Shown here one piece after another: positions 1-64,000 of a DNA stretch of 64,000 nt. This stretch comes from Sphingomonadaceae bacterium (lineage in GTDB: Bacteria > Pseudomonadota > Alphaproteobacteria > Sphingomonadales > Sphingomonadaceae). The stretch covers positions 16,557 through 80,556 of the forward strand of contig JBJXFA010000068.1 of the NCBI GenBank assembly GCA_046153865.1. Reading direction: 5' to 3'. The position numbers were made by a program, and so were the translations under genes. The notes under the pieces were generated by a model. It did not search any database. It saw only the letters and a list, made by a program, of their open reading frames with translations, and was not told where the DNA came from. The number at the start of each line of letters is the position of its first letter. Positions within the stretch are counted from its first letter, which is position 1.

Positions 1-1
1 C

Positions 2-961
2 CGTCCGCCCGCCGACCTCACGCCGGGGTTCGACTACAAGGCATGGACCACCAGTTTCGACGAGGTGATCGCCGCCGACGAATTGTGCGATCCCGAGGAA
101 CTGTTCCGGCTGCGCCAGTATCTCGATCAGCAGCTCGTTCATCTGCAGGGCGCGGTCACCAAGCTCGCCAATCGCCTGCAGCGCCGCCTGATGGCGCAGC
201 AGAACCGTAGCTGGGATTTCGATCAGGAGGAGGGCATGCTCGATGCCGCGCGGCTGGCGCGGGTCATCGTTTCGCCGGGCCATTCGCTGAGTTACAAGAG
301 CGAGCGCGAAACCGATTTCAAGGATACCGTGGTCAGCCTGCTGATCGACAATTCGGGCTCGATGCGCGGGCGGCCCATCTCGATCGCGGCGATCTCGGCC
401 GATATTCTCGCGCGCACGCTCGAACGCTGCGGCGTAAAGACCGAAATTCTCGGGTTCACCACGCGGGCATGGAAAGGTGGGCAGGCGCGCGAGACGTGGC
501 TCGCGGCGGGGCGTCCGCAATTGCCGGGTCGGCTCAACGATCTGCGCCACATCGTTTACAAGAGCGCCGATGCGCCGTGGCGACGGGCGCGGACCTCGCT
601 CGGCCTGATGATGCGCGAGGGGCTGCTGAAGGAGAATATCGACGGCGAGGCGCTGCTCTGGGCGCACGGTCGGCTGTTGGCGCGCGCTGAAGATCGCAAG
701 ATCCTGATGGTAATTTCGGATGGTGCGCCGGTCGATGATTCGACGTTGAGCGTGAACTCGGGGAGCTATCTCGAAAAGCATCTCCGCCAGGTGATCGGCT
801 GGATCGAGACGCGCTCGCCGGTCCAGCTCGTGGCGATCGGCATCGGGCACGACGTGACGCGCTACTATGCCAAGGCCGTGACGATCATGGACGCCGACCA
901 GTTGGGCGGCACGATGGTCGAGCAGCTGGCGGGGTTGTTCGATCTGGAGCGAGGCGCGTAG
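2..961 (+). CDS. cobT: Cobaltochelatase subunit CobT, C-terminal VWA part (5' truncated by window edge)
   Basis: Open frame from base 2; motifs [35 protein letters not shown] typical of CobT. Confidence 0.93.
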
Positions 962-1054
962 CGCAGCAGCGCGCCGGTCCCGGCGAAAGCCGGGACGCCA
1001 ACGGGCGGCCAGCCTCGTGCAAGCGAGGACTGACGACGCGGCTTTGCCGCGGCG
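959..1054. repeat. Left copy of ~95-bp imperfect inverted repeat (REP/MITE-like), starting at the cobT TAG
   Basis: Reverse complement of 2707-2798 aligns along its length, including a perfect 29-bp AGGACTGACGACGCGGCTTTGCCGCGGCG; internal hairpin CCCGGC-GAAA-GCCGGG. Confidence 0.85.
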
Positions 1055-1070
1055 GATCGTCTTACTTGGG

Positions 1071-1095
1071 AATTAGGTTCAGTGTCCCCGCAACT
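1071..1095. repeat. 25-bp AATT...GTCCCCG motif, copy 1
   Basis: AATTAGGTTCAGTGTCCCCGCAACT; 19/25 identical to the reverse complement of 2429-2453; weaker direct copy at 1161-1185. Confidence 0.7.
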
Positions 1096-1160
1096 CGATG
1101 GCAGTGCTCGATATCCTGCGCGAGATGTTCGAGGTGTAAGACATTCAGGGTGCGTGTTAA

Positions 1161-1185
1161 AATTGCATATTCGGTCCCCGGAGTT
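1161..1185. repeat. 25-bp AATT...GTCCCCG motif, degenerate copy 2
   Basis: AATTGCATATTCGGTCCCCGGAGTT; same AATT-to-GTCCCCG spacing as copy 1. Confidence 0.5.
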
Positions 1186-1300
1186 CGTGTCGATCCGGAT
1201 GTACCGGTTGCTTGAGAATTAAAAACCGTCACTATTTACTTCGACTCTATTTTCATTACGATCGCGAACCGGTTATCCGACTGGCTAGGAGAGTACGAAA

Positions 1301-2380
1301 ATGGAACGATGTGTATTGACATTTTCATTGTCACTATTCTGTCTCAATTCGACGGCTCTCGCTCAGGAAGCATGCTCGGGAGTAATCGCACTTTCACGAT
1401 TGCAGGCAACTTCGAGTTCAAATGCAAGCGAAGTTCAGAGCAATGCTCAAAGCTTCTGCAATGATTACAAGTCTTATAGGGGCTCAAACAATTCAATGAA
1501 TTTCGGAGCCAGCTACAAGTTTCTCTCAGCATCATTCGGGTCCTCGTCAGCGTCTGTCGATGAAGTTGCTAGTCGATATTGCTCTGCTTCAGACAACTAT
1601 TCGGCAAAGGCAAACGCTTATGACAGCTACGTCGAAACGATTGCACCAGGAGCGTTCGATGCATATAAGTCATGTGTCGAAGGCAATAAGCATATTGTTT
1701 TCAAGCCACTCGCGGTATTAGCCGATGATTTCAAGATGGCTGTTACTTTCCAGGAACCAGGCAACAAAGTTGCGGTTTTGAGGGCAGCTGTCTCAAAGGG
1801 ACTGAGCTGTACTTGGAACGGAAAGGCAGTGGAAGCGATTACGATCCCTTCGCCAAACACCGCCACCCTAAGCTGTCGGAGAGATAAGACTGACGTAAAA
1901 TCGTCCGTGGTAATCGCGCGTGAAAACGGACCTGAAAGCGTAGGGCTGCCGTGGCAGGCCTACACTAAAGAGGGAGTCCCGGTCGACTTGATTGCACAGT
2001 TGCGTCAAGAACTGGCGACGGCCAATTCTCAAATTGAAGCAGCGAACCGTGAATTGAAGAAAATACAGTTTGAGAACGGCGTAATCGCCATTGCGGCATC
2101 TCCTGGAAGCAGGCCATTGAATGATCAAACGCAATGTCCGACAAATGCTGGAGCAAATCGTGGCTTGATCCAACATAGAGTGAATTTCGCGCAAAAGTTT
2201 AATCAAATCCCCGTTGTCAGTTTGAGTATAAGTCATATTGATGTCTATAACGATAGACCGATCCGATTGGCCGCAACAATTGCAGCAATTGACCAAAGTG
2301 GATTTAACATAAACTTTAATACCTGGTGTGATACGTGGATCGCTGGTGCTACAGCCTCTTGGGTTGCATTAGCTCGCTAG
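1301..2380 (+). CDS. Secreted protein with coiled coil and C-terminal H-type lectin-like domain
   Basis: Signal peptide (..STALA/QEAC), heptad segment LIAQLRQELATANSQIEAANRELKK, C-terminal VNFAQKFNQIPVVSLSISHIDV..RLAATIAAIDQSGFNINFNTWCDTWI..ASWVA pattern of H-type lectins; visibly AT-richer than flanks. Confidence 0.7.
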   Translation: MERCVLTFSLSLFCLNSTALAQEACSGVIALSRLQATSSSNASEVQSNAQSFCNDYKSYRGSNNSMNFGASYKFLSASFGSSSASVDEVASRYCSASDNYSAKANAYDSYVETIAPGAFDAYKSCVEGNKHIVFKPLAVLADDFKMAVTFQEPGNKVAVLRAAVSKGLSCTWNGKAVEAITIPSPNTATLSCRRDKTDVKSSVVIARENGPESVGLPWQAYTKEGVPVDLIAQLRQELATANSQIEAANRELKKIQFENGVIAIAASPGSRPLNDQTQCPTNAGANRGLIQHRVNFAQKFNQIPVVSLSISHIDVYNDRPIRLAATIAAIDQSGFNINFNTWCDTWIAGATASWVALAR

Positions 2381-2428
2381 TATCTATGTTTTTCAACGAG
2401 CACGACGGTGGCGGTGATGCAATACTCG

Positions 2429-2453
2429 AATTCCGGGGACACAATACCTAACT
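2429..2453. repeat. 25-bp motif, inverted copy 3
   Basis: AATTCCGGGGACACAATACCTAACT, inverted relative to 1071-1095. Confidence 0.7.
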
Positions 2454-2706
2454 CTCGTCAGCGCGCCTGCGATCAGCGTGCGCAGGTCTCGCGCCAAGAC
2501 GCTAAGACGCGAAGGCCTAAGTAGATGACGGTCGAGTGTGCATCAAGCAAGACTCTTCGCGCCCTTCGCACGAGCCCCCACTCCCCCTTGACAAAAAGAA
2601 CCATATAGGCCAAACGCCGCACCGTTCGCACGCACGAGTGGCAGTCGACTGAAGGCCTTCTTCATACGCGTTGGTGTCAACTTCGTGTCAACTTAGCGTG
2701 GCGGGT

Positions 2707-2798
2707 CGCCGCGGCAAAGCCGCGTCGTCAGTCCTGCGGCGCAGGCTGGCCGGGCGTTCGCATCCCGGCTTTGCCGGGACCGGCGGGCTGCTTCGCTA
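2707..2798. repeat. Right copy of ~95-bp inverted repeat, ending at the hlyC/corC TAG
   Basis: Reverse complement matches 959-1054; both copies begin TAGCG(C/A)AGCAGC. Confidence 0.85.
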
Positions 2799-4109
2799 CC
2801 CGCCTTGCTCCGCCACCAGCAATTTATCAATCTTGCGCCCGTCCATGTCGACAATGTCGAAGCGGTGCCCGGCCAGCGTGAAATGGTCGCCGACCTTGGG
2901 CAGCCGCCGCATCTCGGCAAGCGCCAGCCCCGCGACGGTCGCATAGTCGCGGTCCTCGGGCAGGTCGATGCACAGCCGCGCCGCCAGCGTGTCGGCGGGG
3001 AGCCAGCCCGACACGAGCAGGCTGCCGTCGTCGCGCTCGACGAGCGGCGGGTCGCTCTCGACATCGAGGTCGGACACGAAGTCGCCGGTGATCGCCGCGA
3101 GCAGGTCGGCAGGCGTCACGATCCCCTCGAGATGGCCATATTCGTCATGCACCAGCGCCACCGGCACGGGCGCGCGCCGCAGCGCCTCGAGCGCGTCCAT
3201 CGCGTCGACCTGGTCGGGCACGATCGGCGGCGCTTTCATCAGCGCGCGCAGGTCGATGGGCACCCCGGCAATCAGCTTGGCGACGATGTCGCGCGCCTGC
3301 ACGACGCCGATCACCGCATCGATGCTGCCCTCGGCCACGAGCATCCGGCTGTGCGGCAGCTCGCGCAGCACGGCGCGCAGGGCGTCTTCATCGGCATCGG
3401 CATCGATCCAGTCGATCTCGGTGCGCGGCGTCATCACTTCGCGCACCGGCCGGTCGGCAAGCCGCACCACGCCCGAGATGATCGCGCGCTCGCTTTCCTC
3501 GATCACGCCCGATTTGGACGCCTCGGCAACGATCAGGTGCAGCTCCTCGGCAGTGACATGCGCCTCCGATTCGCGATTGAGCCCAAGCACCCGGAAGATG
3601 AGCGCGCTCGTCGCGTCGAGCAGCCACACGAGCGGTGCCGTCGCGACCGCGAGCAACAGCATCGGCCGCGCCATGACGACCGCGATCGCCTCGGGCGCGC
3701 GCAGTGCGAACTGCTTGGGCACGAGCTCGCCGATCACGAGCGAGAGATAGGTCGTGATCGCGATGACGACAGCAAAGCCGATCTCGTCCGAAAGCTCGGC
3801 GGGCACGCCGAGCCGCGCGAGCCGATCGCCGACCGGGCCGCCCAGGCTCGCTCCCGAATAGGCCCCGGCAATGATGCCGATCAGCGTGATCCCGATCTGG
3901 ACGGTCGACAGGAAGCGCCCCGGATCGGCCGCCAGATCGATCGCAATCTGCGCGCCGCTGCGCTTCTTGCGGGCAAGCGCTTCAAGGCGCGGCTTGCGTG
4001 ATGAAATGATCGCCAGTTCGGACATGGCAAACACGCCGTTGAGCGCCACGAGCGCGAGGATGATCGCGACGTCGGTCCATGGGAATGGCAGAAGGACGGG
4101 GGTGGCCAT
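2796..4109 (-). CDS. HlyC/CorC (CNNM-CBS-CorC) family transporter
   Basis: NGVFAMSELAIISSRK, STVQIGIT, GELVPKQFAL, CBS pair, DEYG motif, C-terminal CorC domain. Confidence 0.92.
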   Translation of the reverse strand: MATPVLLPFPWTDVAIILALVALNGVFAMSELAIISSRKPRLEALARKKRSGAQIAIDLAADPGRFLSTVQIGITLIGIIAGAYSGASLGGPVGDRLARLGVPAELSDEIGFAVVIAITTYLSLVIGELVPKQFALRAPEAIAVVMARPMLLLAVATAPLVWLLDATSALIFRVLGLNRESEAHVTAEELHLIVAEASKSGVIEESERAIISGVVRLADRPVREVMTPRTEIDWIDADADEDALRAVLRELPHSRMLVAEGSIDAVIGVVQARDIVAKLIAGVPIDLRALMKAPPIVPDQVDAMDALEALRRAPVPVALVHDEYGHLEGIVTPADLLAAITGDFVSDLDVESDPPLVERDDGSLLVSGWLPADTLAARLCIDLPEDRDYATVAGLALAEMRRLPKVGDHFTLAGHRFDIVDMDGRKIDKLLVAEQGG

Positions 4110-4159
4110 TGCGAAGCCGCACTAGTGCCGACTTTTCGGCGTCGGCACAACCGCCGTCG

Positions 4160-4612
4160 TCAGCGTCGCACGGCGAAGAACGCCTGTAACAGCGCAGACG
4201 CTTCGCCCTCGCCCAGTCCGCTCGTCACTTCGGGGCGATGATGACACGTCGCCTGTGCAAACACACGCGCGCCGTGCTCGACCCCGCCGCCCTTGGGATC
4301 GCTCGCGGCGTAGAACAGCCGGTCGATCCGTGCGTGCGCGATCGCCCCGGCGCACATCGCGCACGGTTCAAGCGTGACCCACAGGTCGCAACCGGTCAGC
4401 CGGTCGTTGCCGATCGCTAGACATGCTGCCCGGATCGCGACGATTTCGGCATGGGCGGTCGGATCGCACCCAGTCCGCGTGGCGTTGGCCCCCGTGCCGA
4501 TCACCACGCCATCGCGCACGACGATCGCGCCGACGGGCACTTCGCCGCCTTGCGCAGCCGTCGCCGCAAGGTCGAGCGCCTGGCGCATCGGCTGGGGAAG
4601 CGGGAAAATCAT
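4160..4612 (-). CDS. tadA: tRNA adenosine(34) deaminase / nucleoside deaminase
   Basis: EVPVGA, HAE, TLEPCAMC zinc motifs. Confidence 0.9.
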   Translation of the reverse strand: MIFPLPQPMRQALDLAATAAQGGEVPVGAIVVRDGVVIGTGANATRTGCDPTAHAEIVAIRAACLAIGNDRLTGCDLWVTLEPCAMCAGAIAHARIDRLFYAASDPKGGGVEHGARVFAQATCHHRPEVTSGLGEGEASALLQAFFAVRR

Positions 4613-4663
4613 CCCGCTTCCTTGCGCCTCACGCCCGCGGGCGCAATCCTGCTCGCAACCGCA

Positions 4664-4924
4664 TTACTTGGCCTGGCCGACTTCCACGTTGGGAAGCTGG
4701 ACGGTTTCCTTGCGCGTTTCCACGGTTGGAACGTCGATCGTGGTGTTTGTCGTGGTGATATCGACGTCGGCGGTCTTGACGTCGAATTCAGGCAAATTGC
4801 CGCCGTCGGCACGGATCTCGGGCAGCGCGCCCTCGCGCGTCTGATCGATATCGACCACGCCGAAAGCGAATGCCGCGATCAGTGCGGCAACGGCAACGAG
4901 AACAATGGCAATGACTGGACGCAT
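4664..4924 (-). CDS. Small exported/membrane-anchored hypothetical protein (86 aa)
   Basis: ATG at 4924 gives MRPVIAIVLVAVAALIAAFAFG TM segment then beta-rich D/T/V tail. Confidence 0.7.
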   Translation of the reverse strand: MRPVIAIVLVAVAALIAAFAFGVVDIDQTREGALPEIRADGGNLPEFDVKTADVDITTTNTTIDVPTVETRKETVQLPNVEVGQAK

Positions 4925-5058
4925 GGTATGAAACTCCGGTTGGATCGGATGTGGCAACCGCTGAACCACACGGATTGTTTCACGATGTTGACGCAACCGG
5001 TGTTTCACGCTAGGCGCGCCTCCTTTCGGAAGCCCCGTATTTCAGGACACATGAAGCG

Positions 5059-5346
5059 ATGTCGCGTATTTGCGAACTGACCGGTAAAGGTCGCCAGGTT
5101 GGCCATAATGTAAGCCACGCCAACAACAAGACCAAGCGCACGTTTCTGCCCAATCTGCAGAATGTGACGCTGATGTCCGACGCGCTGGGCGAATCGGTAA
5201 AGCTGCGCGTGTCGACGCATGGTCTGCGCTCGGTCGAGCATGTTGGCGGGCTGGATAACTGGCTTTCGAAGACCAGCGAAGAAAAGCTGAGCCTGAAAGC
5301 GCGCCGCCTCAAGCGCGCGATCGCCAAAAAGGCGATTGCCGCTTAA
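5059..5346 (+). CDS. rpmB: 50S ribosomal protein L28
   Basis: [34 protein letters not shown]. Confidence 0.97.
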
Positions 5347-6323
5347 TCGAGCGCGAATTTGAGCAGCAGCGTGCGCTGCCAGCGCATGAAATTGTCGTCC
5401 GAAGCGAGCCAGACGTGGGGCTTGCCGCCTTCAGTCGTAACGGCAATGCCTTCGAAATTGTCCGCGATCAGCGGCGGGGCCAGCGTCGCTATCGTCCGAC
5501 CCTTGAGGATGCGCCCAGCGACAAGTGGGCCATTGTCGATCAGCACGAGCTTGGACGTGAATAGCGCGATCGGTGTGAACCGCCGGTTCAGCACGATGAG
5601 CCGCCCGTCGGGCAATTGCGCCACATCGGTGGGGCTGTAGCCTTTGGGGGGCCGATAGCGCAGGCGCAGCGCGCGTGCGGCGGGATCGGTCGGGTCGCGG
5701 TCAAACAGCACGGCAGGGCGCTCTGGGCCGTCGTCGGGATAGCCTTCGGCAATGGCGAGGAAAGTGCCGTCCGCCAGCGCAACAAGCGATTCAGCTCCGC
5801 GTTTGACCCACCAACCGGCCATGGCGCGCGGCCGCGCGACTGATTCGCCGCGTTTAAGGTCGGCGTCGGTGCGGCAGATGACATTGCGCCATTCAAACCC
5901 GATCCACCAATGTCGGCGCGCCGCATCGCGGGTCAGCGACTCGGTGTCGCCATCGAACTTCTCGATCCTTTTGCCGCACCCTTCGGGCACCGGATCGATC
6001 CGCGCGTCCGAGACATTGCCGAAGCGCCCCAGCCGGAAACGGACGATCGCGCCGATGTCACTGATTGCGGTCACGCGATTGCCATCGACGTCGAGCGACG
6101 ACAGCCCGCCGAATGCACGCGTGTCGCTCGTCAGGTGCCAGCCGCTCACGAAGCGCAGCGCACCGGTCCGTATGTGCGCCGCGTCCGATCCGTCGAGGAT
6201 GACCGGCGCACTCGCGATCCGGATCGCGAGCGGCGCGAGCGGGCTCACCAGCCCCGGCGTCGACGCACTGAGGCATTGGCCGAGCAACAGCGGGAACAAC
6301 AGGGCGAACGGGCGACGCAGCAT
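5343..6323 (-). CDS. Esterase-like activity of phytase family protein
   Basis: Signal peptide, FGGLS, D.ESL, DNFEGIA, SDDNF motifs. Confidence 0.8.
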
Positions 6324-6440
6324 CGCCGCTGCGCTTAGCCGCCAAGCTGAACCTTGGCTAACGCGCGCGTTCAGACCCGTGCCACGCGACTCGCGCTAAT
6401 CCGTCGGTGTCGCTTCAAGATGAGTTGAGAAAGGGTCACG

Positions 6441-6818
6441 ATGTTCAGGAAGATCATGAGTGCCGCCGTCGTCGCCAGCGTTGCGTTGACTGGTTTGGCC
6501 GCCACGCCCGCAAGTGCCGAGCGCTATGACCGCGGCGGCTATTATGAACGCAGCTATGATTATCGCGACGCGCGCGATTATCGTTACGATCGCCGCGACT
6601 ATCGCGATCGCCGCGACTATCGCGAGTATCAGCGCTGTCGCCGTTCGAGCGGAACGACGGGCGCGATCATCGGCGCGGTCGCCGGTGGCCTGCTCGGTCG
6701 CGAGATCGGGCGTGGAGGGCGCTTTAACGAGCCGAGCACGACCGGTCTGCTGATCGGTGCCGGTGCCGGTGCGCTCGCCGGTCGCGAGATCGACAAGAGC
6801 TCGCGCTGTAACCGCTAA
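6441..6818 (+). CDS. Glycine-zipper 2TM domain protein with Y/R/D-rich repeats
   Basis: Signal peptide, YDYRD/RDYRD repeats, TTGAIIGAVAGGLLG glycine zipper. Confidence 0.8.
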   Translation: MFRKIMSAAVVASVALTGLAATPASAERYDRGGYYERSYDYRDARDYRYDRRDYRDRRDYREYQRCRRSSGTTGAIIGAVAGGLLGREIGRGGRFNEPSTTGLLIGAGAGALAGREIDKSSRCNR

Positions 6819-6844
6819 AATCCCTCGGGTCGCGTTCAGAGGGT

Positions 6845-6885
6845 GCGGGGTCGGTCGTCCATGCGGATGACCGGCCCCGCTTTTT
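6845..6885 (+). terminator. Rho-independent terminator
   Basis: GCGGGGTCGGTCGTCC-ATGC-GGATGACCGGCCCCGC hairpin followed by TTTTT. Confidence 0.75.
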
Positions 6886-6927
6886 GCATGCTGGCGCAAT
6901 GCGTTCGTCAGCGATAACGCGTCAGCA

Positions 6928-9135
6928 ATGGTGGCTGCGCGCACGACAGGGATAACACGGCGTGGGCTGCTGATCGCGGGCGGCACGGGGGTGGGTCTGC
7001 TGGTCGCCTGGCAGCTCTGGCCGCGGGTCCGCCTGCCGGGGCTTAATGCAGCGCCGGGCGAGCATATCCTCGGCGCGTTTTTGAAGGTCGGCGTAGACGG
7101 GCATGTTACTGTCGTCGCCCCGCAGGTCGAAATGGGGCAAGGTGTTTATACGACCTTGCCGCAGATCGTGGCGGACGAGCTCGGCGCGGACTGGCGCACC
7201 GTCGCCGTCGAGGCCGCACCGGTGAACCCCGATTATGGTAATGCGCTGCTTGCCGAGGAATGGCGGGCAGACCGCTCCATAGTTGCAGCACTCAATAGCG
7301 GATCGCTGCAGGCGACCGGCGGATCGACCTCGGTGCGCGGCTATGAAGCGCGTCTGCGCGATGCCGGAGCGATGGCGCGGGCCTTGCTGTGCATGGCGGC
7401 AGCACAGCGCTGGGACGCCGATTGGCGGGCGTGCGACACTGCCGAGGGCTTCGTCGTGCGCGGGGAGGACCGGCTGCGCTTTGGCGAGGTCGCGGCCGAA
7501 GCGGCGCGCCTCACGCCGCCCGATGACATCGCATGGCGCACGGGCACCGGGAACCGCCTCACCGGCGTGTCGCTGCCGCGCCTCGATCTTCCCTCGAAAG
7601 TCGATGGCTCGGCCAATTATGCAGGCGATGTCCGGCTGCCGGACATGGTTTATGCCGCGATCGCCCAAGGACCGTCGGGCGACGCGCGGGTCAAGGCGAT
7701 CGACAAGGCGGCGGGCGAACGCGTCACGGGGGTGATCGCGATTGAGCAGACCGAGCGCTGGGTGGCTGCGGTCGCGACCAACTGGTGGGCGGCGTCGCGC
7801 GCCATCGATGCGATGCGCCCGCGCTTTGCGGTGCGCGGCGGTTTGCGCAATCTCCGCGAGATCGACCGGGCGCTCGATGCCGCGTTTGCTGAAGGCTATC
7901 GGATTTCGTCGTCCGGCGACGTCGGCGCGGCATTTGCAGGTGCCACCATCGTGACCGCCGAGTATCGCACGGGACTTGCCCCGCATGCCGCAATCGAACC
8001 GCTCGCGGCAACCGCGATGCTGGAGAACGGACGCCTGCAGCTGTGGATCGGGACACAGGTGCCCGGGCTCGCAGTCGCTGAGGCGGCGCGCGCCACTGGC
8101 CTTGCGACCAGCGCCATTACGGTGCATCCGATGCTGATCGGCGGATCGTTCGGGCGGCGCTACGAGGTCGAAATCGCGGGGCAGATCGCGGTGCTGGCGC
8201 AGCGCCTGAAGCGCCCCGTTCAGCTCGTCTGGAGCCGCGCAGAAGACATGCGGCAGGACCGGTTTCGCCCGGCAACGGCGGTCAGGCTGGCGGCCCGGCT
8301 CGGGTCGGGAGGGCAGATCACCGGCTGGCTCGCTAAGGTTGCAGCCCCTGCCACACAGGCCGAACTCGAAGCGCGCATCCGCAGCGGCGCGCATGCCGAT
8401 GCCGCGATGCGCGAAGCGTTTGGCAGGCGATCGCCCGCAGCCGTGGCAGGCGCGCTGCCGCCCTACACCTTCCCGAATGTGGCGATCGACCATCATCCCG
8501 CGCGCATCGGCATCCCCACGGGTGACTGGCGCGGGCGCGCGCATGTTTGCAATGCGTTCGCCACCGAAGCCTTTATCGATGAGCTGGCGAGCGTCAGCGG
8601 AATTGATCCGTTTTCGTTTCGCATGGGTTTGCTCGGCGGCAATCCGCGTCTGGCGCAGTGCCTTTCGAAAGCCGCGGCGCTCGGGGGGTGGCAGGGGGGC
8701 AGCGCGGGCAGCGGGCAGGGGCTCGCCTGTCACACAATGGCGGACAGCTACATCGCCGTGCTTGCGCAAGCCGAGCGCGGCCCTGATGGACGCGTGCGCG
8801 TGTCCCGGCTCGTTGCGGTCGTCGATTGCGGGCGGATCATCAACCCCGGTGTCGTTCGCCAGCAGATCGCGGGCGGGCTCATCTTTGGCATGGCCGCGGC
8901 CACGGGCGCACGCGTCGAAGTGTCGCGCGGGCAGGTCGGGCCGACCCGGCTCGGCGCGCTGAACCTGCCGCGCCTTGCGGACGCCCCACAGATCACGATC
9001 GAGCTGATCCGCAGCACGGCCGCGCCCGGCGGCGTGAGCGAACTCGCGGTTCCGCCGGTCGCGCCGGCCATCGCCAATGCACTCTACACAAATGGTGGTC
9101 AGCGCGTCCGTTCGCTGCCAATGAGCGCGCTGTGA
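6928..9135 (+). CDS. Xanthine dehydrogenase-family molybdopterin subunit (IorB-like)
   Basis: TRRGLL Tat motif, EMGQG, TGGSTS, GGSFGRR, GGVSE..VPPVAPAIANA. Confidence 0.88.
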   Translation: MVAARTTGITRRGLLIAGGTGVGLLVAWQLWPRVRLPGLNAAPGEHILGAFLKVGVDGHVTVVAPQVEMGQGVYTTLPQIVADELGADWRTVAVEAAPVNPDYGNALLAEEWRADRSIVAALNSGSLQATGGSTSVRGYEARLRDAGAMARALLCMAAAQRWDADWRACDTAEGFVVRGEDRLRFGEVAAEAARLTPPDDIAWRTGTGNRLTGVSLPRLDLPSKVDGSANYAGDVRLPDMVYAAIAQGPSGDARVKAIDKAAGERVTGVIAIEQTERWVAAVATNWWAASRAIDAMRPRFAVRGGLRNLREIDRALDAAFAEGYRISSSGDVGAAFAGATIVTAEYRTGLAPHAAIEPLAATAMLENGRLQLWIGTQVPGLAVAEAARATGLATSAITVHPMLIGGSFGRRYEVEIAGQIAVLAQRLKRPVQLVWSRAEDMRQDRFRPATAVRLAARLGSGGQITGWLAKVAAPATQAELEARIRSGAHADAAMREAFGRRSPAAVAGALPPYTFPNVAIDHHPARIGIPTGDWRGRAHVCNAFATEAFIDELASVSGIDPFSFRMGLLGGNPRLAQCLSKAAALGGWQGGSAGSGQGLACHTMADSYIAVLAQAERGPDGRVRVSRLVAVVDCGRIINPGVVRQQIAGGLIFGMAAATGARVEVSRGQVGPTRLGALNLPRLADAPQITIELIRSTAAPGGVSELAVPPVAPAIANALYTNGGQRVRSLPMSAL

Positions 9136-10136
9136 AGCCTGCCGACCACCCCGTCATCGCCGCGCCGAAAATCGGCGTTCTCATCGTCAATCTGGGAACC
9201 CCCGATGCGCCCGACGTTCGCAGCGTGCGGCGCTATCTCGCGCAATTCCTGTCCGACCGCCGCGTCGTCGAACTGCCGCAGATTCTGTGGCAGCCGTTGT
9301 TGCGCGGCGTCGTGCTGCGGACGCGCCCCAAGCAATCAGCGCACGCCTATGCGCAAGTCTGGACGCCCGAAGGATCGCCGCTGGAGGTCTTCACGCGGCG
9401 ACAGGCCGAGGCGCTCGCATCGGCATTCGGCGATGGCGTGATCGTTGAATATGCGATGCGGTACGGTAGCCCCGCGATCCCTCAACGGATCGAAAAGCTC
9501 AAGGACGCGGGGGCCGAGCGCATCCTGATCGCGCCGCTCTACCCGCAATATTCCGGCGCAACGACGGCAACGGCGAACGACATGGTGTTCAAGACGCTGA
9601 TGGACATGCGCTGGCAGCCCGCGCTCCGCACCCTGCCGCCGTATCACGATTCGCCCGACTACATCGCCGCGCTTAAGGCTTCGATCGACGAGACGCTGAG
9701 CGACCTCGACTTTGTGCCCGAAACGATCCTTGCCAGCTTTCACTCGATGCCGGTCTCGACACTGATGAACGGCGATCCCTATCATTGCCAGTGCCGCAAG
9801 ACCGCGCGCCTGCTTGGCGAAGCGCTCGGCACGCCGCTCGCGGTCAGCTTCCAGTCGAAGCTGGGGCGCGCGAAATGGCTCGAACCCTCGACCGAAGAGA
9901 CGCTCGGCCGACTCGCGAAGGAGGGCGTGCGGCGTCTGGCCGTCGTCACGCCGGGGTTTTCGGCAGACAATCTCGAAACGCTGGAAGAAATCGCTATTCG
10001 CGGTCGCGAGACCTTCATCGAAGCCGGGGGCACGCATTTCGCGGCGGTCCCCTGCCTCAATGCCAGCCCTGCGGGGATACAAATGTTGCAGGCGCTGCTC
10101 GCCCGGGAGCTTGAAGGCTGGTTGCTCACCGCCTAA
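9132..10136 (+). CDS. hemH: Ferrochelatase
   Basis: GTGA overlap with upstream stop; LIVNLGTPDAP, PLYPQYS, SFHS, FQSK.G..KWLEP, GFSADNLETLEEI. Confidence 0.95.
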   Translation: MKPADHPVIAAPKIGVLIVNLGTPDAPDVRSVRRYLAQFLSDRRVVELPQILWQPLLRGVVLRTRPKQSAHAYAQVWTPEGSPLEVFTRRQAEALASAFGDGVIVEYAMRYGSPAIPQRIEKLKDAGAERILIAPLYPQYSGATTATANDMVFKTLMDMRWQPALRTLPPYHDSPDYIAALKASIDETLSDLDFVPETILASFHSMPVSTLMNGDPYHCQCRKTARLLGEALGTPLAVSFQSKLGRAKWLEPSTEETLGRLAKEGVRRLAVVTPGFSADNLETLEEIAIRGRETFIEAGGTHFAAVPCLNASPAGIQMLQALLARELEGWLLTA

Positions 10137-10167
10137 GCCGTGCCAAAAGCACAGGCAGGAGAGTGGC

Positions 10168-10890
10168 ATGGCACGCGTGGCGATCGTTACCGGTGGAACC
10201 CGTGGAATCGGCGAGGCCATCAGCCTTGCGCTCAAGGAACTCGGCATCACCGTGGCGGCCAATTACGGGGGGAATGACGAAAAGGCGCGCGCCTTCAGCG
10301 AGGCGACCGGCATTGCTGCCTATCGCTGGGATGTCGGCGATCACGAGGCCTGCCTCGAAGGCTGCGCGCGCGTCGCCAGCGAGCTTGGCGATGTCGATAT
10401 CGTGGTCAACAACGCCGGGATCACACGCGACGGATCGTTCGCCAAGATGAGCTTCGACGACTGGAACGAGGTCATGCGAATCAACCTCGGCGGTTGTTTC
10501 AACATGGCCAAGGCGTGTTTCCCGGGCATGGCAACGCGCGGCTGGGGGCGGATCGTCAACATCGGCTCGATCAACGGGCAGGCCGGCCAGTTCGGGCAGG
10601 TCAACTACTCGGCCGCCAAATCGGGCATCCATGGCTTTACCAAGGCGCTCGCGCAGGAGGGCGCTAAAAAAGGCGTGACCGTCAACGCGATCGCGCCGGG
10701 CTATATCGATACCGACATGGTCGCGGCAGTGCCGCCGCCGGTGCTCGAGAAGATCGTGGCGAAGATTCCGGTCGGACGGCTGGGGCAAGCAAGCGAGATT
10801 GCGCGCGGCGTCGCGTTTCTGGTGTCCGAAGAGGGCGGCTTCGTAACCGGATCGACGCTGAGCATCAACGGCGGGCAGCATATGTATTGA
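10168..10890 (+). CDS. phbB: Acetoacetyl-CoA reductase
   Basis: MARVAIVTGGTRGIG, NNAGITRD, GQFGQVNYSAAK, INGGQHMY. Confidence 0.93.
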   Translation: MARVAIVTGGTRGIGEAISLALKELGITVAANYGGNDEKARAFSEATGIAAYRWDVGDHEACLEGCARVASELGDVDIVVNNAGITRDGSFAKMSFDDWNEVMRINLGGCFNMAKACFPGMATRGWGRIVNIGSINGQAGQFGQVNYSAAKSGIHGFTKALAQEGAKKGVTVNAIAPGYIDTDMVAAVPPPVLEKIVAKIPVGRLGQASEIARGVAFLVSEEGGFVTGSTLSINGGQHMY

Positions 10891-11258
10891 CGGTGGCAGG
10901 CGGCGCCACGTCGACGCCGGTGCGCACCAGCGCAGCCACCGCCACGGACGGCGGGCGGCCTTCCGCCGACCCGGCCGACGGCTTTGACATCGGCTCCCTC
11001 ACCCCGATTGACTGGCGCGGCCCCGTAAAACGCTCAATCACGATCGCCGGCCACGAGACCTCGATCAGCCTCGAGCCGGTATTCTGGACCGCGCTGCGCG
11101 AAGCCGCCGCTGCCCGCAACCTCCCGCTCAACGCACTCGTCGCGCAAATCGATGCCGAGCGCATTGAAGCGCCGGACCCGCTCAATCTCGCCAGCGCGAT
11201 CCGCGTGTGGCTCATGACCGCCGCGCGTCAGTCGCGCCCCAGCAGCACCCGCGCCTGA
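10887..11258 (+). CDS. Ribbon-helix-helix domain protein
   Basis: KRSITIAGHETSISLE..FW..L pattern; start uncertain. Confidence 0.75.
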   Translation: MTVAGGATSTPVRTSAATATDGGRPSADPADGFDIGSLTPIDWRGPVKRSITIAGHETSISLEPVFWTALREAAAARNLPLNALVAQIDAERIEAPDPLNLASAIRVWLMTAARQSRPSSTRA

Positions 11259-14200
11259 CCCGCAATCTGCGCCAGCATGGCGGGCGACGGCGTCGCCACG
11301 ATCCGCGCCCGGTCGATCAGCGCGCGGAACTGCGCGACGCACGGCGCTTGCGCCAGCAGCCAATCATCGACCCGCGCTTCGGGAGCATTGGGCTCGCGCG
11401 CTAGAAATTCGAGCCGCATCTGCTGGAAATCGCGCGCAAGCCCGGCGATCAGCAGGCGTTCCCACGGGTCGATCGGCTCGAGCCGCATCGCCATGCCCTG
11501 CGCCCAATCGAGGCCGAGCGCGCTGCCGAGATGCGTGAACGCCCGCGCCAGCGTGATCTCGTCGGTGCCCGAACGGTTGCCGAGCGCGGCGAGGCCGACG
11601 CCGCCGTCCAGTTCAACGAGGAGGACCAGCTTATCGACAATCGCTTGCGGCACGCGCGCCTCGATCAGCCGCGCGGCAAAGCCCGAGGCCTGCATGCGCG
11701 CTTCGCCCTCGACGAGCTCCCCCAGCGCCGCCGTTAGCCGCGCAAGACCGGGGGCGATGGCCGCAACGGTCGCGCCGATATCGCGACCGGCGACGGCGGT
11801 GCGCAGCAGATCGGCCATTTGCGCGCGCACTTCGAGCGCGACCTGCTCGAACAGCATGAGGCGCGCCGCTTCGTCGAGCTTGGCACTGTCGATCGCCTCC
11901 CACAGCGCATCGAGGCCGAAAAGCCGCTCGGCGATTACGAAGGCGGTGGCAATGTCGCCGAGCGACGCGCCTTCCTCTTCGGCAAGCTCGAACGGGTGGA
12001 TGAGGCCCATCCGGTTGATCAGGCGATTGGCGACTTTGGTGGCGATGATCTCGCCGCGCAGCGGGTGCCGCGCGATCGCGTCGGCATGCGCGCTGTGCAT
12101 GGCCACCGGGAACGCCGCCATCAGGTCGGGCAGCAGCGATCGGTCGCGTGCCAGATCGTGCTGCTCGATCGCGTCCTGCAACGCGATCTTGGCGGTTGAC
12201 ATCAGCACGGCAAGCTCGGGCCGCGTGAACCCTTGCCCATCCTGCATGCGGCGCAATAGCACGTCATTGGCTGCCAGCCCCTCAACCACGCGGTCGAGCC
12301 TGCCTGTGGTCTCGAACGTCTCGATGAGGCGGATCATCGACGGCAACACATGACTGCCGCCGCGCTGCGCGATCGACAGCGCGAGCGTCTGCAACCGGTT
12401 ATCTTCGAGGACGAGCGCGGCCACGGCATCGGTCATCGACGCGAGCAGCGCATTACGCGCCGTCATGTCGAGCGCGGCTGCCGTCACTTCCGCGTTGAGT
12501 GCAATTTTGATGTTCACCTCATTGTCCGAGCAATCGACGCCCGCCGAATTGTCGATGAAGTCGGTGTTGATCCGCCCCCCGCGTGCAGCAAACGCAATCC
12601 GTGCCGCTTGCGTGACGCCGAGATTGGCACCTTCGCCGATGACTTTAGCGCGCAGCTCTTCGGCATTGACGCGGTGCGCATCATTGGCCGGATCGCCGAC
12701 ATCGGCGTGCGACTGCGTGGACGCTTTCACATAAGTCCCAATGCCGCCGAACCAGATGAGATCAGCAGGCGATTTGAGGATGGCCGTGATCAGCGCCGAA
12801 GGTTCGACCGTCTCCGCCGTGATGTCGAGCGCCGCGCGCGCTTCGGGGCTGAGCGCGATCGTCTTGGCGCTGCGGGCGAAGACGCCGCCACCGCTGGAAA
12901 TCAGCGCCTTGTCATAATCGTCCCAAGACGAGCGCGGCAGCGCGAACAGGCGTGCGCGCTCGGCCCAGCTTGCCGCAGAATCGGGATCGGGATCGATGAA
13001 GATATGCCGATGGTCGAACGCTGCCACGATCTTGAGTGTCTTGGACAGCAGCATGCCGTTTCCGAACACATCGCCCGACATGTCGCCGCAACCGACCACA
13101 CGTATCGGATCGGTCTGCACATCGATCCCCGCTTCGGCGAAATGGCGCTGGACCGAAACCCACGCGCCCTTGGCGGTGATGCCCATCGCCTTGTGGTCGT
13201 AGCCCACCGATCCGCCGCTTGCGAACGCGTCGCCGAGCCAGAAATCGCGTTCGAGCGCGATGGCGTTGGCGATGTCGCTGAAGGTTGCGGTGCCCTTGTC
13301 GGCCGCGACGACAAAATAAGGATCGTCACCGTCATGGATCGCGACCTTGGCCGGGTGGACGACCTTGCCTTCGACCAGATTGTCGGTCACCGACAGCAAG
13401 GTCCGGATGAAAATCCGGTAGCTTTCGGTGCCCTCGGCGAGCCATGCATCACGATCGACGGCCGGGTTCGGCAGCGCCTTGGGATAGAAGCCGCCTTTGG
13501 CTCCGGTCGGCACGATGACCGCGTTTTTCACGCGCTGCGCCTTCATCAGGCCGAGAATTTCGGTGCGGAAGTCGTCACGCCGGTCGGACCAGCGCAAGCC
13601 GCCGCGCGCGACCGGACCGGCGCGCAGGTGAATGCCTTCGACGCGCCGCGAATAAACCCAGACTTCGCGCCAAGGCACCGGCGCAGGCAGGCCCGGCACT
13701 TTGGCGCTGTCGAACTTGAAAGCGATCGCCTCGCTGGCCGATGGCGAAAAGGCATTGGTGCGCACGATCGCGCCGATCACGCTGCGCAACAGCCGCAGGA
13801 TGCGGTCCTCGTCGATCGCAGTGACCGCCGCCAGGCCCGTTTCGATAGCTGCGTGCGCAGCGTCGGCACCTGTCACCCGGTCCTTGACGGCAGGATCGTG
13901 CAGCGCATCGAACAGTGCGACGAGCGCTCGCGAAATCGTCGCTTCCTTGGCGAGCGCGGACACAACCGTTGAAAGGCCGAACGACAGCCCGGTCTGACGG
14001 AGATAGCGAAAGAGCGCCCGGAAGAGCACGACGCTCGCTGGCGCGAGGTCAGCAGCGATCAGGAGCGCGTTGAAACCGTCGTTCTCGCTGGTGCCGTCAA
14101 GCACGGACGACAGCGTCGCCTCGACGACGTCAGCGCGCGCGATTACGGCGTTCGCCTCATCGCGGGGCAGGTCGAGCACGAAGCGGTGGATATGGCCGAG

Positions 14201-15832
14201 GTCGCGTGCGAGCAGCGTCGACATTTCCTCGACGACGGCAAAGCCGAAATTCTCGAGCGCGGGCACCATGCTCGACAGCGTGACCGGCACGAGGCTGTAG
14301 ATCTTGAGGCGCAGCCGGTTCGCCGCGTCGTCGGGATTGCGATAGAGGCGGGCACCGCGCGCCGCATCGTCGGGCAGTGCCTGCAGCCGCAGGATATCGA
14401 GAGCCGCTTCGTCGGGGCCTGCACCATTGCGATACGGCAGCGGAAACGCCTCGGCATAGCGGATCGCGAGGCGTGCTGCGCGGCCGGCATCGCCAAGGGC
14501 TGCCAGACTCGCTTCGACCGAGGGCTGCCAGCCGCGCACCATGCTGACGATCGCAGCCTGCAACGCCTCGGCATCGGGGTTCGACTTGGCCTGCCGCCGG
14601 TCAAACGTGTAGCGCAGCAGCGCGACCCCACCATCGCCGAGATCGATCGACCAGCTGAGCAAGGGGCTGTCGCACGCCTGCGCGAGCATGTCGGCAATGG
14701 CGATGCGCCGCGCCGTCGTCAGATCGTCGCGCGGCAGCCAGACGAAGGCAAAAACGTGCCGGTCGAGCGCGTCCCTCGCCAGCACAAGCGCCGGGCGCGG
14801 CCGGTCGGCGAGTGACATCGCCGTCAGCGCCAGCCGCCCGAGCGTTTCCTCGTCGATCACCAGCAACAGGTCATGCGGCAGCGAGGTCAGGGCATGCGTG
14901 AGCGATTTGCCCGCATGACCGTCGGGCGCGAAGCCGAACGTCGCCTGCAGTGCCGCGAGCCGCGTCCGCAGGAGCGGCGTGTCCTGCGGCGGGGTCGCAA
15001 GTGCTGCACTCGTCCACAGCCCGGCATGGATCGCGATGCCGTCATCGTCCGAAGGCACGATAACGAGATCGAGCGGCGCACGCCGGTGCACGGTCGACAT
15101 GAAGCTCGATTTGAGCAGCAACGGCGCGGCATTGCTTTTCAGCCACCGTGTAGCCGCCATCCGCGACTCGGGCGCGAGCAACGCATCGCCGATATCGCCT
15201 GCCAGACCGAGCAGCGCGGTCGGCCGGTTGTCAGAATCGAAGCGCGCGCTGGCCAGCTGGGTAAAGTTCCGATCGAGAAACCAGTCGAGCAGCGCAGCAC
15301 CTTCGCCGGGCCCGAGCTGGCGGGCGTGGGCGGCAACGACCGCTTGCATCGCTTTCCAGTCGGTGACTGCGGCGCGGACATGGCCGAGGTTCGTTGCGAG
15401 ATCGGCGATCAGCGCGCGGCGGCCGGCCGCATCGGCACGCTCGGTTTCCACATAGACGAGCGACAAGCGCGCGCCGCCATGATCGAGGATCGGATGCAGG
15501 ATGCGATCGACGTCCAGCCCGTGCGCCGCGATCGTGGCGGCGATCGAATCGACCAGAAACGGCATGTCGTCGTTAGCGACCGCAATGCGCATCTGACGGC
15601 GGCCGCGCTGATCAAGCGCGGTTTCCGAGGCGATGCCGGGCTGGCCAGGTGCACGCGCCTCAATCGCCTCAAGCGCAAGCTCAGCGGCGGCGTAGCGGTC
15701 CTCGCGCGCGAAATCCGCCGTTTCGCCGGGCAGCGCGCCCGCGACGAGCGCCTCGGCCAGCCGGTCGATGACCTTGACATCGGGCTCGAATTTCACGGAT
15801 TCGTTGGTTGCGGTATCGCCTGCGGTCGCCAT
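11228..15832 (-). CDS. gdhB: Large NAD-specific glutamate dehydrogenase
   Basis: ARGGLRWSDRRDDFRTE, VKNAVIVPTGAKGGF, VVAADKGTATFSD, GDMSGDVFGNG, DFIDNSAGVDCSDNEVN. Confidence 0.95.
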   Translation of the reverse strand: MATAGDTATNESVKFEPDVKVIDRLAEALVAGALPGETADFAREDRYAAAELALEAIEARAPGQPGIASETALDQRGRRQMRIAVANDDMPFLVDSIAATIAAHGLDVDRILHPILDHGGARLSLVYVETERADAAGRRALIADLATNLGHVRAAVTDWKAMQAVVAAHARQLGPGEGAALLDWFLDRNFTQLASARFDSDNRPTALLGLAGDIGDALLAPESRMAATRWLKSNAAPLLLKSSFMSTVHRRAPLDLVIVPSDDDGIAIHAGLWTSAALATPPQDTPLLRTRLAALQATFGFAPDGHAGKSLTHALTSLPHDLLLVIDEETLGRLALTAMSLADRPRPALVLARDALDRHVFAFVWLPRDDLTTARRIAIADMLAQACDSPLLSWSIDLGDGGVALLRYTFDRRQAKSNPDAEALQAAIVSMVRGWQPSVEASLAALGDAGRAARLAIRYAEAFPLPYRNGAGPDEAALDILRLQALPDDAARGARLYRNPDDAANRLRLKIYSLVPVTLSSMVPALENFGFAVVEEMSTLLARDLGHIHRFVLDLPRDEANAVIARADVVEATLSSVLDGTSENDGFNALLIAADLAPASVVLFRALFRYLRQTGLSFGLSTVVSALAKEATISRALVALFDALHDPAVKDRVTGADAAHAAIETGLAAVTAIDEDRILRLLRSVIGAIVRTNAFSPSASEAIAFKFDSAKVPGLPAPVPWREVWVYSRRVEGIHLRAGPVARGGLRWSDRRDDFRTEILGLMKAQRVKNAVIVPTGAKGGFYPKALPNPAVDRDAWLAEGTESYRIFIRTLLSVTDNLVEGKVVHPAKVAIHDGDDPYFVVAADKGTATFSDIANAIALERDFWLGDAFASGGSVGYDHKAMGITAKGAWVSVQRHFAEAGIDVQTDPIRVVGCGDMSGDVFGNGMLLSKTLKIVAAFDHRHIFIDPDPDSAASWAERARLFALPRSSWDDYDKALISSGGGVFARSAKTIALSPEARAALDITAETVEPSALITAILKSPADLIWFGGIGTYVKASTQSHADVGDPANDAHRVNAEELRAKVIGEGANLGVTQAARIAFAARGGRINTDFIDNSAGVDCSDNEVNIKIALNAEVTAAALDMTARNALLASMTDAVAALVLEDNRLQTLALSIAQRGGSHVLPSMIRLIETFETTGRLDRVVEGLAANDVLLRRMQDGQGFTRPELAVLMSTAKIALQDAIEQHDLARDRSLLPDLMAAFPVAMHSAHADAIARHPLRGEIIATKVANRLINRMGLIHPFELAEEEGASLGDIATAFVIAERLFGLDALWEAIDSAKLDEAARLMLFEQVALEVRAQMADLLRTAVAGRDIGATVAAIAPGLARLTAALGELVEGEARMQASGFAARLIEARVPQAIVDKLVLLVELDGGVGLAALGNRSGTDEITLARAFTHLGSALGLDWAQGMAMRLEPIDPWERLLIAGLARDFQQMRLEFLAREPNAPEARVDDWLLAQAPCVAQFRALIDRARIVATPSPAMLAQIAGQARVLLGRD

Positions 15833-15931
15833 GCGCGCCTTTCCGTTGCTGTCACGAGCCTCTCCAGACCCAACCGCTGCCGGATATGCGCCGACGACGT
15901 GACAAGCTCAACGGCAATATGCGTCGCGCGT

Positions 15932-17251
15932 TTACCCCGTGACGGCGCGCAGCGCCCGATCCATCAAAGGCTTGTCGTCCGGAACGACGCCGATCACTGC
16001 GACGCGCTCGGCATCGATGCGTCGGGCCACAAGGACAACGAACTCATCGTCGCCGGGAAGCGCGAGCGTCGCCTGCGCTTCGAGTGCCCGCGCTGCCTCG
16101 CGTGCCCGATCGGGGTTTGCGGGCTTGCCCGCCGGGCGGCGCTCGCGGCGGTCGGCAGCGACGATCGCTTTCAGGCCGCCGGGATAATGTTCGAGAAAAA
16201 CCTGCATGCCGCCAACCGGAAGCTCATGGCGCTTGGCATAGGACAGCGCCGAGGCGAATTCGGTGAGTCGGGTCTTGTCATAACCCGTGCCGAAGACGAG
16301 CTTGACGACCGGCGTCATCGGCGCGCGCGCCTGCCCTACGATGCCGCTGTCTTCGAGCAGCAGCGCATAATCATCGGGCTGACGGTCGGCCTGAAGGGCA
16401 AAATCATACGCGGCGCCGAGCGCTGCATACAGCGCGGTCCGGCTGCGGCTGTCGGCGCGTAGCATGGCTTCGGCCGTTTCGCGGGCGGATGCCAGCCAGT
16501 CGCCCAGACCGGCATCGGCATCAGGTGCCGCGCCAGGGGCTTCGCCGTCCGTGTCGTCACCAAAATCTGCTTCGGTTTCCAGAACGGCCGGCAGCGTCGG
16601 TCCGTTGCGCGGGGGCGTGCCATTGGGGCCATCCGCCCACACCGGGACCGGTTGGCGCGGCGATGCGCTCGCAAAAGCACCGGCCACTTCGGACGCAAGC
16701 GCGTCGGCCTCGGCACCGCCAACGACTTCCTTCCAGTTGATCACGCCGTGGATAAAATCGATCGTGTCGTCATCGGACGACAGCGGCAACAGGATGCCGC
16801 GATACATCGTGTTGTGCCCGCGCGTGTTTACGAATTCGGCCTCGAAGCCGATCGGCGCGCGGTTTGCGATGATCTGCAGATAATGGTCGGTCAGGCGTGA
16901 GAGCAGCGAGCGTGACGGGACTTGGGACACCGTCTGCGGTTCGGTCTCGAAGCCGCATTCGTGGCTCAGCTTCGCGCCGAGGTAGCTGATTGCCGGGTTT
17001 TCGGCGCCGGCAGTAAAATCGAGCAACACGCTGTGCGGCCCGAAATCGTCATGCGTTTCGGGTTCGAGGTCCTCGATCGACGGATAGGCGCGCCCGCCCA
17101 GCAGGGATACCCAGTGATTATAGGCGCGAACATGCATCCGGCGCTCGTCGTCGCCGATAACGACAGCAGGCGCATCGACGGCATAGTCGCTGTCGTCAGC
17201 GGTCGCATCGTGCAGCCCCTGCGCACTCGCGAAATCCTGCGTCCTGTCCAT
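15932..17251 (-). CDS. Conserved hypothetical protein with N-terminal PAS-like domain
   Basis: AYNHWVSL..R.YP, YRGILLPLSSD pattern resembling PAS_5/DUF1457; helical C-terminal domain. Confidence 0.65.
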   Translation of the reverse strand: MDRTQDFASAQGLHDATADDSDYAVDAPAVVIGDDERRMHVRAYNHWVSLLGGRAYPSIEDLEPETHDDFGPHSVLLDFTAGAENPAISYLGAKLSHECGFETEPQTVSQVPSRSLLSRLTDHYLQIIANRAPIGFEAEFVNTRGHNTMYRGILLPLSSDDDTIDFIHGVINWKEVVGGAEADALASEVAGAFASASPRQPVPVWADGPNGTPPRNGPTLPAVLETEADFGDDTDGEAPGAAPDADAGLGDWLASARETAEAMLRADSRSRTALYAALGAAYDFALQADRQPDDYALLLEDSGIVGQARAPMTPVVKLVFGTGYDKTRLTEFASALSYAKRHELPVGGMQVFLEHYPGGLKAIVAADRRERRPAGKPANPDRAREAARALEAQATLALPGDDEFVVLVARRIDAERVAVIGVVPDDKPLMDRALRAVTG

Positions 17252-17371
17252 GTCCGAGCGGTTCCTGCGTGAATACCAGCCCGATATGCGCCGGATGTGG
17301 TTACGAAGCCGTTAATACCTAGAGAGCTTGCCCCTCTCCGGCTTCGCTGTTATCTGCGCCGCGCATCGGGG

Positions 17372-17447
17372 GCCGCTTTAGCTCAGCCGGTAGAGCATCG
17401 CATTCGTAATGCGAGGGTCAGGTGTTCGAGTCACCTAAGCGGCACCA
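17372..17447 (+). tRNA. tRNA-Thr(CGT)
   Basis: 76-nt cloverleaf: GCCGCTT/AAGCGGC acceptor, TCGCA-TTCGTAA-TGCGA anticodon arm, GTTCGAG T-loop, encoded CCA. Confidence 0.96.
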
Positions 17448-17484
17448 TTTTCCGTTTCGGAATCGGCAACTTGCCGGATTCGCA

Positions 17485-18087
17485 TCATCCAAAAAGCTTT
17501 GTCGCAATCTCGGCAACGTGGCGGCCCTGGAAGCGAGCGCCGTCGAGTTCGTTCGCGCTCGGCATACGGCTGCCGTCATTTCCGGCGAGTGTGCTTGCGC
17601 CATAAGGCGTGCCGCCGCTGATCTCGCCCATCTCGCTGTTGCCTTTGAAGGTGTAGGGCAGCCCGACGATGATCATGCCGTGATGGAGCAGCGTGGTGTG
17701 AAAAGACGTCAGCGTCGTTTCTTGTCCGCCATGCTGGCTTGCCGTCGAGCAAAAGGCGCTGCCGATCTTGCCGACGAGCCTGTTCTGAAACCAGAGCCCG
17801 CCCGTCTGGTCGAGGAAGTTGCGCATCTGCGCCGCCATGTTGCCGAAGCGGGTGGGCGTTCCGAAAATGATTGCGTCATAATCCGCAAGTTCGTCGGGCT
17901 TGGCGATGGTAGCCGTCTGATCGACTTTCATGCCCGACGCCGCCGCCACTTCAGCCGGTACCAGTTCAGGCACGCGTTTCACCACGCATTCGCACCCAGC
18001 AACGCTTGCCGTGCCGTCGGCCACGGCCCGCGCCATCATTTCGATATGGCCGTAGCTGGAATAGTAAAGAACGAGCACTTTCGCCAT
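17485..18087 (-). CDS. wrbA: NAD(P)H:quinone oxidoreductase, type IV
   Basis: [41 protein letters not shown]. Confidence 0.95.
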
Positions 18088-18463
18088 GTGTGGCTCCTGG
18101 AATTTAAATCCCGTCTCGATACCATAGATTTGCAGGCATGCTTTAACAACGAAGCCACTTGCCGAGAGTTCGGCAATTTTTTTGTCACGCAAGAAGGTCG
18201 GGGAGTCCGGTGAACTCGATCGACTTTTGACCCGCGGCTTGATGCGGCGGGATACCCGCTAACCCTTTGAGTTTGCACCACCCCATTAAGCAAATTTGCC
18301 GCTGTTCCTCAGCTCATCGCGCCCGGGCTGTCTTTTGTCGCGTCGATTAACCCGGCCGAAGGCTTTTGCGCGGCATGAGCGTTAACGCGTTGAAAATCGA
18401 CATCGTTAACCCGGTGTAACAGGCGCAGGCATAAATGCGTCGTCGGGATCAGGGAGGGACGCA

Positions 18464-20197
18464 ATGGACTCCGAACGCCGTGAACTGGCCGCACTTGACG
18501 AGTCTGTCGTGCTGGCCCCGCTGCCGCAACCAGCACCCGTTGCCGAGGCGGGGTTGCTCCTCCCTCCTGTCGCCATCGTGCCCGTACTCGCGCTGGGCGT
18601 CGCCGCATGTGGCGGCGGTGGCGCACCCACCGGGTCCGCGCCGCCGACGCCCCCGGCACCTCCGCCGCCGCCGGTTATCACCGGGGCCTCGGCCGGCCGC
18701 ATTCTCGCGCAAGGCACGATGGGCGCGACGCTGCCCGAGATCGAGAGCGTCAAGTCGCTCGGGTTTGCGGGCTGGGTCGGCGATCAGCTCGCCCGGCCGC
18801 GCGCCACGACCTTCTGGGACTGGCTGGTCGCGGGCGGTTACAACGTCACGGCAAACCGCGACAACACGACCGGCTTCGATCCGGCGGTCTGGAAGCAGCT
18901 CGTTTCGAGCCAGGATCAGCTGCGTCAACGCGTCGGCATGGCGCTGCTTGAAACGCTTGTGGTCGGTATCGACGGCATCAACCTCTCGTGGCGGCAGTTC
19001 GCGATGGCCGCCTATATGGATATCCTGTGGGACAACGCCTTCGGCAATTATCGCGACATTCTTGACAAGATTTCGACGAACGCGGCGATGGGTTCGTTCC
19101 TGACGTTCCTCGGCAACCGCAAGGCCAATGCCTCGTCGGGCTCGGTGCCCGATGAAAACTATGCGCGCGAGCTGCTGCAGCTGTTCACGCTGGGGCTTTA
19201 CCAGCTGAACCCTGACGGGACGCAGAAGCTGACCGGCGGCAATCCCACCGAAACCTACACCCAGGCCGATATCACCGGCCTTGCCCGCGTGTTCACCGGC
19301 TGGGTGGTCAACGGCAGCAACAACGATACGCCCGATCGCTACCGTCTGCCGATGATCCAGGATGCCGGCCGCCACGAGCTTGGCGTCAAGACCTTTCTTG
19401 GGACCACGATCGCGGCGGGCACCAACGGTGCCGACAGCCTGAAGGCGGCGCTCGACACGATCTTCGCACATCCCAACACCGCGCCGTTCGTGTCGCGGCA
19501 GCTCATCCAGCGCCTCGTTACGTCGAACCCGTCGCCCGCCTATGTCGGCCGCGTCGCAGCGGTTTTCGCCAACGATGGCGCGGGTGTGCGTGGCGACATG
19601 AAGGCGATCATTCGGGCCATCCTCCTCGACAGCGAGGCGCGCAACGATACTGCCGCGCAATCGAGCACCAGTTTCGGCAAGCTGCGCGAGCCGATCATGC
19701 GGATGACAAGCTGGGCCCGCGCGTTTGGCGCAACCTCGCCGTCGGACGCCTGGCCGATCGGCGACACGAGTTCGAGCTCGAACCGCCTTGCCCAGTCGCC
19801 GGGCAGGTCGGCGAGCGTGTTCAACTTTTTCCGCCCCGGCTACACCCCGCCGAATACCGCGATTGCCAACGCAAATCTCGTCGCGCCCGAATTCCAGATC
19901 ACCAACGAGCCCTCGGTCGTTGCCTATCTCAATTACATGCAGTCGCTGATGGTCAACGGCGCCGGGGACTTCAAGGCGGATTACACCAGCATCCTGACCA
20001 AGGCGGCGGACAGTCAGGCGCTGCTCGACGAGGTCAATCTCGTCCTTGCCGCCAATCAGGTCAGCGCCGCCACGATCGCGCAGATCAAGACCGCGGTGGA
20101 CAGCATCGCGACGGCAACGCCCGCCAATCTCTTGAGCAGGGTGTACACCGCGATCCTGCTGATCATGGCATCGCCTGAATATATTTCGCTGAAATAG
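18464..20197 (+). CDS. DUF1800 family lipoprotein
   Basis: LGVAAC lipobox, Pro linker, DQLRQRV, AMGSFL, PDENYARELLQLFTLG, GKLREP. Confidence 0.85.
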   Translation: MDSERRELAALDESVVLAPLPQPAPVAEAGLLLPPVAIVPVLALGVAACGGGGAPTGSAPPTPPAPPPPPVITGASAGRILAQGTMGATLPEIESVKSLGFAGWVGDQLARPRATTFWDWLVAGGYNVTANRDNTTGFDPAVWKQLVSSQDQLRQRVGMALLETLVVGIDGINLSWRQFAMAAYMDILWDNAFGNYRDILDKISTNAAMGSFLTFLGNRKANASSGSVPDENYARELLQLFTLGLYQLNPDGTQKLTGGNPTETYTQADITGLARVFTGWVVNGSNNDTPDRYRLPMIQDAGRHELGVKTFLGTTIAAGTNGADSLKAALDTIFAHPNTAPFVSRQLIQRLVTSNPSPAYVGRVAAVFANDGAGVRGDMKAIIRAILLDSEARNDTAAQSSTSFGKLREPIMRMTSWARAFGATSPSDAWPIGDTSSSSNRLAQSPGRSASVFNFFRPGYTPPNTAIANANLVAPEFQITNEPSVVAYLNYMQSLMVNGAGDFKADYTSILTKAADSQALLDEVNLVLAANQVSAATIAQIKTAVDSIATATPANLLSRVYTAILLIMASPEYISLK

Positions 20198-20207
20198 GAG
20201 CACGACG

Positions 20208-21581
20208 ATGAACTCAGACCAATCGCGCCGTGCGTTCCTAAAGCGCTCGGCAGTCCTCGGGATCGCCGGTGGCGCCGCCCCGCTCGTCACCAATCTTGCC
20301 TGTATCGGCGAAGCTGCCGCCGCGGTCGCCAGCGACTATAAGGCACTCGTCTGCATCTTCCTTTATGGCGGAAACGACTATGCCAATACGGTCACGCCCT
20401 ATGATCAGGCGAGCTATAACGCGTATGCGACGCTGCGCCCGAACCTGGCCTATGCGCGCCCCACGCTCGATCCGACGCTGTTGAACCCGACGACCGCGCT
20501 CCCCGGCGGGCGGCAATATGCGCTGGCCCCCGCGCTCGCGCCGATCATGCCGATTTTCAACGCAGGCAAGCTCGCCGTGGTCCTGAACCTCGGGACGCTG
20601 ATCCAGCCAACCACGAAGACGCAATATCAGGCGCGCAACGTGCCGCTGCCGCCCAAGCTCTTTTCGCACAACGACCAGCAATCCTATTTCCAGACCTCGA
20701 CCTCGACCGAAGGCGCGACTTCGGGATGGGGCGGGCGAATGGGCGATCTGCTGCAGGCGGGCAACGGCAATGCGACGCTGACCTGCATCAACGCGACGGG
20801 CAATGCGGTTTATCTGAGCGGGCGCACCGCAATTCAGTATAGCGTTTCGACCAATGGCCCGATCGCGCTGAACAACAACAGCTCGAGCCTGTTCGGTTCG
20901 GTCACGGCCAACAGCGTCCTGCGCTCGATGATCGCCGCACCGCGCACGCAGGTCTTCGAAAACGAGCATACCCGCGTCAGCAAGCGCTCGCTCGACGCCT
21001 ATGCCCAGGTCACAACCGCGCTGGCGGGCGCTCCGACAATCACGACACCGTTTCCCAGCGGCAACAATCTCGCCGATCAGCTCCGCGTCGTCGCGCGCAT
21101 GATCGCGGTCAGCAACGAACTCGGGGCCAAGCGCCAGGTGTTTTTCGTCGGCATGGGCGGCTTTGACAATCACGATACGCTGATGACCAACCATCCCTCG
21201 CTGCTTGCCCGGGTCGCGGCGGCCATGCGCGCCTTTTACGATACCACGGTCGAACTCGGCGTCGCCGACCGCGTGACGGCGTTCACCGGCTCCGATTTCG
21301 GGCGCACGCTGGTGAACAACACCGACGGTTCGGATCACGGCTGGGGCGGCATGCATTTCGTGATGGGCGGTGCGGTTCGCGGGCGGCAGTTCTACGGCGC
21401 GGCCCCGGTGGTTGCGAGCGACGGTCCCGACGATGTCGGCCAGGGCCGCCTGCTGCCGACCACTTCGGTCGATCAATATGCAGCAACCCTCGCGAACTGG
21501 TTCGGAGTCACCGATTCGCAGATGAGCACCGTCCTCCCCTCGATTACGAACTACTCGACGCGCAACCTCGGCTTCATTTAG
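20208..21581 (+). CDS. DUF1501 family Tat-exported protein
   Basis: SRRAFLK, YKALVC.FL.GGND, LFSHNDQQ, GGFDNH, SDFGRT, GSDHGWG. Confidence 0.87.
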   Translation: MNSDQSRRAFLKRSAVLGIAGGAAPLVTNLACIGEAAAAVASDYKALVCIFLYGGNDYANTVTPYDQASYNAYATLRPNLAYARPTLDPTLLNPTTALPGGRQYALAPALAPIMPIFNAGKLAVVLNLGTLIQPTTKTQYQARNVPLPPKLFSHNDQQSYFQTSTSTEGATSGWGGRMGDLLQAGNGNATLTCINATGNAVYLSGRTAIQYSVSTNGPIALNNNSSSLFGSVTANSVLRSMIAAPRTQVFENEHTRVSKRSLDAYAQVTTALAGAPTITTPFPSGNNLADQLRVVARMIAVSNELGAKRQVFFVGMGGFDNHDTLMTNHPSLLARVAAAMRAFYDTTVELGVADRVTAFTGSDFGRTLVNNTDGSDHGWGGMHFVMGGAVRGRQFYGAAPVVASDGPDDVGQGRLLPTTSVDQYAATLANWFGVTDSQMSTVLPSITNYSTRNLGFI

Positions 21582-21609
21582 AGACTGCCCCCCTGACAAC
21601 GGGGGTGCC

Positions 21610-22689
21610 ATGCGTTTTCTGATCCCGATCGCGCTGCTGTGTGCAGTGCCGGCCTTCGCGGCCACCGAGCGCGCCGGCGATATCGTCGATGGCACGCCGG
21701 TCGTCGACCGGCTCGACGTGCGCGATCTGGATGCGGGGCAGGTGCACCGCTTCTGGTTTCGCGCGGGCGATACGGCGGCCGGGCAGGGCTGGTATGTTCC
21801 TGTGATCGTCGTGCGCGGCGCGCAGCCAGGGCCGCGCCTGATGCTGACGGCGGGGGTGCACGGCGATGAGCTGAGCGGCATCGCCGTCCTTCACCGCCTT
21901 GCCGAAAGCGTGTCGCCCGCGAACCTTGCCGGAACGCTGGTGATGATCCCCGGCCTCAACACGCCGGGCCTGCTCAATCAGACCCGCGGTTTCACACCGG
22001 GGTTCGGCGTTGACGACAATCTCAACCGGCTGATGCCCGGCGATGAAAAGGCGACCGATCCGGCCAAGCGCTATGCCGGGCGGCTGTGGCACCGGCTGAT
22101 GCGGCCCAATGCCGATCTGCTCGTCGATCTCCATACCCAGTCGCGCGGCACTGCCTATCCGATGTATGCCTTTGTCGAGACAAAGGCGGCGCGCGCCATC
22201 GCCGAGCAGTTCGCGCCCGACATCATCAAGCTCGACACCGGCGAAAAGGGCACGATCGAAAACGAGATGAACCGCGCAGGCGTGCCCGCGATCACGCTCG
22301 AGCTCGGTCGGCCCGAGGTTTTTGACGAAACGATGATCGCGCGGGCCGTTGATGGTGCGAAGCGGCTGATGGTGGCGCAAAAGATGCTGCCCGCTGACAC
22401 GCCGCTGGCGATCGCAGTCAGCACGCCGTTCGTCGCCAACAGCATCATGCCCGTGCGCACCACGCGCGGCGGTTATGCCACGCTCGCGGTCGCGCTCGGG
22501 GACGATGTTACCGCAGGGCAGCTGCTCGCGACTGTCACCGATCCGTTCGGCCGCGCGATCGAGCGCATCGTCGCGCCGCGCGGCGGCCGGATCGGGACGA
22601 TCGCCACCGATCCGACGCGCGAGGCCGGCGACATGGTGGTGCGCATCGTCTGGGCGTCGGACGATCCCAAATGCGCGGCGGGCTGCTGA
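21610..22689 (+). CDS. Succinylglutamate desuccinylase/aspartoacylase (M14) family exported enzyme
   Basis: Signal peptide, GVHGDE, NLNR..PG, VDLHT, TLELG, C-terminal biotinyl-like domain. Confidence 0.85.
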   Translation: MRFLIPIALLCAVPAFAATERAGDIVDGTPVVDRLDVRDLDAGQVHRFWFRAGDTAAGQGWYVPVIVVRGAQPGPRLMLTAGVHGDELSGIAVLHRLAESVSPANLAGTLVMIPGLNTPGLLNQTRGFTPGFGVDDNLNRLMPGDEKATDPAKRYAGRLWHRLMRPNADLLVDLHTQSRGTAYPMYAFVETKAARAIAEQFAPDIIKLDTGEKGTIENEMNRAGVPAITLELGRPEVFDETMIARAVDGAKRLMVAQKMLPADTPLAIAVSTPFVANSIMPVRTTRGGYATLAVALGDDVTAGQLLATVTDPFGRAIERIVAPRGGRIGTIATDPTREAGDMVVRIVWASDDPKCAAGC

Positions 22690-22701
22690 CGGGGTTGAGG
22701 G

Positions 22702-22719
22702 TGTCCAGTTGCTGTGACA
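22702..22719. promoter_or_regulatory. PpsR operator upstream of bchI
   Basis: TGT-CCAGTTGCTGTG-ACA (TGT-N12-ACA). Confidence 0.8.
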
Positions 22720-22731
22720 CTATAGCTTGAC

Positions 22732-23670
22732 ATGCGCGTTCCCTTCCCGTTTTCCGCGATCGTTTCCCAGGACGAAATGAAGCAGGCGCTGCTGATTGCG
22801 GCAGTCGATGCGCGGATCGGCGGTGTGATGGTGTTCGGCGATCGCGGCACAGGCAAGTCGACCGCCGTGCGCGCGCTCGCCGCGCTGTTGCCGCCGATCG
22901 TGGGCGACGACGGCAAGAAGCGCGCGGTGCCCTTCGTCGATCTGCCGCTCGGCGCGACCGAGGACCGCGTGGTCGGCGCGCTCGATATCGAACGCGCGCT
23001 CGTCGCGGGCGAAAAAGCGTTCGAGCCGGGGCTGCTCGCCAAGGCCGATCGGGGCTTTCTCTACATCGACGAGGTCAATCTGCTCGAAGACCATATCGTC
23101 GATCTGTTGCTCGATGTCGCGGCGTCAGGCGAAAACGTCGTCGAGCGCGAAGGGCTGAGCGTGCGCCACCCGGCGCGCTTCGTACTGGTCGGCAGTGGCA
23201 ATCCCGAAGAGGGCGAACTCCGCCCGCAATTGCTCGATCGCTTCGGGCTGTCGGTCGAGGTGCGCACGCCGCAGGATCTGGATATACGCGTCGAAATTCT
23301 CAAGCGCTGCGATGCGTTCGAGCGCGATGCGACGGGTTTTGCCGCGACTTGGGCCAAGGCCGAAGCCAAGGCCCTCAAGAGCATCGCCAAGGCGCGCGCG
23401 CTGCTCCCCGACATCGCCGTGTCCGATGCGATCATGCGCCGCGCCTCTGAATTGTGCATGGCCGTAGGCGCGGATGGCTTGCGCGGCGAACTGACGCTGA
23501 TCCGCGCCGCCCGTGCGACAGCCGCGCTCGCGGGTAAGCACGACGTCACCGAGAAGCACCTCGCCGCAATCGCGCCGATGGCGCTGCGTCACCGCCTGCG
23601 CCGCAACGTGCTCGACGAGACCGGCTCGACCGCGCGGATCGAGCGTGCATTGGCCGAGCTGTTCGCATGA
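22732..23670 (+). CDS. bchI: Magnesium chelatase subunit I
   Basis: GDRGTGKST, DLPLGATEDRVVG, LYIDEVNLL, GSGNPEEGELRPQLLDRFG. Confidence 0.95.
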   Translation: MRVPFPFSAIVSQDEMKQALLIAAVDARIGGVMVFGDRGTGKSTAVRALAALLPPIVGDDGKKRAVPFVDLPLGATEDRVVGALDIERALVAGEKAFEPGLLAKADRGFLYIDEVNLLEDHIVDLLLDVAASGENVVEREGLSVRHPARFVLVGSGNPEEGELRPQLLDRFGLSVEVRTPQDLDIRVEILKRCDAFERDATGFAATWAKAEAKALKSIAKARALLPDIAVSDAIMRRASELCMAVGADGLRGELTLIRAARATAALAGKHDVTEKHLAAIAPMALRHRLRRNVLDETGSTARIERALAELFA

Positions 23671-25178
23671 CTGACGCCGAGATCGCAGGCGAGTTGCTCG
23701 CCATCGATCCAGCGGGGCTGGGAGGGATGATCGTTCGCGGCGATCCGGCGGCGCTGCTTGCCGGGCTTGGTCAAGCCCTGCCGCTGCGGCGGCTACCGTC
23801 GCACATCGATCACGATCGGCTGCACGGTGGCCTCGATCTCACCGCGACGCTCGCGACTGGGCGCCCGGTCCTGCAGGCCGGGCTCATCGCGCAAGCCAGC
23901 GGCGGCGCGCTGGTCGTCCCCATGGCCGAGCGGATTGCGCCCGAGACGGCAGGAGCGCTGGCCGCTGCGCTCGATGCGGGGACGGTTGCGGTGATCCTGC
24001 TCGACAGCGGAGTCGAGGGCGAAGCGGTAGCCACAACACTGTCCGAGCGCGTTGCGTTCATCGTCGATGTAGGTGCGCCCCCGGTCTCCAGTCAGGGCTG
24101 CGATGCTCCGGGCGATCCGCTCGAAACCCTCGTCCACACCGCCGCCGCGCTCGGCATCGCTTCGACCCGCGCGTCGCTGTTCGCCTTGCGGGCAGCCCGG
24201 GCCGCCGCGAAACGCGACGGGCGCGATACGATCACCGGCGAGGACATCGCGCTCGCCATCCGGCTGGTGCTCGTCCCCCGCGCGACGCAGTGGCCCGATG
24301 CTGCGCCGAATGAGGCGTCCGCGCCCCCGACCGCGAGCGCCGGCGAAAGTCAGGGCGCGCTTGCCGATGTCGTGCTGGCGGCGATCAAGGCGACTCTCCC
24401 TGCCGATGCCATTGCCGCGATCGTCGCGCGCAATCAGAAGGCGCGGGCGCAGGGGCGCGGCAAGGGTGCCCGCCGCCGTGCGCGCCATCACGGTCGACCG
24501 GTTGGGTCAGTCGCGGGATTGCCGCGCGGCGGCGCGAGGCTCGCGCTGATCGCCACCTTGCGCGCCGCCGCGCCATGGCAGGCGGTGCGCGGACGGACCG
24601 GTCGCATTCTGATCCGCCGCGACGATCTGCGCATCCGCCGTTTCCAGAACCGTTCCGAGACGACCACGATCTTCGCTGTCGATGCCAGCGGTTCGGCGGC
24701 GGCGGCGCGCATGGCCGAGGCCAAAGGCGCGGTCGAGTTGCTGCTGACGCGCGCCTATTCGCAACGCGCGCAGGTCGCGCTCGTAGCGTTTCGCGGCGAG
24801 GGGGCCGAAGTGCTGCTCCCGCCCACCCGATCGCTTACCCGTGCCCGCCGTTTGCTGGCCGAGCTGCCCGGCGGCGGCGGCACGCCCCTGGCGGCGGGGC
24901 TGGCGACGGCGCGGACGCTGGCGCTGGCCGAACGCGCGCGGGACCGGACGCCGAGCCTCGTCGTGCTGACTGACGGGCGCGGTAACGTCCCTGGCAATTC
25001 GGCCCAAAGTGACGCGCTGGCCGCCGGCCGCGCCATCGCGCATGACGGGCTTTCAGCCACGCTCATCGACATTTCGGCGCGCCCGCGCGACGAGGGCCGC
25101 GCGCTCGCTGCCGCGATGGCCGGGCGCTATGTCGCCTTGCCGCGCGCCGATGCGAACGCGCTAAGCGCCGCGCTGTGA
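23667..25178 (+). CDS. bchD: Magnesium chelatase subunit D
   Basis: Degenerate AAA N-terminus, RLALIATLRAAAPWQ, VDASGS MIDAS, GGGTPLA, TDGRGN. Confidence 0.9.
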   Translation: MTDAEIAGELLAIDPAGLGGMIVRGDPAALLAGLGQALPLRRLPSHIDHDRLHGGLDLTATLATGRPVLQAGLIAQASGGALVVPMAERIAPETAGALAAALDAGTVAVILLDSGVEGEAVATTLSERVAFIVDVGAPPVSSQGCDAPGDPLETLVHTAAALGIASTRASLFALRAARAAAKRDGRDTITGEDIALAIRLVLVPRATQWPDAAPNEASAPPTASAGESQGALADVVLAAIKATLPADAIAAIVARNQKARAQGRGKGARRRARHHGRPVGSVAGLPRGGARLALIATLRAAAPWQAVRGRTGRILIRRDDLRIRRFQNRSETTTIFAVDASGSAAAARMAEAKGAVELLLTRAYSQRAQVALVAFRGEGAEVLLPPTRSLTRARRLLAELPGGGGTPLAAGLATARTLALAERARDRTPSLVVLTDGRGNVPGNSAQSDALAAGRAIAHDGLSATLIDISARPRDEGRALAAAMAGRYVALPRADANALSAAL

Positions 25179-26068
25179 GCGATCGCCCGGATTGGGACCG
25201 CGAGGGGGCCGACTGGCCCAACCGCGCTGCGAGCCGCTTCGTCAAGGCGGCGGGCTTGACATTGCATGTGCAAATCATGGGGGCTGGCCCGGCGCTGCTG
25301 CTGCTCCACGGAACCGGCGCGGCGACGCATAGCTGGCGCGCGCTGATGCCGCTGCTTGCCGAGGGCTTCACCGTGATCGCGCCCGATCTGCCCGGTCACG
25401 GGTTCACGCGCGGTGTTTTGGCAGATGGCGCGACGCTCCCCAGCGTCGCGCGCGGCGTCGCGGCACTGATGACGGCACTTGAGGTCAATCCCGCGGTCAT
25501 CGTCGGTCATTCGGCAGGCGCTGCCATCGCGATCCGCATGGCGCTTGACAGGCTAGCAGCCCCGCGCGCGCTCGTTGGCCTGTCGGCGGCGTTGCTGCCG
25601 TTTCCGGGCCTTGCCGCACAGCTGTTCCCGACGCTTGCCAAGCTTTTGTTTCTCAATCCCTTTGCGCCGCATATCTTCGCGCGCATGGCGCAATCGCCGG
25701 GCGAAGTCGGCCGCTTCCTGCCGCGCGCTACCGGTTCGACCATCGATGCCGCAGGGGTGGCGAGCTATGCGCGTCTGTTCGCCAAAGCGGGTCATATCCG
25801 TGGCACGATCTCGATGATGGCATCATGGGACCTTGACGCCCTCAAGCGCGATCTCCCGCGCCTCACCGTCCCCCTCCTCCTCGCGCACGGCGAACGCGAT
25901 TCAGCGATTCCAATTGCGACAGTGCGCGACGCCACGGCGCTTATCCCCGGTGCCCGTTTCGAAAGCCTCGGAGACCTTGGCCATCTGGCGCATGAGGAGC
26001 GGCCCGATCTGGTGGCAGCGCTGATCGCAAAAACGGTTGGAGAGGTGCAATGCAATATCTCGGCCTGA
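25175..26068 (+). CDS. bchO: Alpha/beta hydrolase BchO
   Basis: WPNR..SRFV, LLHGTGAATHSW, GHSAG, HLAHEE; follows bchD. Confidence 0.92.
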   Translation: MSDRPDWDREGADWPNRAASRFVKAAGLTLHVQIMGAGPALLLLHGTGAATHSWRALMPLLAEGFTVIAPDLPGHGFTRGVLADGATLPSVARGVAALMTALEVNPAVIVGHSAGAAIAIRMALDRLAAPRALVGLSAALLPFPGLAAQLFPTLAKLLFLNPFAPHIFARMAQSPGEVGRFLPRATGSTIDAAGVASYARLFAKAGHIRGTISMMASWDLDALKRDLPRLTVPLLLAHGERDSAIPIATVRDATALIPGARFESLGDLGHLAHEERPDLVAALIAKTVGEVQCNISA

Positions 26069-26208
26069 TCGAACTCCTCGGCATCTTCGGGATCGTGCTT
26101 GGCTTTTGCGCTTGGCAATGGTGGACCACGCGACCCGCCGCCCGAGCGCGCGATTTAGCGGAAAGCGCGCGGCATGCGGAACGGGAGCATCCACTGGACG
26201 AGGGGTGA
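26050..26208 (+). CDS. Putative 52-aa single-TM small protein
   Basis: GGAGAGG RBS then ATG26050; MQYLGLIELLGIFGIVLGFCAWQWWTTR.. hydrophobic helix; below ORF-track cutoff. Confidence 0.5.
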   Translation: MQYLGLIELLGIFGIVLGFCAWQWWTTRPAARARDLAESARHAEREHPLDEG

Positions 26209-27078
26209 CACGAAGCGGTCCATCGCAAGGCTCTCGTGGACGGCATCGACGCGCTCGCCGTAGAGTTCGGTCGTCAGCGCCGAGCGTGCGTAGAAGGGCG
26301 CGTTTTCCCAGGTCTTGACGAGCTTGACGCCCGTTCCGCGCGTGCGGCGGTTCATTCGGAAGCCGGTCTTGGGCAACATTGCGGAGGGTGGCAGCGGGGC
26401 GTCGTGCCAGTTGCCCGCGCGGTCGAAGCGCAGCGCCATGGCGAAGTCGGTGCCGTCGCGGCGCTCGCCTTCGTAGATCACGGCGACATCGTCCTTGAGA
26501 TGCGCGCGTGACCAGTGCCAGTCGCGAAAGCCCGCCTCGAGCGGCTCCTGCCCGAAGTTCGAATCAAAATAGCCGCTGCCGCGCCACGACAGATCGGGGG
26601 CGGTCATGTCGACTTCGACCGCTGCGCGCGGGGCGATCGGATGCCAGAGGTGGCGTGCTCCGTCTGAGAGCGCAAAGGCGGTGCCGTTGAGCAATTCGGG
26701 AGTGAGCCGCACCTGGCCGCGCACCGCGCGCGGGATCGGTGCGGCGCGCTCGGCAATGTCGATCACCAGCGCATTGCCGTCCCAGCGCATCGCGCTCGGG
26801 CCGATTGCGAGCGTATCGGGCGTGCGCATGAGCGATCCGCGCCGTCGCTCGGTCATCGTCCAGCGGCTCCCGCGCGGCCCGTAAAGCGCCACGTTGATGC
26901 TGGCATGGTTCTCGGGATCGCCGCGTCCGCTTGCCTTGTAATAGGGCGAGAAGACGCTGCCCACGAAGCCGATGATCGTCAGCCCGAAGCGATGGTCGGC
27001 GCTGATCGCGTCGACATACCACCAGCCATAGCCACCGGGTGGAACGACCGTGTCGAAGCGAGGTCCGCGATAAGGCAC
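26155..27078 (-). CDS. crtC: Carotenoid 1,2-hydratase (start uncertain)
   Basis: PRFD..VPPGGYGWWYVDAIS, FVGSVFSPYY, GYFDSN, PFYARS, QWMLPFRMPR; in-frame GTG at 27078. Confidence 0.9.
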   Translation of the reverse strand: MPYRGPRFDTVVPPGGYGWWYVDAISADHRFGLTIIGFVGSVFSPYYKASGRGDPENHASINVALYGPRGSRWTMTERRRGSLMRTPDTLAIGPSAMRWDGNALVIDIAERAAPIPRAVRGQVRLTPELLNGTAFALSDGARHLWHPIAPRAAVEVDMTAPDLSWRGSGYFDSNFGQEPLEAGFRDWHWSRAHLKDDVAVIYEGERRDGTDFAMALRFDRAGNWHDAPLPPSAMLPKTGFRMNRRTRGTGVKLVKTWENAPFYARSALTTELYGERVDAVHESLAMDRFVSPLVQWMLPFRMPRAFR

Positions 27079-28517
27079 GCGGCAGCCAAGTGTCCCGATA
27101 AGGCTGCCATCGGGACGCCCGCCCCCGGGTGCGTCCCCCCGCCCGCGCAGTAGAGCCCAGGGATCCGCGTCCGTGCACCCGGGCGGCGGAAGGACGCCGC
27201 CCACCCGTGCGAGGCCATTCCATAAAGGGCTCCACCCGTCGCCGGATAGCGGCTCGCGAAGTCGGTCGGCGTCGTCGCGTGCAGCGGTCCTGCCAGCCGC
27301 AACCCCGATCGGGCCAGCGTCTCGAGCATCTGCGTGCGGCATGTATCGGCCTCCTGTTCGGACCAGTGATGCGTGTCGCCGTTGGCGGGCGCGTTGACGA
27401 TGATCTGGATGCGCTCGGGGCCGGCGAGCGGCGCATCGCCCGCCCCGCGATCCTGCGCGCAGAGATAGACGGTCGGCTGGGCCGGTGCTGCGCCGTTCGC
27501 GATCTCGGCGAACTCGCGAGCATAGTCGGTTGAGAAAAAGACATTGTGGTGGGTCAACGGGAAGCCCGATGCCTCAACCTCGCCCAGAAATGTCACGGCA
27601 GAGAGCGAGCGCTTGCGCGGCGGATAGCCAGGCACTGCGCGGCGAACAGGTTCGCCAAACAGTCCGCTTGCCAGCGCCGCAGGATCGGCGTTGACGATCA
27701 CCCGGTCGGCGTCGATCCGCTCGCCGCTCGCGAGGGTTACGCCCGCAGCGCGACCGCCCTCCACGATGACGTTGGCAACCGGCACACTGTATCGGAAGTG
27801 CGCGCCTTGCCAGGTCGCCAGTGCTTCGATTGCCCGGGCGAGCGCGGAGAGCCCGCCGTCGATCAGCCACACGCCCGTCGCCTCGACATGCGCGATCAGC
27901 ATCAGGGTCGCCGATGCTTCGAACGGCGAGGATCCGCAATAGGTCGCGTAACGGCCGAACAACTGGCGCAGGCGCGGATCGGCGAAATAGCGGCCGAGCG
28001 TCGGCCAGAGCCGCGCCATCGGGCGGATCGCGATCATATCGGGCAGGCGGGCGAGGCCGATGCGCGCGGTAAGCCCGAAAGGCGAGGTCGCGGGCGCACG
28101 CATGAAGCTGGCATCGAGCGTATCGTGCGCGCGCTTCGCCGCCGCCCGGAACCGCGCATAGCCGCGTGCTTCGGCGGGGCCTGCGAAAGCCGCAATGGCT
28201 TCCTCGCTGGCACGCGCGTCGGCGAACAGGTCGAGGGTCTCGCCCGGCCCCCAGCTGTGCCGCGCAAGCGTCGTCGCGTTTGTCAGCCGGATATGATCCC
28301 CGAGCGAGGCTCCGCACGCATCGAACAGTGCCTCGAACACATCGCGCTTGGTGAAGACGGTCGGCCCGGCGTCGATCCCGTTCTCGGCATGCGCCTTGCC
28401 ACCCGGCACCGCCGTCGCTTCGCACACGGTCACGTCATGTCCGGCGCGCGCGAGCAGCGCCGCGCTCGTCAGCCCGCCGATCCCCGCCCCGATGATGACC
28501 GTCCGAGGTTGCGCCAC
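26979..28517 (-). CDS. crtD: 1-hydroxycarotenoid 3,4-desaturase
   Basis: IGAGIGGL, DAGPTVFT, LRQLFGRYATYCGSSP, HPGAGVPMAALSG. Confidence 0.93.
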   Translation of the reverse strand: MAQPRTVIIGAGIGGLTSAALLARAGHDVTVCEATAVPGGKAHAENGIDAGPTVFTKRDVFEALFDACGASLGDHIRLTNATTLARHSWGPGETLDLFADARASEEAIAAFAGPAEARGYARFRAAAKRAHDTLDASFMRAPATSPFGLTARIGLARLPDMIAIRPMARLWPTLGRYFADPRLRQLFGRYATYCGSSPFEASATLMLIAHVEATGVWLIDGGLSALARAIEALATWQGAHFRYSVPVANVIVEGGRAAGVTLASGERIDADRVIVNADPAALASGLFGEPVRRAVPGYPPRKRSLSAVTFLGEVEASGFPLTHHNVFFSTDYAREFAEIANGAAPAQPTVYLCAQDRGAGDAPLAGPERIQIIVNAPANGDTHHWSEQEADTCRTQMLETLARSGLRLAGPLHATTPTDFASRYPATGGALYGMASHGWAASFRRPGARTRIPGLYCAGGGTHPGAGVPMAALSGHLAAACLIADLASTRSFHPVAMAGGMSTRSAPTIASG

Positions 28518-28550
28518 GACGAAAGCTCTCCTGCTTGTCAGCGCCGAGTA

Positions 28551-28568
28551 TGTCCATCAGACTGGACA
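28551..28568. promoter_or_regulatory. PpsR operator in crtD/crtF divergent promoter
   Basis: TGT-CCATCAGACTGG-ACA. Confidence 0.82.
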
Positions 28569-28569
28569 C

Positions 28570-29676
28570 ATGCAATCGTCCAGCAGCGCCCCAGAGTCCT
28601 CGGAGGTTCGCGCGATCGCCTTCCGCAATCGTCTGATCGCTGATCCCCGCTTTCGCCGGTGGCTCGGCTGGTTGCCGTTCACGCGACGCTTCCTGCGCGG
28701 GCGCGTGGCGGCGATGTTCGATATCAATGCCGGGTTTGTCTATTCGCAGATCGCGCTTGCGATGGTCGAGACGCGGATGTTCGATGCGCTTGCCGCCGGG
28801 CCACTGTCGATCGCGGATGCCGCCCGCCATGCTGACTTGCCCGAGGCCGGAGCCGAGCGCCTCCTTAAGGCGGCGGCAGCGCTCCAGCTTGCGCAAGCGC
28901 TGAAGGACGGGCGCTACATGCTCGGCGAGCGCGGTGCCGCATTGCACGCCGATCCGGGAATTGCGGCGATGATCGTCCACCACAAGCACCTGTATGCCGA
29001 CCTTGCCGATCCCGTCGCGCTGCTGCGGCGCGGCGGTGGAGGCGGCGCGCTCCAGCATTACTGGAGCTATGCGCGGGCGGACGATCCAGCCGCAAGCGGT
29101 GCCGATTCGGTCGCGCCTTATTCGGCGCTGATGGCGGCTTCGCAGGCCATGGTCGCTGAGCAGGTCGTAACCGCCCATCGCTTCGGCAAACACCGCCGGA
29201 TGCTCGATGTCGGCGGCGGCGACGGTGTTTTCGCGCGCGCGGTCAAGACGCGCTGGCCGATGCTCGACGTCGCGGTTTTCGATCTGCCTGCAGTCGCCGC
29301 GCGCGCAACCGGGGTCGAGTCGCACGGCGGGAATTTCTTCGAAAGCCCCTGTCCCACCGGCTTTGATCTCGTGACGCTGATTCGCGTTCTTCATGATCAT
29401 GACGACACGCCGACACTAAAATTGCTGCACAATATTGCCGCAGCATTGAAACCGGGCGACTCGCTCCTGATTGCCGAGCCGATGGCGCAAACCCACGCGG
29501 CCGAGCCGATGGGTGATGGTTATTTCGGGCTGTATCTCTGGGCAATGGGCGCAGGACGGCCGCGCGCGCGCGCCGAAATCACCGCCATGCTGCACGCCGC
29601 AGGCTTCGCGGATGTGCAGGAAATCCGCACTTCCGTGCCGCTCATCGCACGCGTCCTGATCGCCAGCCGCCGCTAG
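28570..29676 (+). CDS. crtF: Carotenoid O-methyltransferase
   Basis: RNRLIADPRF, GFVYSQ, LDVGGGDG, RVLHDHDD, YFGLYLWAMG.GRPR. Confidence 0.92.
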   Translation: MQSSSSAPESSEVRAIAFRNRLIADPRFRRWLGWLPFTRRFLRGRVAAMFDINAGFVYSQIALAMVETRMFDALAAGPLSIADAARHADLPEAGAERLLKAAAALQLAQALKDGRYMLGERGAALHADPGIAAMIVHHKHLYADLADPVALLRRGGGGGALQHYWSYARADDPAASGADSVAPYSALMAASQAMVAEQVVTAHRFGKHRRMLDVGGGDGVFARAVKTRWPMLDVAVFDLPAVAARATGVESHGGNFFESPCPTGFDLVTLIRVLHDHDDTPTLKLLHNIAAALKPGDSLLIAEPMAQTHAAEPMGDGYFGLYLWAMGAGRPRARAEITAMLHAAGFADVQEIRTSVPLIARVLIASRR

Positions 29677-29720
29677 CGTAAAGAAAATTTGACATCCAAA
29701 ACTGTCCAGTTAGTGTGACA
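29677..29720 (+). promoter_or_regulatory. bchC promoter with paired PpsR operators
   Basis: CGT-N12-ACA (29677-29694, containing TTGACA -35) and TGT-N12-ACA (29703-29720), 8 bp apart as in classic bchC promoters. Confidence 0.85.
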
Positions 29721-29778
29721 GTCCAAGGTCGCTCTTGAAGACGAAACAGGGGTTTCGCCACAGCGACGGGGAGGGTGT

Positions 29779-30711
29779 ATGGACGCAATTGCGGTCATAC
29801 TCGACGCGCCAGAGCGCCTCGACCTCCGTTCGCTCGCCCTCAATCCGCTGCAGGATGGCGACATCGTCGTCGAGATCGCATGGAGCGGCATCAGCACGGG
29901 CACCGAGCGACTGTTATGGTCGGGCCGGATGCCGGACTTCCCCGGCATGGGCTATCCGCTGGTGCCAGGTTACGAATCGGTCGGCCGTGTCGTCGATGCG
30001 GCGGCTGACGTGCGTGGCCGGATCGGCGAATGGGTCTTCGTGCCGGGCGCGAACTGTTACCAGGACGCACGCGGACTATTCGGTGGGACGGCAAGCCGGG
30101 TCGTGATGCCGGGCGCGCGGGCGCTGGCGATCCCCGAGTCGCTCGGTGTCTCGGGCGTGCTCATGGCACTTGCGGCGACTGCCTTTCACGCAATCGACGG
30201 CCATGCAGCGCCCGATCTGATCATTGGCCATGGCGTGCTCGGACGGCTGCTCGCACGAGTTGCAATTGCCAAAGGCGCGTCTGTGCTAATGGTCTGGGAA
30301 ACCAGCGCCGCGCGCACGGCGGGTGCCGAGGGTTACGCGGTCATCCATCCCGATGCCGATGACCGCCGCGACTACCGGGCAATCTATGATGCCAGCGGCG
30401 ACGCTTCGCTGATCGATTCGCTGATCGGGCGGCTCGCGCGCGGCGGCGAGATCGTACTTGCGGGGTTCTACGAAGCGCCGATCCAGTTTGCGTTCCCGTC
30501 CGCCTTCATGCGCGAAGCCCGGCTGCGGATTGCGGCTGAGTTCACGCCCGCCGACCTGACCGCCACAATTGCGCTGGTCGCGAGCGGTGCGCTGTCGCTC
30601 GACGGACTCGTCACCGACGTGCGGCCCGCCGCCGAAGCCGCCGACGCGTATCCGCATGCCTTTTCAAACCCTGAGTGCCTGAAGATGGCGCTTGACTGGA
30701 GTGCCGTATGA
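29779..30711 (+). CDS. bchC: 2-desacetyl-2-hydroxyethyl bacteriochlorophyllide dehydrogenase
   Basis: WSGISTGTERLLW.G.MP.FPGMGYPLVPGYE, FMREARLR. Confidence 0.95.
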   Translation: MDAIAVILDAPERLDLRSLALNPLQDGDIVVEIAWSGISTGTERLLWSGRMPDFPGMGYPLVPGYESVGRVVDAAADVRGRIGEWVFVPGANCYQDARGLFGGTASRVVMPGARALAIPESLGVSGVLMALAATAFHAIDGHAAPDLIIGHGVLGRLLARVAIAKGASVLMVWETSAARTAGAEGYAVIHPDADDRRDYRAIYDASGDASLIDSLIGRLARGGEIVLAGFYEAPIQFAFPSAFMREARLRIAAEFTPADLTATIALVASGALSLDGLVTDVRPAAEAADAYPHAFSNPECLKMALDWSAV

Positions 30712-31691
30712 GCATGCTCGATCCCGGCGCGTTGCGCGACGAGGCGCACGAGGAGCCCGATCCCGTGCACACCGGCCCGGTGACCAAGGAAACGCAGATC
30801 ATCGCGATCTACGGCAAGGGCGGCAGCGGCAAATCGTTTGCCTTGGCGAACCTCAGCTACATGATGGCGCAGCAGGGCAAGCGCGTGCTGCTCATCGGCT
30901 GCGATCCGAAGTCCGATACGACCAGCCTGCTCTTCGGCGGCAAATCGACGCCGACGATCATCGAGACCTCGTCGCGCAAGAAGCTCGCGGGCGAGGAGAT
31001 CGGCATCGAGGATGTCTGCTTCCAGCGCGACGGGGTGTTCGCGATGGAATTGGGCGGCCCCGAAGTCGGCCGCGGCTGCGGTGGGCGCGGGATCATCCAC
31101 GGCTTCGAGACGCTCGAGAAGCTGGGGTTTCACGAGTGGGGCTTCGATTACGTCTTGCTCGATTTCCTCGGCGATGTGGTGTGCGGCGGCTTCGGCCTGC
31201 CGATCGCGCGCGACATGTGCCAGAAGGTCATCGTCGTCGCGTCGAACGATCTTCAGTCGCTCTATGTCGCGAACAACGTCTGCAAGGCGGTCGAATATTT
31301 CCGCAAAATGGGCGGCAATGTCGGTGTCGCGGGGATGATCCTCAACAAGGACGACGGGACGGGCGAGGCGAACGCGTTCGCCGCCGCAGTCGGCATTCCG
31401 GTGCTCACCGCGATTCCCGCCAACGAGGATATCCGAAAGAAAAGCGCAAACTACCAGATCATCGGCAAGCCCGGCGGGCAATGGGCCTCGCTGTTCGAGG
31501 AACTCGCGATCAACGTCGCCGAAGCGCCGCCGCTGCGCCCGACGCCGCTCGATCAGGACGGGCTGCTGGGGCTGTTTTCGGCCGATGTTACGGGGGCGGA
31601 TTATTCGCTCAAGCCCGCGACGCAGGGCGATATGCGAGGGAGCGCGTTCGTGCCCAAGCCCTCGCTCGAAGTGGTCTATGATGCAGTCTGA
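30708..31691 (+). CDS. bchX: Chlorophyllide reductase iron protein
   Basis: [41 protein letters not shown]. Confidence 0.96.
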   Translation: MSMLDPGALRDEAHEEPDPVHTGPVTKETQIIAIYGKGGSGKSFALANLSYMMAQQGKRVLLIGCDPKSDTTSLLFGGKSTPTIIETSSRKKLAGEEIGIEDVCFQRDGVFAMELGGPEVGRGCGGRGIIHGFETLEKLGFHEWGFDYVLLDFLGDVVCGGFGLPIARDMCQKVIVVASNDLQSLYVANNVCKAVEYFRKMGGNVGVAGMILNKDDGTGEANAFAAAVGIPVLTAIPANEDIRKKSANYQIIGKPGGQWASLFEELAINVAEAPPLRPTPLDQDGLLGLFSADVTGADYSLKPATQGDMRGSAFVPKPSLEVVYDAV

Positions 31692-33300
31692 GGGCGCGAC
31701 CAATCCACCCCGGAACGGGGAGGTGCCCGAAGGGCAGAGGGGCCGGGTCGAGCTTGGCGCTTCCCTCGCAGCTGATGAGCGCGTTACGAGCGGCCCCTCC
31801 GACCCTTCGGGCCACCTCCCCGTTCCGGGGAGGATTGAAGGGGCCTGTTCCTCCAAAGACACACTGCGCGCGGCTGCGGTCGAGGCGGGTAAATCCGACG
31901 TGCTTGCGCGCTATGCGGCCGACTATCCGACCGGGCCGCACGATCAGCCGCAATCGATGTGCCCTGCGTTCGGATCTTTACGCGTCGGCCTGCGCATGAA
32001 GCGCACCGCGACGGTGCTCTCGGGTTCGGCGTGCTGCGTCTACGGGCTGACCTTTACCTCGCACTTCTACGGAGCCAAGCGCTCGGTCGGCTATGTGCCG
32101 TTCTCGTCCGAAACGCTCGTCACCGGCAAGCTGTTCGAGGACATCAAGGAAGCCGTCGAAGGCCTCGCCGACCCGGCGAACTACGACGCGATCATCGTCA
32201 CCAATCTCTGCGTGCCGACGGCGAGCGGCGTACCGCTGCAACTGCTGCCCAAGGCGATCAACGGCGTGCGGATCGTCGGGATCGACGTGCCCGGCTTCGG
32301 CATTCCGACGCATGCCGAGGCCAAGGACGTGCTCTCGGGCGCGATGCTGCACTATGCGCGCGCCGAGGCCGAAGCAGGGCCGGTCGCCGCGCCCAAGGAT
32401 CGTTCGGATTTGCCGACGGTGACGTTGCTCGGCGAGATGTTTCCGGCCGATCCCGTCGGCATCGGCCAGATGCTGGCGCCGCTCGGGCTGGCGGCAGGTC
32501 CGGTCGTGCCGACGCGCGAGTGGCGCGAGCTCTATGCAGCACTCGATTGCGCGTGCGTCGCGGCGATCCATCCCTTTTACTCGGCCAGCGTCCGCGAATT
32601 CGAAGCGGCGGGGCGGACCGTGATCGGCTCGGCGCCTGTCGGCATTGACGGCACGGCAGCCTGGCTTGACGCGGTGGGTGCCGCCTGCGGGATCGCGCAG
32701 GCCAAGGTCGATGATGCGAAGAACCGCTTCGTCCCCGCCATTCGCGCCGCTCTCGCCGCCAAGCCCATTTCGGGACGCATCACGGTCTCGGGCTATGAGG
32801 GCTCCGAACTACTGGTGGCGCGCCTTCTGATCGAAAGCGGCGCAGAAGTCCCTTATGTCGGCACGGCCTGCCCGCGCACCGTGTGGAGCGACCCCGATCG
32901 CGACTGGCTCGTCGCGCGCGGCGTTCATGTGGAATATCGCGCGAGCCTCGAGAAAGACCTTCAGGCCGTCGACGCGTTCGCGCCCGATCTTGCGATCGGC
33001 ACGACGCCGGTCGTTCAGCACGCCAAGGCGCGGTCGATCCCGGCGCTCTATTTCACCAACCTGATCTCGGCGCGCCCGCTGATGGGCGTCGCGGGGGCAG
33101 GCTCGCTCGCGCAGGTCGTCAACGCGGCGATGGCGAACAAGGATCGTTTCGAGCGGATGACGGACTTCTTCGAAGGCGTCGGCAATGGGCACACGGCGGG
33201 CGTCTGGGAAAAGACTCCGGTCGATCGCCCCGAGTTCAAGGCCAAGTTCGCCGCCAAGCGCATCGCCGCCGCCAAGGCCGAGGAGGCTGTCGGTGTTTAG
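31678..33300 (+). CDS. bchY: Chlorophyllide reductase subunit Y, with N-terminal in-frame palindrome insert
   Basis: GPHDQPQSMCPAFGSLRVGLRM, GSACCVYG, NLCVPTASG. Confidence 0.95.
   Translation: MMQSEGATNPPRNGEVPEGQRGRVELGASLAADERVTSGPSDPSGHLPVPGRIEGACSSKDTLRAAAVEAGKSDVLARYAADYPTGPHDQPQSMCPAFGSLRVGLRMKRTATVLSGSACCVYGLTFTSHFYGAKRSVGYVPFSSETLVTGKLFEDIKEAVEGLADPANYDAIIVTNLCVPTASGVPLQLLPKAINGVRIVGIDVPGFGIPTHAEAKDVLSGAMLHYARAEAEAGPVAAPKDRSDLPTVTLLGEMFPADPVGIGQMLAPLGLAAGPVVPTREWRELYAALDCACVAAIHPFYSASVREFEAAGRTVIGSAPVGIDGTAAWLDAVGAACGIAQAKVDDAKNRFVPAIRAALAAKPISGRITVSGYEGSELLVARLLIESGAEVPYVGTACPRTVWSDPDRDWLVARGVHVEYRASLEKDLQAVDAFAPDLAIGTTPVVQHAKARSIPALYFTNLISARPLMGVAGAGSLAQVVNAAMANKDRFERMTDFFEGVGNGHTAGVWEKTPVDRPEFKAKFAAKRIAAAKAEEAVGV
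31702..31836 (+). repeat. 135-bp palindromic element (copy A), in frame within bchY
   Basis: Arms AATCCACCCCGGAACGGGGAGGTG / CACCTCCCCGTTCCGGGGAGGATT; 45 codons, no stop. Confidence 0.9.
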
Positions 33301-33310
33301 CGCCGCTCCT

Positions 33311-33447
33311 AATCCTCCCCGGAACGGGGAGGTGCCCGCAGGGCGGAGGGGCCGGGTCGAGCGCGTCGCCCGTTTCGAGGCATTGGCGCGCGCGTCGAGC
33401 GGCCCCTCCACCACTTCGTGGTCCTCCTCCCCGTTCCGGGGAGGATT
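33311..33447 (+). repeat. 137-bp palindromic element (copy B) between bchY and bchZ
   Basis: Arms AATCCTCCCCGGAACGGGGAGG / CCTCCCCGTTCCGGGGAGGATT; inner GGAGGGGCC..GGCCCCTCC. Confidence 0.9.
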
Positions 33448-33450
33448 CAG

Positions 33451-34905
33451 ATGACCCTCATTCTCGATCATGATCGCGCGGGCGGCTATTGGGGCGCGGT
33501 CTACGCGTTCACCGCGATCAAGGGCCTGCAAGTCATTATCGACGGCCCGGTGGGCTGTGAGAACCTGCCCGTCACGAGCGTCCTGCATTATACCGACGCG
33601 CTGCCGCCGCATGAATTGCCGATCGTCGTCACCGGCCTCGGCGAGCAGGAACTCGGCCGCGACGGCACCGAAGGCGCGATGAAGCGCGCGTGGAAAACGC
33701 TCGATCCCGATCTCCCTGCGGTCGTCGTCACGGGCAGCATTTCCGAAATGATCGGCGGCGGCGTGACGCCCGAGGGGACGAACATCGTTCGCTTCCTCCC
33801 GCGCACAATCGACGAGGATCAGTGGCAGGCGGCCGACCGCGCGCTGACCTGGCTGTGGACGCAGTTCGGGCCGAAGAAAGTGCCTGGTCCGCGCCTGATC
33901 CCCGAAGGCGGGAAGCCCAAGGTCAACATTATCGGGCCGATGTACGGGACCTTCAACATGCCGAGCGATCTGGCCGAGATCCGGCGGCTGGTCGAGGGCA
34001 TCGGTTGCGAAGTCGCGATGGCGTTTCCGCTCGGCAGCCACCTCGCCGATGTGCGCAAGCTTGCCGATGCGAGCGTCAATGTGTGCATGTATCGCGAGTT
34101 TGGGCGCGGGCTGTGCGAGACGCTCGAGCGGCCGTATCTGCAGGCGCCGATCGGGCTCGAGAGCACGACCTCGTTCCTGCGCAAATTGGGCGAGCTGACG
34201 GGCCTCGATCCCGAGCCGTTCATCGAGCGCGAGAAGCACACCACGATCAAACCCCTGTGGGATCTGTGGCGCTCGGTCACGCAGGATTTCTTCGGCACGG
34301 CAAGCTTCGGCGTCGTCGCGACCGAGACCTACGAACGCGGTCTACGCAATTTCCTCGAAGCCGATATGGGCCTGCCCTGCAATTTCGCTTTCCGCCGGTC
34401 GGCAGGGATCAAGCCGGACAATGCAGCGGTGCGGGCCGCGATCCATGGCAATCCGCCGCTCGTGCTGTTCGGCAGCTTCAACGAGCGGATGTATTCGGCC
34501 GAAGCCGGTGGGCGCAGCATGTTCATCCCCGCTTCCTTCCCCGGTGCCGTTATCCGGCGGCACACCGGTACGCCCTTCATGGGATATGCGGGCGCGACCT
34601 ATATCGTTCAGGAAGTGTGCAACGCGCTGTTTGACGCGCTGTTCAACATCCTGCCGCTCGCGACCACGATGGACGCCATCCCTGCCACGCCCGCGCGCAC
34701 CGAGGTGCAGCTGCGCTGGCAGGACGCGGCGCAGGTCGCCTTCGATGCCCTGATCGAGGCGCAGCCCGTGCTGATCCGTATTTCCGCTGCCAAGCGCGTC
34801 CGCGACGCTGCCGAGCGGGCCGCGCGGCTTGCCGGTGCATCCGACGTAACGCCCGCGCATGTCGCGAGCGCGGCACGATCGCTTTTCGAAGGAGCCGCTG
34901 CGTGA
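33451..34905 (+). CDS. bchZ: Chlorophyllide reductase subunit Z
   Basis: [35 protein letters not shown]. Confidence 0.95.
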
Positions 34906-35013
34906 TCGCGCGCGCCTTCATCCCCCATCCCGCCGAGGCGCAGGCTTCGACTGGATACCGCCCGAGCGGGGCGCGCCGTCCCCGCCGCGCGGTAAAGCCA
35001 AGGAGACTGACAC

Positions 35014-35244
35014 ATGACTGACCACGATAGAGATCGGCCGTCGACGTATCTGACGCCCGAAGAAGCGAAGGCGTTCCAGAACCTCTTCGTTTTGAGCATG
35101 GGGTTTTTCGTAACCGTCGCCGTCATTGCCCATATTCTGATCTGGGTCTGGCGTCCGTGGTTCCCGGGAACACCCGGCTACGAAGCAACGCGCACGTCGG
35201 CGCTCTCGCCCGTCGTTGCAACGCAACCCATCAATAAAGCCTAG
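35014..35244 (+). CDS. pufB: LH1 antenna beta subunit
   Basis: [18 protein letters not shown] with BChl-ligating His. Confidence 0.93.
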
Positions 35245-35258
35245 AAAGGAGCATTCCC

Positions 35259-35459
35259 ATGTGGAGAATGTGGATGATGTTCGACCCGCGCCGGATTTTG
35301 ACGGCGCTGGCGATCTTCCTGTTTACGCTGGCAATTCTGATTCACTTCATCTTGCTCAGCACCAATCGCTATAACTGGCTCGAAGCGCCTAATCCGGTGG
35401 GTGCGCCAGCAGCCGTCGTTGCGGCGCCGGCAGTGGTTGCGCCTTCGACGACGCAGTGA
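35259..35459 (+). CDS. pufA: LH1 antenna alpha subunit
   Basis: [25 protein letters not shown]. Confidence 0.95.
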
Positions 35460-35498
35460 CGCGCGTTTCATCGACGCTCGATCGTTAGCGTTCATCAA

Positions 35499-35553
35499 CG
35501 GCGCGGCTGAACGGCCTGGGTTCCGGCGGAATCCAGGTCCGTCGGTCGCACCG
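35499..35553 (+). other. pufA-pufL intercistronic stem-loop (mRNA stability/attenuation element)
   Basis: Long imperfect hairpin CGGCGCGGCTGAACGGCCTGGGTTCC-GGC-GGAATCCAGGTCCGTCGGTCGCACCG; position matches the known puf decay barrier. Confidence 0.7.
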
Positions 35554-35610
35554 AAATCGAAGACTGAATTTTAGGCACCGCGCGCATGCGCGGTGGTGAG
35601 GGAGCTGGCC

Positions 35611-36450
35611 ATGGCCTTGCTGAGCTTTGAGCGGAAATACCGTGTTCGCGGGGGGACGCTCGTCGGGGGAGACCTGTTCGATTACTGGGTCGGGCCCTTT
35701 TATGTCGGCTTCTTCGGCGTCACGACCGCGTTTTTCGCGGCGCTCGGGACCGCGCTGATCCTCTACGGAGCCTCGCTGGGGCCGACATGGAACCCCTGGC
35801 TGATCTCGATCGCGCCGCCTGACCTGAAATACGGGCTGGCACTGGCACCGCTCAAGGAGGGCGGGCTGTGGCAGATCATCACGATCTGCGCCATCGGGGC
35901 GTTCGTATCCTGGGCGCTGCGCGAGGTCGAAATTTGCCGCAAGCTCGGCATGGGCTATCATGTGCCGATCGCGTTCGGCGTTGCCATCTTCGCCTATGTC
36001 ACGCTCGTGGTGTTCCGCCCGTTCCTGCTCGGGGCCTGGCATTTCGGCTTCCCTTACGGGATCTTCAGCCATTTGGACTGGGTGTCGAACACCGGCTACC
36101 AGTATCTCCATTTCCACTACAATCCGGCGCACATGCTGGCCGTGTCGTTCTTCTTTACGACAACGCTGGCGCTCGGGCTGCACGGGTCGCTGGTGCTTTC
36201 GGCGGTGAACGCGCCCAAAGACGAGCGCGGCGTGCCCGGTCGCGTCAAGTCGCCCGAATATGAAGACACCTTCTTCCGCGACATCATCGGCTATTCGATC
36301 GGCACGCTGGGCATCCACCGGCTCGGCCTGATCCTCGCGCTCAACGCCGGCTTCTGGAGCGCGGTGTGCATCATCATCTCGGGGCCGTTCTGGACGCGCG
36401 GCTGGCCCGAATGGTGGACGTGGTGGCTCAACCTGCCGATCTGGTCGTGA
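35611..36450 (+). CDS. pufL: Photosynthetic reaction centre L subunit
   Basis: [35 protein letters not shown]. Confidence 0.98.
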
Positions 36451-36464
36451 AGGGGAGGGGTTCG

Positions 36465-37436
36465 ATGGCAAGTTATCAAAACATCTTCACGCAAGTTCAG
36501 ATCATGGGTCCGCCCGAATACGGGCCAGGGCTCCCCCGCGAAGACAGTCCGCGCACCGGTGTCGGTGGCTTCAGCTACTGGGCGGGCAAGATCGGCAATG
36601 CACAGATCGGCCCCATTTATCTCGGCTGGTTCGGCACGCTGTCGATCGTGTTCGGCGTCATCGCGTTCGAGATCATCGGCCTCAACATGTGGGCCTCGGT
36701 CGGCTGGGATCCGATCCAGTTCGTCCGCCAGCTGTTCTGGCTCGCGCTCGAGACGCCCGATGCCAAATGGGGCTTCACGCCGTTCGTGCCGCTGGCCGAA
36801 GGTGGCTGGTGGATCCTGGCCGGCGCATTCCTCACGCTCTCGGTGATCCTCTGGTGGGTCCGCACATACCGGCGCGCACGCGCGCTCAACATGGGCACGC
36901 ATGTCGCCTGGGCGTTTGCGAGCGCGATCTTCCTGTTCCTCGTGCTCGGCTTCATCCGTCCGATGCTGATGGGCAGCTGGGCCGAAGCGGTGCCGTTCGG
37001 CATCTTCCCGCATCTCGATTGGACCGCCGCCTTCTCGATCCGCTACGGCAACTTGTTCTATAACCCTTTCCATTGCCTCTCGATCGTGTTCCTTTACGGG
37101 TCGACGCTGCTCTTTGCGATGCACGGCGCGACCGTGCTCGCCACCGGCCGCTACGGCGCCGAGCGCGAGATCGAGCAGATCACCGATCGCGGCACCGCGT
37201 TCGAACGCGGCGCACTGTTCTGGCGCTGGACGATGGGCTTCAATGCGACGGCGGAGTCGATCCACCGCTGGGCGTGGTGGTTCTCGGTGCTGACGACGCT
37301 GACCGGCGGGATTGGCATCCTGCTGACCGGCACGGTCGTCGACAACTGGTATCTGTGGGCGCAACAGCATCATTTCGCGCCGAGCTATCCACCGACCGGC
37401 ACGGTCGATCCGCTCACGCTTCCGGGAGCACAATGA
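36465..37436 (+). CDS. pufM: Photosynthetic reaction centre M subunit
   Basis: [43 protein letters not shown]. Confidence 0.98.
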
Positions 37437-38926
37437 TGAAGGCTTCACCTCTCCTCACCGCTTCGGTCGCTCCGCTCGCGCTGGTCCTGGCCTTAAGTGG
37501 CTGCGAGTTCGGCCCCAAGGTTTCGAACCAGATGGGCTATCGCGGCACCGGCGTGAACCAGATCGTCGATCGCGACTCCATCACACCGCAAGTTGCCATC
37601 CCGGCCAATGCCTATGAGACGCCCGCCGATGACAGCGGCCCGCGCGCCAGCGAAACCTACCAGAATGTGCAGGTCTTGGGCGGCGTTTCGACTGACCGGT
37701 TCAATCACTTCATGGCGCAGATGAACAATTGGGTGGTGCCCGCCCAAGGGTTGCCCGAAAGCGAGCAGGGCTGCAATTACTGCCACAATCCCGAGAACAT
37801 GGCGTCCGACGAGAAATACACCAAAGTGGTCTCGCGCCGGATGATCCAGATGACGCAGAATATTAACGCCAACTGGACGAGCCATGTCCAGCAAACCGGC
37901 GTCACCTGCTGGACCTGTCATCGCGGCCAGGCCGTGCCGACCTATCGCTGGGCCATGCCCGCAAGCGGCACGAACGGCACGATCGTGAACAACAAGCGCG
38001 GCCAGAACACGCCAGCCCCGCAAGTCGCCTTTGCGTCGCTGCCCAATGATCCATTCGGGCCGTATCTCACTGGCCCCAAAGTCGAGAACATCCGCGTCGG
38101 CGGCAACGTCCATCCGGGGATGACGACCGCATCGACCAAGGATGCCGAAAAGACCTATGGTCTGATGATGCATATGTCGGCCGGGCTCGGCGTCAACTGC
38201 ACCTATTGCCACAATACGCAGAACTTCCAGTCCTGGACGAACAGCACCAAACAGCGTGCCGTCGCTTGGCATGGCCTGCGGATGGTCGCGCAGGCGAACC
38301 ATGAGTATGTGACGCCACTCAGCCCGGTGATCCCGGTCAAGAGCGCGGTCGTCGGCTATGATGCCGCGCGCAAAGGCCCGATGGGCGATCCCTACAAGAT
38401 CAACTGCCAGACCTGCCACCAGAACATCTACAAGCCGATGTATGGCACGAGCATGCGCGCCGAAAACCCGGTGCTGTGGCCCGCAGCGCTTGCCATTACG
38501 ACGCGCGCACCCGTCGCCGATCCGAACGCGACCGCGGCGAGCTGCGATGCCGAATTCGCGCGCGCGCTGGCGGGCAAGACGATCGAGTTCGACACTGGTG
38601 CCGCGACGATCCGGGCGACATCCGCGCCGCTGCTCGACAATCTCGTGCAGGTGGCAGGGCGCTGCTCGAACTTCCGCATGTCAGTGGAGGGGCATACCGA
38701 CGCGACCGGCAATGCGGCGGCGAACATGACGCTCAGCGACGCGCGCGCCGAGGCGGTGACCAAGTATCTGACCGAACGCGGCGTCGCGGCCGGGCAGCTC
38801 GCCGCCACCGGATACGGCCCGACACGCCCGATCGACTCTTCGGGCAGCCCCGAAGGCAACCAGAAGAACCGCCGGATCGAAATAAACGTCGGCGGGGCGG
38901 CACCGGGGACGGCCGTGGGGCGCTAG
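37433..38926 (+). CDS. pufC: Tetraheme RC cytochrome fused to a C-terminal OmpA-like peptidoglycan-binding domain
   Basis: LSG-C lipobox; CNYCH, CWTCH, CTYCH, CQTCH; then IEF..EGHTD..N..LS..RA..V..YL..GYG..P..NRRIEI in the same frame. Confidence 0.93.
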
Positions 38927-39507
38927 CCGACGAAGCCGTTGGTCGGGATTGTCAGGTCTGACACGGTCAGGGCGCTGAGCGGTTCCCCGAAAGACACGCT
39001 ATCCGTCTGCAAATACCCGGCGGGTTGCGGGCTGGCGTGGCGAACGATGCGCTTACCCGCGCGGTCGACCACCCAATATTCGGGCACGCCATTGCGGGCG
39101 TACAGCAACGCCTTGCGGATAAAGTCGAAATCGAGCGAACTGTCTGAAACCTCGATGGCAATCCGCAGCCGCGCGAGCGGGAGCAACCCCTCTTCGATCT
39201 CGCCTTCGCGTTCGGCAATCGAAAGATCGGGTTCGGGGATCGAATCCTCCGACATATCGACGCTGCCCGCGCTGTAGACGACGAGTGTCGTGTCGATAGC
39301 GCGAAGCGCGAGACTGAGTTCCACATTTAGAACCGATTGTACGCGCGCGTCCCAGCGATGAACCGCATTCACGACCCAAATTTCCCCCTCAATCAATTCG
39401 GCGCGCGCATAGCCGTCAAACGCACCGCCTTCGGCAAGCCGGTTGAAATTAGCCGCCGTCAGTCGCGCGCGCTGCGGGGCAGGATCGATCCGCTGGTGGT
39501 AGGCCAC
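38923..39507 (-). CDS. Uma2 family (PD-(D/E)XK) endonuclease-like protein
   Basis: RAELIEGEI, H, PEPD, IEVSDSSL..D..K..LYA..GVPEYWVVD. Confidence 0.88.
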   Translation of the reverse strand: MAYHQRIDPAPQRARLTAANFNRLAEGGAFDGYARAELIEGEIWVVNAVHRWDARVQSVLNVELSLALRAIDTTLVVYSAGSVDMSEDSIPEPDLSIAEREGEIEEGLLPLARLRIAIEVSDSSLDFDFIRKALLYARNGVPEYWVVDRAGKRIVRHASPQPAGYLQTDSVSFGEPLSALTVSDLTIPTNGFVG

Positions 39508-39544
39508 AACGTTGATTCTAGCATTTTAGCGTCGCGTGCGCGAG

Positions 39545-40771
39545 TCACGCCGCCATCGGTTTCCTCGCCAGTGCGCACATGCTCCAGCATTCGCTTAGCG
39601 CTTCGACCAGCCGGTCGATGTCGCCGTCGGTGTGTACCGGGCTCGGCGTGATCCGCAGGCGTTCGGTGCCTTTGGGAACGGTCGGGTAGTTGATCGGCTG
39701 CACATAGATGCCGTGATTGTCCATCAGCCAGTCGCTGATCATCTTGGCGTGGTGCGGATCGCCGACCATGACGGGTATGATGTGGCTGGGATTGGGCAGG
39801 TGCGGGATGCCGAGCGCATCGAGGCGCTGGCGGACGATCTTGACGCGGTTCTGGTGGCGGACGCGCTCGATCTGGCTTTCCTTGAGGTGGCGGATCGAGG
39901 CGGCCGCGCCCGCTGCGATTGCGGGGGGTAAGGCGGTCGAGAAGATGAAGCCGCTCGCGAAGCTGCGGACGAAATCGCACACCGTTTTCGAGCCGGTGAT
40001 GTAGCCGCCCATCACGCCGAAAGCCTTGCCGAGCGTGCCTTCGATTACCGTGATCCGGTCCATCAGCCCTTCACGCTCGGCGATGCCCCCGCCGCGCGGA
40101 CCATAAAGGCCGACGGCGTGGACCTCGTCGATGTAGCTCATCGCGCCGTGCCGTTCGCAGACATCGAGGATTTCGGCGATCGGCGCGATGTCGCCGTCCA
40201 TCGAATAGACGCTTTCAAACGCGACCAGCTTGGGGCGACCCGGCTCGATCGTGGCCAGCAGCCGGTCGAGCTCTTGCGGGTCGTTGTGCCGGAACTTGAG
40301 GCATTGTGCACGGCTGTGGCGAATGCCTTCGATCATCGAGGCGTGGTTAAGCGCGTCCGACAAGACGACGCACCCCGGCAGGCGCGCGGCCAGCGTGCCA
40401 AGTGCCGCCCAGTTGGAGACATAGCCGCTGGTGAAGATCAGCGCGGCGTCCTTGCCATGGAGGTCGGCGAGTTCGGCCTCGAGCAGCACATGCTGGTGAC
40501 TGGTGCCCGAAATGTTGCGCGTGCCGCCTGCGCCCGCGCCGCAACGGTCGAGCGTTTCGTGCATCGCATCGAGCACTTTGGGATGCTGGCCCATGCCCAG
40601 ATAATCGTTCGAGCACCAGACGGTCACGTCCTGGACGCCGCCATCCTCGGTCCAGCGCCGCGCTCTTGGGTAGCTGCCGCGCTGACGCTCGAGCTCGGCG
40701 AAGACGCGGTAGTTGCCGGCCTCGCGCAAGCCATCGAGTTGCTCGCCCATCAGCGCTTCATAGTCGATCAT
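39545..40771 (-). CDS. hemA: 5-aminolevulinate synthase
   Basis: [43 protein letters not shown]. Confidence 0.96.
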
Positions 40772-40783
40772 CCGATCCTCCCC

Positions 40784-41539
40784 TTAACTTCGATTGTGCG
40801 CCGGGATTGCCCAGCGCCACAAGGCCCCGTCACGCAACGGCAGCACCAAAAACAGATGTTCGATCAGGCCGAGCACGGCGAGCCCGGTCAACAGCGACCA
40901 GCCGACGGCCTCGTCGGCGGCAAGCGCGCGCGCGGCCAGCCACCAGGTCAAGACGGCGATGGCTGCAAGCGAGACGAGCATCGCGACGCCCATCGGCCGC
41001 ACCCGGAAATAGCTTTTCAGATAGGCAAGCTGCGGCGGCAGGATGTCGGGCGTGAAATTGGGCACGCCCATGAAGATGTTGAGTTTGGTCGATAGACGCA
41101 AGCCAAAGAGCAAGCCGAATGCGGCAGCGCCGCTCCAGTTGGGCTGGCTCCAGCTCAGCGCGATCAACAACGCGAGCGTTGCCGCCAGCGCGATTTCGTG
41201 GTGGATCACGGTCGCCGCCGACAGCCGAAATCGCTCCCAGCCCTGCGCGCCAGCCGGAAGCGGGGCTTGCCGCGGCCCGGTGATGTGACCGGTGAGGAAG
41301 GCAAGCTCGTGCCAGCCCCAGATCGCGAATGCTGCCGTAAAGGCTGCATAGGCAGCGAATGGTTCGGCGCGATGGGCCGTCAGCGCGATCACCGCCGCCC
41401 CCGCAACCGCCGCCAGCCCCATGATGTAAAGCGCCAGCGGCCCGCGCGCCCGGTGATCAAGCGCGACGACGAGCGCGGTCGATAAAAACCACAGCATCGC
41501 CACATAGATGAGCGGCAGAAGATGCGTTGTTGCGCTCAC
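40784..41539 (-). CDS. puhE: Photosynthetic complex assembly protein PuhE (DUF3623)
   Basis: [38 protein letters not shown]; GTGA coupling to acsF. Confidence 0.88.
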
Positions 41540-42633
41540 CAGACGGGGGCCAGTCTGACTTTGGCAGGCAACGGGTTTTCCTCGGCGCGCTGGAAAAACA
41601 GCCGCGCAAAGGTCCAGCCAGCGGCGGCCATCGCGCCCAGCCGCCGCGCCTTGTTGAGGAGGCCGGATTTGCCCCGCAGCTCGTCCATCCGGCGCGAAAT
41701 GCGCAGCATGTCGTCCATCCGCGCGCGGAAGGCGGGGGTGTCGCAGTCGATCGCAATCGGGAAGCACTGGCGGCTGATCTCGGTGGTCAGGCGGAAGACA
41801 GCATAATCATAGTCGGTGATGTCCATGCCGAACGCATCGTAAAGCGCCGGGCGCGTATGATCGCGGACATACATGGTCGCATAGACCGACAGGATGAAAA
41901 AGCGGATCCACAGGCGGTTGATGCCCTTGGTCAACTTGGGATCGGCGCGGATGAGGAGTGCGAGCGCTTCGCCGTGGCGGAACTCGTCGTTGCACCAGCT
42001 TTCGAACCATTCGAAGATCGGGTGGAAGCGCTTTTCGGGATGCTGCTCGAGATGGCGGAAAATCTTGATATAGCGCGCATAGCCGATCTTTTCGGACAGA
42101 TAGGTGGCGTACCAGATGAATTTCGGCTGGAAATAGGTGTATTTCTTGGCCTTGGTCAGAAAGCCGAGATCGATGCCGATGCCTGCATCCTTCAGGCTGT
42201 CGTTGATGAAGCCGGCATGGCGGCTCTCGTCGCGCGCGAGGAATTTCATCAGCCGCTTCATGTCGGGATTCTTCGTCCGCCGCGCCATTTCGGCATAGAG
42301 GATGCAACCCGAAAATTCGGACGTCATCGACGAGAGCAGGAAATCGATGAACTCGCCGCGCAGCGTGGGTGGCAGGCGCTCGATCACCCCGTCGAACGAC
42401 GCGTTCTTCTTGAAATGCAGCTTGTTGGGGTCCGCTGCCATCTCGGCCATCAGCCCGTCCCACTCAGCGCGAACGCGTGAAACGTCGATCGCATCGAGTG
42501 CGTCGAAGTCGGTGGTGTAGAAGCGCGGCGACAGGATGGTCTCGTTCGAAACTTCGCGCTTCAGTTCGTCCACGCTCGGCATGGCGGGCGCAGGCGCGAT
42601 GGCCGCGGCGGACTTGAGGGCCAGGGTGCTCAT
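41536..42633 (-). CDS. acsF: Mg-protoporphyrin IX monomethyl ester oxidative (aerobic) cyclase
   Basis: [44 protein letters not shown] di-iron motifs. Confidence 0.96.
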
Positions 42634-42914
42634 CGATGGTCTCCCGGCGAGAAGCCGATCTCGTAAAGCTCGGTCAGCGCGAGCCGCGCCTTGATCTGGG
42701 TCAACACCCGCTCCCAGGGCCGCGCCCGCGTGACGGTGGCCATGCGCCGCTCGTTGAGCGTTCCGCCAAAGGGAACCACGATGCGCTTGCCGTGCACGCG
42801 CACCCGGTCGCCCGCGCCGAGCGCGACGTCGCCGTCCAGCGTCACGTGCGCGTGGAGATGCTCGAAGCTGTGCGCCACCTCGATCGTGCAGCCGGTCTCG
42901 AAGGAACGGCTCAT
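42630..42914 (-). CDS. Conserved 94-aa PGC hypothetical protein between puhC and acsF
   Basis: CTIEV.H.FE.LHAHV.LDG...[21 protein letters not shown]; ATGA coupling on both sides. Confidence 0.8.
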
Positions 42915-43384
42915 TTGAGCAGCGCCCGGAAGGCGGCGACATTGGTCGTGCCAAAGCCGTTCAGCTCGATCGTGCGCCCGGTGGCGAGATCGGTGAGCGA
43001 AAGCTGGCCATTGGCCCAGGCGGTCAGGCGGAAAGCGGCAGCGTCGGCACCAAGCCCTGCCTTGGTGCGCTCGCGCGCCAGCCCGCGCATGACCCCGCGG
43101 ATGAAGCCCGTTTCGCTCCCGGCTGCGACGATTCCGGCGACCGAGCCGGTCGAAACATCGACGATGCGCACCGAATTGTCGGCCTCGTCGGTGAAGCGCA
43201 GGTCGCGGGTGGCGAGCGCCTGCACGCCCGCGGCGGCGCGCTCGGCAATCGGCGAGGCGGCGGGCGGGAGTCCGGCGATCCGCGCAACGCTGACGACGCT
43301 GAGCGCGGTGCCGACGAGGACGCCGGCCAGGATCAGCATGCCCTTGGGGAACGGTTCTTGCGCGTGATGATGGCTGCTGCTCAT
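42911..43384 (-). CDS. puhC: Photosynthetic complex assembly protein PuhC
   Basis: Single [32 protein letters not shown]. Confidence 0.9.
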
Positions 43385-43977
43385 GCTGCCAGCGCCTCGG
43401 GTTGTGCAGGCGCGCGCGCGACGGCGAGCGAGGCTCCGCAGGCGCGGGCGAGAAGTGCGGCGACCTTGCGCGCCTCGGGCACCGCGCGCAACATCGGCTG
43501 CGGATGCACGATCGTCCACGGGCGCGCATGCGGCCAGAGCATCGCATAGCCCAGCGGCATCCGGTCGTTGGTGCGCAGCGCGATATCGCCGCTGCCATTG
43601 CCCGCAAGTTTGAGATCCGCCGCGCCGATCTGGCCGAGCGGCAGATTGATGCAGGTCGAGACCGCCATACCGATGCGCAGCACCATCCGCCGGTCGGTCA
43701 GCGTGTAGATCGTCGTATGCGCGGAAAACCACGCCATCAGCGACAGCACGCCGACCGCCAGCGCGCCGAAGCCAATCGTGATCGCGATGCCGACGAGACT
43801 GCCGCCGCTCAGCGCACCCCAAACGGCGAGCACCACGAAATAGAGCGCAACCGGCCGGATATGAAACGCCGCAACTGCAAGCTGCTTCCAGTCGGGTTTG
43901 CCCTGCCAGAGCATCGTTTCGCCGCGCGGCAAGCGTCCGGGCAGGCCGGGGACGGGTTCGAAGTCGTGCTCGCTCAC
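43381..43977 (-). CDS. puhB: Photosynthetic complex assembly protein PuhB
   Basis: EPVPGLP..LP.GE..LWQG.P, YTLTDRR..LRIG, LWPHARPW. Confidence 0.92.
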   Translation of the reverse strand: MSEHDFEPVPGLPGRLPRGETMLWQGKPDWKQLAVAAFHIRPVALYFVVLAVWGALSGGSLVGIAITIGFGALAVGVLSLMAWFSAHTTIYTLTDRRMVLRIGMAVSTCINLPLGQIGAADLKLAGNGSGDIALRTNDRMPLGYAMLWPHARPWTIVHPQPMLRAVPEARKVAALLARACGASLAVARAPAQPEALAA

Positions 43978-44735
43978 AGCAGCGGCTCCTGCCGCGCGCG
44001 GCTCGAATAGAGGTATCCGCCGCCGAAATAGCCGAGCACGCGCTCTTCGCCCAGGAAGGTGATGATTCCGTCAGCGGGCGCGACGGGTGCCTCGGCGAAC
44101 TGCGCTGCGTTGATCGAATCCGTGACGACGCCCGCCTTGCGCACGACGCACATCGCCATCGGGACGAGCACCGAGCGGGTGCCGGTATCGACTGCGAGGT
44201 AGCGGATCAGGCGATCGGCCTTGTCGATCCATAGGTCGGTGACCGTCCCGGCGCGCACCCCGTCCGACCCGATCATCGGCAGGCCGCGCGGATCGGTATC
44301 GTTCGGCGAAACCCACATACCGCTGTTGCCGATGGGAACGATGCGCGGATGCCCCTCCATGTCGATATCGGGCACGTCGGCGCGATTGGCATAGGCAGCG
44401 GGGCCGATGCCGTCGACGAGCGGATTGCCCGTCGGCACATAGGGCGATCCGGGCGAGCGATCCATCCGCCGCGCCGCAATCTCGACCGGCTCGCGCGCAT
44501 GCGGATTGGGCACGGTCACGGTGCCGCGATCGAAGGGCAGGCGGAAGATCTTCTTCTTCGGCAAGGGCACGATATCGAGCCCGGTTTCGTAGCGGCCGGT
44601 GACCGCATCCTCGAGCGGATAGCCCTCGCGATAGGATTCGCGCTGGAGATAGATAACCAGCGCGATGAAGAAGCCGAGGAATGCCCAGAATGCCAGCAGG
44701 GCGATGTCGATATCTCCGGCAAGGGTGTAGGACAT
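43974..44735 (-). CDS. puhA: Photosynthetic reaction centre H subunit
   Basis: N-terminal TM, YLQRES.REGYPL, PTGNPL.DGIGPA, PRC-barrel, ITF..EERV.GYFGGG. Confidence 0.96.
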   Translation of the reverse strand: MSYTLAGDIDIALLAFWAFLGFFIALVIYLQRESYREGYPLEDAVTGRYETGLDIVPLPKKKIFRLPFDRGTVTVPNPHAREPVEIAARRMDRSPGSPYVPTGNPLVDGIGPAAYANRADVPDIDMEGHPRIVPIGNSGMWVSPNDTDPRGLPMIGSDGVRAGTVTDLWIDKADRLIRYLAVDTGTRSVLVPMAMCVVRKAGVVTDSINAAQFAEAPVAPADGIITFLGEERVLGYFGGGYLYSSRARQEPLL

Positions 44736-44752
44736 GGCGTCTTCCTTTCGCG

Positions 44753-46131
44753 TCAGGCAGGGAATTCGGCGAGGCCGAACCGCTGCGAGGGGATGAGAGT
44801 CTCGCGCGCGCGCCGCCCGACAAGCGGGCCGATCGCGACGAGCGTTGCAAGCAACAACAGGATTTCGATGAGATAGACCGCGGTGTAGCCGGTGGTCGCG
44901 TCGCCTGCGCCGAAGGCTTCGCGCAGGATGCCGCCCAGCGCGATCGCGGTGCCCGCGCAGGAGGCCTGCACCGCGCCCCACGCGCCGAGCGCCAGCCCCG
45001 AGCGCCCGCTTTGCGACAGTGCCATCGCCGCCGTCAGCGTGCCGACCGAAAACAACCCGCCGCCAAAGCCCAGCACCGCCGCGCCGAGCGCGAGTAATGT
45101 CGGCGACTGTGCGGGGGCAGCAAAGATGATCATCAGGAACGCGCCAATCCCGGCGACCCCGCCGTTGCCCGCCAGCCGGTGCGTATCGCCACCGTTCGTG
45201 AGCGTCCGGGCGGCAAGCGCGAAACCACCAAGTGTGCCCAATGCCCAGAGCGCGGTCAGCGACGTCGTCGCGCTCACCGAAAGCCCCAGCACCTGGCCGC
45301 CATAGGGCTCGAGCAGAACGTCCTGCATTGCAAAAGCTGCCGCGCCAAAGCCGGTGGCAAGCAGCAGCCGCTTGGCGTCGGGCTGGCTCACGAATGCGGC
45401 CCAGACATCCCCGAACGCCGGACGCTCGGCTGCGCTGCGGGGAAGCGCACCGCGCGCCTCCTGCTTCCACAGCGCGACCGTGTTGAACACCATCGTCAGC
45501 ACCGCGCCCGTCGAGACCACCTGAACGAGCCGCGTCGCCGAAAAGTCGGCCAGCGCCTGACCGATCGCGACCGCGCTCACCATCGTGCCGATGAGCAGCA
45601 TGACGTAGAGCAGCGCGACCACGCGCGGGGCTTTGTCGGCGGTCGCCAGATCGGTTGCGAGCGCCAGTCCCGCCGTCTGCGTCGTGTGCATACCCGCGCC
45701 GACCAGCAGAAACGCAAGTGCCGCCCCCGTGTGGCCGATCCATGCTGGCCCCGCGCCACCGCCCGACATCACGAGCAGCGCAAACGGCATGATCGCCAGC
45801 CCGCCGAACTGCAGCAGCGATCCGAACCAGATATAGGGCACGCGCCGCCAGCCGAAGACCGAGCGGTGCGTATCGGACTTGTGGCCGATCAGCGCGCGCA
45901 TCGGCGCGAACAGCAGCGGTAGCGCGACCATGATCGCAACGAGCGCGCTGGACATGCCAAGCTCGACAATCATCACGCGATTCAGCGTTCCGGTGAGCAG
46001 GACGGCGGTCATGCCGACCGAGACCTGAAATAGCGACAGGCGCAGGATGCGGGTCAGCGGCAGATCGGCGCTTGCGGCATCGGCAAAGGGCAGAAAGCGC
46101 GTGCCGATGCCGGTCCAGAAGGCGGCGCGCA

Positions 46132-46135
<4 letters not shown>
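44753..46135 (-). CDS. lhaA: PucC-family LH1 assembly protein
   Basis: RLSLFQVSVGM, TLNRVMIVEL, QDVLLEPYGG; upstream of puhA. Confidence 0.9.
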
Positions 46136-51391
<5,256 letters not shown>

Positions 51392-51417
<26 letters not shown>

Positions 51418-53013
51418 CGTAAAGCGTGTCGAGGGATATCGACACTAGGCCATGCGCGGCGGCATAGGCTTCGGTGTTACGACGTGCCTTGCCGCGCACG
51501 AAGAAGGGGATTTTCTTCAATTCGGTTTCGGCCTCAGCGTCCCATAAATCCCCCCCGGAACGGGGAGGTGGCGCGCGGAGCGTGACGGAGGGGTCGCTCG
51601 ACGCGCTCTCCAAAGCCTCGGATTCGCCGCGCGCTTCACCCGGCCCCTCCGGTCCTTCGGACCACCTCCCCGTTCCGGGGAGGATCTGGCCGTGGCCCAG
51701 ATGGCTCGCGCCGTGTGCATCTGAGAATTCGAAATCGTCGCGGAACATCGTCAGCAGATGCTCTTCGAGGCCCATCGTCAGCGGGTGAATCAGCGTATCG
51801 AACAAGACGTTCGCGCCTTCAAAGCCCATGAAGGGCGAATGGCGCGCGGGAAAATCCTGGACATGGACGGGGGCCGAGATCACCGCGCAGCCGATGCCGA
51901 GCCGCTTGGCGATGTGGCGCTCCATCTGCGTGCCGAGCACGAGTTCGGGCTGGAGTGCGGCGATCGCGCTCTCGACTTCGAGATAGTCGTCGGTGATCAG
52001 CGGCTCGAGGCCGTGCTCCTCCGCCGCAGCGCGCAGATCGCGGGCGAATTCGCGGTTGTAGCAGCCGAGGCCGACGACCGCGAACCCCATCTCGTCGCGC
52101 GCGACCTTGGCGAGCGCGATCGCATGCGTCGCGTCGCCGAAGATGAAGACGCGCTTGCCGGTGAGGTAGGTCGAATCGACCGAGCGGCTCCACCATGGCA
52201 GCCGCGACGAAGCGGCGAGCACCGGCGCGGGATCGACGCCTGCGAGTGCGGCGACCTCGCGCACGAAATCGCACGTAGCACCATGGCCGATCGGGATCGT
52301 GCGCACGCAGGGCTGGCGAAAGGTGCGTTCGAGCCAGCGGGCGGCCTGATCGCCGGTTTCGGGATAGAGCAGGATATTGAAATCGGCCGCGCCGATCTGC
52401 GCGATGTCGGCGGGCGATGCGCCGAGTGGCGCGACGAGATGGACGTCGATGCCGAGGCGATCGAGCAGTGTGGTGATCTCGGCCACGTCGTCGCGGTGGC
52501 GGAAGCCGAGTGCCGTGGGTCCAAGCAGATTGGCGCGAGCGCGGCGCCCTTCGAGCGGCGTGCGCACCACCGTCTTGTCGGCGAGATGGCGCACGAGCTG
52601 GTAGAAGGTCTCGGACGCGCCCCAGCTTTCCTTGCGGCTGTAGCTCGGCAGTTCGAGCGCGATCACCGGTACGGGGAGGTGCATCGCCTCCATCAGCCCG
52701 CCCGGATCGTCCTGGATCAGCTCGGCGGTGCATGATGCGCCGACGAGGATCGCCTGCGGCTGGTAGCGCTCATAGGCGTCACGCGCGGCCGACTGGAACA
52801 ACTCGGCGGTATCGGTGCCGAGATCGCGTGCCTGGAAGGTCGTGTAGGTGACGGGCGGGCGCTTGCCGCGCCGTTCGATCATCGTGAACAATAGGTCGGC
52901 GTAAGTGTCGCCCTGCGGCGCATGCAGCACGTAATGCACACCCGTCATCGCCGTCGCGACGCGCATCGCGCCGACATGCGGCGGGCCTTCGTAGGTCCAG
53001 ACGGTTAGTTGCA

Positions 53014-53014
<1 letters not shown>
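51392..53014 (-). CDS. bchB: DPOR subunit B, with in-frame palindrome insert before the C-terminal PCP domain
   Basis: [48 protein letters not shown]. Confidence 0.96.
51547..51686 (-). repeat. ~140-bp palindromic element (copy C), in frame within bchB
   Basis: Arms AATCCCCCCCGGAACGGGGAGGTGG / CCACCTCCCCGTTCCGGGGAGGATC; encodes ILPGTGRW...PPPRSGGD. Confidence 0.9.
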
Positions 53015-54728
<1,714 letters not shown>

Positions 54729-54778
54729 CTGCAGCCTCTCCTCCGCCTTGCCGGGAGACTGGCAAAGCCCATGAAAAG

Positions 54779-54812
54779 TGTCAAATCTTTTTGACGTCTA
54801 GAATAAATGACA
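54779..54812. promoter_or_regulatory. Near-consensus PpsR operators in bchF/aerR divergent promoter
   Basis: TGT-N12-ACG (54779-54796) and CGT-N12-ACA (54795-54812). Confidence 0.6.
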
Positions 54813-54950
54813 AAATCCTGGGTGTCGTTTGAGGGGGAATTGCCATCGAAATGAAACCGACATAAGCTCCGATTCGTCTAAGGTGCGCACAGCAACCCTG
54901 AGCGACGCGAACAGGTCGCGCCGCCCGGCGAGGTGGGGAGAGGCCGAACG

Positions 54951-55826
54951 ATGGCCAGTGTTTACGGGATGGTTCGGTCGCTGGTCGGCACGATGCCAAC
55001 CTATCCTGCGCTGCGCAGCATGTTGGGCCGCAAGGCGCAACCTGCGATCCCGTTGCGACCCGCTTACGCCGACATGGTCGAGAACGAAGTCATCCCCCGA
55101 TTACTGCTGGCGCACGCTCATGAGCGCGTCGCGGTTCAGCCGTGTGGCAAGGCCATTGCTGCAGATGAGATTGCAGCATTCGGCGAGCGCGCACTGACGG
55201 ACGATGCCGGTGCGTTGCTTGACACTGTGGAGGCGCTGCTCGCGCGCGGGATATCGGTTGATACCATTCTCATCGATCTGCTGGCTCCAGCGGCCCGCCA
55301 TCTGGGCACGATGTGGGAAGACGACACGACCGACTTCGTGGCGGTAACGATGGCACTCTGGCGGCTTCAGGAGATCGTGCGCGAACTCTCTGCGCGGGTG
55401 CCCGCGAGCGGCGACACGCCGCATCGCCGCGCCTTGTTTGTCACGATGCCCGGCGAACAGCACAGCTTCGGAACCGTAATCGTCGAAGACATCTTCCGCC
55501 GCGGCGGCTGGCAAACCGAGGTGCTGACCAATGCGACCCGGCAGGACCTGATTGCAATGGTGGCCGAGCGCGAATTTGACCTGATCGGCATTACTGTCGG
55601 AATCGACCGGTTTGCCGCCGACGTCGCACAGCTTGTTTCCGGGCTCCGTGCGGTCTCGGCCAATCCGGCGCTGGGTGTCCTTCTCGGCGGCCCTGCTTTT
55701 TCCAAAGACAGCGCAAAGGCGGTCAAGTTCGGAGCCGATGCTCCGGCTTGTGACGCCAAAACGGCACTTGCGGTGGCGAGCGCACTCGTCGATGGGCGCG
55801 TCGCGCAGGATCGGCTGCCTGCTTGA
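54951..55826 (+). CDS. aerR: Cobalamin-binding antirepressor AerR/PpaA
   Basis: IPRLL.AH, ARHLG.MWEDD..DF..VT, PGEQHSFG B12-binding motif; upstream of ppsR. Confidence 0.9.
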   Translation: MASVYGMVRSLVGTMPTYPALRSMLGRKAQPAIPLRPAYADMVENEVIPRLLLAHAHERVAVQPCGKAIAADEIAAFGERALTDDAGALLDTVEALLARGISVDTILIDLLAPAARHLGTMWEDDTTDFVAVTMALWRLQEIVRELSARVPASGDTPHRRALFVTMPGEQHSFGTVIVEDIFRRGGWQTEVLTNATRQDLIAMVAEREFDLIGITVGIDRFAADVAQLVSGLRAVSANPALGVLLGGPAFSKDSAKAVKFGADAPACDAKTALAVASALVDGRVAQDRLPA

Positions 55827-55859
55827 CGTTTACGATGAAAGGCTGCCGAGTTTCGCGCC

Positions 55860-57272
55860 ATGAATATCGCCTCTTCGCTTTCGATCCCCTTGCGGGCGCC
55901 GCACGAGACGCTGGGAACGCTCGACGCGCGCCAGGCCGCCCGGCTGGTCGAGGCGGCGGGCGATCTGGTGCTCGTGCTCGACCGCGATGGCGTCGTGCTC
56001 GATTATGCGCTCGCCAGCAGCGAGATGTCGATCGAAGGCAGCGATAACTGGGTCGGGCGGCGCTGGGGCGAGATCGTCTCGGCCGACAGCCGCACCAAGG
56101 TCGAGGAAATGGTCACCGCCGCGCTCGATGGCGCGCAAAGCCGCTGGCGTCAGGTGAACCATCCGACCGCCAATGGCGACGTGCCGGTGCGTTATCTCGC
56201 GGTGCGGCTGGGCGAGCTGGGCAGGATCGTCGCTGTTGGGCGCGATCTTCGCGCCAACGCCGTGCTCCAGCAGCGGCTGTTGCAGGCGCAGCAGTCGCTC
56301 GAGCGCGATTATCTGCGGTTGCGCCAGGCCGAGGCGCGCTACCGCGTCCTTTTCGAGCGGGCGACCGAAGCCATTCTTGTGGTCGATGTCGCGACCCGGC
56401 GGATCCGCGAGGCAAATTCTGCTGCGATGGCCTTGCTCGGTGCCCCGGAAGCCAGCCTCGTCGGGCGGCCGTTTGCCAGCCTGATCGACGATCATGCCCG
56501 CGATGCCATGATCGCCTGGCTCGGTGCCGTCAGCGCGGCGGATCAACCGCCGACGACATTGGCGCTGCCCGGCGGGCGCGGCAGCGTCGTCATGACGGCA
56601 AGCCTGTTTCGCCAGGAGCAGGCGAGTTACTATCTTATCCGGCTGGGCGGAAGCGGTCGCGACGGCAGCGACGAACACGCGATGCTCGACGTGATGGCGC
56701 AGATGCCCGACGGGTTCGTGCTCACCAACGCTGCATTCGAAATCGTGGGCGCGAACCCCGCTTTCGTCGATCTTGCCCATGCCGTCTCGGTCGAGCGTGT
56801 CCGCGGCATCGGACTGGCCAGTTTCCTTGGGCGCGCCGAGGTCGATTTCGACGTCATCATCGCGCAAATTCGCGAGCACGGTGCGGTCCGCAATGTCGCG
56901 ACGATGTTGCGTGCCGCCGACGGCGGGATCGAGGAAGTCGAGCTGTCTGCGGTGATGGTGCCTTCGGTGGACGGACCCTGCTTCGGTTTCTCGATCCGGA
57001 CCATTGCCCGCCGCCCGCGTGATTTGCCACCGGCCGCGCGCGACCTGCCGCGCTCGGTCGATCAGCTTACCGAGCTTGTCGGGCGCATGTCCCTGAAGGA
57101 CATCGTGCGCGAGTCGACCGATCTGATCGAGCGCCTCTGCATTGAGGCCGCGCTTGCCTACACGTCGGACAATCGCGCATCGGCGGCCGAGATTCTCGGG
57201 CTAAGTCGACAAAGCCTTTATTCGAAGATGCACCGCCACGGCGTCGGCAATCTCGGCAGCGACGACAGCTGA
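55860..57272 (+). CDS. ppsR: Transcriptional repressor PpsR
   Basis: Multiple PAS domains, QQRL..AQQSLERDY, IERLCIEAAL, SAAEILGLSRQSLY HTH. Confidence 0.95.
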   Translation: MNIASSLSIPLRAPHETLGTLDARQAARLVEAAGDLVLVLDRDGVVLDYALASSEMSIEGSDNWVGRRWGEIVSADSRTKVEEMVTAALDGAQSRWRQVNHPTANGDVPVRYLAVRLGELGRIVAVGRDLRANAVLQQRLLQAQQSLERDYLRLRQAEARYRVLFERATEAILVVDVATRRIREANSAAMALLGAPEASLVGRPFASLIDDHARDAMIAWLGAVSAADQPPTTLALPGGRGSVVMTASLFRQEQASYYLIRLGGSGRDGSDEHAMLDVMAQMPDGFVLTNAAFEIVGANPAFVDLAHAVSVERVRGIGLASFLGRAEVDFDVIIAQIREHGAVRNVATMLRAADGGIEEVELSAVMVPSVDGPCFGFSIRTIARRPRDLPPAARDLPRSVDQLTELVGRMSLKDIVRESTDLIERLCIEAALAYTSDNRASAAEILGLSRQSLYSKMHRHGVGNLGSDDS

Positions 57273-57273
57273 C

Positions 57274-57302
57274 TGTCCAATTGGCTTGACGCTTTCGAGT
57301 GT
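57274..57302 (+). promoter_or_regulatory. PpsR operator / promoter upstream of bchG
   Basis: TGT-CCAATTGGCTTG-ACG containing TTGACG -35, then 8 bp and a TGT half-site. Confidence 0.65.
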
Positions 57303-57322
57303 CAAGTTTAGCCTTTCGACTC

Positions 57323-58225
57323 ATGAGCCGCATCGCCGCATCGCTGCCTCGAACACCTGTTCCGGCTGCGCGCGACGTGCTCGAACTGCTCAAGCCGATC
57401 ACCTGGTTTCCACCGATGTGGGCGTTTCTGTGCGGCGTCGTGTCATCGGGCGTGCCCGTCTCCGAACGCTGGGGTTTCCTGATCGCGGGTGTGGCGCTCA
57501 CCGGACCGCTGGTCTGCGGCACCAGTCAGGCGGTCAACGACTGGTTCGATCGGCATGTCGATGCCATCAACGAGCCCGGGCGACCGATCCCCTCGGGGCG
57601 CATCGCGGGGCGCTGGGGGCTGTGGATCGCGTGCCTCGGAACGGCGCTATCGGTGCTGGTGGCGTGGGCGACGGGGCCATGGGTGCTGGCCGCGACATTG
57701 CTTGGGCTCGTCTGTGCTTGGGCATATAGCGCGCCGCCGCTGCGGCTTAAGGCCGATGGCTGGGCCGGGCCTGCCGTGGTGGCGCTTACCTACGAAGGGC
57801 TGAGCTGGTTTACCGGCGCGGCGGTCATGCTGGGCGCACTGCCGTCGGCCCCCATCCTCGCGATCCTCCTCCTTTACAGTCTCGGCGCGCACGGGATCAT
57901 GACGCTCAACGATTTCAAGGCGGTCGACGGGGACCGCGCGACGGGCGTGCGTTCGCTGCCGGTGCGGCTGGGTGTGCTTCTGGCGGCGCGGCTCGCCTGC
58001 GCGGTGATGGCGCTGCCGCAAGTGATCGTGGCGCTCTTGCTGGCGCATTGGGGCCATCTCGCTTCGGCAGCAATCGTGGCAGCGCTGCTTGCAGGGCAAC
58101 TCATGCTCATGGTTCGCCTGCTGCGCGATCCGCGGCGCTTCGCGCCGTGGTATAATGCCAGCGGGACGACGCTTTACGTGTTCGGAATGCTTGCGAGCGC
58201 GCTCGGCCTTGGGGGCGTGCTTTGA
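57323..58225 (+). CDS. bchG: Bacteriochlorophyll synthase
   Basis: LLKPITWFPPMWA, NDWFDR.VDAINEP.RPIPSG, NDFKA..GD. Confidence 0.96.
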   Translation: MSRIAASLPRTPVPAARDVLELLKPITWFPPMWAFLCGVVSSGVPVSERWGFLIAGVALTGPLVCGTSQAVNDWFDRHVDAINEPGRPIPSGRIAGRWGLWIACLGTALSVLVAWATGPWVLAATLLGLVCAWAYSAPPLRLKADGWAGPAVVALTYEGLSWFTGAAVMLGALPSAPILAILLLYSLGAHGIMTLNDFKAVDGDRATGVRSLPVRLGVLLAARLACAVMALPQVIVALLLAHWGHLASAAIVAALLAGQLMLMVRLLRDPRRFAPWYNASGTTLYVFGMLASALGLGGVL

Positions 58226-59514
58226 ACTGGCTCGCGATCGTGCGGCTCGGCGGCGTGCAGGCCGCAATCGGCGCGATGGTGATGCTGGCGACGTCGCTGC
58301 TCAACCGTGTGATGGTCGTCGAATATGCGCTCGCTGCGGCGCTCCCCGCAGGGCTCGTCGCCTGGCATTATGCCGTGCAGCTGTCGCGTCCGCTGTGGGG
58401 CCATGGGTCAGACCGGGGGGCCCGGCGAACGCCATGGATCATCGGCGGCATGGCGGTGCTGGGCCTCGGCACGATGCTGGCCGTGGCCGCGGCCGTAATC
58501 CTTGCGACGTCGTGGTGGCCGGGCATCGCGCTTGCGGTGCTGGCGTTCACGCTGATTGGCGGTGGCGTCGGCGCGGCGGGGACGTCGCTGCTGGCGCTGC
58601 TTGCCAGCCAGGTCGCGCCCGAGCGCCGCGCGGCGGCGGCAGCGATTACCTGGATCATGATGATCGCAGGCATTGTGATCACCGCAGGGGTGGCAGGCAG
58701 CTTGATCGATCCGTTTTCGCCGCAGCGGCTCGCACTGGTCGTGGCCGGGGTCGTGAGCGCGGCGTTTGCGGTGGCGACGCTGTCGATTTGGGGCCTCGAG
58801 CGCGCCTCAGCTTCGAACGGTGCCCGCCCCTCGACCGATTTCGGCTTCGCAGTTCGGGAAATTCTCGCCGACCGTGAGGCGCGACTGTTCACGCTGTTCG
58901 TGTTCGTGTCGATGCTCGCTTATGCGATGCAGGACATGATCCTCGAGCCATTTGCCGGGCTCCTGTTTGCCATGTCGCCAGGGCAATCGACGCAGCTCAC
59001 GGGCGTTCAGCATATGGGCGTGCTCGCTGGCATGGTCCTCGTCGGGCTGGGCGCGAATGCGTTTGGTGCGCGGACCGCCGGAGGCTTGCGCCTGTGGACC
59101 GTTGCGGGGTGCATCGGCTCCGCGCTCGCGCTGACCGGGCTGGCGATGGCTGCGCAGCACGCCCCCGCCTGGCCGATCGCCGCCAATGTCGCGCTGCTCG
59201 GCTTTTTCAATGGCATGTTCGCCGTCTCGGCGATCGGCGCGATGATGGCGCTGGCAGGGGCCGCCGGGGCAGGTCGCGAGGGCGTGCGCATGGGAGTCTG
59301 GGGCGCAGCGCAGGCGATCGCCTTCGGTCTTGGCGGGCTCATCGGTGCCGTCGGCGTCGACGCCGGACGCGCGCTGATGCAGGCCGATCGCCCGGCATTC
59401 GCCCTGATCTTTGCCTGCGAGGCGGCGCTGTTTCTGATCGCCGCCGCCATCGCCACCCGCGCTGTTGCTGCGCGGTCACCCACCTTGCGCCAACCCTTGG
59501 GAGCACTCGCATGA
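58222..59514 (+). CDS. pucC: PucC/BCD-family MFS transporter
   Basis: LLNRVMVVE, QLSRP.WG..SD, QDMILEPFAG, MGVWGAAQA. Confidence 0.85.
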   Translation: MNWLAIVRLGGVQAAIGAMVMLATSLLNRVMVVEYALAAALPAGLVAWHYAVQLSRPLWGHGSDRGARRTPWIIGGMAVLGLGTMLAVAAAVILATSWWPGIALAVLAFTLIGGGVGAAGTSLLALLASQVAPERRAAAAAITWIMMIAGIVITAGVAGSLIDPFSPQRLALVVAGVVSAAFAVATLSIWGLERASASNGARPSTDFGFAVREILADREARLFTLFVFVSMLAYAMQDMILEPFAGLLFAMSPGQSTQLTGVQHMGVLAGMVLVGLGANAFGARTAGGLRLWTVAGCIGSALALTGLAMAAQHAPAWPIAANVALLGFFNGMFAVSAIGAMMALAGAAGAGREGVRMGVWGAAQAIAFGLGGLIGAVGVDAGRALMQADRPAFALIFACEAALFLIAAAIATRAVAARSPTLRQPLGALA

Positions 59515-60692
59515 ACCGGATGATGCAATATGATTGCGTAATTGTGGGCGGCGGGCCTTCGGGCGCGACCGCCGCGACCGATCTGGCGCGCAAGGGCCGC
59601 TCGGTGCTGCTGCTGGACCGGGCCGGGCGGATCAAGCCGTGCGGCGGCGCGATACCGCCGCGGCTGATGGCCGATTTCGATATCCCCGAGAGCCTGCTGG
59701 TCGGCAAGGCGCGGTCGGCGCGGATGATCGCGCCGTCGGACAAGACCGTCGACATGCCGGTTGGCGAGGGCGGGTTCGTCGGCATGGTCGATCGCGAGCA
59801 TTTCGACGAATGGCTGCGCGCCCGCGCCGCGCTTGCCGGGGCCGAACGGCGTTCGGGCACGTTCGAGACACTTGAGCGCGACACCGATGGGACGTCGGTC
59901 GTGGTCTATCGCGACAAGCGCTCGGGCGACCCGATGCGCGTGCGCGCCCGCTGTGTGCTCGGGGCCGATGGCGCGCGCTCGGGCGTCGCGCGGGCAACGC
60001 TCAAAGGCGCTGATCGCGTGCCCTGCGTTTTTGCTTATCACGAGGTGATCAAGACGCCCGAGGGCTTCGATCGCGAACGCTGCGACGTCTTCTATCAGGG
60101 CAAATTCTCGCCCGATTTTTATGCCTGGGTATTCCCGCATGGTGACACTGCGAGCGTGGGCCTGGGAAGCGCCAACAAGGGCTTTGCGCTGCGCCCCGCA
60201 ACCGCTGCCCTGCGCGCCGCGATCGGGCTCGACACCGCCGAAACGATTCGCGTGGAGGGCGCACCGATCCCGCTCAAGCCGCTCAAGCGGTGGGACAATG
60301 GCCGCGACGTGCTGGTCTGCGGCGATGCAGCGGGCGTCGTTGCTCCTGCTTCGGGCGAAGGCATTTATTATGCGATGACCTGCGGCCGGGTGTCGGCCGA
60401 TGCCGTCGATCGTTTTCTGGTCACCGGCAAGGCCAAGGCGCTCGCCGGGGCGCGAAAGGCGTTCATGCGCGAGCATGGCCGGGTCTTTCTCATTCTCGGG
60501 ATCATGCAGTATTTCTGGTATTCATCGGACAAGCGGCGCGAGCGCTTCGTCAAGATGTGCGCCGATCCCGATGTCCAGCGGCTGACCTGGGAGGCTTACA
60601 TGAACAAGCGGCTCGTGCGCCGCGATCATGCGGCGCACGCGCGCGTATTCTTCAAGGACATGGGGCATTTGCTGGGCTTGTCGCGCGCTTGA
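59511..60692 (+). CDS. bchP: Geranylgeranyl reductase
   Basis: VGGGPSGA, IKPCGGAIPP, SPDFYAWVFPH, GDAAG.V...SGEGIYY. Confidence 0.96.
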   Translation: MNRMMQYDCVIVGGGPSGATAATDLARKGRSVLLLDRAGRIKPCGGAIPPRLMADFDIPESLLVGKARSARMIAPSDKTVDMPVGEGGFVGMVDREHFDEWLRARAALAGAERRSGTFETLERDTDGTSVVVYRDKRSGDPMRVRARCVLGADGARSGVARATLKGADRVPCVFAYHEVIKTPEGFDRERCDVFYQGKFSPDFYAWVFPHGDTASVGLGSANKGFALRPATAALRAAIGLDTAETIRVEGAPIPLKPLKRWDNGRDVLVCGDAAGVVAPASGEGIYYAMTCGRVSADAVDRFLVTGKAKALAGARKAFMREHGRVFLILGIMQYFWYSSDKRRERFVKMCADPDVQRLTWEAYMNKRLVRRDHAAHARVFFKDMGHLLGLSRA

Positions 60693-60937
60693 GCGAATGG
60701 TTTGCGAGCGGGCGCGCGATCGACCTCGTGATTGCGGTCATGCTGGCCGAGGCGGTGCTGCTCATCGCGCTCGGGCGCAAGCCGCTGACGGTGATCCTGA
60801 CCATCCTGCCCGGTGCCGCAATTCTGCTGGCCGCGCGCGCCGCGCTCACCGGCGCATCGTGGCACTGGGTCGCGCTGTGGCTCACGGTGTCGCTGCCGCT
60901 CCACCTGGCGGACCTGCGACACCGCAAGCTGATCTGA
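60689..60937 (+). CDS. 82-aa multi-TM hypothetical protein coupled to bchP
   Basis: TTGA overlap with bchP stop; strongly hydrophobic, ends LPLHLADLRHR. Confidence 0.65.
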   Translation: MSEWFASGRAIDLVIAVMLAEAVLLIALGRKPLTVILTILPGAAILLAARAALTGASWHWVALWLTVSLPLHLADLRHRKLI

Positions 60938-60945
60938 TCAGCCGA

Positions 60946-61473
60946 TCAGGACTTTGTCTTGAGATAGGCGATCACGTCCGCCCGCTTCTGGGCATCCTTG
61001 AGGCCGGTATAGGCCATCTTCGTGCCGGGAATGATCCGCTTCGGCGCTTCGAGATACTGGAACAGCTTGTCCTCGGTCCAGACGATCCCGCTGTTCTTGT
61101 TGGCAGCCGTGTAGTTGAAGCCCGCGATCGTGCCCGAGGTCCGGCCGATCAGGCCATGCAGCGAGGGGCCGACCATGTTCTTGCCGGGCTCGACAGCATG
61201 GCAGGTCTTGCAAACCGCGAACGCCTTTTCACCGTTGGCCGCGTCGGCGGTGAAGTTGGCCAGTTTGGTGCCGTCAAGCGTGTCGACATTGTCGATCGGC
61301 GGCGGCCCCGCCGCAGTGGTTGCAGCCGGCGCCGCGGCATTCGCCGCCGCGGTTTCAGCGGGTGCCGTTTCAGTGGCTGCGGTTTCTGCTTTTTCTTCGG
61401 CCGGTTGCTGCCCGCATGCAGCAAGCGCGAGGAGGGCGGCGCTCAGCGCCAGGGACGCCCGGATCGAAACCAT
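60946..61473 (-). CDS. cycA: Lipid-anchored cytochrome c2 with Ala/Thr/Pro linker
   Basis: LAAC lipobox, CKTCH, VGPSLHG..GR, PGTKM. Confidence 0.9.
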   Translation of the reverse strand: MVSIRASLALSAALLALAACGQQPAEEKAETAATETAPAETAAANAAAPAATTAAGPPPIDNVDTLDGTKLANFTADAANGEKAFAVCKTCHAVEPGKNMVGPSLHGLIGRTSGTIAGFNYTAANKNSGIVWTEDKLFQYLEAPKRIIPGTKMAYTGLKDAQKRADVIAYLKTKS

Positions 61474-61629
61474 TCAAATCTCCTAATGTCAGTCACGGCA
61501 CCGACGTAGATGCAGGCCCTGCATACAAGAATCGGATGGCCTCGCAAACGGGTTCGTGAATGCGGCGTGCCATGCTAATGCCGCGCAGCAAAAGGGGCAG
61601 GATAGATGGGTGACGCGGCGCGGACGGGC

Positions 61630-62853
61630 ATGACTTTCCACCCCGAGCGCGACCGTCTGATGGCCGAGGCGCACGCCCGCCCATCGACACCGCTCGATGC
61701 GCCGATCACGGCGATCCGGATCGCCAGCCTGTCGGGCGAAGGCGGCGTTGCCGATCGCGAGCATCTGGCATCGCTGTGCCGGTCCTCGCTCCTGCCCGTT
61801 CCTGGCGCAGACGCAAAATGGTGGGCGGTTGATGCCGGGGTCTGGTCATTGCGCTGGGAGCGGCACACCGAGTTTTCGAGCTGGACGATCTTCATGCGAT
61901 CCGGTTCGGGCGGACCGCCGACGGCGTGGCTCGCCGCGCTTCCCGGCGAAGTGCTCGTCGCGACGCAGGCTGACATTCGCACTGCGGCAAGCGAGACCGA
62001 TGCCCCTGCCAGCGGCAGCAGCATGATCGGGGCGCGCGTGCTCGATGGCGCGGCATCGGTGTTTACGGACTTCAAGCCTGATGACCGCGGCACGACGCGG
62101 ATGCTCGTCCTGCTGCGTTCGGCGGACCGGGCGCTTGTCGGACGGCTGGTGCAGATGCTGCTCGAAATCGAAACCTATCGACTTATGGCGCTGCTCGCGT
62201 TTCCGCTGGCGGGCCGCGCAGGGGCGGCGGTGGCGCGCTTCGAAGCCGAGGCCGGGGCGCTCGCCGCCAAGCTGGCCGAAGATGCCGGGGTCGATGCCGA
62301 TCGCAAGCTGCTCCAGCGGATCGTTGCTTTGTCGGGCGAGGCCGAGGCGCTCAACACGCAGACGAGCTACCGCTTCCGTGCCGCTGCCGCCTATTACGGG
62401 ATCGTCGGAGACCGCATTGCGACGCTGCGTGAGGAGCGCATTCCCGGCATGCAGACGATCGGCGAATTCATGGACCGCCGCTTGGCTCCTGCGATGCGCA
62501 CGTGCGACGCCGTTGCCGAACGCGAAGCTTCCGTGATCGACCGCATCGCGCGCGCAGGTGAAATGCTGCGCACCCGGATCGAGATCGAGGCCGAGGCGAC
62601 CAACGCCGCGCTGCTCGCATCGATGGACCGGCGCAGCGCGGTCCAGCTGCGTTTGCAGCGCACAGTCGAGGGGCTGTCAGTCGCCGCCATCGCATATTAC
62701 GCGATCTCGCTGCTCGCCTATCCGGTCAAGGCCGTCGAGAAACAATGGGCGGGCTTCGACGCCGTGCTGGCGATCGGTTTGCTCACGCCTGTGGTGGTGG
62801 TGCTCGTCTGGCTTGCAATACGTCGGCTGCGGCGGCACGGGGACACCGACTGA
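61630..62853 (+). CDS. DUF3422 family membrane protein
   Basis: HARP, LRWERHTEF, LLEIETYR.MAL, QLRLQ.TVEGLS..AI.YY, two C-terminal TMs. Confidence 0.85.
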   Translation: MTFHPERDRLMAEAHARPSTPLDAPITAIRIASLSGEGGVADREHLASLCRSSLLPVPGADAKWWAVDAGVWSLRWERHTEFSSWTIFMRSGSGGPPTAWLAALPGEVLVATQADIRTAASETDAPASGSSMIGARVLDGAASVFTDFKPDDRGTTRMLVLLRSADRALVGRLVQMLLEIETYRLMALLAFPLAGRAGAAVARFEAEAGALAAKLAEDAGVDADRKLLQRIVALSGEAEALNTQTSYRFRAAAAYYGIVGDRIATLREERIPGMQTIGEFMDRRLAPAMRTCDAVAEREASVIDRIARAGEMLRTRIEIEAEATNAALLASMDRRSAVQLRLQRTVEGLSVAAIAYYAISLLAYPVKAVEKQWAGFDAVLAIGLLTPVVVVLVWLAIRRLRRHGDTD

Positions 62854-62872
62854 AACCTGAACGCGAGGGGAA

Positions 62873-63259
62873 ATGCCAATGTTTTCGCATGTCATGCTTG
62901 GCGCAAACGACGTTTCGGCGTCGCAGAAGTTTTACGATGCCCTGTTCGCAACGCTGGGCATGAAGCCCGGGTTTCAGGACGACAAGGGGCGCGTGTTCTG
63001 GTCCGCCGCAGGGGGCACATTTGCGATCAGCAAGCCGATTGACGGCGAACCCGCCTGCGCGGCAAACGGCGGCACGATTGGCTTTGCCGTCGAAAGCCCC
63101 GAGCAGGGCGATGCGTGGCACGCAGCGGGCGTCGCCAACGGCGGCACGGCGTGCGAAGACCCGCCCGGCATTCGCGAAGGCGGCATGGGCAAGATGTATC
63201 TCGCCTATCTCCGCGATCCGGCGGGCAACAAGATCTGTGCCTTGAAGCGCATGGGTTGA
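62873..63259 (+). CDS. VOC/glyoxalase family protein
   Basis: [34 protein letters not shown]. Confidence 0.9.
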
Positions 63260-63264
63260 GCGCG

Positions 63265-64000
63265 GTGGGCGCAACGCTTGCCGAACTCGAACGCCGCCGC
63301 GAGGCCGCCAGGATGGGCGGCGGACAGAAGCGCATCGACGCGCAGCATGCCAAGGGGCGGCTGACGGCGCGCGAGCGGCTTGAGGTGCTGCTCGACGAGG
63401 GGAGCTTCGAAGAGCTCGACATGTATGTGGAGCATAACTGCACCGATTTCGGGATGGCCGAGACGGTGATCCCCGGCGACGGCGTCGTTACCGGATCGGG
63501 GACCGTCAACGGGCGGCTGGTGTTCGTCTTCTCGCAGGATTTTACCGTTTTCGGCGGCTCGCTCTCCGAGCGGCACGCGCAGAAGATCTGCAAGATCATG
63601 GACATGGCGCTGAAGGTCGGCGCGCCGGTTATCGGGCTGAACGACTCGGGTGGCGCGCGCATTCAGGAGGGCGTGGCGTCGCTCGGTGGCTATGCCGAGG
63701 TGTTCCAGCGCAATGTGCTCGCCTCGGGCGTCGTGCCGCAGCTCAGCCTCATCATGGGGCCGTGTGCGGGCGGCGCAGTGTACTCCCCCGCGATGACCGA
63801 CTTCATCTTCATGGTGAAGGATTCGAGCTACATGTTCGTCACCGGCCCCGACGTCGTGAAGACCGTGACCAACGAGGTCGTGACGCAAGAGACGCTCGGC
63901 GGCGCGGTCACGCACACGACCAAATCGGGCGTGGCGGACGTTGCGTTCGAGAACGACATCGAAGCGCTGATGGCGGCGCGCGACTTTATCGATTTCCTGC
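63265..64000 (+). CDS. pccB: Propionyl-CoA carboxylase beta subunit (3' truncated by window edge)
   Basis: [50 protein letters not shown]. Confidence 0.93.

Follow-up and report, generated by a model that had tools for sequence, protein, structure and literature searches.

A palindromic repeat in the N-terminus of BchY, in frame with the bchX-coupled start and probably tolerated in the protein

Introduction

A near-perfect palindrome of 135 bp lies between the end of bchX and the conserved part of bchY in a phototrophic Sphingomonas. Is it a piece of the BchY protein or a leader in front of it, and what kind of element is it? We addressed these questions in a window of 64,000 nucleotides (the whole stretch analysed, from contig JBJXFA010000068.1 of assembly GCA_046153865.1), in the rest of the genome and in related genomes. 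An earlier note on the sequence had placed a stop-free, 45-codon copy in frame between two coupled ATGs and the conserved start of BchY, and that placement is correct.

Results

The element at the bchX-bchY junction

The features of the junction are as follows.

30708-31691, + strand: bchX, chlorophyllide a reductase iron protein (327-aa ORF; NifH-type Pfam families on orthologous genes)
31678-31683, + strand: ATGATG, two candidate bchY starts (31678-31680 and 31681-31683) overlapping the last bchX codons (translational coupling)
31689-31691, + strand: bchX stop TGA, read from the sequence
31678-33300, + strand: bchY coding sequence including the insert, 540 aa (TIGR02015 and Pfam Oxidored_nitro matches)
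31702-31836, + strand: the 135-bp palindromic element, bchY codons 9-53 (recognised from repeat copies, fold and empty sites in congeners)
31702-31725, + strand: left terminal inverted repeat, itself a hairpin of C-tract CCACCCC, loop and G-tract GGGGAGG (repeat family D16)
31724-31742, + strand: sub-terminal mini-hairpin TGCCCGAAGGGCA, then mirror G-tract GAGGGG, a triplex-motif-like third run (read from the sequence against the TMECO consensus, PMC4666352)
31813-31836, + strand: right terminal inverted repeat, its last codon ATT in frame
31840-31848, + strand: codons G55-A56-C57; in a 52-sequence alignment the invariant BchY columns begin with G55 and C57

The element has the ends AATCCACCCCGGAACGGGGAGGTG...CACCTCCCCGTTCCGGGGAGGATT, with 24-nt arms as terminal inverted repeats. 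It begins 10 nt past the bchX stop and 21 or 24 nt past the two ATGs, and because the bchY ATG overlaps the end of bchX, a position just after bchX is already codon 9 of bchY. As RNA the element folds at -103.8 kcal/mol (z = -9.7 against shuffles), and a triplex layout, CCACCCC..GGGGAGG..GAGGGG, runs along one strand at 31705-31742. The 20-mer of the left arm has exact matches in more than 120 Sphingomonadales records. The peptide stretches that the element encodes in the predicted BchY include NPPRNGEV and GHLPVPGR, with NGEVPEGQR and VELGASLAADER as tryptic peptides.

The host gene looks intact. BchY is full length, 73-91% identical to its homologues, and reaches 702.9 bits against equivalog model TIGR02015 (cut-off 425.15) over residues 82-502, with Oxidored_nitro covering residues 95-484; the insert (residues 9-53) lies outside the equivalog model. 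These matches argue against a decaying pseudogene.

Empty sites and shared insertions in relatives

Most of 29 Sphingomonas species genomes with bchXY lack the insert at the bchY site (the protein then begins, for example, MQSEGACSS..TLR), and 85-106 nt separate the bchX stop from the DYP core in these empty-site congeners versus 232 nt here. The bchY insertion is nevertheless no recent private event, as the same position is occupied by the same family in at least five other Sphingomonas genes. In G008, P0002, P0003, P0004 and P0016 the inserts measure 135, 135, 132, 141 and 99 nt, the 99-nt copy being half deleted. All five share one geometry: TCT and AATCC are separated by 12 nt, and at the right junction GGAT(T/C) meets GAAG.

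The length differences among these inserts are all multiples of three and every insert is open from the bchX-coupled ATG; the lengths of unselected copies of the family spread over all residues modulo 3 (21/19/31). Of the 4 complete orthologous copies, all are open in the bchY frame and 2 in each of the other frames. The copy of our genome belongs to a different subfamily (73-75% identity to the orthologous copies versus 85% to the copy between bchY and bchZ), so we infer common descent of the insertion from geometry and not from sequence. The grouping of G000 with G008 in the bchY tree is weakly supported.

Could the junction be an artefact of repeats in a draft genome? The assembly has 102 contigs, several of which end within copies of the repeat. 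Against this, independently assembled genomes show the same insertion at the same site, among them on contigs as long as 2.7 Mb and 3.5 Mb, and in our assembly the element is 48 kb into an 82-kb contig. Together with the intact host gene, this makes both artefact and pseudogene extremely improbable.

Different repeats occupy the same few bchY codons in G003/P0037, G055, P0065/P0055 and P0006, all of them in frame. At least two, and probably four, unrelated repeat families have entered these codons.

A role for the hairpin as RNA or DNA

The recurrence of varied repeat families 8-12 nt past the bchX stop suggests another explanation, in which the element is kept mainly for what it does as RNA or DNA. 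Hairpins at the bchX 3′/bchY 5′ end and at the bchY 3′ end would set the relative mRNA stability or translation of bchX, bchY and bchZ, and the peptide would be a side effect. Pairing remains very strong in three of the four orthologous copies (-104, -109 and -120 kcal/mol) with changes in both arms; in P0002 the changes read GGCAC on the left and GTGCC on the right. The arms are more conserved than the third positions of the adjoining coding sequence, and the second copy in the window provides the ribosome-binding site of bchZ (see below). REPs usually sit past the ends of coding regions and are presumed to function as RNA elements (PMC3733652). However, most congeners have no element at this site at all, and two copies keep the bchY frame after losing part of the structure: that of G008, decayed to -71 kcal/mol, and that of P0016, from which one arm is gone. 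Gene conversion among dispersed copies would explain the conserved arms equally well. We regard maintenance for such a role as unlikely.

Where translation of BchY begins

The invariant residues of BchY start one codon past the element, and codons 55-81 vary at positions 1/2/3 by 0.18/0.19/0.56, which is a coding pattern. With G55 and C57 invariant, this substitution pattern places the bchY start within or before the element. The starts of relatives, counted from the bchX stop, are ATG at -8 or -11, or TTG/CTG at -5, and public gene calls in P0002, P0003 and P0016 begin bchY at the bchX-coupled start.

Translation might instead begin inside the element or at its end, leaving most of the element as 5′ leader and a protein that starts about one residue before G-x-C. 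The earlier note had seen no usable in-frame start just past the element, and rightly so, the TTG at 31835 being out of the bchY frame; it did not mention two in-frame codons within the element, GTG at 31723 in the left arm and ATT at 31834-31836 as the last codon. The element ends in a Shine-Dalgarno-like GGGGAGG, which the second copy lends to bchZ in that capacity, and Di Nocera et al. (2013; PMC3733652) warn that REPs in predicted N-termini may be extragenic owing to downstream starts. However, the spacing from GGAGG to the ATT is 0 nt, and both candidates lie in the arms of the -104 kcal/mol hairpin. Neither codon is conserved: codon 16 is GGG in the orthologs, and their last codon is AAC or ATC. 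A leader could change frame without cost; the orthologous copies, however, differ by threes and stay open. Finally, the reading frame of G003 is free of ATG, GTG and TTG codons between -53 and the core, and thus offers no canonical start in or past its own element. An internal start as the main start of BchY is therefore quite improbable, although low-level initiation at the ATT may occur.

Two other ideas were rejected. Ribosomes bypassing the hairpin in the manner of T4 gene 60 would be expected to use matching take-off and landing codons and a stop past the take-off site, neither of which is present. The N-terminal "RDRIDL" tail seen in other BchY proteins is not a remnant of the element, because this motif is a widespread ancestral tail in the order.

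No solved BchY structure was found in our copy of the PDB at E <= 1e-10, so an AlphaFold2 model was used for the tail. The model is moderate overall (mean pLDDT 70). Residues 1-58 have pLDDT below 50 and the first helix starts at residue 60; in this model the tail has no confident structure and the insert is predicted to be disordered.

Other copies in the window and the genome

The 16-mer core of the arm occurs exactly six times in the window against 0.07 expected, and these matches delimit three copies: the one in bchY and the following two.

33311-33447, + strand: second copy of 137 bp, lying after the bchY stop (33298-33300) and before the bchZ ATG (33451)
51547-51686, - strand: third copy, 140 bp, in frame within the bchB linker

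The end of the second copy, GGAGGATTCAGATG, gives bchZ its Shine-Dalgarno sequence; relatives have an ATGA overlap of bchY with bchZ. The bchB copy reads ILPGTGRW...PPPRSGGDL, and its frame does differ from that of the bchY copy, as the earlier note had said. At this linker position relatives have other repeats or shorter linkers. The note had also described repeated entry into the COR and DPOR subunit genes, which is true of bchY and bchB, the remaining copy being intergenic. All three copies share a small internal asymmetry (GGGGCCGGGT.. on the left versus GGGGCCGCTCGA on the reverse-complemented right), and its direction with respect to the host gene is the same in 3 of 3 cases. The shared orientation noted earlier holds in these copies, but it is not significant (P = 0.25).

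The genome (2.81 Mb) has about 12 full copies, and contig ends hold partial ones. Both solitary 25-nt hairpins (AATCCTCCCCGGAACGGGGAGGATT) and inverted doublets are present, the former lying on contigs C11, C35, C49 and C59 and the latter elsewhere. A six-frame check found each genomic copy open in 2 to 5 of 6 frames. The element is therefore stop-free in at least two frames, as had been proposed, although this is expected at about 70% G+C and is unremarkable. No target-sequence consensus was visible at the flanks of the copies in our genome.

Besides bchB, the family lies in frame in trmD and in a dnaE2-like gene of this genome, and in other Sphingomonadales it lies in frame in truB, glyS and a metH-like gene (all three identified from flanking residues only). 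The repeat family is order-wide in Sphingomonadales, and about 10% of its copies across the order are intragenic. An Rfam search with the element returned only sub-threshold, spurious miRNA-hairpin matches, so it belongs to no known RNA family, and a literature search for the arm sequence found no paper.

Mobility and DUF559 cassettes

Membership in the REP/RAYT system was considered and rejected. The Y1 transposase (PF01797) has no match in our genome, and of 41 congeners five have PF01797 genes, none at a locus holding the 16-mer. No target-site duplication is visible when filled and empty trmD sites are compared. Imperfect 8-9-bp repeats occur at the bchY 5′ end, where TGAGGGCGC and TGAAGGGGC flank the copy, and at the bchY-bchZ junction; no duplication consistent across the bchY, bchY-bchZ and trmD sites was found.

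A search for a transposase-bearing parent with the same ends found none. The only long forms (448-467 bp, in several genera) enclose an ORF for a DUF559 Vsr-like nuclease. Such an ORF is bracketed by the same terminal repeats at 10 of 120 loci of other genera, where it was called by motif pattern; within the genus, where PF04480 was used, arm matches bracket DUF559 genes in G013, G017, G001, G010 and G023. The single DUF559 gene of our own genome is flanked by a different hairpin family. Distant arm pairs were also considered as the ends of a transposase-bearing element, and this was rejected: the 2.6-kb pair in L054 holds genes of a paa operon and no mobile element.

Discussion

The bchY element is very probably translated as a tolerated 45-residue N-terminal insert of BchY, as judged from the comparison of sequences. 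Three results support the core of this reading: the empty sites in congeners, the frame kept despite indels, and coding conservation from one codon past the element. We consider it likely that the whole explanation holds, that is, a palindromic repeat in the bchY N-terminus, read through from the coupled ATG and tolerated. The insert is a clear case, with precedent, of selfish DNA tolerated in a protein.

The element itself appears to be a non-autonomous palindromic repeat built of two modules in inverted arrangement, with a hairpin and then a mirror G-run in each. Ribosomes initiating at the coupled ATG would read through it, and BchY would be made with 45 extra residues rich in Pro, Gly, Arg and Glu. 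These would sit in the already variable tail of BchY, outside the catalytic core. The 60-bp G+C-rich hairpin, 21-24 nt past the start codon, could hinder initiation or elongation. Selection has spared only frame-preserving changes in the shared inserts. The copy of our genome is closer to other copies of the same genome than to its orthologs, perhaps because copies convert one another or because the occupant was replaced.

The element is of a known kind, resembling the Rickettsia palindromic elements (RPEs; Ogata et al. 2000, in the summaries given by PMC10969869 and PMC3733652). Those, too, are palindromes some 100-150 bp long that sit in frame in a variety of unrelated housekeeping genes, whose products thereby gain extra segments; they occupy tolerant parts of proteins, and their insertions are common to related species. 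Even the targets overlap: R. conorii has a repeat in dnaE and RPE-1 in truB (PMC3733652), and the present family is found in a dnaE2-like gene here and an apparent truB in other Sphingomonadales. On its sequence features (multi-copy, in frame, stop-free, missing from orthologues) the bchY element would work like this kind of in-frame palindrome. The sequence appears to be unrelated, and we do not file the element as a member of the families RPE-1 to RPE-10. Other differences are the host, here a free-living phototrophic Sphingomonas, the intragenic share of copies, far lower than that reported for RPEs, the triplex-motif layout of the halves, and the existence of a long form carrying DUF559.

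Other known repeats are similar in part. REP and REPIN elements with RAYT transposases have reportedly been described by Bertels and Rainey in 2011. The present family resembles them in its singlets and inverted doublets and in its usual placement just past stop codons; its hairpin lacks the GTAG or CGTC tag, and no cognate Y1 transposase was found in our genome or the 41 congeners. REPs inside genes, dnaE2 among them, are also on record (Di Nocera et al. 2013, PMC3733652). The BoxC, PIT and TMECO repeats are similar in layout, for in each half of our family a loop separates a C-run (CCTCCCC) from a G-run (GGGGAGG), and past a second loop comes a mirror G-run (GGAGGGG). TMECO has the consensus CCCTCNCCC N3-6 GGGNGAGGG N3 GGGNGAGGG (Holder et al. 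2015, PMC4666352), so that its second loop is 3 nt, whereas in our family this loop is a mini-hairpin of 12-20 nt (13 nt in the bchY copy). The units of our family form inverted pairs of about 135 bp, and the bchY copy lies within coding sequence, whereas TMECO was reported to be always intergenic (PMC4666352). MITEs, as reviewed in PMC10969869, are similarly short, non-coding and multi-copy, with terminal inverted repeats (24 bp in our family) and possible in-frame fusions. The family differs from them in showing no clear target-site duplication, and no transposase-bearing parent was found for it.

The 135-bp element thus resembles REPIN and triplex-motif repeats, and it looks like an ORF-less form of the DUF559-nuclease cassettes. 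It is tempting to speculate further that it is the ORF-less progeny of undescribed small mobile cassettes whose sole protein is a Vsr-like DUF559 nuclease of about 115 aa and whose inverted-repeat ends form hairpins or triplexes. The bchY site would then be a "slot" occupied for a long time, in which putative nuclease-triggered gene conversion renewed the occupant or exchanged it for one of another subfamily, with selection on BchY sparing only frame-preserving versions. We hold this model as a tentative one that is rather less likely to be right than wrong by a wide measure. Should the link between the repeat ends and DUF559 cassettes be confirmed, it would inform the open question of how such repeats move.

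For annotation, the long N-terminus of BchY is coding and the start should not be moved downstream. The bchX-bchY site is also a natural replicate series, with the same element in at least six species and only frame-preserving indels, and it shows how overlapping genes turn "intergenic" repeats into protein segments that selection then filters. The first 55 or so residues of BchY, as modelled, would be dispensable for the fold and tolerate 45 extra residues, which may be useful for tagging or engineering chlorophyllide oxidoreductase.

The element and its copies in the window

The coding frame of bchY contains a 135-bp palindromic repeat. The earlier note had described, from the sequence alone, an in-frame copy following the bchX-coupled ATGs at 31702-31836, free of stops in the bchY frame, and had placed the TTG at 31835 out of frame. 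Our analysis agrees on both points, and adds an in-frame GTG at 31723 and an in-frame ATT that forms the last codon of the element. The observation of an in-frame palindrome is itself solid. The relevant features of the window are these:

30708-31691, + strand, bchX, with stop codon TGA at 31689-31691
31678-33300, + strand, bchY, whose ATGs at 31678 and 31681 overlap the last bchX codons
31702-31836, the element in bchY, 135 bp, beginning 10 bases past the bchX stop
33311-33447, second copy, between bchY and bchZ
bchZ, + strand, downstream in the same window
51547-51686, - strand, third copy, inside bchB, read as ILPGTGRW...PPPRSGGDL

The element ends in 24-nt inverted repeats (AATCCACCCCGGAACGGGGAGGTG / CACCTCCCCGTTCCGGGGAGGATT) and spans 45 codons, translated in the bchY frame as NPPRNGEV...GHLPVPGRI without a stop. 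The 16-mer core of the arm occurs exactly six times in the window, against 0.07 expected, and these matches define the three copies. As RNA, the element folds into one long hairpin (-103.8 kcal/mol, z = -9.7). Of roughly 18 copies in the genome, three fall within 20 kb of the photosynthesis gene cluster (window 31702-51686), against about 0.13 expected under an even spread, a post hoc comparison. A separate inverted repeat at 47721-47829 (46 nt, 80% complementary, 17 nt between arms, CCGCTTCCCCGAGCGAAGCCGAGGGGCG...) probably represents another palindromic repeat family.

Insertion into bchY

Judged by empty and filled sites, the bchY copy is an insertion. The genus (Sphingomonas, by names) was represented by 41 species genomes, 29 of them with bchXY. 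In most of the 29 the site is empty, with 85-106 nt from the bchX stop to the DYP core versus 232 nt in the source genome, and the N-terminus (e.g. MQSEGACSSGSTLR) runs from an ATG overlapping the bchX stop. Among congener genomes with bchXY, G008 is the only one to carry the element family here, and its geometry is the same. A protein search found the in-frame insert in three further BchY homologues (P0002, P0003, P0004), and a half-deleted form in a fourth (P0016). The junctions in the DNA of these relatives are alike: on the left, TCT and AATCC are 12 nt apart, and on the right the boundary falls between GGAT(T/C) and GAAG. No clear target-site duplication is evident: imperfect 8-9-bp repeats occur at the 5′ end of bchY and at the bchY-bchZ junction, and a comparison of filled and empty trmD sites showed none.

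The shared geometry points to a single old insertion. In the bchY tree the source genome groups with G008, weakly. The source copy shares 85% identity with its neighbour at the bchY/bchZ junction but only 73-75% with the orthologous bchY copies, which share 76-81% among themselves. This pattern would imply that copies within the genome have undergone gene conversion, or that one occupant has replaced another; alternatively, a second element may have inserted at precisely this position in bchY.

Probable translation of the insert

Indirect evidence, from comparison of homologues and structure modelling, makes it very probable that the element is translated as part of BchY. The first invariant BchY residues, G55 and C57, begin one codon past the element, and codons 55-81 vary across eleven species by 0.18, 0.19 and 0.56 at codon positions 1, 2 and 3. 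This pattern marks the stretch as coding, which places the start in or before the element. Orthologous inserts measure 135, 135, 132, 141 and 99 nt; every length difference is a multiple of three, and each insert can be read from the coupled ATG without a stop, whereas family lengths elsewhere spread over all residues modulo three. The used frame is open in all four complete orthologous copies, the other two frames in two of four each. Unrelated repeat families occupy the same few bchY codons in G003/P0037, G055, P0065/P0055 and P0006, always in frame with the coupled start. If the inserts instead lay in an untranslated leader, each insertion would have had a chance of roughly 0.2 of keeping the frame and lacking stops, as estimated from the open frames and lengths of copies of the family. 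Candidate starts within the element are GTG 31723 and ATT 31834; both are located in the hairpin arms and are unconserved in orthologs. In G003, there is no in-frame ATG, GTG or TTG from -53 to the conserved core.

A translated insert would fall in a tolerant region of the protein. It precedes both the BchY equivalog model (from residue 82) and the Pfam domain (from residue 95), and in 121 homologues the tail before the BchY core is anywhere from 30 to 93 residues long. AlphaFold2, run with a 52-sequence alignment, gave residues 1-58 a pLDDT below 50 and no secondary structure, the first helix starting at 60. A PDB search at E <= 1e-10 found no solved BchY structure.

Four congeners (G020, G024, G018, G003) lack ATG, GTG and TTG alike at the coupled bchY position. 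In each, CTG is the in-frame codon 5 nt upstream of the bchX stop, which suggests a non-canonical start for re-initiating ribosomes; G020 has an additional TTG at +16.

Pairing is very strong in three orthologous copies (-104, -109 and -120 kcal/mol), with arm changes matched on both sides. In the G008 copy pairing has weakened to -71 kcal/mol, and P0016 is missing one arm, the frame being kept in both. The element may therefore also act as RNA, for instance by stabilising the 3′ end of bchX or tuning translation of bchY, but the observations do not require such a role.

The repeat family and its sites

The source genome, a 2.81-Mb draft of 64% G+C in 102 contigs, has about a dozen full-length copies of 135-150 bp that are 75-85% alike, with more at contig ends. 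Contigs C7, C37, C67, C77 and C90 start or stop within copies, so the repeat interrupts the assembly and the number of copies counted is a lower bound. Lone 25-nt hairpins (AATCCTCCCCGGAACGGGGAGGATT) are also present, mostly directly past stop codons. Among the matches listed, the arm 20-mer is exact in more than 120 records from Sphingomonas, Sphingopyxis, Novosphingobium, Allosphingosinicella, Erythrobacter and other Sphingomonadales. An Rfam search with the element matched no family, and a literature search for the arm sequence found no paper containing it.

Whether single or paired, units of the family lie mostly just past stop codons, as do REPs (PMC3733652). Since bchY starts before bchX ends, a position just after bchX is a position within bchY. 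The bchY-bchZ junction follows the same reasoning. The second copy begins 10 nt past the bchY stop and ends in GGAGGATTCAGATG, with GGAGG 6 nt upstream of the bchZ ATG; it separates two genes that overlap as ATGA in relatives, and its end supplies bchZ with a Shine-Dalgarno sequence at 6-nt spacing. G001 and G013 have a different repeat (..CCCTGAGCTTGTCGAAGGG..) at this junction.

Permissive sites are repeatedly colonised. In G001, G003, G010, G011 and G013, other repeats occupy the bchB linker. These palindromes (loci L014-L023) are CCCTCCC..GGGAGGG hairpins in G001 and G003, ATGCTGAACTTGTTTCAGCAT in G011 and G013, and CGAGCGCAGTCGAG in G010, and G008 bchB is split over two contigs at the position of the linker repeat. 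Elsewhere in the source genome, outside the window, Pfam confirmed two further in-frame copies: one interrupts the TrmD methyltransferase domain (C56:218442-218581), and the other lies within HHH_6 of a DnaE2-like polymerase (C50:54317-54430), HHH_6 being a domain of that protein. In about nine congeners the trmD loop is 108-166 nt larger.

Relation to DUF559 cassettes and known repeats

At 10 of 120 loci, in different genera, the same arms and sub-terminal hairpins surround a 448-467-bp unit (L044, L046, L057, L079, L094, L099, L111, L118, L123, L148) whose central ORF has the motif pattern of DUF559, a Vsr-like PD-(D/E)XK family. In several (L046, L079, L118, L148) the whole unit is a single open frame from first base to last. 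DUF559 genes (PF04480) are multi-copy in the genus, up to six per genome and often at contig ends, and every one inspected is bracketed by hairpin arms and a mirror G-run, the hairpin family varying. Matches to the element's own arms bracket DUF559 genes in five congeners (G013, G017, G001, G010, G023). Because it shares arms with these units, the 135-bp element looks like an ORF-less form of the DUF559 cassette. A different hairpin family, CCCTCCCCCTTGAGGGGGAGGG ... CCCCTCCCCGCCGGGGAGGGG, flanks the single full DUF559 gene of the source genome (C59:131000-131650); the element copies of this genome are old.

Each half of the element shares its layout of C-run, G-run and mirror G-run with the TMECO/PIT/BoxC triplex motifs (Holder et al. 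2015, PMC4666352), but its second loop is longer. Palindromic repeats read in frame have been described before, as RPEs in Rickettsia and as REPs within genes, dnaE2 among them (PMC10969869, PMC3733652); the bchY element works alike but is no sequence member of either. REPIN membership was rejected on the RAYT test: the source genome has no RAYT gene, and the element's repeat family flanks none of the few found in congeners. MITE membership was rejected on the transposase test.

The value of the system lies mainly in a replicate series at one site and in the link to DUF559. The copies at 31702-31836 and 33311-33447 flank bchY in the same orientation, 85% identical and 1,609 bp apart start to start, and homologous recombination between them would remove bchY.

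Follow-up and report, generated by a model that had tools for sequence, protein, structure and literature searches.

The locus described here raises the question of what an OmpA-like domain does at the C-terminus of PufC, the tetraheme cytochrome bound to the photosynthetic reaction centre (RC). The window, by which we mean the whole 64,000-nucleotide stretch of Sphingomonadaceae DNA that was analysed, contains this gene in a locus ordered bchCXYZ-pufBALMC, and all features given below lie on the + strand. The genes pufB, for LH1 beta (35014..35244; Pfam LHC, E 4.6e-9), and pufA, for LH1 alpha (35259..35459; Pfam LHC, E 8e-15), are followed by pufL (35593..36450; TIGR01157, 433.6 bits against a cutoff of 266) and pufM (36465..37436; TIGR01115, 518.7 bits). 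The longest reading frame for pufM opens at 36366 and the TIGR01115 match begins at residue 34 of that frame; the ATG at 36465 (MASYQ...) is the likely start. The pufC-OmpA fusion gene (37433..38926; ORF, Pfam and NCBIfam profiles) lies 3' of pufM in the position of the operonic pufC, its ATG overlapping the pufM stop codon (ATGA), and it is a single open frame of 497 codons plus stop encoding 497 amino acids, just as the original prediction had read it. No second pufC was found among the ORFs examined in the cluster, and none of the RNA runs searched for the fusion gene contain it. The predicted mature apoprotein is about 50.8 kDa, whereas the cytochrome domain on its own (residues 24-348) would be about 35.7 kDa.

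The protein begins with a signal peptide and the lipobox LALSG-C24 (37433..37504), and C24, the predicted lipid-modified N-terminus, is invariant across 120 homologues. The tetraheme CytoC_RC domain (residues 30-348; 37520..38476) matches PF02276 with an E value of 5e-114 over profile positions 6-309 of 310, and scores 386.6 bits against the NCBIfam PufC equivalog NF040706 (cutoff 150; profile positions 4-310 of 312). Its heme motifs are CNYCH (residues 114-118; 37772-37786), CWTCH (159-163; 37907-37921), CTYCH (256-260; 38198-38212) and CQTCH (325-329; 38405-38419), while the distal ligands, three methionines and one histidine (M94, M137/M140, M245 and H151), are likewise invariant in the 120 homologues. 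The cytochrome ends in ...KPMYG..ENPVLW349. The lipobox, the four CxxCH sites, the distal ligands and the normal PufC end that had been read from this sequence earlier are thus all present. An AF2 model built from the 120-sequence alignment (pLDDT 77) has a predicted RC-cytochrome fold, matching chain 9m8m_C with a TMt of 0.82 and an E value of 1.5e-24 in Foldseek; a model from a 19-sequence alignment, in which the cytochrome domain reached a pLDDT of 46.8, was discarded. Judging by its domain identity and operon position, the window protein is probably the RC-bound tetraheme PufC of a Sphingomonadales-like aerobic anoxygenic phototroph.

Beyond the cytochrome lies an Ala/Pro/Thr linker of 13 residues (350-362; 38480..38518), shorter than the roughly 20 residues first estimated, which is predicted to be disordered between the two predicted domains, with pLDDT below 50 at residues 353-357. 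PF00691 (OmpA) matches residues 386-480 with an E value of 1.7e-20 and 73.6 bits against a gathering threshold of 27.2, over profile positions 2-98 of 98, so the proposed HMM scan finds PF02276 and PF00691 in the same protein. The full OmpA-C domain that the original prediction had placed at about 38543-38890 is indeed complete, but the module is larger, spanning about residues 363-489 (38519..38899) by PF00691, pLDDT and Foldseek. It is modelled with a pLDDT of 88-95 over most of its length as an N-terminal helix carrying C371 followed by an OmpA_C fold, and superposes on 5wtp with a TMt of 0.84-0.86, an rmsd of 2.0 and 44% identity. All of its motifs were found: IEF, EGHTD (GHTD with D423 at 38690-38701), LSDARA (with R438; 38732-38749), GYGPTRP and NRRIEI (38867-38884), together with the cysteine pair C371 (38543-38545) and C411 (38663-38665), which would form a disulfide. 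Peptidoglycan contact had been assigned to the aspartate of GHTD and the arginine of NRR; both motifs are intact, but the arginine in question is presumably R438 of LSxxRA. We take D423 and R438 to correspond to D271 and R286 of A. baumannii OmpA, which make contact with diaminopimelate in the peptide stem, an equivalence based on motif and on the spacing of 15 residues that both proteins have.

Comparison of the 72 homologues that share the layout of the window protein, here called class I, shows that purifying selection acts on the module. Mean pairwise identity among them is 0.71-0.77 in the module, 0.67 in the cytochrome core and 0.50 in the linker. C371, C411, R438 and NRR are kept in all 72 and D423 in 71. 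Distances in the module co-vary with those in the cytochrome (r = 0.61, Mantel p = 0.001).

The fusion is not rare among relatives, being carried by about 75 of the 120 nearest clusters at 90% identity and, among species-representative genomes, by 20 of the nearest 80, although in print it has received only a passing mention. OmpA-like modules occur on operonic PufC in Sphingomonadales, Hyphomonadaceae, Burkholderiales (including the cultured strain AAP99) and Myxococcota. The fusion genes of the Burkholderiales, Myxococcota and Hyphomonadaceae lie directly 3' of pufM in 19 of 19 testable cases and contain a Pfam OmpA domain. Aligned with the window module, the free-standing Capnocytophaga OmpA domain scores 95-98 bits, compared to 14-78 bits for the PufC modules of these three groups. 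As the window module is closer to free-standing OmpA domains than to the modules of these three groups, the modules are not orthologous and the fusion is convergent. A domain-only homology search returned no fused PufCs and was used solely for finding which free-standing proteins are closest.

The best explanation of these observations, to which we give a probability of roughly 55%, is that the RC-LH1 complex is tied to the sacculus by the flexible linker and OmpA-like module of PufC. The fusion protein would be exported and anchored to lipid through C24, take up four hemes and, as other PufCs do, dock to RC-LH1 on its periplasmic side. Its disulfide-stapled C-terminal module could then reach the sacculus, where D423 and R438 would bind the peptide stem non-covalently. 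The RC-LH1 cores of the cytoplasmic membrane would thereby each be tied to the wall, with less lateral mobility, and would be kept in wall-apposed membrane, much as MotB holds the flagellar stator and as has been proposed for PsaB in the thylakoid-less Gloeobacter. No intracytoplasmic membranes are known from the fusion-bearing lineages, which would place their photosystems directly beneath the wall. The original prediction had the RC-LH1 core clamped to the wall; with the predicted OmpA-like fold and the canonical residues in place a tether is the most economical reading.

Among the alternatives, the one that survives best is that the module functions by protein contacts instead of peptidoglycan binding, for example in core dimerisation, in docking to a periplasmic or outer-membrane partner or in recruiting an electron donor. 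OmpA-like domains of MotB, OmpA and YfiB do dimerise or bind partner proteins, and YfiB-YfiR complexes are among the Foldseek matches of the module. Furthermore, the Burkholderiales modules, in which Ser replaces the Asp of GHTD and the GYG strand is absent, are still conserved across genera, so that some module classes may not bind peptidoglycan. In 71-72 of its 72 members, however, class I retains the two canonical residues for peptidoglycan contact, and its module has as closest relatives free-standing proteins of the ordinary OmpA family, in which these motifs recur. That several unrelated OmpA-like subtypes were recruited favours a shared wall-binding property over one specific partner, and we consider a role in protein contacts alone unlikely, if worth keeping in mind.

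A second alternative, which we regard as rather improbable, is that the protein can do without the module, a passenger that is either removed by cleavage after export, leaving a normal PufC of about 38 kDa, or kept without effect on photosynthesis. Near-identical PufCs do occur with and without it: among Sphingomonadales, cytochrome domains 90-92% identical are found both fused, in other members of class I, and unfused, and a 200-leaf NJ tree requires at least 33 changes between the two states. In close relatives with an unfused pufC, a search downstream of the gene found no OmpA remnants or split genes, and we therefore rejected the idea that the unfused state is a frameshifted fusion. The existence of unfused close relatives suggests that the module is dispensable in at least some backgrounds, and a protease could plausibly cut in the disordered Ala/Pro linker. 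In Gloeobacter, the PsaB extension, seen by mass spectrometry, is missing from the cryo-EM map (PMC11565984). A passenger would be expected to decay, yet across the 72 members the module exceeds the core in conservation, with invariant functional residues; it was gained independently several times, and the spacer from L348 to the DPNAT motif is held at 16-19 residues in 62 of the 72.

Much further from the evidence lies the possibility that the protein is not bound to the RC at all and is instead a peptidoglycan-tethered periplasmic tetraheme cytochrome. Such an arrangement is suggested by Thiocapsa and Halochromatium, where proteins of 689-1323 residues combine CytoC_RC, a coiled coil and OmpA, and are encoded outside puf operons beside soxA-like, soxY, soxZ and HiPIP genes. 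A CytoC_RC and OmpA pair alone is thus no proof of RC association. We had considered these Chromatiaceae giants as extreme RC tethers, and with them the idea that linker length scales with internal membranes; the Thiocapsa-type locus, with sox/HiPIP neighbours and no puf genes, led us to reject the first and drop the second. PGAP labels this sox/HiPIP-linked paralogue "PufC", and the reach of that name calls for caution in annotation. The window gene, by contrast, overlaps the pufM stop within pufBALMC, where the ORFs examined offer no other pufC, and its product reaches the PufC equivalog score (NF040706). Its cytochrome domain groups with operonic unfused Sphingomonadales PufCs, the nearest being 58-73% identical, and the near-identity of other class I members to unfused PufCs points the same way, making a cytochrome detached from the RC very improbable here.

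Lastly, the fusion might be an artefact of assembly, frameshift or gene modelling in which pufC and an OmpA-family gene next to it were joined, a reading kept alive by the sole published mention of such fusions, which left inaccurate gene models open (PMC12650329). For practical purposes it is refuted. Three separate biofilter-metagenome runs yielded assembled Logan contigs that span the junction (38432-38653) exactly, with no indel or joint; about 75 clusters drawn from JGI, ENA, NCBI and Logan assemblies have the same frame; tail lengths are bimodal (5-64 against 120-232 residues); and the fusion occurs in contigs that are large or complete as well as in the AAP99 isolate's genome. At contig level, the junction that the original prediction wanted checked gave no sign of misassembly or frameshift, and the fusion is confirmed as genuine; it is in frame and selection acts on it. 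The caveat of gene-model error that attached to Puf-OmpA fusions in the literature is now removed.

A wall tether on the core complex, if it exists, would be a new organising principle for RC-LH1, whose organisation has, to our knowledge, been studied almost wholly in purple bacteria with intracytoplasmic membranes. Aerobic anoxygenic phototrophs are abundant in lakes, oceans and biofilms and have few photosystems, which sit in the cytoplasmic membrane; in them the tether would set the position and the range of movement of RC-LH1 cores. That close relatives gain and lose it rapidly would make it an accessory trait tuned to ecology. A single domain that can be deleted or mutated would also provide a handle on whether the position or mobility of a photosystem matters, and the cultured strain AAP99, which bears one form of the fusion, makes experiments feasible. 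We further propose, tentatively and at odds somewhat below even, that sacculus tethering is a recurrent, convergent solution in phototrophs with photosystems in the cytoplasmic membrane and not in internal membranes. The tethered subunit might then be PufC in Sphingomonadales, Hyphomonadaceae, Burkholderiales and Myxococcota, PufM in some lineages and PsaB in Gloeobacter, a reading that we hold with the same reserve.

These findings have two published precedents, so the original claim that no wall-tethered photosystem had been described does not stand. The C-terminal OmpA-like extension of Gloeobacter violaceus PsaB was published in 2004 and proposed to anchor PSI to peptidoglycan, according to the account in PMC11565984 (its ref. 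20). Residues 753-864 of 7f4v_aB align with residues 33-138 of the window module (E 7e-14), and the extension is therefore homologous to it, placing the window protein with PsaB in an architectural class of photosystem subunit plus OmpA that is not a sequence family. Gloeobacter PsaB (7F4V chain aB) is an integral membrane core subunit of a type I, oxygenic photosystem, whereas the window protein is a peripheral lipoprotein cytochrome of a type II photosystem; as the carrier subunits are unrelated, the two fusions arose independently. If the tether holds, the untested 2004 proposal for PSI would be revived by the same solution in type II photosystems. In the literature on PufC or RC tetraheme cytochromes with an OmpA-like domain or peptidoglycan, including the reviews PMC12654162 and PMC10214105, the fusion appeared only in one paper (Biomolecules 2025;15:1529; PMC12650329; bioRxiv 10.1101/2025.09.22.677880). 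That paper reports an OmpA-like domain on PufC as well as on three PufM homologues, with gene neighbourhoods in its Fig. 10E, and gives Puf-OmpA fusions three sentences, calling them rare and possibly inaccurate gene models. It contains no census, junction check, conservation analysis or module classes. New here are the non-orthologous modules on operonic PufC in four groups, the fused and unfused PufCs that are 90-92% identical, and the position of the Chromatiaceae giants outside puf operons.

Canonical PufC proteins (Blastochloris viridis 1PRC, Thermochromatium tepidum 3WMM and Rhodothalassium salexigens 9M8M) share with the window protein PF02276 and NF040706, the four CxxCH sites, the ligands, the lipobox, the place 3' of pufM and the predicted fold. 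The more than 20 solved PufC chains are all at most 405 residues long, with a short tail and no folded C-terminal domain, whereas the window protein has about 135 extra residues that make up the OmpA-like module. The module in turn has its fold and its GHTD, LSxxRA and NRRxE motifs in common with the OmpA C-domain of Capnocytophaga gingivalis (5WTP), M. tuberculosis ArfA/Rv0899 (2L26, 2LBT), E. coli YiaD and Pal, and both of its cysteines align with the two of Rv0899. Small uncharacterised OmpA proteins of 157-259 residues, free-standing and 43-55% identical, contain the whole of it, cysteine pair included. 5WTP, Rv0899, YiaD and Pal are autonomous envelope proteins, whereas the window module is fused. 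The window protein falls below the cutoff of every named OmpA equivalog in NCBIfam; the best-scoring, the glycine-zipper/OmpA lipoprotein family YiaD (NF053611), reaches 103.4 bits against 175 and only over its OmpA half (profile positions 102-206), and the scores are lower for MotD (64.3 against 283), Pal (TIGR02802; 62.2 against 125.35) and MotS (53.6 against 264). In mechanism the closest analogy may be MotB/PomB, an inner-membrane complex held by a C-terminal domain, OmpA-like and peptidoglycan-binding, on a flexible periplasmic linker. The PufC fusion would follow the same logic, although the sequence matches are weak and it has neither an ion-channel partner nor a plug region, so the likeness is one of mechanism only.

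The frame at 37433-38926 on the forward strand (497 codons, unbroken) is an operonic pufC with an OmpA-like module at its 3' end, and every motif listed for it in the original prediction is present. The protein carries the lipobox LALSG-C24, CxxCH sites at residues 114, 159, 256 and 325 and the sixth ligands M94, M137/M140, H151 and M245. The cytochrome part terminates in the usual ENPVLW349 and is followed by a 13-residue linker (residues 350-362) and by the module, which contains DPNATAAS-C371, IEFDTG, C411, EGHTD423, LSDAR438A, GYGPTRP and NRRIEI. Pfam matches both predicted domains in this one protein, CytoC_RC at residues 30-348 (E 5e-114) and a full-length OmpA at residues 386-480 (profile positions 2-98 of 98, E 1.7e-20), and by NCBIfam score it is a PufC equivalog (386.6 bits, cutoff 150); the fusion is real and was correctly observed. 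The computed mature apoprotein is ~50.8 kDa, compared with ~35.7 kDa for residues 24-348.

The gene lies within a classical photosynthesis gene cluster, with bchC (29779-30711), bchX (30708-31691), bchY (31585-33300), bchZ (33418-34905), pufB (35014-35244), pufA (35259-35459), pufL (35593-36450) and pufM (ending at 37436) on the forward strand, the pufM stop overlapping the pufC ATG (ATGA). The longest pufM frame starts at 36366, within pufL, and its profile match begins at residue 34, so the ATG at 36465 (MASYQ...), 15 nt past the pufL stop, is probably where the gene truly begins. On the reverse strand are hemA (39545-40771), puhE (40784-41767), a PucC-family gene (44753-46135) and a bchM-like gene (46132-46965). 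Between pufC and hemA, an interval of about 0.7-2.6 kb in related loci, a 194-residue Uma2-family putative restriction endonuclease (38923-39507, reverse strand, Pfam E 2e-21) is encoded convergently with pufC, overlapping its stop by 4 nt.

In an AlphaFold2 model built on a 120-sequence alignment (mean pLDDT 77), the cytochrome domain is mainly above 70, residues 353-357 drop below 50, and the C-terminal module stands at 88-95 for most of residues 361-460 and at 79-87 from there to residue 490. Matched separately with Foldseek, the cytochrome part resembles solved reaction-centre cytochromes, best that of the Rhodothalassium salexigens LH1-RC (9m8m_C, TMt 0.82), and for the module the top match is the OmpA C-domain of Capnocytophaga gingivalis (5wtp; TMt 0.84-0.86, rmsd 2.0, 44% identity), followed by ArfA/Rv0899, PA0833, YiaD, OprF and Pal. 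The OmpA-like domain is absent from every solved PufC chain (all ≤405 aa). C371 and C411 align with the two cysteines of the Rv0899 C-domain, which form a disulfide; such a bond here would fit a periplasmic, DsbA-oxidised domain.

PufC sits in the periplasm, re-reduces the special pair and in Blastochloris carries a lipid anchor. OmpA-like domains attach non-covalently to peptidoglycan, using the GHTD Asp and the LSxxRA Arg to bind its peptide stem. D423 and R438 are spaced by 15 residues, as are D271 and R286 of A. baumannii OmpA, the peptide-stem contacts of that protein. In the proposed mechanism, the module, borne on a disordered 13-residue linker by a cytochrome that projects far into the periplasm, would reach the sacculus and bind there, and each RC-LH1 core would thus be pinned beneath the wall. 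This wall tether, suggested in the original prediction, is plausible, and we place the probability that the module tethers RC-LH1 to the sacculus at roughly 0.55. That a module with this residue pair instead binds a partner other than peptidoglycan we consider unlikely, if worth keeping in view.

The module might also be clipped or an inert passenger. Among 72 class I proteins, the PufCs bearing the same type of module as the window protein, mean pairwise identity is 0.77 in the helix ahead of the Pfam match and 0.71 in the OmpA domain, as against 0.67 in the cytochrome core and 0.50 in the linker. C371, C411, H421, T422, S435, R438, N479, R480, R481 and E483 are invariant, D423 is retained in 71 of the 72, and 62 have 16-19 aa between L348 and the DPNAT motif. 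Cytochrome and module distances co-vary (r = 0.61, Mantel p = 0.001), hence the module is mostly inherited together with its cytochrome. These alignments show the pattern that marks a working domain and not a decaying passenger, and a module at least as conserved as its core, with key residues kept in 71-72 of 72 proteins, makes the passenger reading improbable.

With each GTDB species represented by one genome, our scan gave 80 loci, and 20 of them encode a long PufC. The carriers are Sphingomonas and Sphingomonadaceae MAGs, one Hyphomonadaceae MAG, Myxococcota MAGs and, in the Burkholderiales, MAGs of Rubrivivax, Rhizobacter, Methylibium, Piscinibacter and Rhodoferax together with AAP99 (locus L054), a Beta proteobacterium in culture. 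Both CytoC_RC and OmpA were found by Pfam in all eight long PufCs tested, and the long pufC directly follows pufM in 19/19 loci having upstream sequence. That the window's cytochrome, whose gene overlaps pufM, is not bound to the reaction centre is very improbable. A library of 1.84 billion cluster representatives also contains proteins of 689-1323 aa from Thiocapsa roseopersicina and Halochromatium (P0129, P0128, P0130, P0132, P0134), one bearing the NCBI name PufC, in which CytoC_RC stands at the N-terminus and OmpA at the C-terminus, with a long coiled-coil repeat (ARL[DE]Q.R.AL.QQL.VVR.QRD) in between. We discarded these as reaction-centre evidence: the Thiocapsa-type gene (L081:6001-8838) sits between soxA-like, soxY, soxZ and HiPIP genes and an rRNA methyltransferase, on a contig with no puf genes. 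We treat the Chromatiaceae protein as a putative wall-tethered paralogue linked to sulfur oxidation, for which it may be an electron hub.

Four runs of biofilter metagenomes and one of freshwater sediment contain the stretch, and the junction, where a misassembly or frameshift would have refuted the original prediction, is crossed at 38432-38653, linker included, by Logan contigs (not raw reads, and at low depth) of three of these runs with no mismatch, indel or joint. Both Pfam domains also occur together, in single proteins of 473-568 aa and at identities down to 46%, in ~75 of the 120 closest 90%-identity clusters (from JGI, ENA, NCBI and Logan assemblies), and the tail lengths beyond L348 in 201 PufC sequences form two clean modes (5-64 or 120-232 aa). 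An assembly or gene-model artefact can be dismissed.

Scored against the window's module, class I members reach 115-231 bits, the free-standing C. gingivalis domain 95-98, Rv0899 69-73, the Hyphomonadaceae PufC module 63-66, Myxococcota PufC modules 51-77, a second Sphingomonadaceae type (L011, L076) 21-41 and Burkholderiales PufC modules 14-33. By these scores the modules attached to PufC in different lineages are not orthologous, so operonic PufC has acquired an OmpA-like module on at least four occasions; of all the arguments for an advantage of the combination, this recurrence is the strongest. The whole class I module, Cys pair included, occurs in small free-standing OmpA-family proteins (157-259 aa, 43-55% identity). 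The Burkholderiales module is a compact variant (YFGVGAS...SG[YF]HSASG...ARRVEV) with Ser at the GHTD Asp position and the GYG strand deleted (5 residues), and the LSxxRA Arg is retained in every module class. This variant is conserved across genera (L054, L041, L051, L053, L061, L066, L069, L071, L073, L074). The PufC of one Myxococcota MAG (L028:4931-6418) has an uncleaved-looking N-terminal transmembrane helix in place of the lipobox and a thrombospondin-type-3-like (DxDxDG) spacer, DTDGDGVFDDKDQC, ahead of its OmpA domain; many OmpA proteins of the outer membrane have such a spacer. Further PufC-family proteins of the representative library, P0145 (764 aa), P0151 (691 aa), P0152 (1532 aa), P0135 (551 aa) and P0139 (531 aa), carry long extensions (150-1150 aa) that no Pfam family matches; PufC thus seems often to carry extra periplasmic sequence, and some extensions could be gene-calling run-ons.

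Within the Sphingomonadales, fused and unfused PufCs are interleaved in a neighbour-joining tree of the cytochrome domain, and four pairs at 90-92% cytochrome identity (P0035/P0071, P0015/P0065, L006/P0084, P0034/P0092) have opposite states. The sequences diverge ~0-12 residues past NP[TV]LWP, unfused proteins ending in an Ala/Pro-rich tail of 20-45 aa, and no OmpA remnant lies 3' of the unfused pufC in L003, L004, L005 or L007, suggesting that the 3' end is often lost or exchanged. Fitch parsimony requires 33 or more changes of state across the 200 leaves, a rough figure as the tree is unsupported and recombination possible; most are probably losses or replacements of the pufC 3' end, since class I modules form a single clade and are inherited with the cytochrome. 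None of the cultured Sphingomonadales scanned (S. glacialis, S. yantingensis, S. qilianensis, Sandarakinorhabdus, Erythrobacter, Aurantiacibacter, Novosphingobium) has the fusion, and every class I member with a source name is a MAG, which is the probable reason that biochemists have not come across this protein.

The original prediction went too far in claiming novelty. The PufC-OmpA fusion goes unmentioned in two recent reviews, on the structure of RC-LH1 and on the photosynthetic apparatus in aerobic anoxygenic phototrophs. A gene-neighbourhood figure places an OmpA-like domain on three PufM homologues and some PufC homologues, graded there as relatively rare and with inaccurate gene models not ruled out (Biomolecules 2025;15:1529, PMC12650329); with this and the photosystem I proposal below, the fusion is already described but uncharacterised. 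New here are the removal of that artefact caveat, the demonstrated selection on the module, the multiple, independent PufC-OmpA fusions, the module polymorphism among close relatives and the separation of the Chromatiaceae paralogue from operonic PufC. The fusion lineages (aerobic anoxygenic Sphingomonadales and Burkholderiales) are not known to form intracytoplasmic membranes, and Gloeobacter, in which the published precedent lies, is the cyanobacterium without thylakoids; this shared lack of internal membranes fits a role needing a wall-apposed photosystem. According to PMC11565984, PsaB of Gloeobacter ends in a 155-aa extension resembling an outer-membrane protein, detected by mass spectrometry and not visible in the cryo-EM structure, that is hypothesised to anchor PSI on peptidoglycan, and this extension aligns to the window's module with an E of 7e-14.

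Follow-up and report, generated by a model that had tools for sequence, protein, structure and literature searches.

A palindromic repeat of Sphingomonadales, carried in frame in bchB, appears to serve as the inter-domain linker of a nitrogenase-like subunit

Within the window, the 64,000-nt stretch of Sphingomonadaceae DNA that was analyzed here, the gene of DPOR subunit B (bchB) was found to contain a complete in-frame copy of a palindromic repeat, designated family A, and at a probability of roughly 85% we conclude that this copy is tolerated as a disordered linker at a recurrently hit site. The insert is presumably translated, and it would have replaced an earlier linker instead of lengthening it. 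The features of the gene and of the element are as follows.

51392–53014, minus strand: bchB, the DPOR subunit B gene hosting the insert (540-aa ORF)
51395–51544, minus strand: region coding for the BchB C-terminal domain (W491–R540, PCP_red), intact 3′ of the insert
51548–51685, minus strand: in-frame copy of the family-A palindromic element (138 bp, 46 codons, BchB residues 444–489)
51548–51571, no strand assigned: terminal inverted repeat arm 1, ATCCCCCCCGGAACGGGGAGGTGG, itself a hairpin
51662–51685, no strand assigned: terminal inverted repeat arm 2, CCACCTCCCCGTTCCGGGGAGGAT

By its domains, PDB alignment, and conserved residues, the host gene is identified as encoding DPOR subunit BchB. 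Residues 1–540 were aligned to the PDB chains 8vqi_B, 9buo_B, and 3aek_B (E-values down to 5e-248), and the best homologue, which carries the Pfam domains PF00148 (Oxidored_nitro core) and PF08369 (PCP_red), showed 87% identity, with 87–89% measured against the nearest relative. Among 56 homologues, W491, E498, L499, K501, and P503–K509 (PFFVRGK) of the C-terminal domain were invariant, and AlphaFold2 models this domain (residues 490–540) as three helices with pLDDT of 84–96. Asp36 and Cys95, which we take to be the cluster-ligand and catalytic residues of Muraki et al. (2010), are also invariant columns in the 56 BchB sequences, the window protein included. Full-length ORFs were found for the neighboring bchX/Y/Z, bchN, and bchH, and open frames for bchL and bchM. 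Another match within bchB that resembles a terminal inverted repeat (52664–52682, three mismatches) encodes a native HLPVPVI motif kept in homologues and was rejected as an element.

The first-pass annotation had proposed a self-complementary, in-frame element of ~140 bp at 51547–51686. Such an element was recovered, with each edge lying one base further inside (138 bp), and the reading that ~46 residues are encoded without a stop or frameshift was confirmed, as the ORF is intact and the insert, at codon offset 0, comprises exactly 46 codons and yields a peptide ending in ...PPPRSGGD. Its two 24-nt arms are 96% complementary (23/24) and separated by 90 nt, and a folding energy of −52.9 kcal/mol was obtained for the region of 171 nt, compared with −39.1 ± 3.2 kcal/mol for 200 shuffles (z = −4.3). 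The GC contents at codon positions 1/2/3 are 0.72/0.72/0.76 in the insert and 0.69/0.46/0.81 in the remaining bchB; being nearly even over the three positions, the insert lacks coding periodicity. Its GC3−GC2 difference is only 0.04, compared with at least 0.15 in every other 46-codon window of bchB, and its codons AGG, CCT, and GGA are rare or absent in the rest of the gene. Judged from the GC3−GC2 contrast, the insert is apparently of non-coding origin.

The insert accounts for 46 of the ~51 residues that tether the BchB catalytic core to the C-terminal helical domain (GHGQ-[46 aa]-LW). Thus, of the earlier statement that 46 residues had been added, the count held and the addition did not, since the element forms nearly the whole of a linker of usual overall length among BchB proteins. 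The placement of the site in a variable linker ahead of the C-terminal PCP domain was borne out by 115 homologues, in which this linker ranges from 16 to 61 aa and is unalignable, and by AlphaFold2 pLDDT values of 32–35 without secondary structure for residues 427–487. The linker is accordingly predicted to be disordered, and it tolerates changes of both length and sequence. In the PDB sequences of R. sphaeroides and R. capsulatus, the same position is taken by linkers unrelated to that of the window BchB, and the R. sphaeroides one, given residue by residue, is similar to it in length.

Empty-site bchB alleles, anticipated in close relatives by the first-pass annotation, did not turn up in a clean form: the closest relative is non-homologous all along the segment from SHLG to W, and the insertion event was therefore inferred from family membership. 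Homologous linkers of equal length in orthologues, which had been named as evidence against an insertion, were not observed either, the lengths being similar and the sequences non-homologous. With the 138 bp removed, ~5 linker residues would be left, which is below the natural minimum of 16, so that further deletions have to be postulated. From the phylogeny, the insertion is probably younger than the divergence from the closest relative sampled. Among metagenome contigs, no clean case of polymorphism with and without the insert was found, and apparent “skips” of the insert derive from bchB of other species. In the sole RNA run, only 4% of the words were present.

Palindromic repeats are frequent at this position. 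In total, 40 of 115 sphingomonad BchB linkers (~35%) carried peptide motifs of the palindromic families A, B, C, or D, and on a neighbor-joining tree of the 115 BchB sequences with the linker masked, these were interleaved with the others. The three nearest neighbors of the window BchB are element-free, and filled and empty linkers occur within one clade (P0093 and P0025 versus P0085, P0021, and others). At eight metagenomic bchB loci, the peptide encoded by the linker DNA contained a repeat motif, with inverted arms of 14–39 nt in seven of the eight; these loci span families A–D plus a fifth, and one of them (L124) resembles an A/C chimera. Decayed copies were found as well (P0033, P0111, and P0192). 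Because linkers with at least four palindromic families are scattered in this manner, the site looks like a recurrent landing pad for palindromic elements, and a turnover of insertion, decay, and deletion could generate the hypervariable BchB linker. Wherever a BchB carries a family-A copy, that copy takes up the whole linker between GHG and (D)LW, a pattern not obviously predicted by chance plus tolerance, which may reflect site preference or gene conversion between copies.

Family A consists of short, G+C-rich (73% G+C), hairpin-forming palindromic repeats of 90–165 bp, mostly ~120 bp. The window contains three copies and seven occurrences of the end motif (0.03 expected), a 24-mer was matched at more than 118 Sphingomonadales loci, and 115 complete copies sharing one anatomy were collected from 0.9 Mb of Sphingomonadales DNA. 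Its ends have the conserved sequence AAATCCT-CCCCGGAACGGGG-AGG, with AAATCCT...AGGATTT conserved at 92–99%; each end folds by itself into a hairpin with a stem of 8 bp and a GAA loop, and the ends face each other in inverted orientation at a distance of 60–130 nt. Adjoining the end hairpin is a second hairpin, the stem of which varies in sequence while pairing is kept (covariation): 52 distinct stems were counted, and a G-N-A loop was present in 134 of 174 hairpins with stems of at least 4 bp. Further inward follow a GGAGGGG box, a variable center, and the mirror image. Target-site duplications were found at no offset or length, exact-match counts being at expectation, and direct repeats of 4–10 nt in the flanks of family-A copies matched no more often than in shuffled pairings of left and right flanks. 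A search of the whole window against Rfam at gathering thresholds returned one tRNA only and left the elements unmatched, and the full-text literature searched yielded no description for the DNA core or the peptide signatures of the element.

The copies in coding sequences that the first-pass annotation proposed to count were indeed found: ten of the 115 complete copies (~9%) lie in frame within genuine genes, as judged by the GC3 test on both flanks, in addition to the BchB and BchY examples. The hosts are ValS (two sites), UvrC, RNase R (twice), an oxoprolinase-like protein, DNA methyltransferases, and a terminase-like protein. Stop codons were rejected as the cause of an apparent bias toward the PPPRSGE(D) exit frame, all three frames being open in 64–73% of cases. 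We presume that insertions land widely and that survivors would be found only in tolerant, disordered segments.

The other two copies in the window lie at bchY, where the in-frame copy had previously been overlooked, and ahead of bchZ.

31678–33300, plus strand: bchY, the COR subunit Y gene, overlapping the bchX 3′ end with its start ATG, an arrangement shared by relatives
31702–31836, plus strand: second in-frame family-A copy, in the N-terminal BchY tail (135 bp, 45 codons)
33311–33447, no strand assigned: third family-A copy, bchY–bchZ intergenic (22-nt arms, 100% complementary)

The N-terminus of BchY reads MMQSEGAT[NPPRNGEV...HLPVPGRI]EGACSS, compared with MMQSEGACSS in close homologues. 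Its insertion site is empty in L200 and holds a 21-nt remnant in L201. The stretch from the element to the conserved CSSxDTLRAAA motif offers no ATG or TTG in frame, and its sole GTG is a codon of the element itself, without a spacer after the Shine-Dalgarno-like run. A 9-bp “EGA” duplication at this copy falls within the chance range (7/9 matches, with eight other copies as high), and BchY gave no match in the PDB. The intergenic copy is missing from both L200 and L201, and bchY and bchZ overlap by ATGA in the latter. Its terminal GGAGGA (33440–33445) lies 5 nt ahead of the bchZ ATG (33451) and provides bchZ with its Shine-Dalgarno sequence. Neither copy is present at the orthologous sites of relatives with ~90% protein identity, and the earlier reading of a mobile palindrome thereby gained ground: being repeated, patchy between close relatives, and spread over Sphingomonadales, family A shows signs of mobility.

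A candidate partner of the element emerged from its genomic neighborhood. A gene encoding a DUF559 protein of ~115 aa, a Vsr-like PD-(D/E)xK endonuclease matching PF04480 and PF18741, lies 10–81 bp from an element hairpin in 13 of 13 cases, six of which are bracketed on both sides. Among 120 DUF559 homologues picked by protein similarity alone, 80 have element-derived peptides at the protein ends. An arm–DUF559–arm arrangement is seen at L202 and L204, forming a unit of ~460 bp (1222–1682 in L202) with the same ends as family A. At least 11 loci have the gene at the same conserved place, with the beta gene of acyl-CoA carboxylase on one side and the alpha gene on the other, and in L202 a family-A copy gives its Shine-Dalgarno sequence to the biotin carboxylase gene. 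The consistent bracketing by arms suggests that DUF559 is the partner enzyme of the element, although the adjacency at a conserved site could instead go back to a single old insertion at a hotspot between genes. No insertion sequence with matching ends was found in the 0.9 Mb, and between the close element pairs at L113, L106, L037, and L102 no transposase was found, the enclosed genes being, by eye, housekeeping genes (nuo, rpl). Together, the hairpin ends, the lack of duplication and of a transposase, and the arm-bracketed DUF559 gene point to a nuclease-partnered spread, which might act on DNA hairpins in a REPIN-like or Ssn-like manner. The usual view of DUF559 proteins is that of Vsr-like endonucleases acting on mismatches (PMC12907096), and a literature search combining DUF559 with palindromic or repeat terms returned nothing relevant.

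Several other explanations were weighed against that of a family-A copy tolerated as linker. It is improbable that the insert is adaptive, that is, selected as a flexible Pro/Gly/Ser/Glu-rich tether or as an mRNA hairpin tuning bchB translation or stability in the bchFNBHLM operon. The nearly intact inverted ends (23/24) and the high share of element-bearing linkers would fit such a role, as would the Shine-Dalgarno sequences given to bchZ and the biotin carboxylase gene, by which copies can therefore acquire expression roles. However, unrelated linkers suffice in the nearest relatives, at least four or five unrelated families do equally well, decayed copies persist, and the insert is without the codon-position signature of long coding selection. 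Somewhat less probable still is a single early entry of family A into the bchB of a sphingomonad ancestor, which the carriers would have inherited and other lineages lost or overwritten. It would account for the same GHG...(D)LW position in all family-A BchBs. Against it, arms of types 4 and 5 give the window copy subterminal modules unlike those of the other BchB copies, in which ILPGTGRGTA..GGGG..PLH..GPPPR corresponds, by a hand-translated assignment, to type-2 arms. Moreover, carriers are scattered among element-free clades, the three nearest neighbors of the window BchB included, and this linker is also the site of the unrelated families B to E.

Insertions in two nitrogenase-like subunits of one cluster, BchB and BchY, might raise the suspicion that bchB is a pseudogene or that its product is impaired in a lineage losing phototrophy. 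We regard this as very improbable, since both ORFs are full length, the other pathway genes are full length or open as given above, and both insertions are confined to segments that vary freely in other species; BchB also retains its high identity to the nearest homologue and all residues invariant in the 56 homologues, D36 and C95 among them. The same observations upheld the earlier suggestion that the palindrome had been absorbed at a tolerant site. An artefact, either a repeat-induced chimeric join or a collapsed repeat in the metagenome contig, has a close to negligible chance. Public short-read contigs do break off on either side of the element, at 51546 and 51685, as is usual for repeats in assemblies, but both flanks are bchB in one frame, which argues against an assembly join. 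Further, a 260-nt contig from an independent biofilter metagenome (run X1) covers 51435–51694 and spans both junctions with 0 differences, two contigs from a second run (X3) of the same study (P1) cover 51522–51763 with 0 differences, and homologous in-frame copies are found in many independently assembled bchB genes.

Beyond Rickettsia, the tolerated family-A copy in bchB gives a well-controlled instance of selfish palindromic DNA turned protein, in a structurally characterized enzyme with a pinpointed tolerant segment. One inter-domain linker rebuilt repeatedly from different repeat families would offer a concrete mechanism for the origin and fast turnover of disordered linkers. For annotation, length variants of bchB and bchY and many sphingomonad “hypothetical proteins” reflect such repeats. 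The framing of DUF559 by family-A arms makes the spread testable and may give a role to part of a large uncharacterized nuclease family.

The closest precedent for the in-frame copies is that of the Rickettsia palindromic elements (RPEs), reportedly described by Ogata et al. in 2000 as palindromic repeats of ~100–150 bp lying in frame in genes. Like RPEs, family A is a repeated palindrome of this size range with many copies, adds peptide segments at variable, structurally tolerant places of proteins, and has intergenic copies too. RPEs occur in A+T-rich obligate intracellular hosts, whereas family A is 73% G+C and occurs in free-living Sphingomonadales; no sequence relationship is expected, and on this composition it is very unlikely that family A belongs to the RPE families by sequence. 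It further differs in its hairpin ends, its covarying second hairpin, the use of one site by several unrelated families, and the existence of a candidate nuclease gene. The evidence supports a clear, though not unprecedented, case of selfish DNA tolerated as protein, and a new family of the RPE-like kind. Bacterial MITEs (Correia/NEMIS, ERIC, the Coxiella QMITEs of PMC5896051, and enterobacterial small mobile sequences) are likewise small and non-autonomous, with terminal inverted repeats and occasional in-frame translation; unlike them, family A has no target-site duplications. No insertion sequence with matching ends was found in the 0.9 Mb, although the arm–DUF559–arm unit of ~460 bp has the same ends.

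In architecture, family A resembles REP/BIME/REPIN sequences, in which short imperfect hairpins form inverted doublets that build a larger hairpin (Bertels and Rainey; Nunvar et al.; Di Nocera et al. PMC3733652). Numerous copies, located mainly between genes of operons, and a lack of target-site duplications are common to the two, as is one small nuclease-type gene that occupies a conserved place in the chromosome with repeats on either side. For REPINs this gene encodes a Y1 HuH RAYT, and for family A it encodes the DUF559 Vsr-like PD-(D/E)xK protein; ~9% of family-A copies are, in contrast to REPINs, intragenic and in frame. The GTAG or CGTC tetranucleotide of REPs does not occur at family-A ends, and no RAYT (Y1 HuH, PF01797) flanked by repeats was found, DUF559 being the only consistently flanked gene, with the other pair-enclosed genes read by eye. 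Ssn GIY-YIG single-strand nucleases are flanked by NTS/SRM hairpin repeats, and Sphingomonas and Rhizorhabdus are among the SRM-rich genera (PMC11893778). This system and family A have in common the repeat–nuclease–repeat architecture, a small single-domain nuclease, and hairpin repeats amplified genome-wide; in contrast, the Ssn nuclease is of the GIY-YIG type and the one flanked by family A is, by its domain matches, PD-(D/E)xK. The SRM consensus CGTCATTCCCGCG... is unlike the family-A AAATCCTCCCCGGAACGGGGAGG, and NTS repeats, unlike family A, rarely lie within genes (2%) (PMC11893778). Tentatively, and at somewhat less than even odds, we propose that family A is the non-autonomous partner of a DUF559 endonuclease, that PD-(D/E)xK would be the third superfamily in a repeat–nuclease–repeat arrangement after the HuH RAYTs and GIY-YIG Ssn, and that such elements would be a major and continuing source of disordered linkers and tails in sphingomonad proteins, two nitrogenase-like enzymes of one photosynthesis cluster included.

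Within the window, the family-A copy in bchB, a member of a G+C-rich, hairpin-forming palindromic repeat of Sphingomonadales, fills exactly 46 codons with no shift against the codon frame (offset 0) and is preceded by ...SHLGHGQ. Two further complete family-A copies were also found.

Genes and palindromic elements in the window
51392-53014, minus strand: bchB, ORF of a 540-aa BchB (DPOR subunit B)
51548-51685, minus strand (gene strand): family-A copy in bchB, 138 bp, 46 codons, BchB residues 444-489
31678-33300: bchY, gene of COR (chlorophyllide reductase) subunit Y
31702-31836: family-A copy in bchY, 45 codons, in frame, BchY N-terminal tail
33311-33447: third family-A copy, between bchY and bchZ
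47721-47829: family-D-like palindrome between bchH and bchL, arms of 46 nt, 80% complementary, CCCGAGCGAAGCCGAGGGGC...
17372-17444: tRNA gene, 70 bits, the sole hit to Rfam anywhere in the window

The 24-nt ends of the bchB element (ATCCCCCCCGGAACGGGGAGGTGG and CCACCTCCCCGTTCCGGGGAGGAT) are 96% complementary, and the folding energy of the region was −52.9 kcal/mol compared with −39.1 ± 3.2 kcal/mol in shuffled sequence (z = −4.3). Zero differences from the window were observed in a 260-nt contig of X1, a biofilter metagenome run, matching 51435-51694, and in two contigs over 51522-51763 of X3, a run of the same study. Based on the ORF, arms, fold, frame and these contigs, the first-pass annotation of a palindrome translated in frame inside BchB was right, its coordinates being off by no more than one base on either side. 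The GC1/2/3 values of the insert were 0.72/0.72/0.76 versus 0.69/0.46/0.81 in the remaining bchB, and GC3−GC2 was 0.04, versus at least 0.15 in every other 46-codon window of the gene. The missing codon-position G+C pattern, together with the use of AGG, CCT and GGA codons that are absent or rare in the remaining bchB, fits a non-coding origin of the insert. A 3-mismatch match to the element end at 52664-52682 inside bchB was rejected as an element, since it is the native and conserved HLPVPVI motif, whose likeness to the repeat's translation HLPVPGRI looks coincidental.

To define the insertion site, 120 BchB homologues (72-87% identity, source names mostly Sphingomonas) were compared, and the linker joining the catalytic core to the C-terminal PCP_red domain was delimitable in 115. 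From SHL to the conserved C-terminal motif, these linkers ranged from 16 to 61 aa and were not alignable. AlphaFold2 modelling from 56 sequences assigned pLDDT of 32-35 and no secondary structure to residues 427-487, and pLDDT of 84-96 to the C-terminal helices (490-540). This agrees with the earlier placement of the element in a variable linker, predicted by pLDDT to be disordered, ahead of the C-terminal domain. The window linker is 51 aa, namely GHGQ, 46 aa of element and L. When the window BchB was aligned end to end with the solved R. sphaeroides and R. capsulatus BchB sequences, the R. sphaeroides linker, inspected residue by residue, had a similar length and an unrelated sequence. Together with the 16-61 aa range, this indicates that the window linker is of ordinary length and that the element constitutes the linker instead of lengthening it. 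Compared with P0001, its closest relative at 87% identity (locus L199), the window bchB shows DNA homology that ends at SHLG and restarts at W; there is no clean empty-site allele, and by this comparison the earlier linker of the window bchB must have been lost. The original interpretation is therefore supported overall with one correction: the roughly 46 residues are present in frame, but they replaced a linker rather than being added to one.

Beyond this single copy, 40 of the 115 BchB linkers carried peptide motifs recognised as translated palindromic repeats of at least four families: A, B (RHAELVSAS...WTLKQVQGDG), C (SPLPLAGGAGGG...PPLAPPASGRG) and D (PFVSSEVE...STSLDTNG). On a neighbour-joining tree with the linker masked, repeat-bearing BchBs were interleaved with element-free ones, and the three nearest neighbours of the window BchB were element-free. 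Eight bchB loci from metagenomes had linker DNA encoding a peptide with a repeat motif, and inverted arms of 14-39 nt were found in seven of them, belonging to family C (L123, L135), family A (L127, L152), family D (L136), family B (L138) and a fifth palindromic family (L198); the eighth (L124) appears to be an A/C chimera. One BchB clade displayed both states of the site, with P0085, P0021, P0028, P0043, P0009 and P0017 ending ...PVAEPEVIAARG and P0093 and P0025 having the PVAEPEVIAARG motif closely preceded by a family-C element, and visibly decayed linker copies were found in P0033 and P0111. The arms of the window bchB copy are of subtypes 4 and 5, whereas the peptides of the other family-A BchB copies, translated by hand, read as type-2 arms, which indicates that the window copy is an independent insertion. 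Extending the initial finding, these comparisons point to the BchB linker as a probable recurrent landing pad for palindromic repeats.

The bchY copy lay outside the first-pass annotation. Close BchY homologues start MMQSEGACSS...DTLRAAA, while the window BchY starts MMQSEGAT[NPPRNGEV...HLPVPGRI]EGACSSKDTLRAAA, with the element flanked by MMQSEGAT and EGACSS. Because the window bchY keeps the start ATG of its relatives, which overlaps the bchX stop, and no usable start codon was found downstream of the element, this copy too is in frame, within the N-terminal tail of BchY, a chlorophyllide reductase subunit. L200 has an empty site, and L201 holds a 21-nt remnant with a shared right junction. 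The same tail contains family A in P0128, P0180, P0181 and P0194, a decayed family-A copy in P0192, and family C in P0125, P0150, P0208, P0211, P0213 and P0218. The third copy separates bchY from bchZ, two genes with an ATGA overlap in L201. As its terminal GGAGGA (33440-33445) is 5 nt upstream of the bchZ ATG (33451), the element appears to supply the bchZ ribosome-binding site; a like arrangement, with an element before the start, was observed ahead of the biotin carboxylase gene in L202. The bchH-bchL palindrome resembles family D of other species' BchB linkers.

Family A is widespread. The window contains 7 occurrences of its end motif versus 0.03 expected, and an exact 24-mer of the end was found at >118 loci among the matches listed from a species-representative genome collection, where the genera and families named in the titles were all Sphingomonadales (Sphingomonas, Novosphingobium, Sphingomicrobium, Sphingopyxis, Sphingorhabdus, Stakelama and Novosphingopyxis). 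The listed loci and the window (0.9 Mb) yielded 115 complete copies, which measure 90-165 bp, with 121-124 bp as the most frequent length. Conservation of the ends (AAATCCT...AGGATTT) is 92-99% through the sixth outward base and 70% at the seventh, and the sequence further out is random. Each end holds CCTCCCCG-GAA-CGGGGAGG, a hairpin of 8 bp closed by a 3-nt loop, followed inward by a second hairpin, a GGAGGGG box, a variable centre and then the mirror image. The second hairpin has 52 distinct stems with pairing maintained across copies, and a G-N-A loop in 134/174 of the hairpins whose stem has 4 bp or more. The two arms of one element often differ in subtype, and so the element has polarity. 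No target-site duplication was detected, as left/right flank matches equalled those of shuffled pairings. Rfam gave no match to the element, and its DNA core and peptide signatures were absent from the searchable literature; family A is apparently undescribed.

Ten of the 115 copies lie inside long ORFs with a coding G+C signature on both flanks (L009, L020, L031, L046, L064, L069, L075, L076 and L092). As read from translations rather than a family scan, the hosts encode valyl-tRNA synthetase (ValS; three genomes, with two distinct insertion points between them), UvrC, RNase R (a single gene holding two copies), two DNA methyltransferases, an oxoprolinase/hydantoinase and a terminase-like protein. 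Since 3-5 of the 6 frames are open in most copies, the chance that an insertion at a tolerant site preserves the ORF would be roughly one in four. The C-terminal inverted repeat was read as PPPRSGE(D/E) in 12/13 coding copies, and the N-terminal repeat in all three frames; stop codons were rejected as the cause of this bias, the three frames being about equally stop-free. Copies in the nuoJ-nuoK (L113), rplJ-rplL (L106) and nuoF-nuoG (L102) gaps, within operons called housekeeping from how their genes read, suggest co-transcription with essential genes.

No transposase was found between or beside family-A copies. The sole gene consistently associated with them encodes a Vsr-like PD-(D/E)xK DUF559 protein of ~115 aa (PF04480, E = 2e-28), and such proteins are otherwise seen as mismatch endonucleases similar to Vsr (PMC12907096). 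Each of the 13 DUF559 genes in the loci has an element hairpin at a distance of 10-81 bp, six being bracketed on both sides. Genes bracketed by or abutting element arms occur in L002, L012/L086, L013, L014, L023, L030, L034, L051, L084, L091, L110, L111 and L202-L204, with arm-DUF559-arm units of ~460 bp in L202 and L204. Among 120 DUF559 homologues chosen by protein similarity alone, 80 carried element-derived peptides at their called ends (N-terminal NPPRNGEGD..GGGG, C-terminal PPPRSGE, or both). The nuclease may thus be a partner in the spread of family A, a relation of association and not a demonstration. The gene is usually located between those for the beta and alpha subunits of an acyl-CoA carboxylase (in 11 loci or more, with one case of opposite orientation), and this intergenic site could instead be merely an old insertion hotspot. 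No literature linking DUF559 to repeats was found.

Palindromic repeats translated in frame at tolerant sites are known from the Rickettsia RPEs onward and from several MITEs, and the bchB event is therefore of an already known type. Added interest comes from one linker hit repeatedly by several families, from a second in-frame copy, in BchY, within the same gene cluster, from an apparently undescribed repeat family, and from its possible DUF559 partner. In the RAYT/REPIN architecture, one nuclease gene with a conserved location is framed by a repeat amplified genome-wide; DUF559 and family A are alike in architecture but differ in nuclease superfamily. The recently described GIY-YIG Ssn/NTS systems have the same nuclease-framed-by-repeat architecture (PMC11893778), with a GIY-YIG rather than a PD-(D/E)xK nuclease. 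DUF559 would therefore represent a third nuclease superfamily in this architecture, beside RAYT and GIY-YIG Ssn.
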